Under the pieces are notes generated by a model that did no database searches, was not told the origin of the DNA, and saw only the letters and a program-made list of their open reading frames with translations. Positions 1-64,000 of a DNA stretch of 64,000 nucleotides are shown here, piece after piece. The translations under genes and the position numbers were made by a program. How positions within the stretch are numbered: the stretch's first letter is position 1; every line of letters starts with the position of its first letter. Source of the DNA: Owenia fusiformis (taxonomy: Eukaryota); assembly GCA_903813345.2 (NCBI GenBank), contig CAIIXF020000001.1, forward strand, positions 21,142,001-21,206,000, read 5' to 3'.

Positions 1-389
1 GTAGTCATTAAAGATATACATTTGAGCAATATAATAGTGATTACTTTAATTGCTTACCTTCATTTATTACTAACCATATCTCTTTTACCATTTTCTTGAT
101 CTCACCTTAGTTGGGGGATAATTCATGGGTGGTCTTTTTAGGGGAGGGTTGGCGGGTAAATACTTACAAGATTCGCTCAGATATCAAGAGCTACCTCCAG
201 CCTCAATAAAAAATGGAAGGAAATTGATGATTTTCTGCGCGTGCGCGTTGACCTACATTGAACTGTATCTCCTGGCAACCAGTTTTGTTTACATGCAAAC
301 TTCAGAATTGAAATGTTATAATTGACTAACTCCCATAAAAAACACATAAAACCAATTAATTTATTATTAATTGTTATTTAATAACGTTT

Positions 390-608
390 TTATCGTGTGA
401 TCTTAGGCCAAAACATTTTAATCAGGAGATAATCCCTAAGAATTATTCTGTAATCTCTGTATTGCTACTGAGATTGTCCCCACCTCATACCAATATTTTC
501 TGTATTGCTTTGGAGATGATCAATGGAGACAATCTCAGTAGCAATACAGATTGGTACAGCACAAGAACTGACCAATCAGAGGGCTTCATTTTACAGATCA
601 TGCGATAA
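390..608. mobile_element. Small palindromic MITE-like element
   Basis: Ends TTATCGTGTGATCT / AGATCATGCGATAA; internal 23-bp inverted repeat TCTGTATTGCTACTGAGATTGTC at 456-550. Confidence 0.4.
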
Positions 609-618
609 ATGCACCTAC

Positions 619-3600
619 CTTCTTCTTGTGAGTGGTCTGACTCTTCTATAGGTGGGGGAGGGGGTGCTGGCTCTAAAAATACATCATTAATACATAGTAA
701 TTTTAGGAAATAATTACAAATCTACAGGTCACAAGTAAATTCAGAGAAGTTGTCATGTTATTTGTTTCTTTATACATGCAAAACTAAATCAGCTAGTCCG
801 AAAAACGTTATTTCAATATTTTTGGAAAGTAAGCTGCATAATTTATTCTGCCAAATATTTGATTGTAATCATGGGATAAACTCGACCCGATATCAAGTAA
901 TTTCTCTTGATATGATTTTGTAGATCATAGATATCAAATATCAATACTTGTGAGCAAAATTGGTTGATACAAATGCTCTCACTCTAAAAGATCTGATATG
1001 GAATAGATTGTCCTTTCTTGAGTTATTAATAACAAATCTAGTTGTTATACATGTACTGTCTTAAAGTCTTACGGTGTAGGTTTGCCATGAAGACTTCTCT
1101 AAGTGCCATGAATTCATCTTCTGGCGACATGTCAGCTGAGCCAAATTCATCATTCTCTGGCCACACCTCTCTAAATATAGCAGGTATATGAATATGATAC
1201 CAGCATTTTATAGCAAAAGTACAGCTTTGGTAGGAGATTCATGTTAAGTCAAATACATACATTTCAATCCATTTCATTCAATAAAACAATTTAAATGATA
1301 AAACAATGATGGTATTAGTGTAAATAATGTCACATTGCATGTATTATTTTTAGATCAATACAGTGACAATGTCAGTAATATATTATTAATATAATATAAA
1401 TTACCTTGCAGCCCTAAACAGTGCAATAGCCTCCCCTGGTCTGTTTTCTCTCAGTGACTCCTGCACCCGCATCATAGCATCCATTCTTAATACAAAAGAA
1501 ACATTAATTCATTAGCAGTTTGAGAGTAACAGAAATATTGGCTTCTTATCTTGATGTATTTGAAAAACTTTATATCATTTTACAGCTTATTTTGAAGCTG
1601 CTGAATGTAAAGGAATCATGGATCAGTTGTAATGCTTTTTTCCAAATTCAAAATAGGAATATGAGCCTAACATGAAAGCAACAAGCCAATCAGCCCTAGA
1701 TGAACCCATGTTGTAAATAAATATGAATCATCTCAGTGTATCGTTCAAGGACAGCGCGAGAGCTCAGTATGCAATAAGTAGCCTTTTACCTCTGCTGGTC
1801 TATGTCTTCCTCCGAGGCAGCATCAAATGGAGTTACATCTTCAGGAATATTCCCCCGACCCTGGAATATTGCAGACAGGTCACTGGACACTTCATCCCAC
1901 ATGTCATCGAGTTGCTCTGGAGAAAACTCTGCTTCAACAGTTGGAGGTGGGGCTAAAATAGAAATTTAATTCCTTTTAATCATTTTATTTTGTATTGAAT
2001 GCAGCAAGGAAGGTATACATATACAGGATGGTCAATATAATTTATAACACATACCTGCTTGCCAATATAAGTTACAACACATACCTGCTTGTTGCTTCTT
2101 CTTCTTTTTGGATTTCTTGCGTTTTTTCTGCACCATCAGATGACTATGCCCCTTGGAATATTTCTCAAGCATCTTAGTATAGAGGTGTGTAGCATCCACA
2201 AGGTCAGTCAGGAATGCCCTATGTGGATCACAATCAATATTGATTTTGAAGTACTTTGTTTATCATATGAAGGCAGTGTTCGCGCTAGCCATTAACATTT
2301 TTGAGTCCCAGGGAAGCAACCAATTTGAAAAATCTGAGACCCCATCTAATTTTTTTGCGTCCCTCTTATTTCTTCGCAAAGTTCAAGAAAATATTGTGAA
2401 AGTGAAAATAAAGTGGGCGATAATAGAGTGCTTACACTAAAATGGGATAAAAATGACATATATTGTAATTTGATGCATCCTCCCGATAAATATCTATCAC
2501 TGGGTCCTTTTCACACAATTCTTAAGTAATGTTATACCAAAATAATCCGAAATGAATTAAGGAAATGCTCAAATTAAGAGTTTTGTTTTCACATTTTACA
2601 AACTTGCGATCTTGAAGGTCATGTCAAGGTCGTGAACTTTTGCTTCTTTTTATTATCATTTCTCCTTATTCTGAAGACTTTTAGATGAAAAACCTCGATC
2701 TATCATTAAACAATTATCTTGATGTATAACATTAGATCAATATATAATGGTTTCTAGTGGAAATAATAAAGATAATCGTGAAAAACAATCGTTTCAATTT
2801 GTGGGGAACCACAGGGGATTTCTGCAATATTGTATGTTTTGATCTTCCATTTCGTTTGCGGCATTTTCCGGAATATATCGGAACCAATCAAAATCCATGT
2901 CTCATACTGGAAACTCTTCGGTAGTCATGATAGCCAATCAGATTTGTCGATATAAATATACCTGGATCATTGCTCGTATATCAAGGTAGTGAGTTTGAAA
3001 ATCTTGATGAAAATCATGTTTCACCGCTACTGTGCTGCAGTAAAAGTTATCTTGAAGCAGTTTATAATTTTTGCGTCCTAGGGACGTAAGTTCATTTTGA
3101 TTTTTACGTCCAACCTTCTGAAATTTCCGTAAAAATGGCAAAAAACGGCGTCAACGCGAACACTGTGAAGGTGAATCCGTTTTACTGGTATTAATCTATT
3201 TTCCTATTGTAGTTCATATCTATTTGATGAGTGAGATTTCTACTGAGGCTCTCTTCTTTATCTTCCACATAACGGGACGTTAAAAAATGGTTCACTTGCT
3301 TCACCGAAGGCACTTGTACCCCCTCTCCAAAATCAATGTTTATTGAGTGTTTAATGGCAAGTTTACCAATGGGATAGAGACTCACCTGGACTGCCTGCTC
3401 TCATTGAAGTTCTTCAATAAGTTGATAAAGGTGTCTCTGTATTCCATGAGGTAGAAAACATTTCCTGCACAAATAGAAATTTTAGTTATTCACAGAGAAA
3501 ATCTAATCTAATCCTTACTATGGTACTTACTGGGATCTATTGTTGTAAGGTATGCATATGCATTATAAATTGATGCATAATTATAACAAAATTTGAAAAA

Positions 3601-6600
3601 TAAATATGAATTTATTCTTTCACTTACTGTTAAATATTTAAGTGATGAAGATCTCTACATTGTACAAAGATACTTGATTAAATTCATTTCAGTATTTTTT
3701 GAATAGAATAGGTTTTCTTCAACGATTTTACTCAAAATGTTTCCGTTTTTGGCTTAAAATGTTCACTACATACTGTGATCCTAACAATATGCATGTGTAA
3801 AGACATACCTTTTATCACATTGGCACTCTCTCTCAGTTGTGGATCTTTGGAGCTGTCCATTGCAAAGAGTGTCTGTAGTAGCTCATAATAGGCCCTCAAA
3901 GCAATGTGCACCCTATTAAATGCAAATAATAATACAAACTATAGGATAAACACATAAGTCAAATCATTTTGTAAATGTGTATTATCGTATTAATGTTTGA
4001 TTTTTTGTTTTGTATTTCCTTCTCTTCCATATCAACACTTGGGTGGACTGACTTTTTCACATCAGCCCTTAGTGCAAATTCATCCTGTGTTTTCATTAAC
4101 CTTTTGCAATTTAATTATAACTATAAATCAATAAATGCAAATGGTTGCCAGGAAGGTTATGAGGAGATCATTAACATCTTGACAATAAAAAGACAACATA
4201 ATTGTTATACATTCACTGTCATATCGTTGTGTAATACTGAAATTGAACATTACCTCCTTGACCAAATTTTTGCATCCTTTTTCTCCATGCTTATCATCTC
4301 AAAGTATGTTGTCAGGTTGGTCTGTACAAAGTGGAAGGCCTGGGAGGACATTGTCTCTCTGTGGAGAAAAATAATCATTTTCAGTATCTCAATGTTTAGT
4401 TCAATATATTTATGTACAATATATACTATGATTTCACAGATACTGTTCCTAAATTTGAAATCAGCAAAATTATTGGTATGCAACAAAACATCCATCTACT
4501 CAATCACTACACCTTAACATATTTTAACATTGGGAACGGGTTATCATTTCATGAAACCTCCCAAAGGGCTGTTTGTAAATCAATGTTGTGTGTAAAACCC
4601 TTAAATAATAATTCCCACTCTTAAAAATAAGTGAAGAGGTTTTTAACATACCCTATGACATCTATCCGGAATTTATAGAGTCTGGAGAACTCCATGAAGA
4701 ACCTCATGGCCCAGAGATAGTACGTCTCATCATTGTCCTGAGTCTTAGAATGGTTGATGTTGTCCTGGAAACATACATATTTTAGCAATCATGTATTAAT
4801 TGGCTATTTGTTTCATGTTTTTTTCTGCAGTATTTTTAGGAGAATGTAATATCTAAAAAGAGTTTTGGATGCTATTTTTAGTTTATGAGTAATCTCGGAA
4901 TGCATCCAATATTAATAAAAAATTGACTCTGTTGTTGAATAACTTCAGCAATACAAAGTAAATGGAAATCAACACATAATAAAAAAAATCAAGAAAATAA
5001 AACTATATTACGTGCCAAGTTACATGTAAATGTCAGGTTTATAAAACAGGGAAAAAAATATAGATACAATGTTGTACCGAGTAACAAGGAAAAGATGTAT
5101 AAAAGTGACATCTGAAGAACTCCACTATTTACAACAATACCTAGAAATCTAATGTACATAGAGTTGGTTACCTTGACAGCATACATCAGAGGATTATAGC
5201 AGTTCTCAAGGAAGTTCACGCAGAAATCTTTCAGAAACATCCGGATGCTAAGCGTCGACCTCCGGGTCAAATCTGCCTCTGTGATTGGTTTACGATTTTT
5301 GCCTCGCTTTTTAGGGCGTTTTTCATGATCAAATGAGATATTGTTGACTTCTCCTAAAGATCGATGGTATATCATGCTGTTCTCAGTGATTGACTGCATA
5401 TTGGAGACAACATATGTACCACCAAATCTCGAGTGCCTGTAATGCAATATACATAATATTTACATGTTTTTTTTATTTTGTAAGACTGTGGTGTGTATGC
5501 CAGAAGGCTGGTATAATATCCCTTTTTGCACAAAATATTACTCTAAAAAGTCTTTTTCAATCTCTTTGAAAAGCATGGTGTCCTATTATTTCTATAGGGT
5601 TTAAGGACTAACAACAAGCTGAACAACATTCGTAATATTGGTCATCTGTGCATCGTTCATTGAAATTGTGTAAATGTAGAATTACTACAATGAAATAATG
5701 AAGGCCTCACCTTGTACTGAATTTCTTCATGTTTGCTTTTTTCTGTGCCCTCTCCTTCTCTCGTACCAGCTCAAGTTCCCTAGAAAAATGTCAGGTTTTT
5801 GAAATCTGCACTTCTTGTATCATTAAAACAAGACAGACCGTAATAAATATTGTATTTGAAGAAGATAACACCAAGTAGATTTAAACACCCAGTCGGATTT
5901 TTGAAAGTACACAAGAGTCATTAGCTCTAAACTTGGACATTATCTTAAAGCTGTAAAAATTAAAATTGAATCCAAGGAGTAGTTTTCCTGGAATCTTAAT
6001 GACAAGATTTTTTTGAAACATTTGATTTTCAAAGGATTTCAAAGAGTTTTTGCTGTGAATTTTTGGGAGAATCTGGAAATTGTAATATAAAATTAAAGGC
6101 AATATTTCATTGTCTAAATTGTATCAGATGCTGGCACAGTTTTGCCGGAAGTTTGGAAGAAGTAACTTTTGGCAATGCAGTATGTTAGAGTAACCTAGTA
6201 GGTGTAAGAAAATATAAGGTGATGGCCTTTAAAGTGGTAAAAACAATTTTCACGGCCGAATTGGACTTCAATTCCTGCGATTTCAGGGGGTACTATGAGA
6301 CTATTTCATAACATAAAGGATATAGTTGTTATTGTTCTGCTTTCTACAGCACACATTACTAGTCCAAAGATGAATAATATCCTAAAGTTATAGCCCGATA
6401 TCTGTATTAGTCTCAGAAATATTGCAATTAATAGGAAAAAATATGCAATTTTAGTCATTTTTAAGTCTCACGTATCTTATATTTGTAGCTTCCAGCAAAA
6501 GATGGCAGCTTAAATAGGTCAAAATTGTTTTCTAAAAACTAATTCAAGCTTTGTTTCATATTGTAATACAATTATAATAATGATAATGTACTTTTTATGA

Positions 6601-9600
6601 TTTTTAATATGACTTTATAGTACCCTACCCCTGGAAAGTGGGTGTGGTCAATGTTATCATTTTGCAGCATACAATTAAAAACTTGTATTGATAGAAAGCA
6701 AATCAATGCATTTTTAACATTTTCACTTGTTACTTGACATTGTAATTCATTTATTACTAAAATATAGGACTCTACATATTTTATATATACGTTTTCAATT
6801 TTGTACAATGTATCATGATGAAATCTAATAGGCTGTTTCATTTTCAGTGTTCACTAACGCATGAAATGTAAGTCACAATGTTTCCAAATTACCTTTGCAA
6901 TGAGAAAGTACCACAAAGACTACATAATATGAGCAGTTTCAAGGTCCTAATACTAATACTTACCAATCTATCGGCGTTCAAAAATAGAGAAAGCTGTCGT
7001 GAGTGCAGTTTTAACTAACTTTGAACTGAAACTGCTGCTTAATGAATATTTTTCTCAACATCTGTGACTTTTTTAGACCCCAAACATAAGATACCAAGAC
7101 ATAATGCTACCAAGTTCTGATATTGGAAGTTTCAGAGCTCTAGATCAAATATTCACTTCTGCATGTACTTTTAAAAAGACCCAAAAGGACAAAAAAACTG
7201 TCAGATATCGTGAAAAATATGAAAGGGATGAAAGATGCACTATTCAGAACAATTTATCTCTTAAATGTTACTTTTATTTGACATAATTTCTGATTCTGCC
7301 TCCAGTTAGTACCACCAATAATACATATGAGAAGACTTAACGTCATAGTAAGTGGAAGTACAGATCTATTGGCTTCTGAAAATGGGAAAAGCTGTAGCAA
7401 GTATGATTTTCACCAGTTTTTCATCTAAGACTGCAACTTTCTGAATTTTCTTTTTACAAACTGCACAGTAAGACCAAAGACATTAAAGGAAACCTGGTCA
7501 TTGTACCACCAATAATAAGTAAAAATAATATTGGTAATATATACCAAGTGTTTACTTTAATTCCAAGGCATCTGAATTGATAAATAAATGAAATCAGTAC
7601 TTTATTGTATCTTGGGACAAAATACACTGTTTGAATGCTTAAACTTGACATCAAAGTATCAAGTGAAAGATACGTTGTTATATACAGCTATATATCACTT
7701 TAACTGACTTTACTCTTCAATTTGAAATATGCCTGGCCATCCTAAGAAAAATGTGACGGAGGGTGCATGGTATAATTGGTAATTAAGCTCTTCTAGAGTT
7801 TAAAGCTCCCACAATTTTTAAAAACGAAATGGAGAATAACATGTGAAAGTATAGGATGGACTTATTGATATTTTCATGAGAGAGCGTGTAACTCCTAGTA
7901 AGCACTTCAAGTTTCAGTTCTAAATAAAATACAGTTTAGTTAAAAAATTGTTAAGAATACATACATTTTTTCACAATCACAATTTCACCATTTCTGACTG
8001 TATTTTGCATATTTCTAGGTGTCAATGGTTCAATGATTATTTGATATAACCTCCTGAAACTACTCTCATATATATTTGGTGGTGCAGTGATATGGAATCC
8101 TGTCGTTTGGGGTCTCACGGAATTCTTGTTTTAGAGAAGAAAATCGAAAGCTGCAGTTTAATATTATGAATTATAGGTGAAAATTGCACTTGCTACACTG
8201 CTTCTCCCATTTTTAGATGCTAATAAATCTGTAACTACACTTACTATGACCTTAAGTCTACTCATATGTATTATTGGTATTACTAACTAGAGGCAGAATC
8301 AGAAATTATGGTAAATAAAAGTAAAATTTAAGAGACAAATTGTTCTGAATAGTGCATTTTATCACATTTTTTCGCGATATCTGACTGCATTTTGTGTCTT
8401 TTGGGTCTTTTTAAGAGTCCATGCAGATATGAATACTTGATCTAGAGCTCTGAAATTTTCAATACCAGAATTTGGTAGCACTATGTCTTGATATCCTGTG
8501 TTTGGACTCTAACCAAATCACAGTTGTTGTGAAAAACATTCATAAGTAGCAGTTTTAATTCAAAATTAGTTGAAACGGCACTCAACACAGCTTTCCTCAT
8601 TTTTGAAAGCCGATAGATCGGCAAGCATTTACACCATGATCTTGAATCTGGGCATACATATTCTAAATGGCACTATCTCATTGCCCAGATATTGTGGAAA
8701 CATTGTGACTTATATTCCATGTGATAGTAAGCACTGAAAATGGACTTGTTGCATTGTGGCGGACCCCATACAAAACAAACATATGGGTAGGGGGGGGGGG
8801 GTTTAAATGTTGATCAGTTCTGCTATTTTTTGTGGCTATTGGTCATATAGTAGATCATTTTGTCAAAAGGTAAGGGTGATCCGAGAAAAAGTTGGTAAAT
8901 TGAAACAGCCTATTAGATTTCATTATGATACATTGTACAAAATTGAAATCGTATATATAAAATATGTAGAGTCCTATATTTTAATAATAAATGAATTACA
9001 TTGTCAAGTAACAAGTGAAGATATTTTATATGCATTGATTTGCTTTCTATCAATACAAGTTTTTAATTGTATGCTGCAAAATGATAACATTGACCACGCC
9101 CACTTTCCAGGGGTAGGGTACTATAAAGTCATATTAAAAATCATAAAAAGTACATTATCATTATTATAATTGTATTACAATATCAAACAAAGCTTGAATT
9201 AGTTTTTAGAAAACAATTTTGAGCTATTTAAGCTGCCATCTTTTGCTGGAAGCTACAAATATAAGATACGTGAGACTTAAAAATGACTAAAATTGCATAT
9301 TTTTTCCTATTAATTGCAATATTTCTGAGACTAATACAGATATCGGCCAATAACTTTAGGAAATTATTCATCTTTGGACTAGTAATGTGTGCTGTAGAAA
9401 GCAGAACAATAGCAACTATATCCTTTATGTTATGAAATAGTCTTATAGTACCCCCTGAAATCGCAGGAATTGAAGTCCAATTCGGCCGTGAAAATTGTTT
9501 TTACCACTTTAAAGGCCATCACCTTATATTTTCTTACACCTACTAGGTTACTCTAACATACTGCATTGCCAAAAGTTACTTCTTGCAAACTTCCGGCAAA

Positions 9601-12600
9601 ACTGTGCCAGCATCTGATACAGCAATAGAATTAACTGTAAATTGCTTAAATTTGACGCTATTTGGTGGATTGGGCTTTTAAAATTTTGACTGCTATTTAC
9701 TTTGGCGGATTGACTTATCAGTAAAATATGGATATATGAGATCTAGATAGGAACTCAAGTGGCCAGTGTACTATTTGGTGATATAGGGAGGTTTTAGCTT
9801 CATATACATGGATGAACAAAACCTTGAACAAAAAATGGGGTTACAATAGTTCCTGCTGAGTAAGGGATGAGTAGTAGAAATTAGAGAAGATCCCATATAC
9901 ACAGAAATTTCAACTTTGCAAACATTAAGGTTTAAAGGGTTCCGATAAGCATCCCGTATAAAAACAATATGGCGGCTCCAGGCGAATCGACTGGATCAGT
10001 CCATTTTTAAGAAATAAGGGGAGTTCTGCAAAATCCAGTTTATTGAAATTGTCTTTGAGATAAAGTATCCGTTTATAATGATTTTGAAAACATTATCCAT
10101 AGAGTGATTGCGTTCAAAGAATATGTACAACAGCCAATATAAATCCTTGTATTAGAACTGCTTTGTTTCATTTGCAGGATATTTCATATACCAAGCTGTG
10201 TGCTATTACGTTATGGGGAAATTTAGATGTCAATTTTTCCTTATTATACACAAATAGAAGATCCTGAAACTTCACCCATAAATGTGGAATTGATTTGTCA
10301 AAATAAAAATCATCGTTTTATAAATATGTGACGATCTATAATATACTTATGCTATATAACAGTTAGAGGTGTTGACACAACGACCTCGAGCCTGTGAACC
10401 CTTGAGTATTATTCCGGGATCGGGCCTTTTATACTAAACGGTGAGCAACACCAGAAACGAGCGTTCGATTTGCTAAACGATATGCGTCACCCTATAACAA
10501 GAACACAAATGTGTACAAAATGTTCCCACCTATATGGGTCATCCCATCAAATGGTTATCCTAAAAATGAGTAGACAAGACTCACCGACACAATTTGAGGA
10601 CGGAAAATCCAAAATGGCCACCTTAAAATTTACCCAGAATGCCGAAAAATTAGTCAGTTCTAGATTTTCATACTAAGAACAACCCTTAAAAATTTGAAGT
10701 TGATCCGTCACACAGTTAACCAGAAAACATGTAAACAAGATTTTACAGACAAGATTTGAGGACAGAAAATCCAAAATGGCTGCCTTGACATTTACCCAGA
10801 ATGCCCATAAACTAATCAGATCTAGATTTTCATACTAAGAATCATCCCTGAAAATTTGTAATTGATCTACCAAACGGTTCACCTAAAAACGTGTAGACAA
10901 GACTTTACAGGCAAGATTTTAAGACGGAAAATCCAAAATGGCTGCCTTGACATTTATCCAGAATGCCAAAAAACTAATCAGATCTTGATTTTCATACTAA
11001 GAATCATCCCTGAAAATTTGAAATTGATCTACCAAACGGTTCACCTAAAAACGCGTAGACAAGACTTTACAGACAAGATTTTAAGATGGAAAATCCAAAA
11101 TGGCTGCCTTGACATTTATCCAGAATGGCAAAAAACTAATCAGATCTAGATTTTCATACTAAGAATCATCCCTGAAAATTTGAAATTGATCTACCAAACG
11201 GTTCACCTAAAAACGCGTAGACAAGACTTTACAGACAAGATTTTAAGATGGAAAATCCAAAATGGCTGCCTTGACATTTATCCAGAATGGCAAAAAACTA
11301 ATCAGATCTAGATTTTCATACTAAGAATCATCCCTGAAAATTTGAAATTGATCTACTTGACGGTTCACCTGAAAATGCGTAGACAAGACTTTACAGACAA
11401 GATTTTAGGACGGAAAATCCAAAATGGCTGCCTTGACATTTACCCAGAATGCCCAAAAACTAATCAGATCTAGATTTTCATACTAAGAATCATCCCTGAA
11501 AACTTGAAATTGATCTACCAAACGGTTCACCTGAAAACGCGTAGACAAGACTTACAGACAAGATTTTAGGATGGAAAAATCCAAAATGGCTGACAATAAA
11601 AAAGTGATTATGAGTTTTTGCTGATTTCATTTTACAAAATTATCACATATACCTACTGTTAACAATAACATAGACTTTTACAAGAAGGTACACCTGAAAT
11701 TATTTATAATGCTACTAAATAGTTCAAGTATGAAAACTCAAAAACACCATTCAATATGATACAAAGTATTATTGCGCGCTAACTTTTCTTCAGACATTTA
11801 AAAATGGCTGCCATGACTGAGCTAACAGGTCCAAAACCTAATCAGATCTAGAATGAAGTGAGCTGAACAAGATGTTAAAGTTTTAAAAGCAACTGTGAAG
11901 CCGTTTTTCTTCAAGTTTGCAGACAAGGATTTTAGCATTTGACTTCAAAATGGCCGACAGGAAGTAGATATCGAATTAAAAATTAAAAATACATCTGTAT
12001 GCACTCATAAGTTATCCCTGAAAATTTGAAGGGGATATCTGTAGCGGTTTTGGAGAAAACTGCCGGACGTACGACAGACGGACAGACAGACATCTTGTAA
12101 TATATAGATACACTGTCCCACATGTTTTGTTAAAGAGCAACTGAAGCATACAATCTTTCCACAAAGATAAATTCAGACCAACATTTGGATATCTACATCA
12201 TGTAGGTAGATTATAATTGATATTATTTATTTGTCATATCCAGTATTTATTTATTATAGGTTTAAACCCATATTAATATTGAAATCATATATTATATTAA
12301 AATCCATTATATATTAATTTTAGGAAATACCCATATTAATATTTAAGTCATGATTGGTAAGACACAGACAGACGGACGCGCCTAGGCCGACAATATGGCC
12401 CCACACTATGTGGTGGGGACATAAAAATAAACTCAGTTCCTGTTGATCTAAGGTAATTAGTTTGGTGTGATTCTCACCCACATCTGTTTCTGGTTTGTTT
12501 GTCATATTAGAATCCACAAAAAAAACAATAAAAACAAATGATTGCATTTTTGTCTAAATATTAAGCTATATGTGTAAACAAATAAACTGTTTAAAATAAC

Positions 12601-15600
12601 TGTTAATACAAACAAAAAGCTAATATTAATGTATATTTAAACTGATAATAAGCCCAATTTTCCAATTAAAGATCAGGTGTCAATCTAGAGTTTCTTCACA
12701 CTGCATACTGTACTTGACGAGGTAGGTACATGTCCATATAGATACATACTGTACATATATTTAAAAAATGTCTATGCAAATATTACATGTTGAATATACA
12801 TTTAATTCGTTTAAGTTTTTATGAAACTTTGACAATTAAGATAAAGCTTTGGGCATAAATATTTGGCTCATTCATTGGAATCAAGAATTTTGGGCTGTTA
12901 GGTCAATAGCTGATTCATTGATTCATTGAAAAATTAATGATTTAGCAATTTAATATTTTATGTTTTTGTTATTGCAGATTCCAGCAAAATCAGCTACAGT
13001 GTATTAACTTGGACATGAAACAACAGTACTTCAACATTAATTGAACAAAGGGAATTTAATGGACATAGGTGAAAAATAGCTCAGCTGACAAAAGTGAAGA
13101 TACATTAGGTAATTGCTGGAATGTTCATCATTACAACAGAGAAATCATAGAATTAGACCTTGATCTACAGTAGTAAACTCTTATAATTAAACAGTTTGAT
13201 GATACACAATTGCAAACTTTACACTGTGTCAAAGAACAATGTTTTTCTGTAACATATCATACATGCTACTGGTTGCAAGTTTCATTGCTGATGTTGCAGA
13301 ATCTCGAGCTCAAGTTCGTCAACAAAATGATGGCTTGGTCAATGACCAAGGGCTCCACAATCCAGAGGGAACATTTGGCTTTTTCGAAAATCAAAATTTA
13401 AATGAGCCTTCAATCCAAAAGACTAATAAGAGGAGCATACCAGAGACAGATGAGAGAACAAGTGAAGCTACGACTACACCATTTGACTATTATACTATTC
13501 CTGCACCTAAATACCTATGTGCAATGGATTTGAATGAGACTGTAGGTCCATCATGTGCTAATAGTTCAGTTAGTTCTATGTCCTATGCATATACATGTGA
13601 ATCACGCTGCAATGATCCTAAGATGACAGCAGGAGCTAATATGGGACCTTATTGCTCCTGTCATCCGTTATGTTTGGTGTCCCATGACTGTTGTCAAGAT
13701 TTTCAACAGTTTTGTCCAGAACATTACAAGATTGGTGAGAGAAAGAGAGATTTATTTGCCAGAACCCCAAACTCTTCAGCTTATGTTGAGTGTATGCATC
13801 CCTTTGTTAAATCGGAAAGAGATCATACATATTGGATGGTTGGACGCTGCCCAAAAGACAATGTCAATCAAACACTGCGTGAAAAATGTGAAGGTGAGGT
13901 TACAGAATTCATACAAATAGTACCAGTTATCTCAAAGATAACTGATGTCACATATAAAAATTACTTCTGTGCCCAATGTAATAACATTCTTGAAGATGTT
14001 ATACCATGGGATCTCAATGTCACATGTGAAGAGGTATGGGAAGGCTCCTTAGAATCACCACAAGAGTTGTTAGATTCAGTGAAAAAAGGAGCATGTCATC
14101 CAAAATAGGACCCTCCAGTTGAACACATATGTGTGAATAGACACCTCTCACAACCTAACTGCATGGCTCAGCCCAATGGATGCCTGCCAAAATATACAGA
14201 CTTGTGTTCTTATGGGTTTCAGATGCCTGTCACCATTTCACTGGTTTCATTTATTCAAATTATTGACAATAATTTCATTTATGGTAATGTGAGAGTCGGT
14301 TAAGGTTTAGGTATGAACAAGCCCTAAGAAGACCATTCCCCGGTTATCCCAGGTAAATGTTTCTGGTAAGTTACACTGAACGAAACATCAAGCTTCAGAT
14401 CTCGAGAGTACGAGATGAGACTTTAGACGAGATATCGATAGGATTGTAGTTGGAGGGTTTTCTCCCTAGGTGCGTACAAAATCCATTAACATCAATGTAA
14501 GTTATACATTTCGATTCTTTTTATCGACATTTATCTCTTGTATATACATTTATCTATCGCTGAATCGTTTTGTGAAAATTTTATCGTAATATTTCACACA
14601 AAAAACGTCAGTTTAAAAAAGTTCAAAAAAATTTCAAACACGTTTTATCTTTTGTCTTTATGACTTTGTAGTTTTATGTTTGAAGTATTCAATTGATATC
14701 TCGTACATATGGTTTAAAACTTGAATTTATACAAAAGAATTAATTTATTGATGAATATGGACACGTCACATATTACTCGAGTCTCTACCTTACAGCTAGA
14801 TGTAACTTCATTTATTTCGTATGTACTCGTATTTCGTATGTAAAAATTGCTACACGCACCTAGAAATCATTTTATATTAATTATATTTAGGATGAAGCGT
14901 TGCTTGTCTGGTTTTAGATATTTCAAAATTTCTTTTCGGAGTTTGACATATGGTTAAATTTTCTCGCTGTAGCTAAAAATGGCTTCCGGTTCCAGACGTC
15001 AATAATGTAGGAAACTTTGAAATTATTCTCGCTTAAAGAAATCAAATATAACAATAGATTCAGACGGAGATGTGTGCTGATGTTTCTCAAATCTATACAT
15101 AAAGATATATTTCATATTATTATGCCGTATTTCCTGTGTGTGTGACACATTGATTTACAATATTTACAACACCAAGGCAGCTAATCTTTCTACTCAAAGC
15201 CGGAATATAGAGAAGGTTTGGACCTAAGTAAGTCACATACATGTCCTCAAGTTACGTTCAATAGACTCCATCCAATCTAATAATAGATATTTCATTTATT
15301 TACGAGTGTAAGTAACCTTGTAGGCTATTAAATAAATATATCTATTCTATTTTATTATCCCATTCCAGAGATTTCTGGTTGTTATTGGGATTATTCATAG
15401 TACCATTAAGGTACAGATATCATTTTATTATTTGATATATATTTATCTCTTGAGAGAGCTATAATTATTCCTTTTCTTCTATATTTCTGACACCTTATTG
15501 CACATAATAAACTTTACTCTGAGGATAAGACAGGAGTCAATAATATCCTTACCTTTCCTCTCCCATTATACAAGACAATTAGAGATGCCTAATGTTATTA

Positions 15601-18600
15601 GGGTCAGCATTATAGGCCACAGTTTTGTTCGGAAAATAGAAAAGTCTAACCATTTTGACTTTAAATTAAAGGAAGACATAGTTAACTATAATACCATCAT
15701 TGTATATACAATTAAACAATTTCAGATGATGTAAAATATAAAAATCCCTATCCAGATATGGCTATATTACAGCTAGGAGAAAATGATCTGGTTCATAGAT
15801 CATCTACCTTTGTTGCAAAAAATCTCATCACTTTGGCTGAACAATATTTAGATATACATCCTTCATTAAAAGCCTTTTATATTGGAGAACTATTTCAACG
15901 CTCATGGCATCCTTTCAAATCCTCGATCAATACTGCTTCAGAAGGCATTCAATATAATTCAATATTTTATCTACCAATTTCAAATTGTTAAATGATATTC
16001 ATCATCATAAGGGCAATAGACTTTTGTTCCTACATCACCCACATACCACCCAATATAGAATCAATGGTCAAATTTGATAGATGACTCCTACGATCCCATA
16101 CATCTCAATGCAAAGGGGAAAAGCGTTTCGTCAAGTCCTTGAAAGGCGCAGTCCTGAGATTTCTTGATTACATTTATTAGGTAATAATAATTAGACTTAA
16201 CATTAGAAGAGACGGCTACTCTTCTCTAACCAAACATAAGCCAGAGAGTCGTTAACTTTTCACAATAGTTTATTCACTTAGTTATCCTTCATAAGTACTA
16301 TACTTATATTAGGAAATTTAGTTTCCTGTTTACTTATATTTTATCATATTTATATTATGATAAATATATATTATTTTGTATATCATCTGCATTTATTCAT
16401 GCAGTGTATACTATACCTTTAGACATGATATGTTATCATATTTATATTATGATAAAATTCATATTATTTTATATTTCATATTCATGCATTGTATGCTTTA
16501 CCTTTATTCTTAAAGGTTATCATATTTATATTATGATAATTCATATTATTTTATATATCATATGCATTTATTCATGCATTGTATACTTTACCTTTATTCT
16601 TAAAGGTTATCATTTTATATTATGATTATTCATTTTTTATATATCATATGCATTTATTTATGCAGTGTATTCTAAATCATATTTATTATGATTAGCCTTA
16701 TGGGCATCATATTTATATTATGATAATTCATAATTTTTATATATCATATGCATTTATTTATGCAGTGTATTCTAAATCATATTTATTATGATTAGCCTTA
16801 TGGGCATCATATTTATATTATGATAATTCATAATCTTTATATATCATTTGCATTTATTTATGCAGTGTATTCTAAATCATATTTATTATGATTAGCCTTA
16901 TGGGCATCATATTTATATACATCTAACATGGAGCATGTGCTTCTATTTATATTTATCTAAATGTTTTTATATCTTGAAGTTGCTTACCCTCTATATAACT
17001 ACTAATTATTTCACTGCAAATGTCTGAAACTGAAGGACCTAACCCAAATATTACTATTGAAGAGTATCACACTTCTAATACCCTGACTGCAGCCAAGTCT
17101 ATGCCCACTTTAATAAGGGGCAACTTTACAACAACTTTTCCCTTATCCCCTTTCCCTTCTTATTCCACTACATCTTCCATTCCAACCCAACATTTCATTC
17201 TCTCTAAATAGACCCACAGCATCTATTACTCGCCCTATTCCATCTTTTGCATCAAGCGCTAATATCCAACCCTACCCTTTCATCCCTCCAGTCTCTACTA
17301 ACCTTTCAGCTTTTCATAATTCCCAACCCGTCTCTACAGCTTATGGATTAATTCCCAACACAAATGCCATGCTACAAGGACAGGTGTCAGTAGCTTCAAT
17401 AAATCCAATTCCCAGTTTTCAACATATTACATTACATTAATTTGTCCATATTTCAGATTTTGCGGATTTACTTTAATTCATTTCTATGATATTCTTATAT
17501 TTTGGTATTCATGTATTGATTCATGATTGTATTGAAGAAGACAAAAACAATGATTATGTCCTCTGTGAGATGTAATCTGACAATTCTTTTGAATCAAAAC
17601 ATTTGAATTTAAACCCTTCAAAGAAGGGAAAATCCTTTCATTTCCAGAATGGGTCCGAGCATTCATTATATTTATTGCTGTCTATACCCAAAGATTTCAT
17701 GATCAAACCCCTCACCTCTTGAAATATATATCCCCTTGTCCCTTTAACCACACCTGCCCAACTTCCAAAATGTTACTCCCGCAACAACGGCAGGCAAGCC
17801 CAATTCCCCAACAAAAAGCGCTCAGGTACTGGAGACTCCAAAAAACCCTTCGAGTGAACTTATGTCAACACAAGTTGTTACTCCAGTTAAACTCTCCAGG
17901 TGAATTCTGTGTTATTCACAACTTATCACATCCCAGAGGCCAACCCATAATGATACTATCCCAGACGAAACTTCTACAGTTAAATATGCAACCGTACAAC
18001 AAGCCATAGATATTATAAAACATTTAGGAAAAGGTTGCTTCTTGTGTAAGACTATTAGAAGCTTGTTTGCTCATGGAAATGGCAAAACAATCATTGACAC
18101 TTTATGTAACATCAACCCCTTTACCATTAAGCCAAAACCAAAGAAAGTCTCAAAGAGAACTTTTATCTGCTATAGGATTCCTTAGCTACTGTTGTTGTGT
18201 GATTCCTTTCGGTAGATCATTTATTTCATTATTTATTCATCTATCTAAAAATGAAGGAGCTACATTATAAAATCTTAATCAACACTCCATCTATGCAGGA
18301 TTTATTAATGTGGAAATAGTTTCTAATTCCCTTTAATGGGAAATCTATTTTCCTTACAGAAGAACAAGAGACAAGAGAACAATTGCATCTTTTACCGATG
18401 CTTCTACTACGATAGGCTATGGAGCCGTTTGCAATAATCTTTGGTTTAAAGGGGAATGGCCATCAGAATGGAAAGAATTGGACATCAATATTCTTGAATT
18501 ATATCCTATTGTTACTGCTATACTTACATAGACAAAACTTATGTCTGGACACACAGTTATCCTGCATTCTGACAATGATGCAGTATTGAACATACCGAAA

Positions 18601-21600
18601 TAAATTTTCTACCAGCAATCAAACGTCCATGCAACTCTTACTTCCCATATATTAAAATGTCTCTTAAACAATATCATGTTCAACGTGAACACATTGCTGG
18701 TATTCTTAATTCTGCTGCTGACGTTTTATCTAGAAACAATTTATGTTACTTTTTATCTTTTTAGAAGCACTTCAAGCTGCCCAAGCCCCGTCTACCAGAA
18801 AGTCATATGATTTATTAGTACAGTTCAACTCCCAGACAGGTATAGGTGAATTTCCTCTAACCCCAGCCTGCTAGCCTTTTTGCAGCACATCTTCGTTTAA
18901 AGAATTATCCCCCTAATTCATTCAAGTCAGTTCTGTCTGGTATATCATTTTTATCATATTTTCACAATTAACAATTTCAAGGATCCCACTACTTCTTATG
19001 TAGTCTCTCAAATAGTTTCTGGTTTTTGTAAACAAATCCTAGCATAGACACTAGATTGCCAATCAACACAGCCTTGTTAGAACAAATGGTTTCTAAAACT
19101 TCTGAAGTAGATTTTTACCCTTTTGCTCAAGTCTTGTACAGAGCTATGTTATCTACAGCCTTTTTTGGCTTACTAAGAAGTAGTGAGTTGACAAGTACTT
19201 CCGCAGGACACAACTTACAGTTAGAAAGTATTAAATTCTCTCCCGATGAAGCCTTTTTCATTATTACTTTTTCACATTTTAAACATAGCTCATCTCCTGC
19301 TACGATATCAATTAATTCTCAATTACCATCTTGTTGTCCAGTATTACATATGAAGTTGTACCTGAACATAAGGTCCTTTAAATCAGGTCCTTTTTCATTT
19401 ATAGAGATGCTCCAGTGAATACTTCTGTATTTAACAATTTTCTTCACAAACTCTTTGTTCAATGTCAGGTAGATCCTACCTTCTATAAATGCCACAGTTT
19501 GCGGATAGGCGGAGCTACATGGGCCACAAATCTTGGACTTGATGACTATACTATCAAAAGATTGGGAGATGACATACATACATACATTAAAAAATATATT
19601 AGGTAGACATTTATAAACTCAGACTGGTGTCGAGTATGCAATTTTCATTAAAGCCCCAAAGTTGCTCAGACAGGTGTCTAGTATTCAATTTTCATGTAAA
19701 CCCCAAAGTCGGCTCAAACAGGTGTCGAGCATGCAAATTTCAAGTAGCTACTGTTTTTTCTTCATGATGTACTAGAAATTTAATTGAGATAACCCGCACT
19801 TTCTGAATTCAAAAATTTTCATTCAATTCTAATTCCTTTATCTTACCTGAGATTGACAGCATATTACATTACATTACATTAATTTGTCCATCCTTATTTC
19901 AGAATTTGCGGATTTACTTTAGTTCATTTCTATGATGTTCTTATAATTTGGTATTCATGTATTGATTTGTGTGTATCAATAAATGATTTAACTACTTTCT
20001 AATTAATCTTCTTTTCTTTTGGGCTCTCGCGAGAGATCGCGCATGGCCTTATTTTCGCCCAAGAAGATGATTTGGAGATGGTATTATAATATATCCAATT
20101 GAGCTAATTAACAGTTATGTCAAATTGTAAACTCTTGTAGCTAATTAACTTAAATTAGCCATTATTTCCAAGGTATTGTGTTTTGTGTTAATTGGCTCAA
20201 TATTTATTTATATTAATTTTATATTAATAATTTTACATGTACGACTCTCACGGCCATATCTATACTCTACATGAACATAAATTCAAATTATTGACAATAA
20301 TTTCATTTATGGTAATGTGAGAGTCGGTTAAGGTTTAGGTATGAACAAGCCCTAAGAAGACCATTCCCCGGTTATCCCAGGTAAATGTTTCTGGTAAGTT
20401 ACACTGAACGAAACATCAAGCTTCAGATCTCGAGAGTACGAGATGAGACTTTAGACGAGATATCGATAGGATTGTAGTTGGAGGGTTTTCTCCCTAGGTG
20501 CGTACAAAATCCATTAACATCAATGTAAGTTATACATTTCGATTCTTTTCCCTCACCTCCTTCCCCAGCTTACACCACCAGTTGGAGATTTATTTTCGCC
20601 CAAGAAGATGATTTGGAGATGGTATTATAATATATCCAATTGAGCTAATTAACAGTTATGTCAAATTGTAAACTCTTGTAGCTAATTAACTTAAATTAGC
20701 CATTATTTCCAAGGTATTGTGTTTTGTGTTAATTGGCTCAATATTTATTTATATTAATTTTATATTAATAATTTTACATGTACGACTCTCACGGCCATAT
20801 CTATACTCTACATGAACATAAAAGAATGTTTACTGTTTAATGTGTGCCGTACAAGATGGGTTCCTATTGGATACTATTTCATGTGATTTTGTTTGGAATG
20901 AATTTAATAATGTGGAAGTACCTGGTTGGGGACTTGCAAAATTTTCTTTCGGAATTCTAGTTGATTATAATCCTTCAGCTGGAAACAAGGTGGGATTCAT
21001 ATTTAAGGATAACATAAAAACATTTGGATGTGGCCTGACTAATTCAGAAAATTTGGACTGTGTTTCATACTGTGCAGACGGATTTCAATACACGAATGGG
21101 GAATGTGTCTTAAAATACCATGCTTTTGATATGACATTAACTGGTAGGTGGACAACACAAGAGTTTGGGATGATAAGTAACACAAAAATATGGCAAAGCT
21201 TAAAGAAAGCATTATTAGAACTATTCCTTGAGGTACTGGAGCAATGCATCATTGAGGAGATAAAACTGGAACCTAGTTTCAATAACTCATCTTCAATATA
21301 TGGATTTATCCAGTTTGATGTAACCGGCAAATACAAATTAAAAGTAGGAAACATGGTGCCATTAGATGAAATTCATGCAAAATTATTCAATAATATTCTC
21401 ACAGAATCAAATTCTGCTAGTCCTAAAAGAACAAATGTTTTAATTGACCTTAATAAGACATGTCTAAGTTTATTTGGTGAAAGGTCATGTTGGAACCATG
21501 GACGTGTAACAAAATCGGGAGAAAATATTGTAACTGAACGAAATGAAAAAACACTAATATTCAACCCAAGCAAAACCAACCAGTCAGCAATTGCAACATC

Positions 21601-24600
21601 AATTCCTCTTAAGCCATACAACACTACAGATTGTCCACGCAAACTTGTACGTCCTAATTCTGTTAAGATACTAGCCAATGAGAGTGTACTTTCCATTGAC
21701 ACTGGGAATCTACTTTCAGAAGATGAATTTATATTGGTCGGGAATATGGTATATGTTTGTGTGAATGAGACTGGAGAGTTTGCTAATTGGACTGCAGTCT
21801 GGCGGTATGATGACACGATGGGGTTATTAACAATCATTTGTACCACACTGTCTCTTGTCTGTATGTTCATTAGACTCATTCTCCAACCCTTTGTTTCACT
21901 GTTTCAAAACTTCCCTGGAAAATTACAGTTTTTATTTATCTTGTCACTATTTCTTGCAAGTTTATTATTTCTGATCAGGCCAAATTGTACTGATATAAAA
22001 TACTTATGTGTCACACTAGGAGTTTTAATCCACTGGAGTTATCTGGCAGTTTTTACATGGACAGTGATCATAGCAAGAGATATGTTCTATATATTTTCTC
22101 CCTCTAGTTTTGCTAAATCAACTGACACAAATGTTTCAGTCCTGAAACTGTATGCACTTCTAGCATGGGGTATTCCAGCTGTCATAGTGGCAATATCTTT
22201 AGGTCTTGATTTTTCCAATATAGACCCTGTCTTTAAACCAATGTATGGCAGGGAAATTTGCTGGATATCACAAAGATATCCTCTCTTGATATTTTTCACC
22301 ACCCCTATAGCCATTGCAATTCTGGTCAATATGGGGTTCTTCATACCAACAGCCATTAGCCTTTGGAAATCAATGAAACAACGAGTTCAAAGTTGCAACC
22401 AGACTTCAGAATATCCTTTTGGAATTTATGTCAAGTTATTCTGTCTTACGGGTCTCACATGGATCTTTGCATTCATAGCCCCATACAACATAGCTTTATG
22501 GTATATCTTTATAGTGTTAAATGCAAGTCAAGGGGTGTATATATTCATAGCTTTTGTTTTAAAGAGAAAAGTGTGGGACAGTCTCACTTTCTCAAAAGAT
22601 TCCAAGAAATCAAAGGCAAAAACGAGTTCATCCCATTTATCAACATCATCGATGTAGAACATAACAGAACAGAGAAGAAGCAATGTCTAATGAAAAGAGG
22701 GAATATAAAAATAAGGCTGCATGAACAAAGACAATTCACATGATTATGTAAAATTAGATTTGAATGAGGAAATGACAAATGCAATAGAAAAAAAGGTGGC
22801 AAAAATGTGAATGGTGATGCAGAAATGAAAATGACATAAAAATGTGATATGACACAAAGGTGATAGAAAAGTAAAAGGTTTACAAATAAAAGTGAAATAA
22901 AAAGTAAAAATTTTAAATCTGATTTTTTTTCTTCTGGAAACAATTTAAATGCAGGCGCCATTTTGAGAATTCTTTCTTGAACAAATATTCCATGTCCTTA
23001 GGCATCAGTATATATTTTATCGAATCAAATCAGACAACTGGTATTTGAGTTATCAAAGATCACATTTTTCATGAAAAAGGGTTGCCATTTTGAATTAAGC
23101 AGCCATATCGTGAGTCCTATTCCAATAAGAGTGAGCCTATAAAATTTGGGCAAAATGGGATCCTTGAGTTATTACATCTATTTATGAAAAAATGGAAGCC
23201 ATTTTGAAATGAGCGGTAATTTTGAAAAATACTTCCTGAACAAAGGTCCTATGATCCCAATCATCAGCATATAAATTTTGAACCAAATCAGTCCACTGGT
23301 ACTTTAAAGTTGTCAAAGATTTAATTTTTTATGAAAAAATTTCAAGGTCCGATAAAAAATTATTAAATGTAACTTATTTGCAAGGACACAATCTCCAAGC
23401 AATGCAGAGAAATTACTTACCTCTCATCCCTCTCTTTCTCAGTGAGGGACCTGGAAGAGCCAGCATTGGCCAGCTGCTCTGGGGTCTGCTCTTTGAACAT
23501 CAGGGACACAATCTCCAAGCAGTGCATTGCAAACTGCCTCTCCTCCTGGGAACTTGCTATATACAAGAGCAGATCTTCCATTCCACTCACATGTAAAGCC
23601 CTGCATAAAGAATAATACATGAACAGCGAATGTGGCTTAATAATATAGTACAAGAGCATTATCCTTTTTTGCTTGCTTTTTGCCATATTTTATAACTTGA
23701 TATACAATATTTAATGTAATTTTATTGATGTTAAAAAATTACACACATTTTAAATGTTTAATACATATTTTGTGGAGATTTGTCAAAGTTAGAGGCATTT
23801 TAGTGTGAAATTCTGTCACTGATATATCTTACTATCTGGGTATTCAAGCAGTTAAACAAAGTTGAGAGAGAATGAAATATCAGGGAAGAATACATATGAT
23901 ACTTTGCAAATATACCTTAACAGAAGAAATTGTGAGACAAAAAGTTGAAACTACTAGATAACCCAAGGATTTACCTTTCATCAGAGTGCAATTGAAAATG
24001 CTTACAAAAATTGACATACCAACGTATTTAAAAGTATGGTACATACCATAAGACTTGATCATGTATACTTGCATCATCGTCTGTTCTCTGGAAAAAAATG
24101 TAAACAAACATATAGTCATTTAATTTTCAATATTTCTAACTATATATTGCCACGTCAACACCTCAAGTTTATAATATTCCTGCTTACTCTTGTATTTCTA
24201 CATTCTAAGTAAAAATTGTCATTTTATAGCTTTGATACACCTTCAAACTTTAAAGCGGAAATAATGTCAGGTATTCTAATCATCATTAGATGTAGTTACA
24301 ATACTACTGAATAAAATGCAATAAGTTGAAAATCTTGTTATGTGTTAGTTTTTGTATAATATTGAAAATAAAAATCATAAATTGACCCAGTGACCCAGTT
24401 GTCTGTTGGACGGGGCTCCCCATATTTCCCTCAGAGACCCGGATGTAGACCGGAAGTGTGACGTTTCTGCGACCTGAGTCGCCATCTTGAAAGCATTCAC
24501 AACAAAGGAAAATGCCTATGTGTTGTGCGGTAATCTGTTCAAATATTTCCACTGATAGAGCTAGACTTGGGATAAGGACTTTAAAAGAAATGCTTGAACG

Positions 24601-27600
24601 ACAGTACGACAGTCGGCTGGTGACGGTAGAATTAAAATCTGTCGACAGTTCAAACCAGCTGTCGTTGTCGTGGACCGAATCCCCGGGGAATAGAACACAT
24701 TTAAAACAGTGTCACTTACTATAGTTTCTGAAAAGTTTCATGCACGGCTTTTAACAATCAAAGATTCCTACTTATTATTGTCTTGTTTGTCGTCCTATAT
24801 CTATCCTGGGGTTGTGTTTTTTCTCCCCAATACGGGAAAACATTTTGAATAAAGAATTTTCTAATTCCGCCATCGAATAAGTAGGGTAATCTGCAGCAGT
24901 TTCGTTTTTGCTTCAACTCTTCACGCATGCCTAGTAGTTTGAAATAATTTACAAGTGCGCATGTGTTTTTGAAATTAAGCCAATCAAATTATTCATTCTA
25001 ATGCGCATGAACTAGATTCCGAATCAAGAGGAACTGGCGCAGATTGCCTCAAATGCTGAAATCGCTCTTCAAAAGCTCTTCAAAATAGATTGGTGAATAA
25101 AAATGAATAACAACTGAAGTTAGAGTGGTTTATTTAGTTCGATGTCAGGATATTTCAAGTAAGTATTGATTATATAGACGCTACAGTGATGATGGTTCTA
25201 GACACGCGGGGCAAGTTGTTTTAGCTGATTTTCTCCTCAAACGGCGTAGATTGAACACAATTTTACTTCCGGGTTTACCCACGACAGTTTGCTATCGGCA
25301 ACAGAAATAACACTGTCGTTATCGACAATGGAATCTCACTGTCGTTCGGGCAGTTGCCATACCATACATATTCTCTCACAAGAAACCAAAGAAAACGGAT
25401 TCAAGGCGAGCAATCCGGTCCCAAAAAGAGAACTGAACCAGGCCATGTGCCGGTTAGGTCGACGCCATTTTGAAAAAACTTTTTGAATTGTATCGTATCG
25501 TATCGTATGTCTTTAATAGCTTTATAACTTAATACCATATTTGTGAAATAAATATAACATACTAGGTCTACGAGCCTTTAAATTGTTTGTTGTCTACTGT
25601 AAATACAACAAAAATACACCTCCATGGTGATCGAAATGACGAACCTTGCGTCATCGATCGCGATCATTCATGACGGGGAATACATTATCAGTTCTGCCTT
25701 ATATTTATAACAGAGTGTCAAAAATCCAATTAATATCTGCCATTCGTCATTTTATTAAATAAAAGATCCGAATATGTTTAATCTTCAAGCAAAACGATCG
25801 AGAGATAATTGATTGTCAACATAAAATTAACGCATTTTCCTGTCATGTCGGTAACCAACGTTCACGAGTTGGTCAGTTTTTGGTTTTGATTGGCACTTTG
25901 GGAGTTAATTCTATGAATTGTAAGTATTGATGTGAACATGGTCATGTTTTTCTCGAACAGGTGATATCATATTATAGTATGTCAATATGCCAAATACATC
26001 GTCAAAATCTTCAAATTGCTCCATTTTCTTGTTAAGAAGTTCGTAATATTTTTCAATGTGGCCGCCCCGCTACAATTGCGCATGCGCATTTTTGGGCCAA
26101 TCAAAATGCTGGAATTTGTCGAGTCGCAGTGACGCCGCTCATGAATATTCATAGGTAGGTTATGGCGACCTCCATAATCCAGGTGAAGATCCAATACCTC
26201 AAAATTAATTCCAATATATCTGCCGATGCATAAGAAGATCGTCGCTCATACCCGGGTCATGTTTTTGATTATAGACTTATTATTCTGATGAATCATAGTT
26301 TTTACTTGAGGTTATTATCCCTTTAAGGGACTCTGAACTGTAGCGATGACTATACCTTTTAGTTTCTGGGGCAAAACCAAAAGACCTTGACACATTCATA
26401 TACCTACATTTACACAAATATACACACCACCTTTAAGGAGCAACATATTTTTTTATTGATAAATCAGCGTTTTAATCTGTTATAGAACTGGAAATGTGTT
26501 AACGACACCCACACATAAATGATTCACTTTATTTCAAATTCTCCTTTAGATTAATTTTGAGTGCTTCTCTTTTGATCAATAATTTGACTTCTCCGCTTCA
26601 TTAAAAGAACATTACCACCATTTTCTCAACTCGAATAGGTTCAGGTTTATTGAAAGTATAAAGGTTTAACAGCAGACTGAATGTATATTTATGCATTTTT
26701 CAAAAATGGAATCACCAGAGAATGTTTAAGACCACGCAATCATCTCTAAAACCAGAAGAAGTATTTGTAGCAATTTTATTGTCACTATAGTTCAATGTTT
26801 CATAAATCATTTTCTGTGTACCTGACTTTTGCTATACTACTATGCTATCGCTACAATCTACAGAATGTGACAATAAATGATATGTTTAGGGTATTAAAAT
26901 ATGTCACTTTTAATATAGGGCAACTACTGCTAACATGGCGTAAGGACCACATACACATACTTTAAGTACTGCCAATACCTGACAATGTAACTATTGACTG
27001 AGAATTTTTAATTGACATATTATTAGAGATTCTCTCACCTTTTCCTCACCCAGATCAGGCTGGATATGTAATATATTCCTCACTAAGATAAGTATCCTTT
27101 CAATCAACATGCGATCATCTTCATGGCGACTCTCCCAATCCTAAAGTAAACAATACAAAAGAGTCATGTTATATAAAAGTACATTTTGAAAGGTCAATAG
27201 AAGACCTGGTTTATCACATTTAACATGTTCTTACAGGGTTTTTTCATCACATGGGTGCAAAATCTCTATTTTATGTGTACCTATTTGGACTAAATGCGTT
27301 TAAAACAAATGCCATTTTTGATTGTTTTTCAGTATTTTCTAGTCATCTTTAATGTCACCAGGTGTGACTAATTCTGGAATCTCAGTTAGTAAAATAATTA
27401 AATTAATATGTACATTAATTAAATAAATATGTACATTAATTAAATACACAAAGGTTAACCTCACCAATTGTAAGTTATCTCCCAGTTTCTTGGTAAGAAC
27501 AGCAAATAATGCTTCATCAGCAAATGCCTAAAACATTTCAATAAAACATTTTAATTCAAATTCAAATTCATGAAACAAATTACATAACCTATTAGGTAAA

Positions 27601-28940
27601 AAGGTATTATAATGAGAGAAGTATGTAATATTTACTGATGCCCAGTTTTCCAGGGATAATCAAATGGTATATGAATTATGAAGGAAAGTGTATTTCATTA
27701 CTTATGTCTCACACTTACAGCTTTATACATGCGTAGTATGCCCTCAACCTCGATGAATTCTTTTCTGGTTGTTTTATCTTCAGGGATGAAGTTACGAAAA
27801 CATAAAATGGCTGGCTGCGTGAGGTTGACCATTAACCTGTAGAAAATGCATATTCATTTGATTAACAGTGGCGGATCCAGCAATTAACAAGGGGGCCCAA
27901 ATTTTGACTCTGGAAAAAATTTCCGCGATTGCATTTTTAAAAAAATTCTGGGCCCAGGCCCTAAGCCCCCCCCTCCGATCTGCCATTGATTAATATCATA
28001 AATTCAGAATAAATATATGTATGTATTAATAAATAATAAATGTAATCAATGTAAATTTATGTCTAATGATAAATAGACAGGAAAGAGCAACAGGTTCTCA
28101 CCTAGGTAAGGGGAAATTTATAATATTTTTCAAACTTACCTTAGAACAGTCTCAACTAGAATTTTATCATCTTTATATTCTTTAAGGATTGGTATAAGGT
28201 CATTCTGCAGGATCTGGACCTCTCCTAGTTGACGTCTTATGTCACATGTTTCCTCTTCCCTCTTCAGGAATCTGATCAAATCCTTGACCGTTTCTAAAAT
28301 ATTATTGAGCACATATATGTCCAGGGCTCTCGCCAGGCTTTTAGATTGTGGCGCAGCACCACACTCTATTTAGCTCCCTCCACACCCTATTGGCAAATCA
28401 TGACTGTTTCCACAGTCTAAACTTGACTGAATATACAATAATAGCATGTAAAAAGGATAAAACATAACATAAATATGATTTATCACGATTGAACGGTTAC
28501 TCTGAAGATGTTAGCACCACATCCTAAATATTTCCTGGTGAGAGCCCTGATGTTATATCATTTCTAAAGTGTAAACTCAACTTACAGGCTGACATGATTT
28601 TTTAACAAACACCCCTTTTATCCAGTCATTGACCCCACAAATCCATGAAGCCTATGATCAAGATACTATAAATGTGCAATACATATCAATTTTTGATTTG
28701 CCATATATTCAAAGTATCACTCTCTGCAGTATTCAAAACCTCTTTTAATTCCCAGATTCAGAGTTCATTCGACATTTTAAATAATGGTAAAATGGTAACA
28801 ACAGTGGAAAAGGCTATCAATCTCCTGGACTTTTAAAAATTTTACTTACCTAAACAATCTGGTTCTCTGACATACGTATTGCCTTCCTGATATCCCAGGG
28901 CACTGCATGTCGCCTGTAATTCAGTGTTCACCACAGGCAT
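619..28940 (-). CDS. timeless: Timeless (TIM2/timeout, mammalian-type TIMELESS) homolog, 5' part, 18 coding exons; continues past the left edge of the window
   Basis: Exons read with GT-AG ends and matching phases: 28850-28940 ([30 protein letters not shown]), 28140-28293 ([24 protein letters not shown]), 27719-27836 (LMVNLTQPA), 27465-27527, 27039-27140 ([14 protein letters not shown]), 24047-24087 ([14 protein letters not shown]), 23421-23600 ([33 protein letters not shown]), 5711-5779, 5172-5436 ([31 protein letters not shown]), 4652-4764 ([15 protein letters not shown]), 4254-4358, 3809-3912, 3386-3464, 2085-2218, 1790-1952, 1405-1485, 1073-1170, 619-672; about 671 codons. The motifs match my recollection of vertebrate TIMELESS. 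Confidence 0.95.
2274..3165. mobile_element. Non-autonomous hAT-like DNA element with 6-bp TSD
   Basis: TIR CAGTGTTCGCG..CGCGAACACTG; TGAAGG directly repeated on both sides. Confidence 0.8.
6120..9621. mobile_element. 3.5-kb foldback (long-TIR) non-autonomous element
   Basis: About 6120-6840 is near-identical to the reverse complement of about 8900-9621 (mirror ORFs 6572-6841 and 8807-9169); a more diverged inner inverted pair lies at about 6841-7400 / 8150-8745. Confidence 0.85.
10497..12110. mobile_element. Helentron-type (HINE/DINE-1-like) element with a 162-bp core tandem array
   Basis: CCAAAATGGC recurs at 10609, 10771, 10933, 11095, 11257, 11419 and 11581 (period 162); starts AACAAG; ACGG/ACAG microsatellite near 12065-12090. 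Confidence 0.65.
12360..12428. repeat. Helentron-like terminal fragment
   Basis: GACAGACGGAC microsatellite, then hairpin CCCCACACTATGTGGTGGGG, then ACATAAAAA. Confidence 0.5.
13239..14252 (+). CDS. N-terminal ectodomain of the nested GPCR (signal peptide, SMB domain, Cys-rich module)
   Basis: 289-aa ORF plus 48 further in-frame codons after a single TAG. Confidence 0.8.
15585..16170 (+). pseudogene. SGNH/GDSL hydrolase ORF of the YR element (frameshifted)
   Basis: Block I IIGHSFVR, block [12 protein letters not shown] and block [10 protein letters not shown] (about 16092-16118), in different frames. Confidence 0.75.
16330..16920. repeat. AT-rich tandem repeat inside the YR element
   Basis: Recurring ATATCATATGCATTTATT..TCATATTTATATTATGAT units. 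Confidence 0.7.
17020..18760 (+). pseudogene. Decayed gag, largely deleted RT and RNase H of the YR element
   Basis: gag-like [21 protein letters not shown]-like [13 protein letters not shown] and [21 protein letters not shown]; RNase [38 protein letters not shown]; many stops and frameshifts. Confidence 0.75.
18790..19606 (+). pseudogene. Tyrosine recombinase of the YR element (frameshifted)
   Basis: [11 protein letters not shown] (catalytic R), [15 protein letters not shown] (HxxR) and C-terminal YIR (catalytic Y). Confidence 0.88.
20822..22657 (+). CDS. C-terminal part of the nested GPCR (remaining ectodomain + 7TM)
   Basis: Uninterrupted 611 codons; seven hydrophobic helices with secretin-family motifs. 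Confidence 0.9.
   Translation, partial: KNVYCLMCAVQDGFLLDTISCDFVWNEFNNVEVPGWGLAKFSFGILVDYNPSAGNKVGFIFKDNIKTFGCGLTNSENLDCVSYCADGFQYTNGECVLKYHAFDMTLTGRWTTQEFGMISNTKIWQSLKKALLELFLEVLEQCIIEEIKLEPSFNNSSSIYGFIQFDVTGKYKLKVGNMVPLDEIHAKLFNNILTESNSASPKRTNVLIDLNKTCLSLFGERSCWNHGRVTKSGENIVTERNEKTLIFNPSKTNQSAIATSIPLKPYNTTDCPRKLVRPNSVKILANESVLSIDTGNLLSEDEFILVGNMVYVCVNETGEFANWTAVWRYDDTMGLLTIICTTLSLVCMFIRLILQPFVSLFQNFPGKLQFLFILSLFLASLLFLIRPNCTDIKYLCVTLGVLIHWSYLAVFTWTVIIARDMFYIFSPSSFAKSTDTNVSVLKLYALLAWGIPAVIVAISLGLDFSNIDPVFKPMYGREICWISQRYPLLIFFTTPIAIAILVNMGFFIPTAISLWKSMKQRVQSCNQTSEYPFGIYVKLFCLTGLTWIFAFIAPYNIALWYIFIVLNASQGVYIFIAFVLKRKVWDSLTFSKDSKKSKAKTSSSHLSTSSM
24254..26322. mobile_element. Possible Kolobok-derived non-autonomous element with THAP-like remnant
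   Basis: TTAA on both sides; AG..CT termini with an imperfect TIR (12/18 matches); [11 protein letters not shown] (THAP-like N-terminus) at 24512; locally CpG-rich; nested imperfect inverted repeats at about 24589/25353 and 24883/25049. Confidence 0.4.
27866..27988. mobile_element. 123-bp CAG-ended MITE with 5-bp TSD
   Basis: CAGTGGCGGATC..GATCTGCCATTG; ATTAA on both sides. Confidence 0.7.
28322..28549. mobile_element. CAG-ended MITE
   Basis: TIR CAGGGCTCTCGCCAGG / CCTGGTGAGAGCCCTG; flanks ATGTC / ATGTT. Confidence 0.65.
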
Positions 28941-30170
28941 GGCTGCTCAGTAGTAGTAATACACCGGCTGTCAGAAACCTGGAATATCATGATTGTACAT
29001 TATTTACAGGCATTACTTGATTAAGTATATCCCTATATCTTCTGAAAGTGCTTTCATTACCTATACAACTATTCATGGAATTATTTAACAGCTATAAAGC
29101 AACTATTTTCATGGGCTTTTCTTGACTTTTTAAAACCATGCAACATTACGTAGGTCGATTCTAACATAAAGACTCTAAAGGATCATCATATGAGAAAATG
29201 AACTGAAATGACTAGTATACTACTAGGACAACCAAAATAGTAATTTAACCCAAAATAATCAGTTTTAACTAATAATCTCTAGTGTAGACAGGATGAGGCA
29301 GATGAGGCACTTTCGTTTTTGATTCCTTTGTGCATAATATCATCATGTAAAGGGTTATCATCGTGTTCTTCTTTTGCCATCATAATTAATTCACAAATTT
29401 GTATTTCTGTCCATCTTTTAATCTAAATAATGGAAATGTTGAAGTGAAGGCAGAATGAGGCAAACAAGGCGCTTGCCTCATCGCTTTTTGGAACAGGTTT
29501 GGAAATATTTTGCCTCGTCGTTCTTTACTTCCTGGCTATGCCACTGATAATGGATATATTTGGACATGTCATCTTATCAGTAATGTGTTTTTGTAATAAA
29601 ATTTTTGTTAATTGGTCCACTGAATCATGCTGTCACAATTCCAAGCTGTTTTGTCATTTGTTAACATAACAATTGTGTGGTTACCATAACATTGTGATCA
29701 GTAAGAAATAACTAAACCATCACTGATCTTGCGGGGCCAATCTGACTGATCAATCAATGTTATTAGACTATTAACAGTAATTTATCATTTATTTCATAAT
29801 GGTATGAAAATTCTACGGTTGGCTTACAAATGCTGAAAACCACATTTTAAACCTATTGTCATTTTGGGCCATGGGGCATTCCTTGACAAACTCTTGACAT
29901 CAGGTGAAAATTTGTGGAATTGTTTTCCTTTACAATATTTTTCATTGTATCGAAAAAACGATGTGTCTAATTAGAAGTTTCAATAAAGAAATGATATAAA
30001 ACAGTCCGACAAGGTGGCATCATCCTATGATCACAGGGCTTCAAAATCCAGAATATATTCTTTCTTTTTACCCCTTGCGATAAGCAGTTAGCATTTCCCC
30101 GATTAGAACTCGCAATCTGATTGGCTGTCGCAGCACTGCAACAGAAATCATGAAGAGGTCATTGCGCATA

Positions 30171-30412
30171 CAGTTGGGGACAAAAATAAATGACAGGTCG
30201 ATTTTCGATCACCATTTCCTAATTATGGTGGTCTGAAAGCCCATAATTTCCAATATTGTCTAGATACATATCCCTTAAAATTTGTATATTTTACATTTTG
30301 TATAATCTCATCCACTGATTTATGGCCCCTTGTAAATTCTCTTATTTTTAACATGGGAAATCTTATCCTCACTTCAGCAAATCCACCTGTCATTTATTTA
30401 TGTCCCCAACTG
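30171..30412. mobile_element. Tc1/mariner-type MITE
   Basis: TA|CAGTTGGGGACAAAAATAAATGACAGGT .. ACCTGTCATTTATTTATGTCCCCAACTG|TA. Confidence 0.85.
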
Positions 30413-30891
30413 TAATTAGATCACATGATTCAGTTAAATCGGGTGCTTCAAAATTGGTTATAGCAGGGAAGAAGAAGGAGGTACGGAGTCTGGACACCTG
30501 CTTAGGAGGATGAGATGCCATGGATTTCATCCTCGACTTCATTCAGAAGGTCCATGGAGATGGGAATGAACTGTCTACTAAATTGCCCAGTCAAAAGGAG
30601 AGGTGGATACCTCTGCAGGCTGAGACTGCCAAAACTTTCATGACCTAGGAAGAACCATGGACCCCTTTGAGAGAACTAAAGTAAAGAATGAATTTTATCT
30701 TAGGAAAAAAAGAATGAATTTTTATTTTGCCAAAAAATTGTCTTCTGCTTGAAAGTGAAAATCTGGCAAAATGATAAAAAAATGTGCAATCAAACTATTC
30801 ATAAAATATCGTAATAAATCCTTCTAACTCTGGCATACGCCGGAACAACAACTGCATTGTAGACATCGGTAAAGAAAGAGAATAAACTCAC

Positions 30892-30929
30892 CATAAATTC
30901 CCACAAAAATATCAAAATTTGGCGCGGGA
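30892..30929 (-). promoter_or_regulatory. Putative non-coding first exon/donor of timeless, with adjacent E2F site
   Basis: Minus-strand donor ATG|GTGAGT at 30892/30891; TTTGGCGCGGGA at 30918-30929 matches the E2F consensus TTTSSCGC; acceptor of the ATG-containing exon at 28978. Confidence 0.55.
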
Positions 30930-32114
30930 CTTTTCTAAAACGAGGCTACAGCAACAAACGAGGGCGACATCTTTTAAAATTAGAAAAATTGTTAAAGCAC
31001 CCTGTGTGCAATTCACGTTGATCAATAATCCAATATTTTAATCAATTAATACAAGAATTGGATCTGCAGATTCGTCTATTGCAGGTGCCCATTAAGCTTT
31101 ATTTAAATGTACAGGATAAGATAACAAGATGTTTGTCTCTGTCTGCCTCTCTCTAAGACACAGTGCTCTAAGAAATATTTCCCCAATATTAAAGGCTCTT
31201 CCTCCCCTTCCATTACCTTTCAATCATTCAATCAACACCTAGATTTTCACAAGGAATTCTTTTAAAATTAGTAACATGGGTGTATTGTGTTGTTTGTCTT
31301 TGGGGACTTTACTGCCCTCAGTTAAACCTGTCACCACCACACCCACGCTTAAAGTGCTAAGGGATATTAATTTTTTAATTTTTAAATGAACTGAAAGAAA
31401 AATTTGTCACATTTTACAATCTTTTTGTTCTCAACATTTCATGAAATGAATATTTTCTAAAAATTAAGCAGTTCTGGCTTTTTCAGGATACTCCTAATGT
31501 CCTTCAATTGTTAAGGTTAATCAATAAGAAGATCTTCTTAATAAGTAGCCGTCTCGAGTACATGCAGGTGCTTGGTATGCTAACCCAAATGTTTCAAATC
31601 TGGCAATGCCTATTTTTGTTCAAAATATTATTGTTCAATTTAATGACAAACATTCTATTTTAAATCACCTAACTAATATTCAGCATTGAAGCAATTGAAT
31701 TTTATTACATTATATCAAACAAGATCCTTTAAAAGAATTTTTTAAAATGCATAATTTCTTATATAACATTATGATGAGTAATATATAGCCTAAGGTATAA
31801 AGGTTCTAAAATAAGAAATTCAAGGAACTATTAAAGACCCCCCCCCCCCCCCCTTTTCCACACACACACTATAAAAGGTCAACATATTTTTCAACCCTCA
31901 AAGTTGAATAATCATATGTGTAAATACCAGATATATTACTCAGCTTTTATAAAAATTGAAAAAAATCACTTCTCATTCCAAACAATGGAGTAAATGTAGG
32001 CATAATATTGTAACGGATTTGGGTCTTAGGATGTATAATTTCTCAGTTATCTCTGTATTTACATAAAGGCTGAAGGTCCTCATATAGTGGTCAGACTTAA
32101 TTGTCATTTATAAA

Positions 32115-32451
32115 CCAATCATGTATCAGTATCTAGTCTTAGTTCTTGGTTTCATAGAGGCTGATGGTCTTTAGACAGTAGGCACACTTCCATTGTATCT
32201 TTCAACCAATCACTTCACAGTCTGGTCATGTTCAGTCCACTTGAGTTTTGGTGCAAGCAGTCTTTTACTATGGAATATTCTCAGTACAAGTTACATTCTA
32301 ACATTTGTTTCAGTCACTTAACCAATCATTGGCCCATAATTTGCCATGGTCAGTTTTAGGGATGTCTTTTAGTGTTCAATTTAACCAATCAGTGGCTTCA
32401 GTGTCTTGGTCCCTCTGTACAAGCTGCACTTGGGGTCTCAGGGGTATATAA
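32115..32451 (+). promoter_or_regulatory. LTR U3 promoter: four CCAAT boxes and a TATA box (repeated in the 3' LTR at +7578)
   Basis: AACCAATCA with CCAAT at 32115, 32206, 32322 and 32385; TATATAA at 32445. Confidence 0.65.
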
Positions 32452-32963
32452 GTAAATGTTCCCCCTCAGGACCTCAGTCTCGCTCCTGGCTCGCTTGGGT
32501 AAAGGTCTCCAGCTCTGGTACAGTCTTTGTGGATATTTGGACTAGGAATCAATTAAGGAGTTCAGTTTATCAATTAGTCGGATATATATTTGTCACCATC
32601 TTGGGTATTTACTTAAGTCGCAGGCACTTGGTTGTTTTGGGGTGAGTTATCAATGCATTATTTACAGGTACAGTACTTTGAACACATGATTTGTTTGACA
32701 TTATTGTGTGAGATAATTGCAAGCTATCAGTCCAGGTATTGTACTTAGATTTAATTAGTATTGAGGTTACAGGAGTTGTACTTGTATGCATTTCTTATTG
32801 TTATGTAACATGTTCATGTACCTTATGACTTATAATTAAACAATATAGTAACGTTGATTATTGTTGACCTCAAACCTAAACGTTTTGTTTGACACTTATT
32901 ATTAAATCAACCCCCACGAAACTGCACAAACCCCAACACAACACCTTGGGTCGTTACATAATT

Positions 32964-32981
32964 TGGCGCAGTCGGCAGGAT
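32964..32981 (+). other. Primer-binding site complementary to the tRNA-Ser 3' end
   Basis: TGGCGCAGTCGGCAGGAT, 5 nt after the 5' LTR; resembles the tRNA-Ser PBS of Drosophila 17.6/297. Confidence 0.8.
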
Positions 32982-33204
32982 TTAAATGTAATTTATTGCA
33001 TTTATTGGTTACTTCCATGTAACTACGTACTTGGGCATTCTATTTCCATTAATTTGCTTTGATCGCTGAAACACTGGTAATTACTTATATTGTCATCACG
33101 CTCTAATTTTTTTGTTAGGTGTGCTATTTTAAGTGTACATTAATCGCAAGTATATGGGTTACCAACTTTGAGCGTGGTCGCTCTTAGGTATATTTTTTAG
33201 CGTA

Positions 33205-33595
33205 TTGGTTATTTTTTTGGTGTATACTTATTCCGTTTACGGAATTTCGGTTTGGACAGAAACAGCAATATATCTAGTTAGATAAAAGAGTGTACTATTT
33301 TCCCGATCTGCGGGAGTCCAAACAGAAGTGTCTGTCCAATGCACAGCACGGGTATATATTTTTTATTTTTTCAAGTGTCCTTCATAGGAACATTGGTTAT
33401 TTTTTTGGTGTATACTTATTCCGTTTACGGAATTTCGGTTTGGACAGAAACAGCAATATATCTAGTTAGATAAAAGAGTGTACTATTTTCCCGATCTGCG
33501 GGGATCCAAACAGAAGTGTCTGTCCAATGCACAGCACGGGTATATATTTTTTATTTTTCAAGTGTCCTTCATAGGAACGATGGTTATTTTTTTGG
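33205..33595. repeat. 188-bp tandem duplication inside the LTR element
   Basis: TGTATACTTATTCCGTTTACGG at 33221 and 33409. Confidence 0.85.
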
Positions 33596-34059
33596 TGGTA
33601 TCTTTTTGTGTACTGGTGTTTATTTTTATTTTTTTCTGAAATATTTGAAATAAGCACAACCTTAAACAAACCAAAGCAAAGAGCCATTATATTCCATCTT
33701 AACCAGAAACCAGTGTTTTCAAAGCTTTATCTTGGTGCCCAGTTTTAATAATAATTCTTCTCGAAAATTTTGAATTTTGAAAATTGGGAATTATTTAGAG
33801 TCTTTTTAGCCAATTGCTAAATAGCACAGCACAACCAGATTTGTTCTGACAGAGATATTAATTACTACATTGTGATCTGTATATAAGGTATAGCCAAGAG
33901 CATTTGAATTTGCTTTTAATGGGATGTGTTTGTTTTGCATCAGACAGTCAGAGGATAACAGTTGTTTAAAAACAAAGCCACAAATTAAAATTGGTAAATA
34001 GTAGTTATGCCCAGTGGAGCCAGGAGCGACATTCCCAATTCAAGGGTAGGAATTGGTAT

Positions 34060-34770
34060 GGTTATCAAAAATATATTTATGTGCATTAGTGTGTACATTG
34101 TGTAGTATATCCCAGTCGAGTACCCAGGGTCACGAAAACAATGTGTAAAATAAAAAAAGGGAAAGTGTTATCAAAATATGCAATGAAAAGAAAGGGTATC
34201 AAGATGTGTTATGCGCATTTGTGTATGTATTGAGGAGTGTATCCCAGCCAAGTATCAAAGGTTAATGAAAACAATGTGTCCCAGGCAATGTGAAAACTCA
34301 GAAAGGGAGAGAGTAATCAAAAAAATATGTCTGAAAGGGAATGGTATCAAAAATATGTTATGCGCATTTGTGTGTGTATTGGGGACTATATCCCAGCCGA
34401 GTATCCCAGTCCCAGGTTAATGAAAACAATGTGTCCCAGGCAATGTGTAAACTAAATAGGGAGAGAGTTATCAAAAATATGTCATGAAATTAAAGGGAAA
34501 GGTATCAAAAATATGTTATGCGCATTTGTGTGTGTATTGGGGAGTATATCCCAGCCGAGTATCCCAGTCCCAGGTTAATGAAAACAATGTGTCCCAGGCA
34601 ATGTGTAAACTAAGAAAGGGAGAGGGTTATCAAAAATATGTCATGAAAGGGAAAGGTATCAAAAATATGTTATGCGCATTTGTGCATTTGTGTGTGTATT
34701 GGGAGTATATCCCAGCCGAGTATCCTAGCCCCAGATTCATGAAAACAATGTGTACCAATGTGTAAACTCA
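34060..34770. repeat. About 157-bp tandem array inside the LTR element
   Basis: AAAACAATGTGT recurs at about 34136, 34268, 34423, 34581 and 34742. Confidence 0.8.
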
Positions 34771-35539
34771 AAAGGCAGATTCCCATGGTTGCAGTTGTGC
34801 CTCTGCTAGGTACAGGTCATAAGTGTCTCCAGTTATATAAAGTCTATCAGTAATTGTCAATTGATAGACATTGTCCCATTCATCCCTATAGGGAAAGAGA
34901 AGTTCCACAAATGTATCAAATTCACATTCTAGAGTTTATGAGCAAGTAAAGGAAAGTGCATTGATTAGACTGAAATATGAATAAGTAATGGAGTGTGAAT
35001 AATCAGAGTTTATAATGAATGAACCATATTCCAGTTCAAAGGGTGGTTTATTTGTTGTGAAGAGTATAAGTATGAATGTGATTATCAGGATCACATTGCT
35101 CTCATTGACCCATTGACCAGGTATAACAAATCTAAATCCCATGAAAGTAAAGTACACAAGTGTGTTCAGATAAAATGACCAGAGCTGTCAATCAAAATTT
35201 ACATAAGTGTGCTACCATAAATTGCCCCTCCCCCTGGTGTCTGTGGGAATGGTGATTTGGTTTTTGTTTGGGTTTCCAGAAGACAAATAAACAGAAATGA
35301 ATAATGCAGATACAGCCCCCTCACTTTGGTGGTATCAGGTAACAAGGGATCTCATTAGAGTACCTGAATAAATCAAAATATGATATAATCGATATGTGTG
35401 CCCTTAATGACTTAATAAATGTGCAGAAATTAATTAAGCATGTATGGATTGAAAATTAATGGTAAAAGGAATGGTAATTGATATTCATTGAAAGTTGAGA
35501 TTTGTTCAGGATCTCCCAGGGATTGTCAAAGGATACATG

Positions 35540-36888
35540 CAGTGGCGTAGGAACAATGTACGCCAAAACGCCAGTGCGTAGTGTTGAAAAGTGAGAATAA
35601 AAAAGAATTTTCCTATGTTCTTTAGTCATATTTTCTCATTGTTCATAAATTGTAAAGTAATCTCGAGCACACTAGCCTAAAGAAATGTTTTGTGGATACC
35701 ATATCATTATTGGTCTGTCTGGAAAATATCATTTAACAGATTGAATTCCCTTACCAACATGCTTTATTTCATGAAAATCAAGCCACTATTGAATGTCTTA
35801 TGAATACAATTTTGCCAAATATTCGTGAATCGCGTTCTCTTCACGAATTTGAGAGGAAAACAGTTTTTTTTCAAAAACTACTTGATGAATACCTTTGACA
35901 TTTTTCTGCATTTTCCGTAATGCGTATGCAAACTATGGTATCATATAATTATAATGACGAATCTCTTTAAATTTAGATGTACATTTTTTTATTCTCCCCT
36001 ACCCCAATTTTTCAATTTCACTATCGATTTATATTCCGTTGCTATGCAAAATCATACTCATAGACACGAAATTATAGTTAAGTCAACAATTATCTATTTT
36101 CTTACTAAATCACTAATTGTTATTGGTAGTACTTTTTGAAATATGGATGTTAAAGACAAAAACAACTTGAAAATGCTGATTATTCAATTACACGTTCCAT
36201 TGATTTCAGTTCTAGAAAAGCGATTACCTATTTTTTTTTCATTTGAAAAATAATAGATTCTTGTTTTATAACATTTTTGGCACCCCCTAAGTCACGTTAA
36301 CCTCGATTTGACCTTTGTGGTGGGTGTGTTTATTTGTTTCATTGATCACGAATGCGTTTCTTTATATCAATTGATCAAACTAGTTTCTTTAATCTGTACG
36401 TATTGTATTACACGGTACACGATGGAATCAGACAATACTATATATCTTAATTCAATTATTCGAAAATGATTAAAAAATCTCTAATTGTTTTTTGGAAATT
36501 GGTCGTCTCAATCGTTCGAGACATTTGCAAAGTGAGAATGATTTGTGTCGAGATTTAAAAGATAGGCTTTCCAAGGTGATTTTAAATGATGAAAATCATT
36601 TGAACATTTTAAAGCACATTAAAAAGGTATCAGGGATTTAAAGCTTGCATATAAAATCGAAACGCCAACCTATACGTATGACCAATCGCCCATATAAATG
36701 CATCGCTTAAGTATTTCCGTTCACATTTAGGTTGTGAAAAACATTGCAAGCTTAAAATCTGTTACCATAAAATGACGTTTTACAAGCATAATATAGGCGT
36801 TTTGATATAGAATATTGACACAATTGTTTCATTTTTTTTTGGCGGGATTTTTGGCGTAGTGTTGCATTTACACCTTCCTACGCCCCTG
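35540..36888. mobile_element. hAT-like non-autonomous element (5-bp TSD) nested in the LTR element
   Basis: TIR CAGTGGCGTAGGAA / TTCCTACGCCCCTG; ACATG on both sides. Confidence 0.8.
36638..36755. mobile_element. About 110-bp TTAA-flanked mini-element, copy 1
   Basis: AAGCTTGCA..TGCAAGCTT ends; near-identical copy at 52320-52430. Confidence 0.75.
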
Positions 36889-39800
36889 ACATGTGAATGA
36901 TATTAGTACATGTGTAACTCATAAAGATGAGAGGTGGCCACCTTTTTTTAGTAGAATCAGATCAGATCAGAACAGACAGCCGACAGCCGACAGTTAGAAT
37001 AAACAGATTAAAAGCAGTAAACAGCAGCAGAAATATATACAGCAGATAGTCAGAATAATCAAGCAGAACAATCAGAATTAGTGTTGATTTAATTCACCAA
37101 TCAAGTTTAAGCCAGATATGTGCCAGTTGCACACTGGTGATCTCATTCACTTTGATGAGACACAGAAATTCAAGTGTAGAAACCAATTCAGGTAGTTAGT
37201 CAGTTAGTCAGACAGTTGATTCATGTGGTAATTCACAAACAGTTAAGCATCTTTGTGCTTTAATGACACATGTACTCTATCATACAATCCTATTTGATTC
37301 AATGAAGTGTGTGCACCACTGAGAAAGTTATATCAAAAGGCAACCCTGGTAAAATATTCGAAAGGTAATAGGTAATTTTTGTAGCTTACTAATTGATTTA
37401 GTCCATATAAACTTTTAATGGGTAGGGCTAGGTTCATTAGTTGGTGATAAAATTTGCTTTAATGTTATGGAACATTAATTATTCAAATTACTACCATTGT
37501 AGAATGGATTATGATTATTAGGGACTTATAAGTGTGTAATGAAACTAAAGACTGTTAACTGATGCAAGATAAGTAAAGTAGAAAAAGTTTAGTTCAAGTA
37601 ATGCAATGCAAGTGGGAATTCTAATGCAATGCAAAAAGGAGTAAAAGTAGTAGTTCTTAATGAAGTATGTTGATAGGAAGAGTAAAGGTCGAAATTAGTT
37701 TCAGTTATATTCTTATAATTCTTGTAAAAGTAAGACAGAGATTAAGTATTAGAGAGCGAGGCACCTGCAATGTTTACAGACACTAGTCATGCTAGTGGGT
37801 ATAATATGTTATATGAAGTTATGTAATGCAGACAATGTAGGGTACAGCATATTGAATTCAAATTAATTAAATATTTCTATGAGAGTACTTGGATATCTGT
37901 AGTTTGCTTTTTTTGGAATTTCAATTATGAAAACAATTATCTATTGTTTTGGTCAAGAGTTGTATCACCGCTTTTCAGTCTGATCAGCTGATGGCATGGT
38001 ACTGCTTTTCTTAAATTTTCTGAAACTCATAGTAACTTTTTTACGAATTAAAAAAAACAGAGTATTTTTGTCATATGTTTGTTATAGATAGTATGCATGC
38101 ATGCATAAATAATTATGTAAAGGGCCCTCATAGAATAGTCATACTTTTTATTTGAAGTAATTGCAAATTAGGCCTAGTGGTGAACAATCATAATGTACTC
38201 ATAAGTTTAACATTAATTATTTGATAGAGCATGTAAAGTAATATAAATAGTTTGTAATTGATACTAATCTACTAATACATTAACAATTATTAACATTACT
38301 AATCCCGAAGCAGAAAACATACCTGGGCGGATGAACAATTGGACTTCATGGTGGAATTAACGAACTGAAATGCCTTGTGAAACATGATTCAAGAACATTT
38401 GTAGCTGATCAGATGGATTATTTTTATACCAAAATGGAATTGACATTCACACATCACTCATCACATATCACAATACAGTGTGTTGCAAAATGAACGCTGA
38501 AGTGTGATACCTTTTGGTTTTAAAACAACCTACCCAGTGACCATGTGGACCGGATTACAGAATGCGTAATTGTCATTTATATTAATGATTATGGATATGA
38601 GAGAACAGTGAGATTATGATACATCGACACGCAATATCGGAACCTATGTGATTTTGTGGCTCCACCCACATATAATATTGAATATGTGCCTATGATTTGG
38701 ATTAAAACATTGGATTACAAATGAGATTACCACAATGATATGCAACAAAGATTGGGGTTGCTGAGACTTGACACAAGATACTATCATGTATGTTCAGTGC
38801 TAATAATATTGTTGATGCAGTACCAAATACCAGCCGTGTGACCTCTTGACCCTGAGAGACAGTTCATCATGTTTATACTGTGAATGCTAGTTACTGTACA
38901 ATGATGGTTCAATTTCAGGCCATGTTTATTTACTTATGGTAATTTATTGGTCATCTTTACATGGATTGTTTAGTTATGGAAATTTAGATTTACTTTATGT
39001 CACAATTGCTTTGAGATGATAATTTTGAAGGCCAAATTTACTATGATTTGTTATTGTATTTACCAACTCAGTTATAGTGTAATATTCTTCGTTAATGTAA
39101 ACAAAAGGGCTTTATTTGAAACTGTTGTCATTTTTATTTCAATTTTGCAATCAATTATTTTATTGAGAGATTATATAGGCAATTTAAGATATAGATGTTT
39201 ATTAATCACTGTTTGTGTTTTATATAATTATCAATTGCATGATATTGTATAATTTGCACTTAAATGCTGATGGTCTCTATTGAATTGACAGTGTAAGTTG
39301 TACTTTGATACTTTATATTTTGGCAATCTTGGAAAAGTAAAATCTTGAGCATTACAGATAGTGGTTGTCAACTAGGACTATGTTACATTAAGTATATTTG
39401 TCCAGTTAGGGGAGGTTAGATCTGTCATGATTACAAATGTTAAAATATCATTGTATTTTGATTTTATTTTGTGTGTAAAGGTATATATCAATGTATTTGT
39501 CAAATCCGTTACTTTAATATTATTATATTGTTTTGATGTTACTTGAAGATCGAGGACGATCTTATTTTTCATTGGTGGGGGGGTGGTGTAACGGATTTGG
39601 GTCTTAGGATGTATAATTTCTCAGTTATCTCTGTATTTACATAAAGGCTGAAGGTCCTCATATAGTGGTCAGACTTAATTGTCATTTATAAACCAATCAT
39701 GTATCAGTATCTAGTCTTAGTTCTTGGTTTCATAGAGGCTGATGGTCTTTAGACAGTAGGCACACTTCCATTGTATCTTTCAACCAATCACTTCACAGTC

Positions 39801-40803
39801 TGGTCATGTTCAGTCCACTTGAGTTTTGGTGCAAGCAGTCTTTTACTATGGAATATTCTCAGTACAAGTTACATTCTAACATTTGTTTCAGTCACTTAAC
39901 CAATCATTGGCCCATAATTTGCCATGGTCAGTTTTAGGGATGTCTTTTAGTGTTCAATTTAACCAATCAGTGGCTTCAGTGTCTTGGTCCCTCTGTACAA
40001 GCTGCACTTGGGGTCTCAGGGGTATATAAGTAAATGTTCCCCCTCAGGACCTCAGTCTCGCTCCTGGCTCGCTTGGGTAAAGGTCTCCAGCTCTGGTACA
40101 GTCTTTGTGGATATTTGGACTAGGAATCAATTAAGGAGTTCAGTTTATCAATTAGTCGGATATATATTTGTCACCATCTTGGGTATTTACTTAAGTCGCA
40201 GGCACTTGGTTGTTTTGGGGTGAGTTATCAATGCATTATTTACAGGTACAGTACTTTGAACACATGATTTGTTTGACATTATTGTGTGAGATAATTGCAA
40301 GCTATCAGTCCAGGTATTGTACTTAGATTTAATTAGTATTGAGGTTACAGGAGTTGTACTTGTATGCATTTCTTATTGTTATGTAACATGTTCATGTACC
40401 TTATGACTTATAATTAAACAATATAGTAACGTTGATTATTGTTGACCTCAAACCTAAACGTTTTGTTTGACACTTATTATTAAATCAACCCCCACGAAAC
40501 TGCACAAACCCCAACACAACACCTTGGGTCGTTACAATATGTTTGAAGTGCAGCTGTTTATGATTTTGCTTGCTGTGAGATATATGTGTACTGTGTAGCC
40601 TTGTGGGCAAGTACTTCCAACAAGAAACCAATATTGGATACCTTCTTGGCTCTTCTAGGAATCCCAAGCATCACTTTCCCCAACTTCCCACAGTGAATCA
40701 TCAAAATTTTGTATAAATATAAAGCCCCACAGTACATGTAGAATATACATGTATATTACAAGAGGAACCAGTCAGTAAAAAATAAAGTATTCTTTAAACT
40801 AAG

Positions 40804-41961
40804 ATGAATTTCACCATTCATGACAACAGAACTGTTTTACCATACAAAGTTAACTCTGAAAGTGCTGAAGGTATGTAAATATATTGTCATAAAGCTGTCA
40901 AAGCCATTGGTTTTTATTATGAGACATTTACATTTATTTTAATATATAGTATAATGTAGATGCCTTCACTCATTAAATCAGGCATAGAATTTATGATATT
41001 GTGTTGCATTCTCGTGAAAAAAGCACAATGAGAGAATTTTTGTAAAAATGGCTGGAAATTCAAATATTTAAAAAAGATTTTTTTTTAAAAATGGTCAAAG
41101 CAAACTTTTGAGGTATTCCACAGACCTCTTTAAAGAAGATGTATGGGATTATTGATAAATGGAATGGACTTAAAAGTAGTTGGAATAAAATGTAACAAGA
41201 CATTAACATGCAAAATGTCACCACCTGCCATTTGTTACAGATACTGAACTCCAGATGCCGAATGTCAAACACTGTCCACAAAAAGATGGAGACAGCAACT
41301 GAACAATATATGTTACTATTTGTGGTGGTGACATAACAATATTAAGCCTGTTAAGGATGAAACGATATTTGATATAAAAAATGATTTTAAAATATTACAA
41401 TTTTAATGTTTTTTTTAGGTTTTTGGTTCTGTGGTGTTATTTTATCATATATTGGGAATGTTGAACATCCTGGACATTTGCCATTTCCTGTAAAATGCAA
41501 ATGGTATTCCCCATGGATTAATCAGAGTATACTCTGGAAACAGATACTACTTCCTAGGTTGAGTTGACCTTATAGTAAACAAATGAGAAAAAGAACAAAA
41601 ATATTGGAAATGGAGTACTTTATTTACCTTTACAATGAATGCATAAATAAGACAATTCAAAAATACTTTGCTTGCTTCCAGTCGCTGCAATAGTTGGAAT
41701 ATTGGTTGTACTGGTATTACTGTTAATCCTAGTGACATGCATAACTTGCAGAGAAATGCGAAACAATAGTAAGCAATTGACCATACCCGATAGCTGTTAC
41801 ATTGGAGGAAGTGAGTATACGCTTATGTTGTTTATGATTCAAGTTTTTGTTATTAATCAAAACAGCACTTGTAGCTATGAACATTTGAGTGAAATAGGCA
41901 AACAGTTTTGTTTCTACCAAAACTAAATATTTCTTTCTCAGTTAATGAGAAATTAGATTGA
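40804..41961 (+). CDS. Candidate small single-pass membrane protein (71 aa), or the 3' end of a longer gene
   Basis: Exons 40804-40870, 41682-41810 and 41942-41961 have canonical GT/AG ends and matching phase 1/1: MNFTIHDNRTVLPYKVNSESAEVAAIVGILVVLVLLLILVTCITCREMRNNSKQLTIPDSCYIGGINEKLD*. Confidence 0.55.
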
Positions 41962-42569
41962 TGAACATACATATGAGTTCTCCCACTAAAAGGTAGCATC
42001 AGATCTAGCAAGCAACCTTAACAAAAAATGTTTCATTTGAAGAGTTTTTTGCTGATTTCCTTCAGTGTCATGTATTTTATCAAATATCAAAAACACCCAA
42101 AGTGCATACTTTAGTTGAGGAAAACCAGTTTTAATGTGGTCATCACATTTATTACATTTTATTGTATTTTTCCCTATTATTACACTTAAATAAAAAATAA
42201 ATAAATAACTTCACCAATTGATATAACATATCAAATGGATCTTTTGGAAGATATCATACCTGAGATCATAAGGAATATATTGGTAGGTCAATTGTGTACA
42301 TTGCTTGCAATTTCGTCACCACCTGTAGATCTGATTCGTCCTTTAAAATAATATTTTTCATGTTACAGATGTAAGAGCTTATACAAAAGTCACAATTCCT
42401 GAAGAGGCAAACATACACAGTGGAAACATGGAAAAAGCAGTTGTTACATAAAACAAATGTGTCCAAATGACAAAAGGAAGTGTAAATGGAGACATATAAG
42501 AATGTTTTCAATTTGAATTGAAACTCAAGCACTGTAACTGGACATGCAACTGACTACCAGAGCAGTGAA

Positions 42570-45500
42570 CACTGGTCAGTATCAAGCAAAGGTAACGGCC
42601 GCCACCTTCGCATTAAAGATGGCGGACGGGAAGTGTCGGTTTTGATATTTTTAGTTTTCATGGAATTTAACTACTTTATAGTTGACGCAATGCTTTGATA
42701 TTTGAACCAAATCAGACTTATATGACATGGGAACTATGGAATATGATAATTTGTTCATATATCATGCGTGGGGGCCACAGTTGAAGGATATCTTCCACCG
42801 CTTAACCTAAGGGAATGTAACTGGAAATGTAAGATATGGTCATGTTAGTTTTCAATACACGGTAACAAGACATCTTAGCTCTCCATTATAAACTCTCATA
42901 ACGTTACTGCATCTCTCTTATTAGTATAGTAGGAACAAGGGGTTCCCATGCACCCATAAGGTGTGAATAAGTTACATACATTTTTGTAATCCCTAGGGTG
43001 TCTATTTAATGAATTCATTTGTTAACATTGCCAACTAATGTCCCATAGTACTTTTATGGCGGCATTCAGTTACCATGGTTACGCATCTTTAGACATCTTA
43101 CCTTGGTATCTTAAATCATTTGTAGCTCTGTCATTATTTGGTCTATAGAAATGATATTGGTACCAAATTAAACCTCATTAAATTTCCAATAAATTTCTGT
43201 TATTCAATTATGCAAATTATCTAATTTGCATAAATTATGACGTCATCAATCTATTTTTGGTTCAGAATTTCCAACTATAGCAACGTATCTATTAGAACTG
43301 AGGCCGTATGGCAAAATTTTTGAAAGGTTTTGTCCTTTATTCTATTAGTATAAGGTATAAGCAACATAAAAGTGAAAACAGATTCAAAATTGAATCAGTA
43401 TTACGAAAGTTATGTAACTTTCAAGGCAATAATATACATACGTCTTACCTTGGAGTCTTGAATCAATGTAGCTTCGCCATTATTTGGTCTATATAGATGA
43501 TTGGTATCTGATTAAACCTTATTAAATTTACTATATGGTTACAATATTCATTTATGCAAATTAGCTAATTTGCATTAATTGTGACGTCATCAATCCATTT
43601 TTGGTTCAGAATATCCTAGTATAGCAACATATCTATTAGAACTGAGGCCGTATGACAGAATGTGTTTCATAGTTTTGTCCCTTATTTGATGAGTGGAAGA
43701 TATAAGCAACATTAAAGAGACAACAAATCTTCAAAATTGGATCAGAATTAACAAAATTATCCAGCTTTGGAGGCAGCTACTGTGAACGTCATTGTTTGAC
43801 AATTATAAAAAGAATATTAAATTAACAAAAAAAATAACAACCATAGTTGTTTCAATCTTATTGAGTAAAAATGTGCATGTATTTGAACTAAACTAATAAG
43901 TATGTGGAAAGGTTACATGTATTTTGACTATCATTCACAGGGGTCAAAACGGTTATCTCGACCCTGTATATTAAAGATCCAATCTTATAATTTACCATGC
44001 ACTTTCAATGATTCATATAAATAGTATACATATAGTCTGATTTTCATCATATTCTTCATATTCTTGATTCTTAAAGTATCTGAAGTATAAAGCATGATTA
44101 GAAGTGAAGATGATTCATCATATGGTTTATGTAATATTTCTAACATTTCAGATGCTATGGTAACATCACTTGATAATGAGGTTTTTACATTTCACGTTCT
44201 TAATGAGTTAAAAGAAAGTTATTCTCCCTTTGCTTTAGAGATAAATAGTCACATGAATTTGTTTAAAATATTATAACTTAATTTAACCCCCTCCTGACAG
44301 CCCCCATATTTGTAGATTTTGGTGAAACCTGGCAAAATACATTAATTATTAGGTTCCAGAAGCCCCCAAAAGCTATATGATGGCCCCCAGTGGCCCCAAG
44401 AATCTATACAGGGGCCCCAAGTGGCCCCCAGAAGGTATACGATGGCCCCCAGAAGCTATACAAGGGCCCACAGAAACTATACTGTGGTCTCCAGAAGCTA
44501 TATGGTGGCCCTCAGAAGCTATATGATGGCCCCCAGAAGCTAATTAGTGGCCCCCAGGAGCTATACGGTGGCACCCAGAAGCTATACAGGGAACCCCAGT
44601 GGCCCCAAGAAGCTATACGATGGCCCCCAGAAGCTATACAGCAGCCCCCAGAAGCTACACAATGGCCCCCAGAATCTATATGATGGCCCCCAATGGCTCG
44701 CAGAAGCTATACAGGGCCCCCAGTAGCCCCTAGAACTAAACGATGGCCCCCAAAGCTATATGGTGGCCCATTGGGGGACACTGTATAGCTTCTGGAGGCC
44801 ATCGTATAGCTTATGGGGGCTACCATATAGTTTCTGCGGGCCCTTGCATAACTTCTGGGGGCCATCGTATAGCTTCTGGGAGCCACTGGGGGCCCCTGTA
44901 TAGCTTCTGGGGGCTACAGTACAGTTTCTGCAGGCCCTTGCATAGCTTCTGGGGGCCATCGTATAGCTTCTGGGAGCTACTGTGGGCCCCTGTTTAGCTT
45001 CTGGGGGCCACTATATAGCTTTCGGGGCCACTGGGGGCCACCGTATAGCTTCTAGGGGCTACTGGGGGGGCCCTTTATAGCTTCTGGGAGCCATTGGGGG
45101 CCACCATATCGATTCTGGGGGCCATTGTGTAGCTTCTGGGAACCACCATATAGCTCCTGAGGGTCACTATTTAGCTTCTTGGGGCCATCATATAGCCTAT
45201 GAGGGCCACCGTATAGCTTCTAGGGGCTACTGGGGGCCCTTCACATCTTCTGGGAGCCATTGGGGCCATCCTGTAGCTTTTTGGGGCTCCTGTATAGCTT
45301 CTGGGGGCCATCGTTTAGCTTCTTGGGGCCACTGGGGTCCCCTGTATAGCTTCTGGGAGCCACCGTATAGCTCCTGGGGGCCACTGATTAGCTTCTGGAG
45401 GCCATCATATAGCTTCCCAGGGCCACTGGGGGCCACCATATAGCTTCTGGAGACCATAGTATAGTTTCTGGGGGCCCTTGTATAGCTTCTGGGGGCCATA

Positions 45501-47475
45501 GTATAGCTTCTGGGGGCCCCCGTATGGCTTCTGGGGGCCACCGTATAGCTTTTTAAGGCCACTGGGGGCCCCTGTATAGCTTCTGGGCGCCACCGTATAG
45601 CTCCTGGGGGCCACAGGGTTTCCTGTATAGCTTATGGGAGCCACCGTATAGCTCCTGGGGGCCACTATTCAGCTTCTGGGGCCAACATATAGCTTCTTGG
45701 GAGCACAGTGTAGCTTCTGGGGGCAACTTGGGGCCCCTGTATAGATTCTTGGGGCCACTGGGGGCCATCATATAGCTTCTGGGGGCTTCTGGAACCTAAT
45801 AATTAATGTATTTTGCCAGGTTTCACCAAAATCTTCAAATATGGGGGCTGTCAGGGGGGGGGGGTTAAATTAATTAAGTTATAATTTTTCTAAACAAATT
45901 CATGCGACTATTTATCTCTAAAGCAAAGGGAGAATAACTTTCTTTTAACTCATTAAGAACGTGAAATGTAAAAACCTCATTATCAAGTGATGTTACCATA
46001 GCATCTGAAATGTTAGAAATATTACATAAACCATATGATGAATCATCTTCACTTCTAATCATGCTTTATACTTCAGATACTTTAAGAATCAAGAATATGA
46101 AGAATATGATGAAAATCAGACTATATGTATACTATTTATATGAATCATTGAAAGTGCATGGTAAATTATAAAATTGGATCTTTAATATACAGGATCGAGA
46201 TAACCGTTTTAACCCCTGTGAATGATAGTCAAAATACATGTAACCTTTCCACATACTTATTAGTTCAGTTCAATACATGCACATTTTTACTCAATAAGAT
46301 TGAAACAACTATGGTTGTTACTTTTTTTGTTAATTTAATATTCTTTTTATAATTGTCAAACAATGATGTTCACAGTAGCTGCCTTCAAAGCTGGATAATT
46401 TTGTTAATTCTGATCCAATTTTGAAGATTTGTTGTCTCTTTAATGTTGCTTATATCTTCCACTCATCAAATAAGGGACAAAACTATGCACACATTCTGTC
46501 ATACGGCCTCAGTTCTAATAGATATGTTGCTATACTACGATATTCTGAACAAAAAATGGATTGATGACGTCACAATTAATGCAAATTAGCTAATTTGCAT
46601 AAATGAATATTGTAACCATATAGTAAATTTACTCCAAGGTAAGACGTATGTATATTATTGTCAAATAATGACATTCACGATAGCTGCCTTGAAAGTTACA
46701 TAACTTTCGTAATACTGATTCAATTTTGAATCTGTTTTCACTTTTATGTTGCTTATACCTTATACTAATAGAATAAAGGACAAAACCTTTCAAAGATTTT
46801 GCCATACGGCCTCAGTTCTAATAGATACGTTGCTATAGTTGGAAATTCTGAACCAAAAATAGATTGATGACGTCATAATTTATGCAAATTAGATAATTTG
46901 CATAATTGAATAACAGAAATTTATTGGAAATTTAACGAGGTTTAATTTGGTACCAATATCATTTCTATAGACCAAATAATAACAGAGCTACAAATGATTT
47001 AAGATACCAAGGTAAGATGTCTAAAGATGCGTAACCATGGTAACTGAATGCCGCCATAAAAGTACTATGGGACATTAGTTGGCAATGTTAACAAATGAAT
47101 TCATTAAATAGACACCCTAGGGATTACAAAAATGTATGTAACTTATTCACACCTTATGGGTGCATGGGAACCCCTTGTTCCTACTATACTATATCAGTTA
47201 TCTCATCATCTGTAAAACCAAAATCCCAGTTACCTTCCCTTAAGCAGTTGAAGGTATCCTTGAACTGTGGCGCCTACGAATTGTATATGGAGAAATGATC
47301 ATACCCCAGAGTTTCCATGTCATATGAGTCGGGTTTAGTTCAAATATCAAAGCATTACGTCAACTATAAAGTAGTTTAATTCGATGAAAACTAAAAATAT
47401 CGAAATCGCCACTCCCCGTCCGCCATCTTTGATGCGAATGTGACGGTCGTTACCTTCGCTTGATACTGATCAGTG
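42570..47475. mobile_element. 4.9-kb palindromic (foldback) CACT-ended element, EnSpm/CMC-like
   Basis: CACTG..CAGTG termini, AA on both sides; arms mirror each other (ORFs 44094-44276 + and 45874-46062 -); central minisatellite changes strand at about 44770. Confidence 0.85.
44355..45790. repeat. 21-bp GC-rich minisatellite (GGCCCCCAGAAGCTATATGAT-like) in two opposite orientations
   Basis: Direct reading; it produces the GPQKLY-type pseudo-ORFs in several frames. Confidence 0.9.
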
Positions 47476-48716
47476 AATGAATAGTATTGGCTGTATATAC
47501 TTTAATAGTCTGACTGTCTCAAGTCTAGAGAGAGCTTTCACCGATATACAGGGTTGCCGATCCCAAAAAATCACAGACTTTTCCCAAGTTCATGTATTTT
47601 TTACCAAATGAGCTGTTCTTTTACTTTTCTTAGAATTCTATATAAAATACCATTGCCATTTTCTTGTCATTTTAGAGAAAATTATGAAATGCTCGATTTT
47701 TCAAATCAAAGTTTGATGTTCCTTGACTTCCCTGGCATAGCCACCCTGTTAGAACATAAAACTTCCAGGAATCAGTAACCTGATTACATATATCTACCTG
47801 TATATAAGTGATCACTCTGTGTAATGAACTCTTGTATTTTGTATATGTCACTGTCAAACTTGCCATTCACGATTACTCAAACCCTAGTCACATGACTTGA
47901 AAGATACATTCACGGGTCATTCTGGTTTAGTGGAATATTACTTGAAAGCTCCACTTTCCATCCAGAATAAAATAATTTTATAGAGTAAAAAAATATTTAT
48001 TTTTCTAGTCAATTTAGGCAAACCTTGATAACCACAATCAAGCATTATAAATATGTATGTAAATATGTTATACGTCTTATTTATTGTTATATATAGTTTC
48101 TTGCAGTGCTCATAGACCCACAGTAACTACCAAGTTATCTTATTGCTACACATTCTGCTACATATTAGAATTTTTCCACAAATTTACCATTTTAGTAAAT
48201 TATTAACAAAAATTTACTTATTATGTATTTTTTGTAAATTGAACACAATTGTATTTCAAATCATTACAACAAGAACTGAACATTGGTAGCCTACATTATA
48301 TGAATGAAGAAGAGTAAACTGGTACACCTGTACGTGATTATGGACAAGAAAATCACATCCATAAATGACAACCAGCCTCGGTGGGCATCAATGCCCATAG
48401 TTCTTTGAGAGTGCTTTCAAATAAACTGCCAATGCATAATAAATGCCCAGTGTGTGTATTAGTGAGAAACTTAAATATGTACATGTATATTACTTAAATT
48501 ATTTACTTATTTGTTAATCTTAGGCCTATATTTGTATATTTTCAAATGACAAACAGTTAACTGAAGAAATAAACTGAAACCGGTAGTGACTGTAAAACTT
48601 CTTCTGTTAAACATACTTTTTAATGAAGAAAGGAATTGATTCATGTGTGACTGCTAAATGGAGCCAGTGGCAATACTCAATGAAGGCACTGAACCACATG
48701 GCTAGTTATAATCCAT

Positions 48717-51700
48717 TCATCCAAAGAACTTAAATCCTGCAGGACGATATGCCTTTTTCTTAGGTTTATATCTTCGTTCATCATCAGGCATTCCAAAGTA
48801 ATATCTCCTGTTTATGTCTTCATTGTTAATGGCATTAAACCGTGTGGGTCTAGTGTAAACTGTAGTTTCCTTGAATTCCCCTCCCTCCTCATTTAGCTCA
48901 TTATAATAGTCATCTATAGGCACTGACTTTTCTGCTGTAGGTACAACACCCTTTAGAATACTTATCTCCTGGAGTTCTACCACATCTTCAATGTTGTTAT
49001 TGTCTGTTGACTCTTTGGTTGGCGTAGTAGTACCAGTGATATCCATTGATACAGTGTTTTTATCCTCCGTAGTCAAAGCAGTACTCTTTTTGAGCAGTGA
49101 CTTAATAGCTTTTGCAAACTGTCTATTTTTAGTTGTAGTGCTGTCAGTCTCAATTTTGACAGTGTCTTTGGTTGTAACAATTGTCGTATCTGGTATATCT
49201 GTGGCAGTTAAAGTTGTAGGTGCCATCACAAAGTACTCTTCTGCAGCCGCAGGTATGAATGGCTTCATTGTTTGTTTTGTGGTTGTCATGGTGACACTGT
49301 TTGTTGGCTTTGATGTTGTTGTCATGTGAACAAAGTTTTCAGTGGCTGCTTCTACAGCTGGAAAGAAATATCAAGAGAATAATTGGTCTGATAGAAGGCA
49401 TCTATTTTGCATGTTTTGTGAAACATACTGCCAATACATGATTTGTATAAACAATTACATTATTTGATATATAAAGATAACTAAAGAAGAAAATATATTT
49501 CTCTGAAAAATCTCAAGTACATTATACATGAGGATCAGTTCTCTCATTTGAATACCACATTTCCTAATATCAAACAGGTGAAAATATTCACTCTTTCAAA
49601 AGATATCTGTGAAGGAACAAACTAAGTGTGAAAGTCAATAAAATTATATTTACTGCAAAGAGCAGAGGCCTCATCTTTTCCATTGTCACAATCTGCATAG
49701 CCATCACATGTCATACATTGTTTAGGGCTACATGGGAAATAAAGGTCATTAGACCCACTACATGGTGAGGTGTTGCCTTCCAAAGCATCATCTGCAAAAA
49801 CATGCATATGATTATAATATCTATGATTCACTGATGGGTTTGTGGTTACAATACAAACTGACATCACACAATTCAATCAATTCTCAATACCCTACTTTTT
49901 AACAGCTCTGTTTCAGTGTCTTGTTTCAAAAGTAAATGTCACCACCTGCCTTTTGTTACAGACAGCAATGGCCAGGCGCTGACTGATCCTGCCGAACACC
50001 ATCCACAAAAAAAAAGTGATATTAAAAAAATGGAATATTCAAAAGTGTCTTTTTAACAGAATTCGAAGATTCAAGATTCCAGATTTCTAATCCAAAAGAA
50101 ATCTCGTCTAATTCTAATAAAAAGGATGAATGGATGGATGGATGAAAGCACGGACAGACAGAAAGATTTATGGGGGAGCAATTCCATAGGCTAACATTGT
50201 AAGACATGACCTTACCTTTTGGTGCTTTTTTACATGTGTGTTTATCTGAAGTAAGGGTCTGGCCTTGGGGGCAAATGCAGAGATACTGTTGACTTCCAAG
50301 GCTCCAGATGCATTGGAAAGCACAGCCACCATTATTCTTCTTACATTCATTTTGAATATCTACAATAATAAGTAAGTATGTCATACATATTCTTCCCAAT
50401 TGAAAGGTTGACACTGAACGTTAGAATATGTACATGTATTTCCAAAATAAAAAAAAGTCTACTTACACTGAAAGTCTAGATTCTTTTGTTGTATCCTAAA
50501 TGGACCTAGCATTCCCTCAGTCTTTTTGAGATAGTGCTCTATCACAAAGGTAGGTTTACTAAGTAAGTGACCCTCATCTTTTGGCTTAGTGAAAAAGAGT
50601 GTATAGTCCACTACTATACTTCCTTCAGTGAAGTCTGTCACCAATACCTTCTTAAAGCTCTCAATATCTTTAAATGCAGCAGTCAGCTGGAAATTAGCAA
50701 ACCATAATATGAGATAACATCAAGATTCACAAACTTCCATGGCAGTGTCTCGGGATAGATACTGCAGCAGGAAAATTGAAAAACATCCAATATAGAGTGA
50801 AAATAGTCCGCTTTTTCACCACAGACATGTTTAATTAAATTACGACACAGTATATGTATTCTATTACTTTGCTCATAGCTATCAATCATTATCTTGTCAG
50901 AATATTTCAATATTTCAAAAATCATGAAACATTAGAAGAAATCTCACAGAAGAAACATATGTTGTTATCTTCAGTCAAATAGATTAATATTAATGAGATG
51001 TCCACTCACTAGAAGCTGCATCTTTGCCTTGAGAGCCCTGTAGATGGTGGAGTTTGAATTACCCAACTGAGCAGTGTATTGATGGCTTATAATATGGACT
51101 CTACCTTTCACTGCATTGTACACTGAAATAAAACAAATAAACACACATTCATTTTTTACAAGAAATTATCAGATTACATGGGTTTTCATATACATGTACA
51201 TGTTTTTTTAATGACATATGCTAGAGAAACAGCAACTCCCAAGAGAAGCATATATCACTGAACAAAATATATTTCATCAATATCTTAGTGGAATCTACAT
51301 TAATAATGTGACATGAAACCGGATAATAAAGAGCGAGGGAAAGTATCGCAACAGATTTTTGACAGTAAATAATTTTTTTCTAGTAGTTTCTGGCTGTACA
51401 AAAATGAATGCATATGAAAGGCCAATGTATAATCTTTAAGAAAAATTCAAAGAATGGTTTCAAGATCAATTGGATTATCTCATAAGCCATGTTTAATCCA
51501 CCCATCAACAAGCTTTTTTTCAAAATACAATCGTCATTTTCACCATCGTCCCTCATTTTTTTTTACAATTTTCATGCAAAGTTACATTGTACTTGAACAA
51601 ATGTTTCATCACTTAAAATATATAAGGAACTCCTCGTGGATTAGGATTATGATAATCCAATATAAGGGGATCCAATGGGGCTATGCTTTTAGTACAGCAC

Positions 51701-52110
51701 ACTCATATAAGATGTCATTAGTGTGCCATAAAGTTAGTTCAAAATGTTTTCATAAATGAATGGTTGGACTTGTTTGATCCCCTGCTGTTTGATCCCCTGT
51801 TTAATCAATGGAGCATAACCGCAGCATTTCCCAAAAAATTCTGAATACCTGTCAAGTTGACTGTTTAATGTTTGAGTGCAGTTAAACCTGTGTGTGTGTG
51901 TAAGTTGCTAAGAAATTCTAAATACCTCTCTTTATGATAATTTCTATGATGCCTTATTATTGCATTTACTTCGAACAGGTTTTCTGTATCTTGTTTATCA
52001 GTAATGATTCACGAGGTACAGTGCTATTAAAATCATAAATACAGTACAAGAATTTAGTACATCATACCTTTGCCAATAATTTCAGTAAGACAAATATTTT
52101 GATCCAGCTT
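48717..52110 (-). CDS. Extracellular SEA - EGF - LDLa - Thr-rich mucin-like protein (3' exons; N-terminus not identified)
   Basis: Phase-consistent exons: 52068-52110; 51010-51122 and 50467-50686 (SEA, with FTEGSIVVDY); 50216-50359 (EGF: NECKKNNGGCAFQC..CICPQG..DKHTC); 49654-49791 (LDLa: CDGYADCDNGKDE); 48717-49357 (Thr-rich region and stop). Confidence 0.85.
51330..51610. repeat. Dispersed repeat; inverted copy at about 62390-62675
   Basis: GGGAAAGTATCGCAACAGA..CATTTTCACCATCGTCCCTCATTTTTT matches the reverse complement of 62390-62675. Confidence 0.7.
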
Positions 52111-52319
52111 CTGAAAAAACATTGAACATGTTTCTATATGATGATGTGTTATAACACACTTCCTTATTTGAGTTTATCTCCAGATTGATTATTCAAATAA
52201 TGAAATGAAGGATGATATGCTAAGAATAATTTTTGCATATTCATCAATTCAAGAAATGTTATCCTAAGAAAATGTTATGAGTAACATACACTCTTACCTT
52301 AATGTTAACATTAGGTAGA

Positions 52320-52430
52320 TTAAGCTTGCATATAAAATCGAAACGCCAACCTATGACCAATCGCCCATACAAATGCATCGCTAAATATTTTCCATTCACA
52401 TTTAGGTTGTGAAAAACATTGCAAGCTTAA
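52320..52430. mobile_element. About 110-bp TTAA-flanked mini-element, copy 2
   Basis: TTAAGCTTGCA..TGCAAGCTTAA; matches 36638-36755. Confidence 0.75.
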
Positions 52431-52493
52431 AGTCCCTATTGAGAGTCTCTGAAAACCACAATCAAAACCATTGAGTGTGTGGTGTATACTACC

Positions 52494-55400
52494 TTTATCA
52501 TTAGACTCCAGATGTAAATCTGGAGTCTATTGTTTTCGTCAGTATTCTTATTATTAGACTCCAGATGAAAATCTGGAGTCTATTGCTTTTGCCAGTTTTC
52601 TTATTATTAGACTCCAGATTGAAAATCTGGAGTCTATTGCTTTTGCCAGTTTTCTTATTATTATTATTCTCTCTTGTCACGTTTTCTCAGTAACTAGAAG
52701 ACTTGGAGTAAATCTACTTACATGGTCAGTTAGGGTATGTGACCTAGTTTCTGGGAAATTAGGTCAAATTTTTATCTAGGTCAAAGGTCAAAATCTAGGT
52801 CAAATTATCATTTTGTCAATTATCTTTGTCATTTTTCGATATTTTTTCAAAATTTTTTTTTCAACGTGTAGCCGAGAAAAAGACGATTCGACTGTGAGTA
52901 ATCAATTTTTTGATTACTTTTACCGATTTTGAGATATTGCGTCCGGAAAGTAGGTCAAACGAAAAAGTTCTCCGAATTCAACGTATGAGTTATGAAATAA
53001 GTGTAAAATTTCCTCAGGAATCCAAATCTGCAAACCAAATTTCAATCTGACTTCCGGTTCGGAAGCTATAGCGTTTTGAAATTGCTAAATTTGGTGCCCA
53101 TGTAAAGCCAATGGGAAAAAAGACTTTTTCGAAGTGTAAAATACAAGATATAGACTGAGCACAGCTTAACATAATGAATGTCCATAAAAGAAGGGGACCT
53201 CAAAAGCTACCTAGCTTCAAAATTTGGACACCAAAATGCCTAGGTCAAAATCTAGGTCAAATTCATAGTTTTTCCTTATTTTTGCGATTCTGGCACTACA
53301 CTTTTAGGATTTGCTTCAAAATTTTGTATACAGGTAGCAAAGAGTGTGCTAATAGTGAGAGCCTTTTGCCGTCAGAAAGTATTTTGACCCACTTTTGAGA
53401 TATGGTGTCCGTAAAGTAGGTCAAAATAAAAATTTCTCATAATTTAACTTATGAGTTATGAATTAAGGGTGGAATTTTCTCAGGAATCCGAATCTGCAAA
53501 CCAAATTTCAATCCGACTTTTCGTTGGGAAGTTATGGCGTTTTGAAAGCTCAAAAATCGCTAATTTTGGTGCCCCATGTTATGTCAATGAGAAAAAAGAT
53601 TTTTTTGAAGTGTAAAATACCAGATAAAGACTGAGTACAGCTTAAGATTCTGAAAGTCTATAAAAGAAGTGGACCTCGAAGGCTATCTAGCTTTAAAATT
53701 TGGACACCAAAATCCCTAGGTCAAAATCTAGGTCAAATACATAGTTTTTCCTTATTTTTGCGATTCTGGCACTACACTTTTAGGATTTGCTTCAAAATTT
53801 TGTATACAGGTAGCAAAGAGTGGGCTAATAGTGTTATCCTTTTGCCGTCAGAGAGTATTTTGACCCACTTTTGAGATATGGTGTCCGAAATGTAGGTCAA
53901 AATAAAAAATTCTCCAAATTTTACATATGAGTTATGAATTAAAAGTAGAATTTTCTCAGGAATCCGAATCTGCAAACCAAATTTCGATCCGACTACCGGT
54001 TCCAAAGTTATGGCGTGTCCGAAAAGTAGGTCAAAATAAAAATTCGCCAAATTTAACGTATGAGTTATGAATAAGGGGTAGAATTTTGTCAGGAATCCGA
54101 ATCTTTAAATCAAATTTCGATTCGACTTCCGGTTTGAAAGTTATAGCGTTTTGAAATTTCGAGAAAAATCGATCTGATGTTATCCTGATAGAAAGTCAAG
54201 GAAAAAAGATTTTTTTGAAGTGTAAAATACGAGATATAGATTGAGTACAGCTTAAGATAATGAATTCCTATAAAAGAAGGGGACCTCAAAAGCTACCTAG
54301 TTTCAATATTTGGACACCAAAATGCCTAGGTCAAAATCTAGGTCAAATTCATAGTTTTTCCTTATTTTTGCGATTCTGGCACTACACTTTTAGGATTTGC
54401 TTCAAAATTTTGTATACAGGTAGCAAAGAGTGTGCTAATAGTGTTAGCCTTTTGCCGTCAGAGAGTATTTTGACCCACTTTTGAGATATGGTGTCCGAAA
54501 AGTAGGTCAAAATAAAAGTTCTCCGAATTTAGCATATGAGTTATGAAATAAGGATAGAATTTTCTGAGGAATCAGAATCTGCAAACCAAATTTCGATCCG
54601 ACTTTCTGTTTGAAAGTTATAGCGTTTTGAAAGCTCAAAAATTGCTAAATTTGGTGCCCCATGTTATGTCAATAGGGAAAAAGATTTTTTTTTTGAAGTC
54701 TAAAATACCAGATATAGACTGAGTACAGCTTAACATTCTGAAAGCCTTTAAAAAAAGGGGGCATCGAAGGCTATCTAGCTTTAAAATTTGGACACCAAAA
54801 TGCCAAGGTCAAAATCTAGGGCAAATTCATAATTTTCCTTATTTTTGCGATTCTGACATTACACTTTAATGATTTGCTTCGAAATTTTGTATACAGGTAG
54901 CAAAGAGTGTGCTTATAGTGATAGCCTTTTGCCGTCAGAAAGTATTTTGACCCACTTTTGAGATATGGTGTCCAAAAAGTAGGTCAAAATAAAAAAATCT
55001 CCAAATTTAATGTATGAGTTATGAATTAAGGGTAGAATTTTCCCAGGAGTCCGAATCTTTAAACCAAAATACAATCTAACTTCTGGTTAGATAGTTATAG
55101 CGGTTTGAAGTCTCGAAAAGTCGATATGATGATATCCCCATGTTAAGCCAATGGAGTCGAAGATAAAAAAAATGGAGAGTTGTCTAAATGTCTAAATTCT
55201 AGCTGACTCGATCAGCTTATTCTGGATGACTCAGCTTACAAGTATTCTGGATGACTCAGCTTAAAAAAAGAATTAAATCTGGAGTCTTAAATTGAACTTG
55301 TTCAATTTACATGTCTAGTTATTCATTCTTTCTTTCTTTCTTTCTTTCCGAACACTTTTTCTCAGCAACTAGAAAAACTTACTTTAACCTACTTACATGG

Positions 55401-58400
55401 CTAACATAGCCCATCAACCTAGTTTCTGGGAAATTAGGTCAAATTTTTATCTAGGTCAAAGGTCAAGAACTAGGTCAAATTTAGTTCAAATCAACATTCT
55501 GTCAATTATCTTCGTTGTTACTTGTGGTAACTCCTTCATCTTTTTTTCAACATGTAGCTTAGAAAAAAACAAATCGAGAGTGTGCCATCCGTTTTTTGAT
55601 TACTCTTACCGATTTTGAGATATGGCGTCCGGAAAGTAGGTCAAACTAAAAAGTTAACCAAATTTAACATATGAGCTATGAAATAAGTGTAGAATTTTCT
55701 CAGGAATCTGAATCTGCAAACCAAATTTCGATCCGACTTCCGGTTCGGAAGTTAAGGCGTTTTGAAAACTCAAAAATCGCTAAATTTGGTGCCCATGTTA
55801 AGTCAATGGGAAAAAAGATTTTTTTGAAGTGAAAAATACGGAATATAGACTGAGTTCAGCTTCACATAATCAAAGCCTTTAAAAGAAGGGGACCTCAAAA
55901 GCCATCTAGCTTCAAAATTTGGACACCAAAATGCCTAGGTCAAAATCTAGGTCAAATTCATAGGTTTTCCTTATTTTTCGATTCTGACACTACACTTTAA
56001 TTATATTCTTCGAAATTGTGTATACATGTAGCCAAGAGTGTGCTAATAGCGTTAGCCTTTTGCCGTCAGAAAGTATTTTGACCCACTTTTGAGATATGGT
56101 GTCCGAAATATAGGTCAAAATAAAAAGTTCTCCAAATTTAATGTTTGAGTTATGAATTAAGAGTAGAATTTTCCGAGAAATCCGAATCTGCAAACCAAAT
56201 TTCGATCCGACTTCTGGTTCCGAAGTTATGGCGTGTCCAAAAAGTAGGTCAAAATAAAAATTCGCCAAATTTAACGTATGAGTTATGAATTAGGGGTAGA
56301 ATTTTGTCAGGAATCCGAATCTGCAAACCAAATTTCGATCCGACTACCCGTTTGAAAGTTATGGCGTTTTGAAATTTCGAGGAAAATCGATCTGATGTTA
56401 TCCTGATTGAAAGTCAAGGAAAAAAGATTTTTTTGAAGTGTAAAATACGAGATATAGATTGAGTACAGCTTAAGATAATGAATTCCTATAAAAGAAGGGG
56501 ACCTCAAAAGCTACCTAGTTTCAATATATGGACACCAAAATGCCTAGGTCAAAATCTAGGTCAAATTCATAGTTTTTCCTTATTTCTGCGATTCTGGCAC
56601 TACACTTTTAGGATTTGCTTCAAAATTTTGTATACAGGTAGCAAAGAGTGTGCTTATAGTGTTAGCCTTTTGCCGTCAGAGAGTATTTTGACCCACTTTT
56701 GAGATATGGTGTCCGAAATGTAGGTCAAAATAAAAAGTTCTCCAAATTTAACGTATGAGTTATGAATTGGGGGTAGAATTTCCTCAGGAATCCGGATCTG
56801 AAATTAAAATTGCAATCCGATCCCCGGTTAAGATTCTACGCCATTTTGAAGTTTGAAGTTCGCACTTGCCAGTATTCACAATGCTGATTGATCAAATATA
56901 CTTTCAAAAATTCCTGCATACCCTACTTTACCACCCTACCTACTCAGCTACTTATTTGCCTACTTACTCAATTACTTAATTAGTTATTACTTACTTAGCA
57001 ACTTACTCAGCTACTAACTCAGGTACTTACTCAGCTACTTACTCAGCTACCTACTCAGCTTTTTACTCAGTTACTTACTCAATTACTACTAAGGTACTTA
57101 CTCAGCTAATTACTCAGTTACTTACTCAGCTCTTTACTGATCTATCTAGGTCAAATAAATCTGGAGTCTTAAATTGAACTTGTTCAATTTCACAAATCTA
57201 GTTATTATTCTTTATTATTCTTCTTTCCCAGTTTTCTCGTTAACTAGAAGATATTGAGTAAAGTCTTATATATGGTCCATTTAGGTCCTAGATCTAGTTT
57301 CTCGGAAATTGGGTCAAATTTTTATCTAGGTCAAAGGTCAAGAACTAGGTCAAATCCAGTACTTTGTCACTTTTTTCGATTTTCTCGGTCATCCTTCAAT
57401 ATTTTCGATCCGGTTTTTTTTCATTGTATTCCTTATAAAAAAGTAGGAAACCTAGGGTCGATTTAGTTTTTTGATATCTCAAACCGATTTCGAGATATCA
57501 GTGTCTGAAAACGAGGTCCAAAAAAAAAGTTCTCCGAATCAAATGTCCAGGATATTAGTCTTATAGGAAATTTTCTCAGGATTCTGAATCTGAAAACGAA
57601 ATTTGGATCTGACATCCAGTTCGGAAGTTATGGCGTTTTGAAAACTCAAAAATCGCTAAATTTGGTGCCCATGTTAAGTCAATGGGAAAAAATATTTTTT
57701 TGAAGTGAAAAATACGGAATATAGACTGAGTTCAGCTTCATATAATCAAAGCCTTTAAAAGAAGGGGACCTCAAAAGCCATCTAGCTTCACAATTTGGAC
57801 ACCGAAATGCCTAGGTCAAAATCTAGGTCAAATTCATAGGTTTTCCTTATTTTTTCGATTCTGACACTACACTTTAATTATATTCTTCGAAATTGTGTAT
57901 ACATGTAGCCAAGAATATGCTAATAGTGTTAGCCTTTTGCCGTCAGAAAGTATTTTGACCCACTTTTGAGATATGGTGTCCGAAAAGTAGGTCAAAATAA
58001 AAAGTTCTCCAAATTGAATATATGAGTTATGAATTAAGGGTGGAATTTTGTCAGGAATCCGAATCTGCAAACCAAATTTCGATCCGATTTCTGGTTCGGA
58101 AGTTATGGCGTGTCCGAAAAGTAGGTCAAAATAAAAAATCTCCAAATAAATCTCCAAATTTAACGTATGAGTTATGAATTAGGGGTAGAATTTTGTCAGG
58201 AATCCGAATCTGCAAACCAAATTTCGATCCGACTTCCGGTTCGGAAGTGATAGCGTTTTGAAATTTCGAGAAAAATCGATCTGATGGTATCCTGATAGAA
58301 AGTCAAGAGTAGAGAAGAAAATATTGAAAAATTCATCCATCCTCCTATCTCATCCTACCCTATCCTTCCTATCTATCCTTCCTTCATATCTTTTCCTTCC

Positions 58401-60064
58401 TATCCTTCCTATCCTATCCTATCCTATCCTTTCTTCCTATTCTATTCTATCCTATCCTTCTTTCTTATTCTATCCTATCGTTCTTTCCTATTCTATCCTA
58501 CCTTCCTATTTTATTTATCCATCTCTTTGTAGATGACTCAGCTTATTCTGGATGACTCGGCTTATTCTGGATGACTCGGCTAAAAAAAGTCTAGATCTGG
58601 AGTCTGAAATTGAACTTCGTTCAATTTCCAAAATCTAGTTATTCTTCTTTCCCAGTTTTCTCGTTAACTAGAAGATATTGAGTAAAGTCTTATATATGGT
58701 CCATTTAGGTCCTAGATCTAGTTTCTCGGAAATTGGGTCAAATTTTTATCTAGGTCAAAGGTCAAGAACTAGGTCAAATCCAGTACTTTGTCACTTTTTT
58801 CGATTTTCTCGGTCATCCTTCAATATTTTCGATCCGGTTTTTTTTCATTGTATTCCTTATAAAAAAGTAGGAAACCTAGGGTCGATTTAGTTTTTTGATA
58901 TCTCAAACCGATTTCGAGATATCAGTGTCTGAAAACGAGGTCCAAAAAAAAAGTTCTCCGAATCAAATGTCCAGGATATTAGTCTTATAGGAAATTTTCT
59001 CAGGATTCTGAATCTGAAAACGAAATTTGGATCTGACATCCAGTTCGGAAGTTATGGCGTTTTGAAAACTCAAAAATCGCTAAATTTGGTGCCCATGTTA
59101 AGTCAATGGGAAAAAATATTTTTTTGAAGTGAAAAATACGGAATATAGACTGAGTTCAGCTTCATATAATCAAAGCCTTTAAAAGAAGGGGACCTCAAAA
59201 GCCATCTAGCTTCACAATTTGGACACCGAAATGCCTAGGTCAAAATCTAGGTCAAATTCATAGGTTTTCCTTATTTTTTCGATTCTGACACTACACTTTA
59301 ATTATATTCTTCGAAATTGTGTATACATGTAGCCAAGAATATGCTAATAGTGTTAGCCTTTTGCCGTCAGAAAGTATTTTGACCCACTTTTGAGATATGG
59401 TGTCCGAAAAGTAGGTCAAAATAAAAAGTTCTCCAAATTGAATATATGAGTTATGAATTAAGGGTGGAATTTTGTCAGGAATCCGAATCTGCAAACCAAA
59501 TTTCGATCCGATTTCTGGTTCGGAAGTTATGGCGTGTCCGAAAAGTAGGTCAAAATAAAAAATCTCCAAATAAATCTCCAAATTTAACGTATGAGTTATG
59601 AATTAGGGGTAGAATTTTGTCAGGAATCCGAATCTGCAAACCAAATTTCGATCCGACTTCCGGTTCGGAAGTGATAGCGTTTTGAAATTTCGAGAAAAAT
59701 CGATCTGATGGTATCCTGATAGAAAGTCAAGAGTAGAGAAGAAAATATTGAAAAATTCATCCATCCTCCTATCTCATCCTACCCTATCCTTCCTATCTAT
59801 CCTTCCTTCATATCTTTTCCTTCCTATCCTTCCTATCCTATCTTATCCTATCCTTTCTTCCTATTCTATTCTATCCTATCCTTCTTTCTTATTCTATCCT
59901 ATCGTTCTTTCCTATTCTATCCTACCTTCCTATTTTATTTATCCATCTCTTTGTAGATGACTCAGCTTATTCTGGATGACTCGGCTTATTCTGGATGACT
60001 CGGCTAAAAAAAGTCTAGATCTGGAGTCTGAAATTGAACTTCGTTCAATTTCCAAAATCTAGTT
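52494..60064. mobile_element. Cluster of nested Helentron-type non-autonomous elements with internal tandem repeats
   Basis: Three stacked heads (TTAGACTCCAGAT..ATCTGGAGTCTA hairpin) at about 52494-52640; four tails (ATCTGGAGTCT + AATTGAAC..GTTCAATT hairpin + CTAGTT) ending at 55320, 57203, 58640 and 60064. Confidence 0.75.
57217..60064. repeat. 1424-bp near-perfect tandem duplication
   Basis: ORF pairs 57254/58678, 57867/59291 and 58324/59748 are all offset by 1424; one substitution seen in the (TCCTA)n tract. Confidence 0.9.
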
Positions 60065-60253
60065 ATTTCTAAGATTTACAATAACATCTTTTTAGCAAAA
60101 TGTCCGATTTTCTTCCATATTAATGTGAACAAATATAAACAAACAAAGAATGATTTTATTGGTTGAGTCAACAATTTCAGTTATTAGGGAGGTTAAGATC
60201 GCACTATTTTGATGAACGTACACATGGAATGTGTAAACTTATGGTCCCCTATT

Positions 60254-61052
60254 CACGGTGTTATAGCATGACGGTTACGTCAAGGCGATTTGCAAAATTT
60301 TGCGGTAACGATAACAAAAAATGGCGGATGGGAAAGGCAGCATGTCCTCTTTCTCGCCTGTAGGCAATATTCACAGATAAGATTTCCTTTTAAACTAGTT
60401 CCGTTCGGTGACGTATATATGGATGGTTATAAAGACTGGGTCAAATCTGCCAGGTGGTCTACAAGAAACAGAATATAATCTGTAAACCTACCGACTGAGA
60501 TATCAAAGTTTATAAGTTTTGATCCATTCTCGTGTTGTCTCAGTACATGAGCCACTCAAAATATTAACTGTAAGTATAAGTAAACTGTGTATAACTACTG
60601 CAAATTCAAAATACATTATTATGGCTTGAGTAGAACATATTAGGTGGTTTCCAATGCTCAATTGGCTTTGTATGATCGTATGTAGGTTACATCTATATAC
60701 CACACGGTTTTTAGGCAATGTAGACCATGCCCTAACAACAAAAACAAAAATAAACAAATTACTAAATTTTCGTGTAGTTTTGAATTTCAAACTCGACAGT
60801 TTTTCTCTTATTTCATGTTATCCCCGGGCATCAATTTGCAAAGGCTACGTTCAAAATATACATTACTGAAAGTATCACCGAATGCGATTCTTACATAAAT
60901 CGTTCATCCTTTCATTGATACACAGAAGTAGAAAATAATGCGCAAACCTTAGTTTTCTCTTCCATCGCGGCCATTTTATTGGATAAATCAGTGAACGTAG
61001 CTGTCCAACCTCGTTTTCAGAGGTGGCGTAACCGTCATGCTATAACACCGTG
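60254..61052. mobile_element. Transib-like MITE (CAC..GTG ends, 5-bp TSD)
   Basis: Perfect 26-bp TIR CACGGTGTTATAGCATGACGGTTACG; CTATT on both sides. Confidence 0.8.
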
Positions 61053-64000
61053 CTATTGACTATTTTCACATCACTGGCCTCTTTTTGCCTGATTGATATA
61101 ATGCCAATTGATGTAATGGTCCCCAGTTAAACCAGTTGAGAGATGGACAACATTACTGGGGGTCATAACAGTACTCGTTCATGTTCAAGTTCTCACACAA
61201 GTGTTTTACACAGTCTGTAGCCAGCTTTTACCAAGGGGTAGGAGCAGTTTTACCAAGGGCAAAGCTTTTGCCTAGGGATGAACTTTTTGACAGTTTTGGT
61301 TAAAAAATCATGCAAAGTGCTCAGATTGGTGAGAAACTGCATCATCTTGAAAGAATCTCTTGGGGGAGCAGCAGCTCCCTTTATCTCTCCCCCTCTACCT
61401 GCCTACGAGCCTGTGTACTTAACCTCTCTAATGTTCATGATCAATACTAAATGTAAAATTTTCACATTTTTCATATTTCTACTATTCATATTGAACAATC
61501 CCCATTCATGTCATTTTAACACGTCCTTAATCCCTTGTTTTCTAGTCGTATGTGCTTTTATTATTCAGTTTCACAATCTATTGTTTTGCCATGCCAGTTT
61601 TACATGTTTGCATGCTGAGTTTGTTTTATGTAATGTTTTTTGTTCCTTATATGGTTTACACATTCACTCAGTTGAGTTGGGGTGTTGCCCCATTACTAGT
61701 TAATGTTGCCTAGAGTTTGTGACTGTACATACACAAAGTATTTCAAATATATATTTTAGAAAACATTTTATATTTGATTCCCACCCAAGGGTCTTCCACT
61801 CACCCATTAACATAAACAAAACATGAACTCTAATAAAAATGCCAACAAGACTGCAAGGGAAACTTAATCTATGAATTGGACTTTGCCATATCACATGTAT
61901 TAGTCCCATGACCAGGGAGGGGGAGGAGGGGGGTTGAGAGACGACCCTCTCCCCTAGGCACATTTTCTGTCAACATCCTGCAATTTTTCACCACTTTAGT
62001 ACTTTTCAAGTGATGTTCGGATGATGCTTTCATTTAATTGCTTGCACTGATGGTTTCTCTTGAAAATTCATGCACATAAGGTGATCTAGTATTTCAACAC
62101 AGGACCATGAAAGCGCTATTTGAGCTTGAAGTAGAAGTATTCATAGTATTACTGTTTGTATTATTAATCTCTATGATTTTTCAATAGGCTAACTCAGTCA
62201 GTGAATGCAGGATTAAAACACAACACACATGAGTAATTCACCCACCTATGCATGTTATTATTGAAAAACATTGCCATCTTTTACATCACTCCTAAATTAT
62301 TTTTGTAAACATGCATTTTTGTAGAGGTTCATTTTTTCAAAAAAAAATCAAAAACAAACTTCATGGAGTTCCTTACATATTTTACTTGATGAAACATGTG
62401 TTCAAGTACAATGTAACTTTGCATGAAAAATTGTAAAAAAAATGAGGGACGATGGTGAAAATGACGAATGTATTTTGAAAAAGTTTGTTGATGGGTGGAT
62501 TAAACATGGATTATACGATAATCCAATTGATCTGGAAACTATTCTTTGAACTTTTCTTGAAGATTATAGATTCGCCTTTCCCAAGCATTTACTTTTTACA
62601 GCCAGAAACTACTCAACAAAAAATTATCAACTGTCAAAATTATCAAAAGTCTGTTGCGATACTTTCCCTGCTCCTTTCTTCTATGTCTGATGTCCAAAAG
62701 GCAGTTGCTACTGAATGGACACACAGGTACTCCTACTCAAACTGTGTACAGTAGGTTAATAACAATGGTTGCTCCTCTACCTCAATGACAACCGTCACAT
62801 GAGAACTCTGTAGTTTCTATCACACTTGAAAGAGAATTCTGCATGTACCATGACACCATGTACCAGGGAAAGGTTTCAACACTTATGTATTCAGAATGAC
62901 TCAACCCTCAATATCCTTTAAGGTTATTGAGAAACACGGAAAATTTCCAGTTCAACTGCCACATATGCTAGTATGATTGGTTGGGATTCTAGGCTCTCAT
63001 TAGAATTTTTTTATTTTATTTATTTATTAGGATAAAATGCTTCTACAACAGCGGCACTATTAAAATTTAGTGTGCATGCAAAGAGACTTATATACATACA
63101 TACAGTAGGTTAAAATCATTAAAAATACACTTAACTGTAAGGTTTGACAAAAACAAGTCACCAAAACGAAACTATTTATTTACTCCTAGGACATGTATGC
63201 CTATTAAAAAACTAAAAATGACATCATGCCTCAATTTATTATCAAACATTAGATAACAAGTGTCAAAGTGGAGATTGAAGAACACAAACAAACATAATAT
63301 AGTGGTTTCCTATACATCGCAGCTCTAAAATACAAAGTATTTCAATTCAAAAATGAATTTTACAATACCTACTACTAACAATGGAACAATTGGTCTACAA
63401 CTGACTACAACAGTGACAACTGCAAGTCTTAATGGTAAGTAGAACTTCTCAGAGATTAAAGGTCATGAAATTAATCTTAAAGGGGAATTATTTAAACAAA
63501 ATCTAAAAAGGCCATGAATAACCAAGTGAAATAATAAGTACTTTGATAGAAATATTTAAATCAAATCATGGATAATGTTAAAAAATGATGAACACTAACC
63601 CCTAATTTTTCTTTTCAAAATATAAAGTACATGGAGGGAGTACATGCCATAAGTGTTTCTGATTTTTGAAAAATGTGAACACACATTCATCATAAATATA
63701 GATCACCATATGTCATGGCATACAAGCAATTCAGAATAACGTTGTTATCTGATTCAAATGACACGTCTTATTATGGTGCCCTTATTACAACGTCAATAAA
63801 TTAAATGGTTTGATTTGTTTTCTTATAAACACATCCTGTTCTTCTTTAATTAGTGTTGCAAGTACATATCAGTCAATGTTTACAAATGTTAACTTGAAAA
63901 ACAGCAACTACACGGAGTAGCAAATCCCACCGAACAAAACATGTTTCGATAAATGGTGGCCATATAAAATTTGAGCCAAATCCATCCACTAGTATTTGAG

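Follow-up and report, generated by a model that had tools for sequence, protein, structure and literature searches.

An orphan class-B receptor gene lying antisense in a timeless intron of Owenia fusiformis, and a null allele of it on the assembled chromosome

A single somatomedin-B (SMB) domain on a class-B seven-transmembrane (7TM) receptor with Methuselah homology has been described in NvX of Nematostella and PARF1 of Schmidtea (PMC3261222). SMB domains have also been reported in Mth/Mthl members from Nematostella, Branchiostoma and Saccoglossus, with lineage expansions that include Capitella (PMC4768249). The gene analysed here lies in a stretch of 64,000 nucleotides from Owenia fusiformis (contig CAIIXF020000001.1, positions 21,142,001 to 21,206,000 of the forward strand), referred to below as the window, and its product resembles NvX, PARF1 and the Methuselah-like receptors. 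The first two are likened to it by described architecture and not by sequence, and SEA-like and DUF8401 modules go unmentioned for them in the available text of their description (PMC3261222). As in the non-arthropod Mth/Mthl members, 7tm_2 is present without GPS (PMC4768249). The Owenia ectodomain is much longer, however, with no Methuselah_N match by Pfam in 17 paralogs or 29 homologs, and the 7TM tree included no insect Mth; a krill homolog of the receptor is named Mth2 by UniRef. The adhesion receptor GPR126 (ADGRG6), which contains SEA, shares a long modular ectodomain and a SEA-like fold with the Owenia receptor, which differs in having neither GAIN/GPS nor a SEA cleavage motif. SEA self-cleavage motifs are of the GS-V-V type, and none was found in 20 paralog frames.

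The receptor is encoded in two pieces, 13239-14252 (338 codons) and 20822-22657 (611 codons and a stop), which together form 949 codons in a single frame. Three paralogs align continuously through the 14252/20822 junction, bearing out the claim of an earlier note on this DNA that both halves belong to one gene; the two closest show 80-83% DNA identity. The public model carries the last 605 residues only, so that the annotation is mended by this reconstruction. The parts of the gene are as follows.

12677..12721, + strand: probable receptor 5'-UTR exon of 45 nt, preceded by AG and followed by GT, its splicing being presumed
12978..13238, + strand: 5'-UTR part of the coding exon, following a splice acceptor that is also conserved in paralogs C2 and C4
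13239..14252, + strand: 5' half of the coding sequence (hydrophobic N-terminus, called by eye as a signal peptide; a spacer rich in Thr; SMB; the first Cys-rich module and the beginning of the second)
13593..13721, + strand: somatomedin-B domain (PF01033, E 9.2e-7)
20822..22657, + strand: 3' half of the coding sequence, the sole part present as protein in the public annotation (605 aa)
21110..21500, + strand: SEA-like ferredoxin-fold domain, limits transferred from a model of the C2 paralog
21632..21765, + strand: membrane-proximal beta module with two cysteines and a weak likeness to a subdomain of the Methuselah ectodomain (from a model of paralog L032)
21818..22543, + strand: class-B 7TM domain (7tm_2, PF00002, E 2.8e-21)

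A class-B 7TM region and a long modular ectodomain are thus both present. Pfam profiles run on the two halves matched Somatomedin_B and 7tm_2, and GPS/GAIN was absent from the window halves, the 17 paralogs and the 29 homologs, in agreement with the earlier reading; the motif C-x-C-x-H-[LM]-[TS] was likewise not found in 20 paralog frames. Among the 17 paralogs, 7tm_2 was recognized in all and SMB in 15 (E <= 0.1), and the Cys-rich module of the family corresponds to Pfam DUF8401. The domain modelled at residues 342-481 has a ferredoxin-like beta-alpha-beta-beta-alpha-beta fold. Its structural matches (MUC16 SEA5, Z 7.3, rmsd 3.6, 105 aligned; GPR126, the top Foldseek row at E 0.011 and Z 6.4 in VIA) suggest SEA family membership, with ribosomal S6 a near-equal match at Z 6.8. 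In the model, the small beta module adjoins TM1; its best match is 1fjr (Z 3.2, rmsd 2.1 over 45 residues), with which an SH3 permutant is level (Z 3.0). Neither model had a Foldseek match at E <= 0.001, and a PDB sequence search with the ectodomain profile returned SMB domains only. The family architecture can be summarized as SMB, two DUF8401-type modules, an optional SEA and a Methuselah-like module. By analogy with Methuselah-like receptors, the disulfide-rich ectodomain on its SEA stalk may bind an extracellular protein or peptide, and the architecture suggests that its activation of the 7TM would most likely be direct, involving neither self-cleavage at a GAIN domain nor a tethered agonist.

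The family had been called poorly described. This is not so for its architecture, which is published in NvX, PARF1 and the SMB-bearing Mth/Mthl homologs and whose module is DUF8401, but it stands for function, none having been found in literature searches. These searches, mostly of open-access text without supplements, also yielded no paper on the SMB/7tm_2 family in Owenia. The family comprises 2,686 clusters at E <= 1e-10, some of them matched through SMB alone, and the domain map should ease testing of this large unstudied group.

The gene had also been described as intronless, which is correct for the coding region and not for the gene as a whole, since 5'-UTR introns are indicated by the exon at 12677-12721 and the acceptor at 12977. 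RNA depth reached 9.4 on one strand in the bin 12648-12728 and 0 in the neighbouring bins, and sequence upstream of the C2 paralog matches the region of this putative exon weakly and in collinear order (E 0.076). A single coding exon is nevertheless common to all 26 SMB/7tm_2 loci found in the O. fusiformis genome, this one included. That these loci are dispersed, that the coding region is in one frame in the 20 loci fetched and that active RT-bearing elements occur in the genome would all fit a dispersal of the copies through retroposed mRNA. Processed copies should lack upstream sequence, however, and sequence preceding the splice acceptor is common to the window, C2 and C4 copies (71% identity to the C2 paralog over 12940-13209, E 1e-24), while the collinear blocks of C2 and C4 extend to -2.2 kb, so that retroposition is considered improbable. 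The reading that we regard as well supported is that a live, transcribed orphan class-B GPCR gene lies antisense in a timeless intron as a DNA-level copy and is represented on the assembled chromosome by a recent null allele. The copy, which belongs to a young Owenia triplet, would have reached the intron with its own 5'-UTR introns.

The assembled copy is a null allele. The lesions comprise the following features.

14106..14108, + strand: premature TAG, where paralogs have TAC or TAT and other alleles have TAC
14254..20822, + strand: Ngaro-type tyrosine-recombinase (YR) retrotransposon, a decayed non-autonomous copy without target-site duplication
22655..22845, + strand: early stop followed by the frameshifted remains of the ancestral C-tail (paralog alignment)

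The nonsense codon is the one internal stop of the 949-codon reconstruction, as noted earlier. The lack of a target-site duplication was also confirmed; one A fits either side, and the element is therefore 14253-20821 or 14254-20822. It would have recombined in without duplicating its target. Alignment with paralogs revealed an in-frame 6-nt deletion near 14237 and, as a third lesion, the loss of 4 nt near 22655, by which the protein stops about 60 residues before the paralogs' end; the dead tail contains two further frameshifts. The RNA reads over the TAG codon, whose inspection the earlier note had proposed, carry C at 14108 in 37 of 37 cases (TAC; run X20, 23 starts, the cleanest read with 0 other differences) at a read cut of 92%, below which the paralogs fall, being only about 80% alike in this region. 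In addition, contigs of runs X1, X2 and X5 (X1 is possibly the source sample and hence not independent) cease aligning at 14253, precisely the insertion point, with exactly 23 letters left over. This is the number expected of a 31-mer graph if the empty site enters a 32-nt stretch common with paralog L030. The leftover count suggests that other alleles would continue across an empty site into the 3' half. Intact alleles of the receptor probably segregate and are expressed.

No run recorded as RNA in the index contained the stretch, and the evidence of transcription comes from the raw reads of X20. Their depth over 13296-14267 is 17-39 on one strand, assigned to the receptor's sense under the usual library convention, and 0-3 on the opposite one, corresponding to about 16 FPKM. 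The window branch has a dN/dS of 0.36 overall and 0.13 in the 7TM, and none of the 38 cysteines that three paralogs conserve has been lost; together with the transcribed TAC allele on other chromosomes, this upholds the description of a recently inactivated allele. Alternatively, the locus may be a dying duplicate, transcribed yet dispensable, in which the TAG and the element are merely the latest of several lesions. The ectodomain dN/dS of 0.47, the longest 7TM branch within the triplet, the truncated tail and the very existence of a null allele point that way, as does an internal stop in paralog C9_21.0, and the sister branches have lower dN/dS (0.23 and 0.32). The constrained 7TM, the intact cysteines, the unanimous TAC reads and the confinement of frameshifts to the tail (chance about 0.002 if the whole frame were free) speak against it, and this alternative appears rather unlikely. 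The raised ectodomain ratio and shortened tail indicate that the gene may nonetheless be already decaying. The assembled chromosome offers a naturally occurring null for an orphan receptor that is expressed in a laboratory annelid.

The host is a timeless (timeout/TIM) ortholog on the opposite strand.

5711..5779, - strand: timeless exon 3' of the host intron, AG/GT ends
5780..23419, - strand: host intron of 17,640 nt, bounded by the exons at 5711..5779 and 23420..23600
23420..23600, - strand: timeless exon 5' of the host intron, PF04821 match, AG/G-GT ends

The exon after 5711..5779, at 5175-5438, aligns with residues 275-361 of human TIMELESS (E 2e-23), and all three of its matches are named 'timeless homolog', the closest-to-mammalian test consisting of this one exon. 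The host intron, the seventh mapped, measures 17,640 nt against 133-2,952 nt for 15 other introns mapped by eye in the window. In Drosophila, tim2 likewise holds an antisense membrane-protein gene, 2mit, which encodes an LRR single-pass protein described as having no functional link to tim2 (PMC3786989); it sits in intron 11 and is conserved across Drosophilidae, whereas the Owenia guest is a young 7TM copy. The parallel drawn earlier with 2mit holds only trivially, as an antisense membrane-protein gene in a tim2-type intron: 2mit is unrelated, and the receptor's sisters lie in six other hosts, so that nothing marks timeless as a favoured host. Recruitment of membrane-protein genes to timeless/tim2 introns for co-regulation would agree with both genes lying antisense in the largest, or a large, intron (PMC3786989), and is very improbable given the sisters' hosts, the youth of the window copy and the reported lack of a functional tie. 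Nothing new is added here on timeless or clocks.

Hosts were examined for 20 of the 26 loci, the scans covering 118/262, 129/397, 150/258, 150/184 and 150/194 candidate frames. Of the nine genes in the receptor's clade, eight occupy host introns in antisense orientation. Their hosts are seven unrelated genes (timeless, one encoding a BEACH protein, AlaRS, a cullin, GH31, FANCL and HDAC); the AlaRS exons at C4 were missed by a tRNA_SAD search and found by tblastn with the C3 paralog. For C11_30.4 the scan gave no bracketing host, and nothing beyond a zinc-finger exon lying on the other strand. Outside the clade, no bracketing host was found for 7 of 10 loci (SSF and sulfotransferase follow-ups found none), and three more distant paralogs are nested on the host's strand. 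The nesting frequency was not significantly above that of a small control (2/5 nested), and no genome-wide intron fraction was found in the literature searched. A shared mobile-element carrier, suggested by a 162-bp repeat upstream, was dropped, the repeat being extremely abundant. Among Drosophila nested genes 71% are antisense, which has been ascribed to selection against mis-splicing (PMC3814207). In Owenia, too, antisense orientation may have favoured persistence by keeping the host transcript free of the receptor's signals for splicing and 3'-end formation. It may be tentatively suggested that a copying route or retention rule of the clade puts DNA-level duplicates antisense in different housekeeping-gene introns (7/7 hosts, against 3/3 same-strand distant paralogs) and that the membrane-proximal module is a pre-arthropod precursor of the Methuselah ectodomain subdomain, a joint proposal that we hold possible and somewhat doubtful. 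If true, this would be a gene family dispersing by intron-hopping. The eight independent loci form a replicate set on the origin of nested genes and their backward orientation.

The inserted element has the following parts.

14254..14521, + strand: split direct repeat A1, 268 nt, identical to A2
17900..19650, + strand: disrupted remains of RT/RNase H and YR (limits approximate), about 90% identical in DNA to loci L084/L086
20050..20281, + strand: split direct repeat B1, 232 nt, identical to B2
20282..20549, + strand: split direct repeat A2, identical to A1
20591..20822, + strand: split direct repeat B2, identical to B1

Its earlier identification as a YR retrotransposon agrees with the A1-B1-A2-B2 repeats and with matches in its relatives, where L084/L086 frames match RVT_1 at E 7e-14 and give weak matches to integrase families (E 0.003-0.05). 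Pfam gave nothing relevant in 15 frames of the element itself (stops read as X), and no open frame of the element exceeds 138 aa. The Ngaro-type assignment is based on repeat layout and domain order, RT/RH and YR being read in those relatives at about 90% DNA identity; there RNase H ends about 30 aa before the frame end and the YR frame overlaps, leaving no room for a methyltransferase. This agrees with Ngaro-like elements, defined by A1...B1-A2-B2 repeats with identical pairs, RT/RH followed by YR and no methyltransferase (PMC9210276). The window subfamily differs in lacking long frames in all 19 copies examined. None of these has a frame above 189 aa, although they are only 0.2-2.2% apart, which indicates that the subfamily spreads non-autonomously. 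The element is a young member of it, with 18 near-identical siblings 0.8-1.8% away. A1 equals A2 in 19 of 19 copies and B1 equals B2 in 18 of 19, and a private base of the window element is carried in both of its A copies; such identical pairs in a very young Ngaro subfamily fit the split-repeat replication model.

As assembled in the window, the receptor gene is a recent null allele. The receptor is expressed and belongs to a type that is already known but unstudied, and the element that interrupts it is of a known type too. Its 5' half (13239-14252, +) holds 338 codons with a single TAG at 14106-14108 and its 3' half (20822-22657, +) holds 611 codons followed by a stop; joined, they give 949 codons, in agreement with the frame the earlier note had read across the removed element. 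Both somatomedin-B (Somatomedin_B) and 7tm_2 domains, which that note had read by eye, were matched in a Pfam search of the halves. Paralogs on contigs C2, C4 and C11 align unbroken through the insertion junction, and the proposal that the two halves form one gene therefore stands. Only the final 605 residues of this gene are present in the public protein collection.

Recent inactivation, also proposed earlier, is upheld by both constraint and expression. The dN/dS of the window branch is 0.36 overall (0.13 in the 7TM, 0.47 in the ectodomain) against 0.24 and 0.27 on the sister branches, and all 38 cysteines common to the three paralogs are kept. Frameshifts occur only at 22655 and beyond, which indicates that loss of the tail came first and that the remainder stayed constrained. 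Four of the 24 listed sequencing runs were aligned to window 12000-14400, at 92% likeness. In the RNA run X20, depth over 13296-14267 was 17-39 on one strand, by usual library convention that of the receptor, and 0-3 on the opposite strand, with most of the flanking intron empty of reads. Position 14108 is C in 37 of 37 X20 reads and in the X2 and X5 contigs; G is retained in the X1 contig, which speaks for a real TAG and not an assembly error, although X1 may be the source sample itself. Among the contigs listed, one each from X1, X2 and X5 ends its alignment at 14253 with 23 letters left over and does not enter the element; contigs beyond those listed may do so. Such a remainder would be expected of a 31-mer graph if the empty site runs on into the 32-nt stretch, starting at 14247, that the gene has in common with the C4 paralog. 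The locus is highly polymorphic, other alleles having 18 extra nt at 13468 and 14 at 13215.

The insertion was confirmed as a YR retrotransposon without target-site duplication. Its split direct repeats follow the layout A1...B1-A2-B2, as in Ngaro/PAT elements (PMC9210276), and in relatives about 90% identical to it there are RT/RNase H and YR frames that leave no space for a methyltransferase. Eighteen other full copies, obtained from 20 candidates scored among 565, differ from it by 0.8-1.8%. None of the 19 copies has a target-site duplication or a frame longer than 189 aa. The left flank ends in A in all 19, and the B1-A2 joint ends in A as well, a pattern compatible with recombination at a core of one base. 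A1 equals A2 in 19/19 and B1 equals B2 in 18/19; a private base of the window element is present in both A repeats, indicating that these were templated together and are unchanged since. Our reading is of a young non-autonomous Ngaro-type subfamily. The following were also observed in the window element:

15600-15790 (+), 5' part: SGNH-hydrolase-like motifs by eye, without a Pfam match (in amphibian Ngaro elements SGNH is located after YR)
16320-16930: AT-rich tandem units of 85-100 nt
17420-17521 and 19857-19967: internal duplication, 94%
near 17890: some 250-330 nt missing that most siblings have

A 7TM search of the genome gave 29 matches at 26 loci, and each of the 20 family loci fetched has one long frame. 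A tree was built from 45 rows, 26 of them from Owenia and 19 from elsewhere, with one row lacking a 7TM left out; in it the window gene groups with its C2 and C4 counterparts as a young triplet within a nine-gene Owenia clade (support 100/99). Homologs occur in crustaceans, molluscs, Lingula and amphioxus, and the majority carry PF28443 (DUF8401); the ectodomain profile search returned 2,686 clusters at E <= 1e-10. The family had been called poorly described; it is indeed unstudied, but the receptor type is already in print, as NvX and PARF1, which share the SMB and class-B 7TM of the window receptor (PMC3261222), in amphioxus (PMC2246102) and among Mth/Mthl homologs (PMC4768249).

Nesting in a timeless intron was likewise borne out. 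Seventeen minus-strand host exons were mapped by eye with their ends printed, several limits being off by 1-3 nt, and the receptor lies in a 17,640-nt intron (5780-23419; 23420 in the earlier note), the remaining introns being 133-2,952 nt. One exon matches human TIMELESS (E 2e-23), placing the host in the timeout/TIM type. The suggested parallel with Drosophila 2mit in tim2 carries no weight (PMC3786989). Exons of a neighbouring gene (48717-50420, -) encode an EGF-like (FXa_inhibition) domain and a Thr-rich stretch.

Opposite-strand host exons bracket eight of the nine clade genes, that is, seven of eight loci, all seven antisense; no host gene was recovered around the eighth, on C11.

Hosts of the clade genes, all antisense
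timeless: window receptor
BEACH gene: two copies
AlaRS: C4 paralog
cullin: one gene
GH31: one gene
FANCL: one gene
HDAC: one gene

Outside the clade, host exons flank three of the ten loci examined, in each case on the strand of the guest. The hosts are a probable mosaic protease, GH59 and ALDH, of which the latter two hold the close paralogs L046 (C5:33.9 Mb) and L047 (C9:13.5 Mb), respectively. Five control windows at round positions had the centre bracketed in two, and exons of one family enclosed about 26 of their 100 kb. Nesting frequency did not differ significantly between clade and control (p 0.22). The orientation (7 of 7 antisense) gives p 0.008 at even odds, 0.09 at the 71% antisense share of Drosophila nested genes (PMC3814207), and 0.008 for clade against outside-clade loci. 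All these statistics are soft, given larger clade windows (30 kb vs 24 and 20) and incomplete host detection. On the explanation put forward for Drosophila (PMC3814207), a guest on the host's strand would disturb the host through its own splice signals; the same may hold for the Owenia copies. The clade-wide antisense placement and the receptor domain map are worth following up. Single-frame rhodopsin-type GPCRs were also seen near the C4 paralog (L093:2054-3421, -, antisense between AlaRS exons) and the C2 paralog (L095:3097-4827 and 7174-9309, -). A family member at C9:21.0 Mb (L036:3837-6680, -), nested in a GH31 gene, has an in-frame stop directly after TM1.

The triplet shares sequence upstream of a splice acceptor, the C2 and C4 copies share blocks reaching -2.2 kb, and a probable upstream 45-nt exon of the window receptor is covered by stranded RNA; together these favour DNA-level copying over retroposition. 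A very abundant repeat of 162-bp tandem units with GACA/GACG microsatellite ends (10650-12100 and 12360-12430) occurs also near paralogs L047 (93%) and L037.

In the predicted C2 paralog ectodomain (pLDDT 76), SMB is accompanied by a pair of Cys-rich modules, a ferredoxin-fold domain and, close to the membrane, a small beta module; the model contains no GAIN domain, as anticipated from the sequence before TM1. Best structural matches of the ferredoxin-fold domain, which several paralogs lack, include MUC16 SEA5 (Z 7.3), TMPRSS6 (6.5) and GPR126 (6.4), with ribosomal S6 tying at 6.8. The membrane-proximal module is present in 71 of 182 proteins compared. Its presumed likeness to Methuselah, expected ahead of the structural search, may serve as a lead only: as modelled in paralog L032, the module has 1fjr as its top match among 48,161 chains, but at Z 3.2 this is level with an SH3 permutant. 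Homologs P0035, P0036 and P0039 have two or three SMB matches and repeated ectodomain modules, showing that the receptor cassette can be multiplied.
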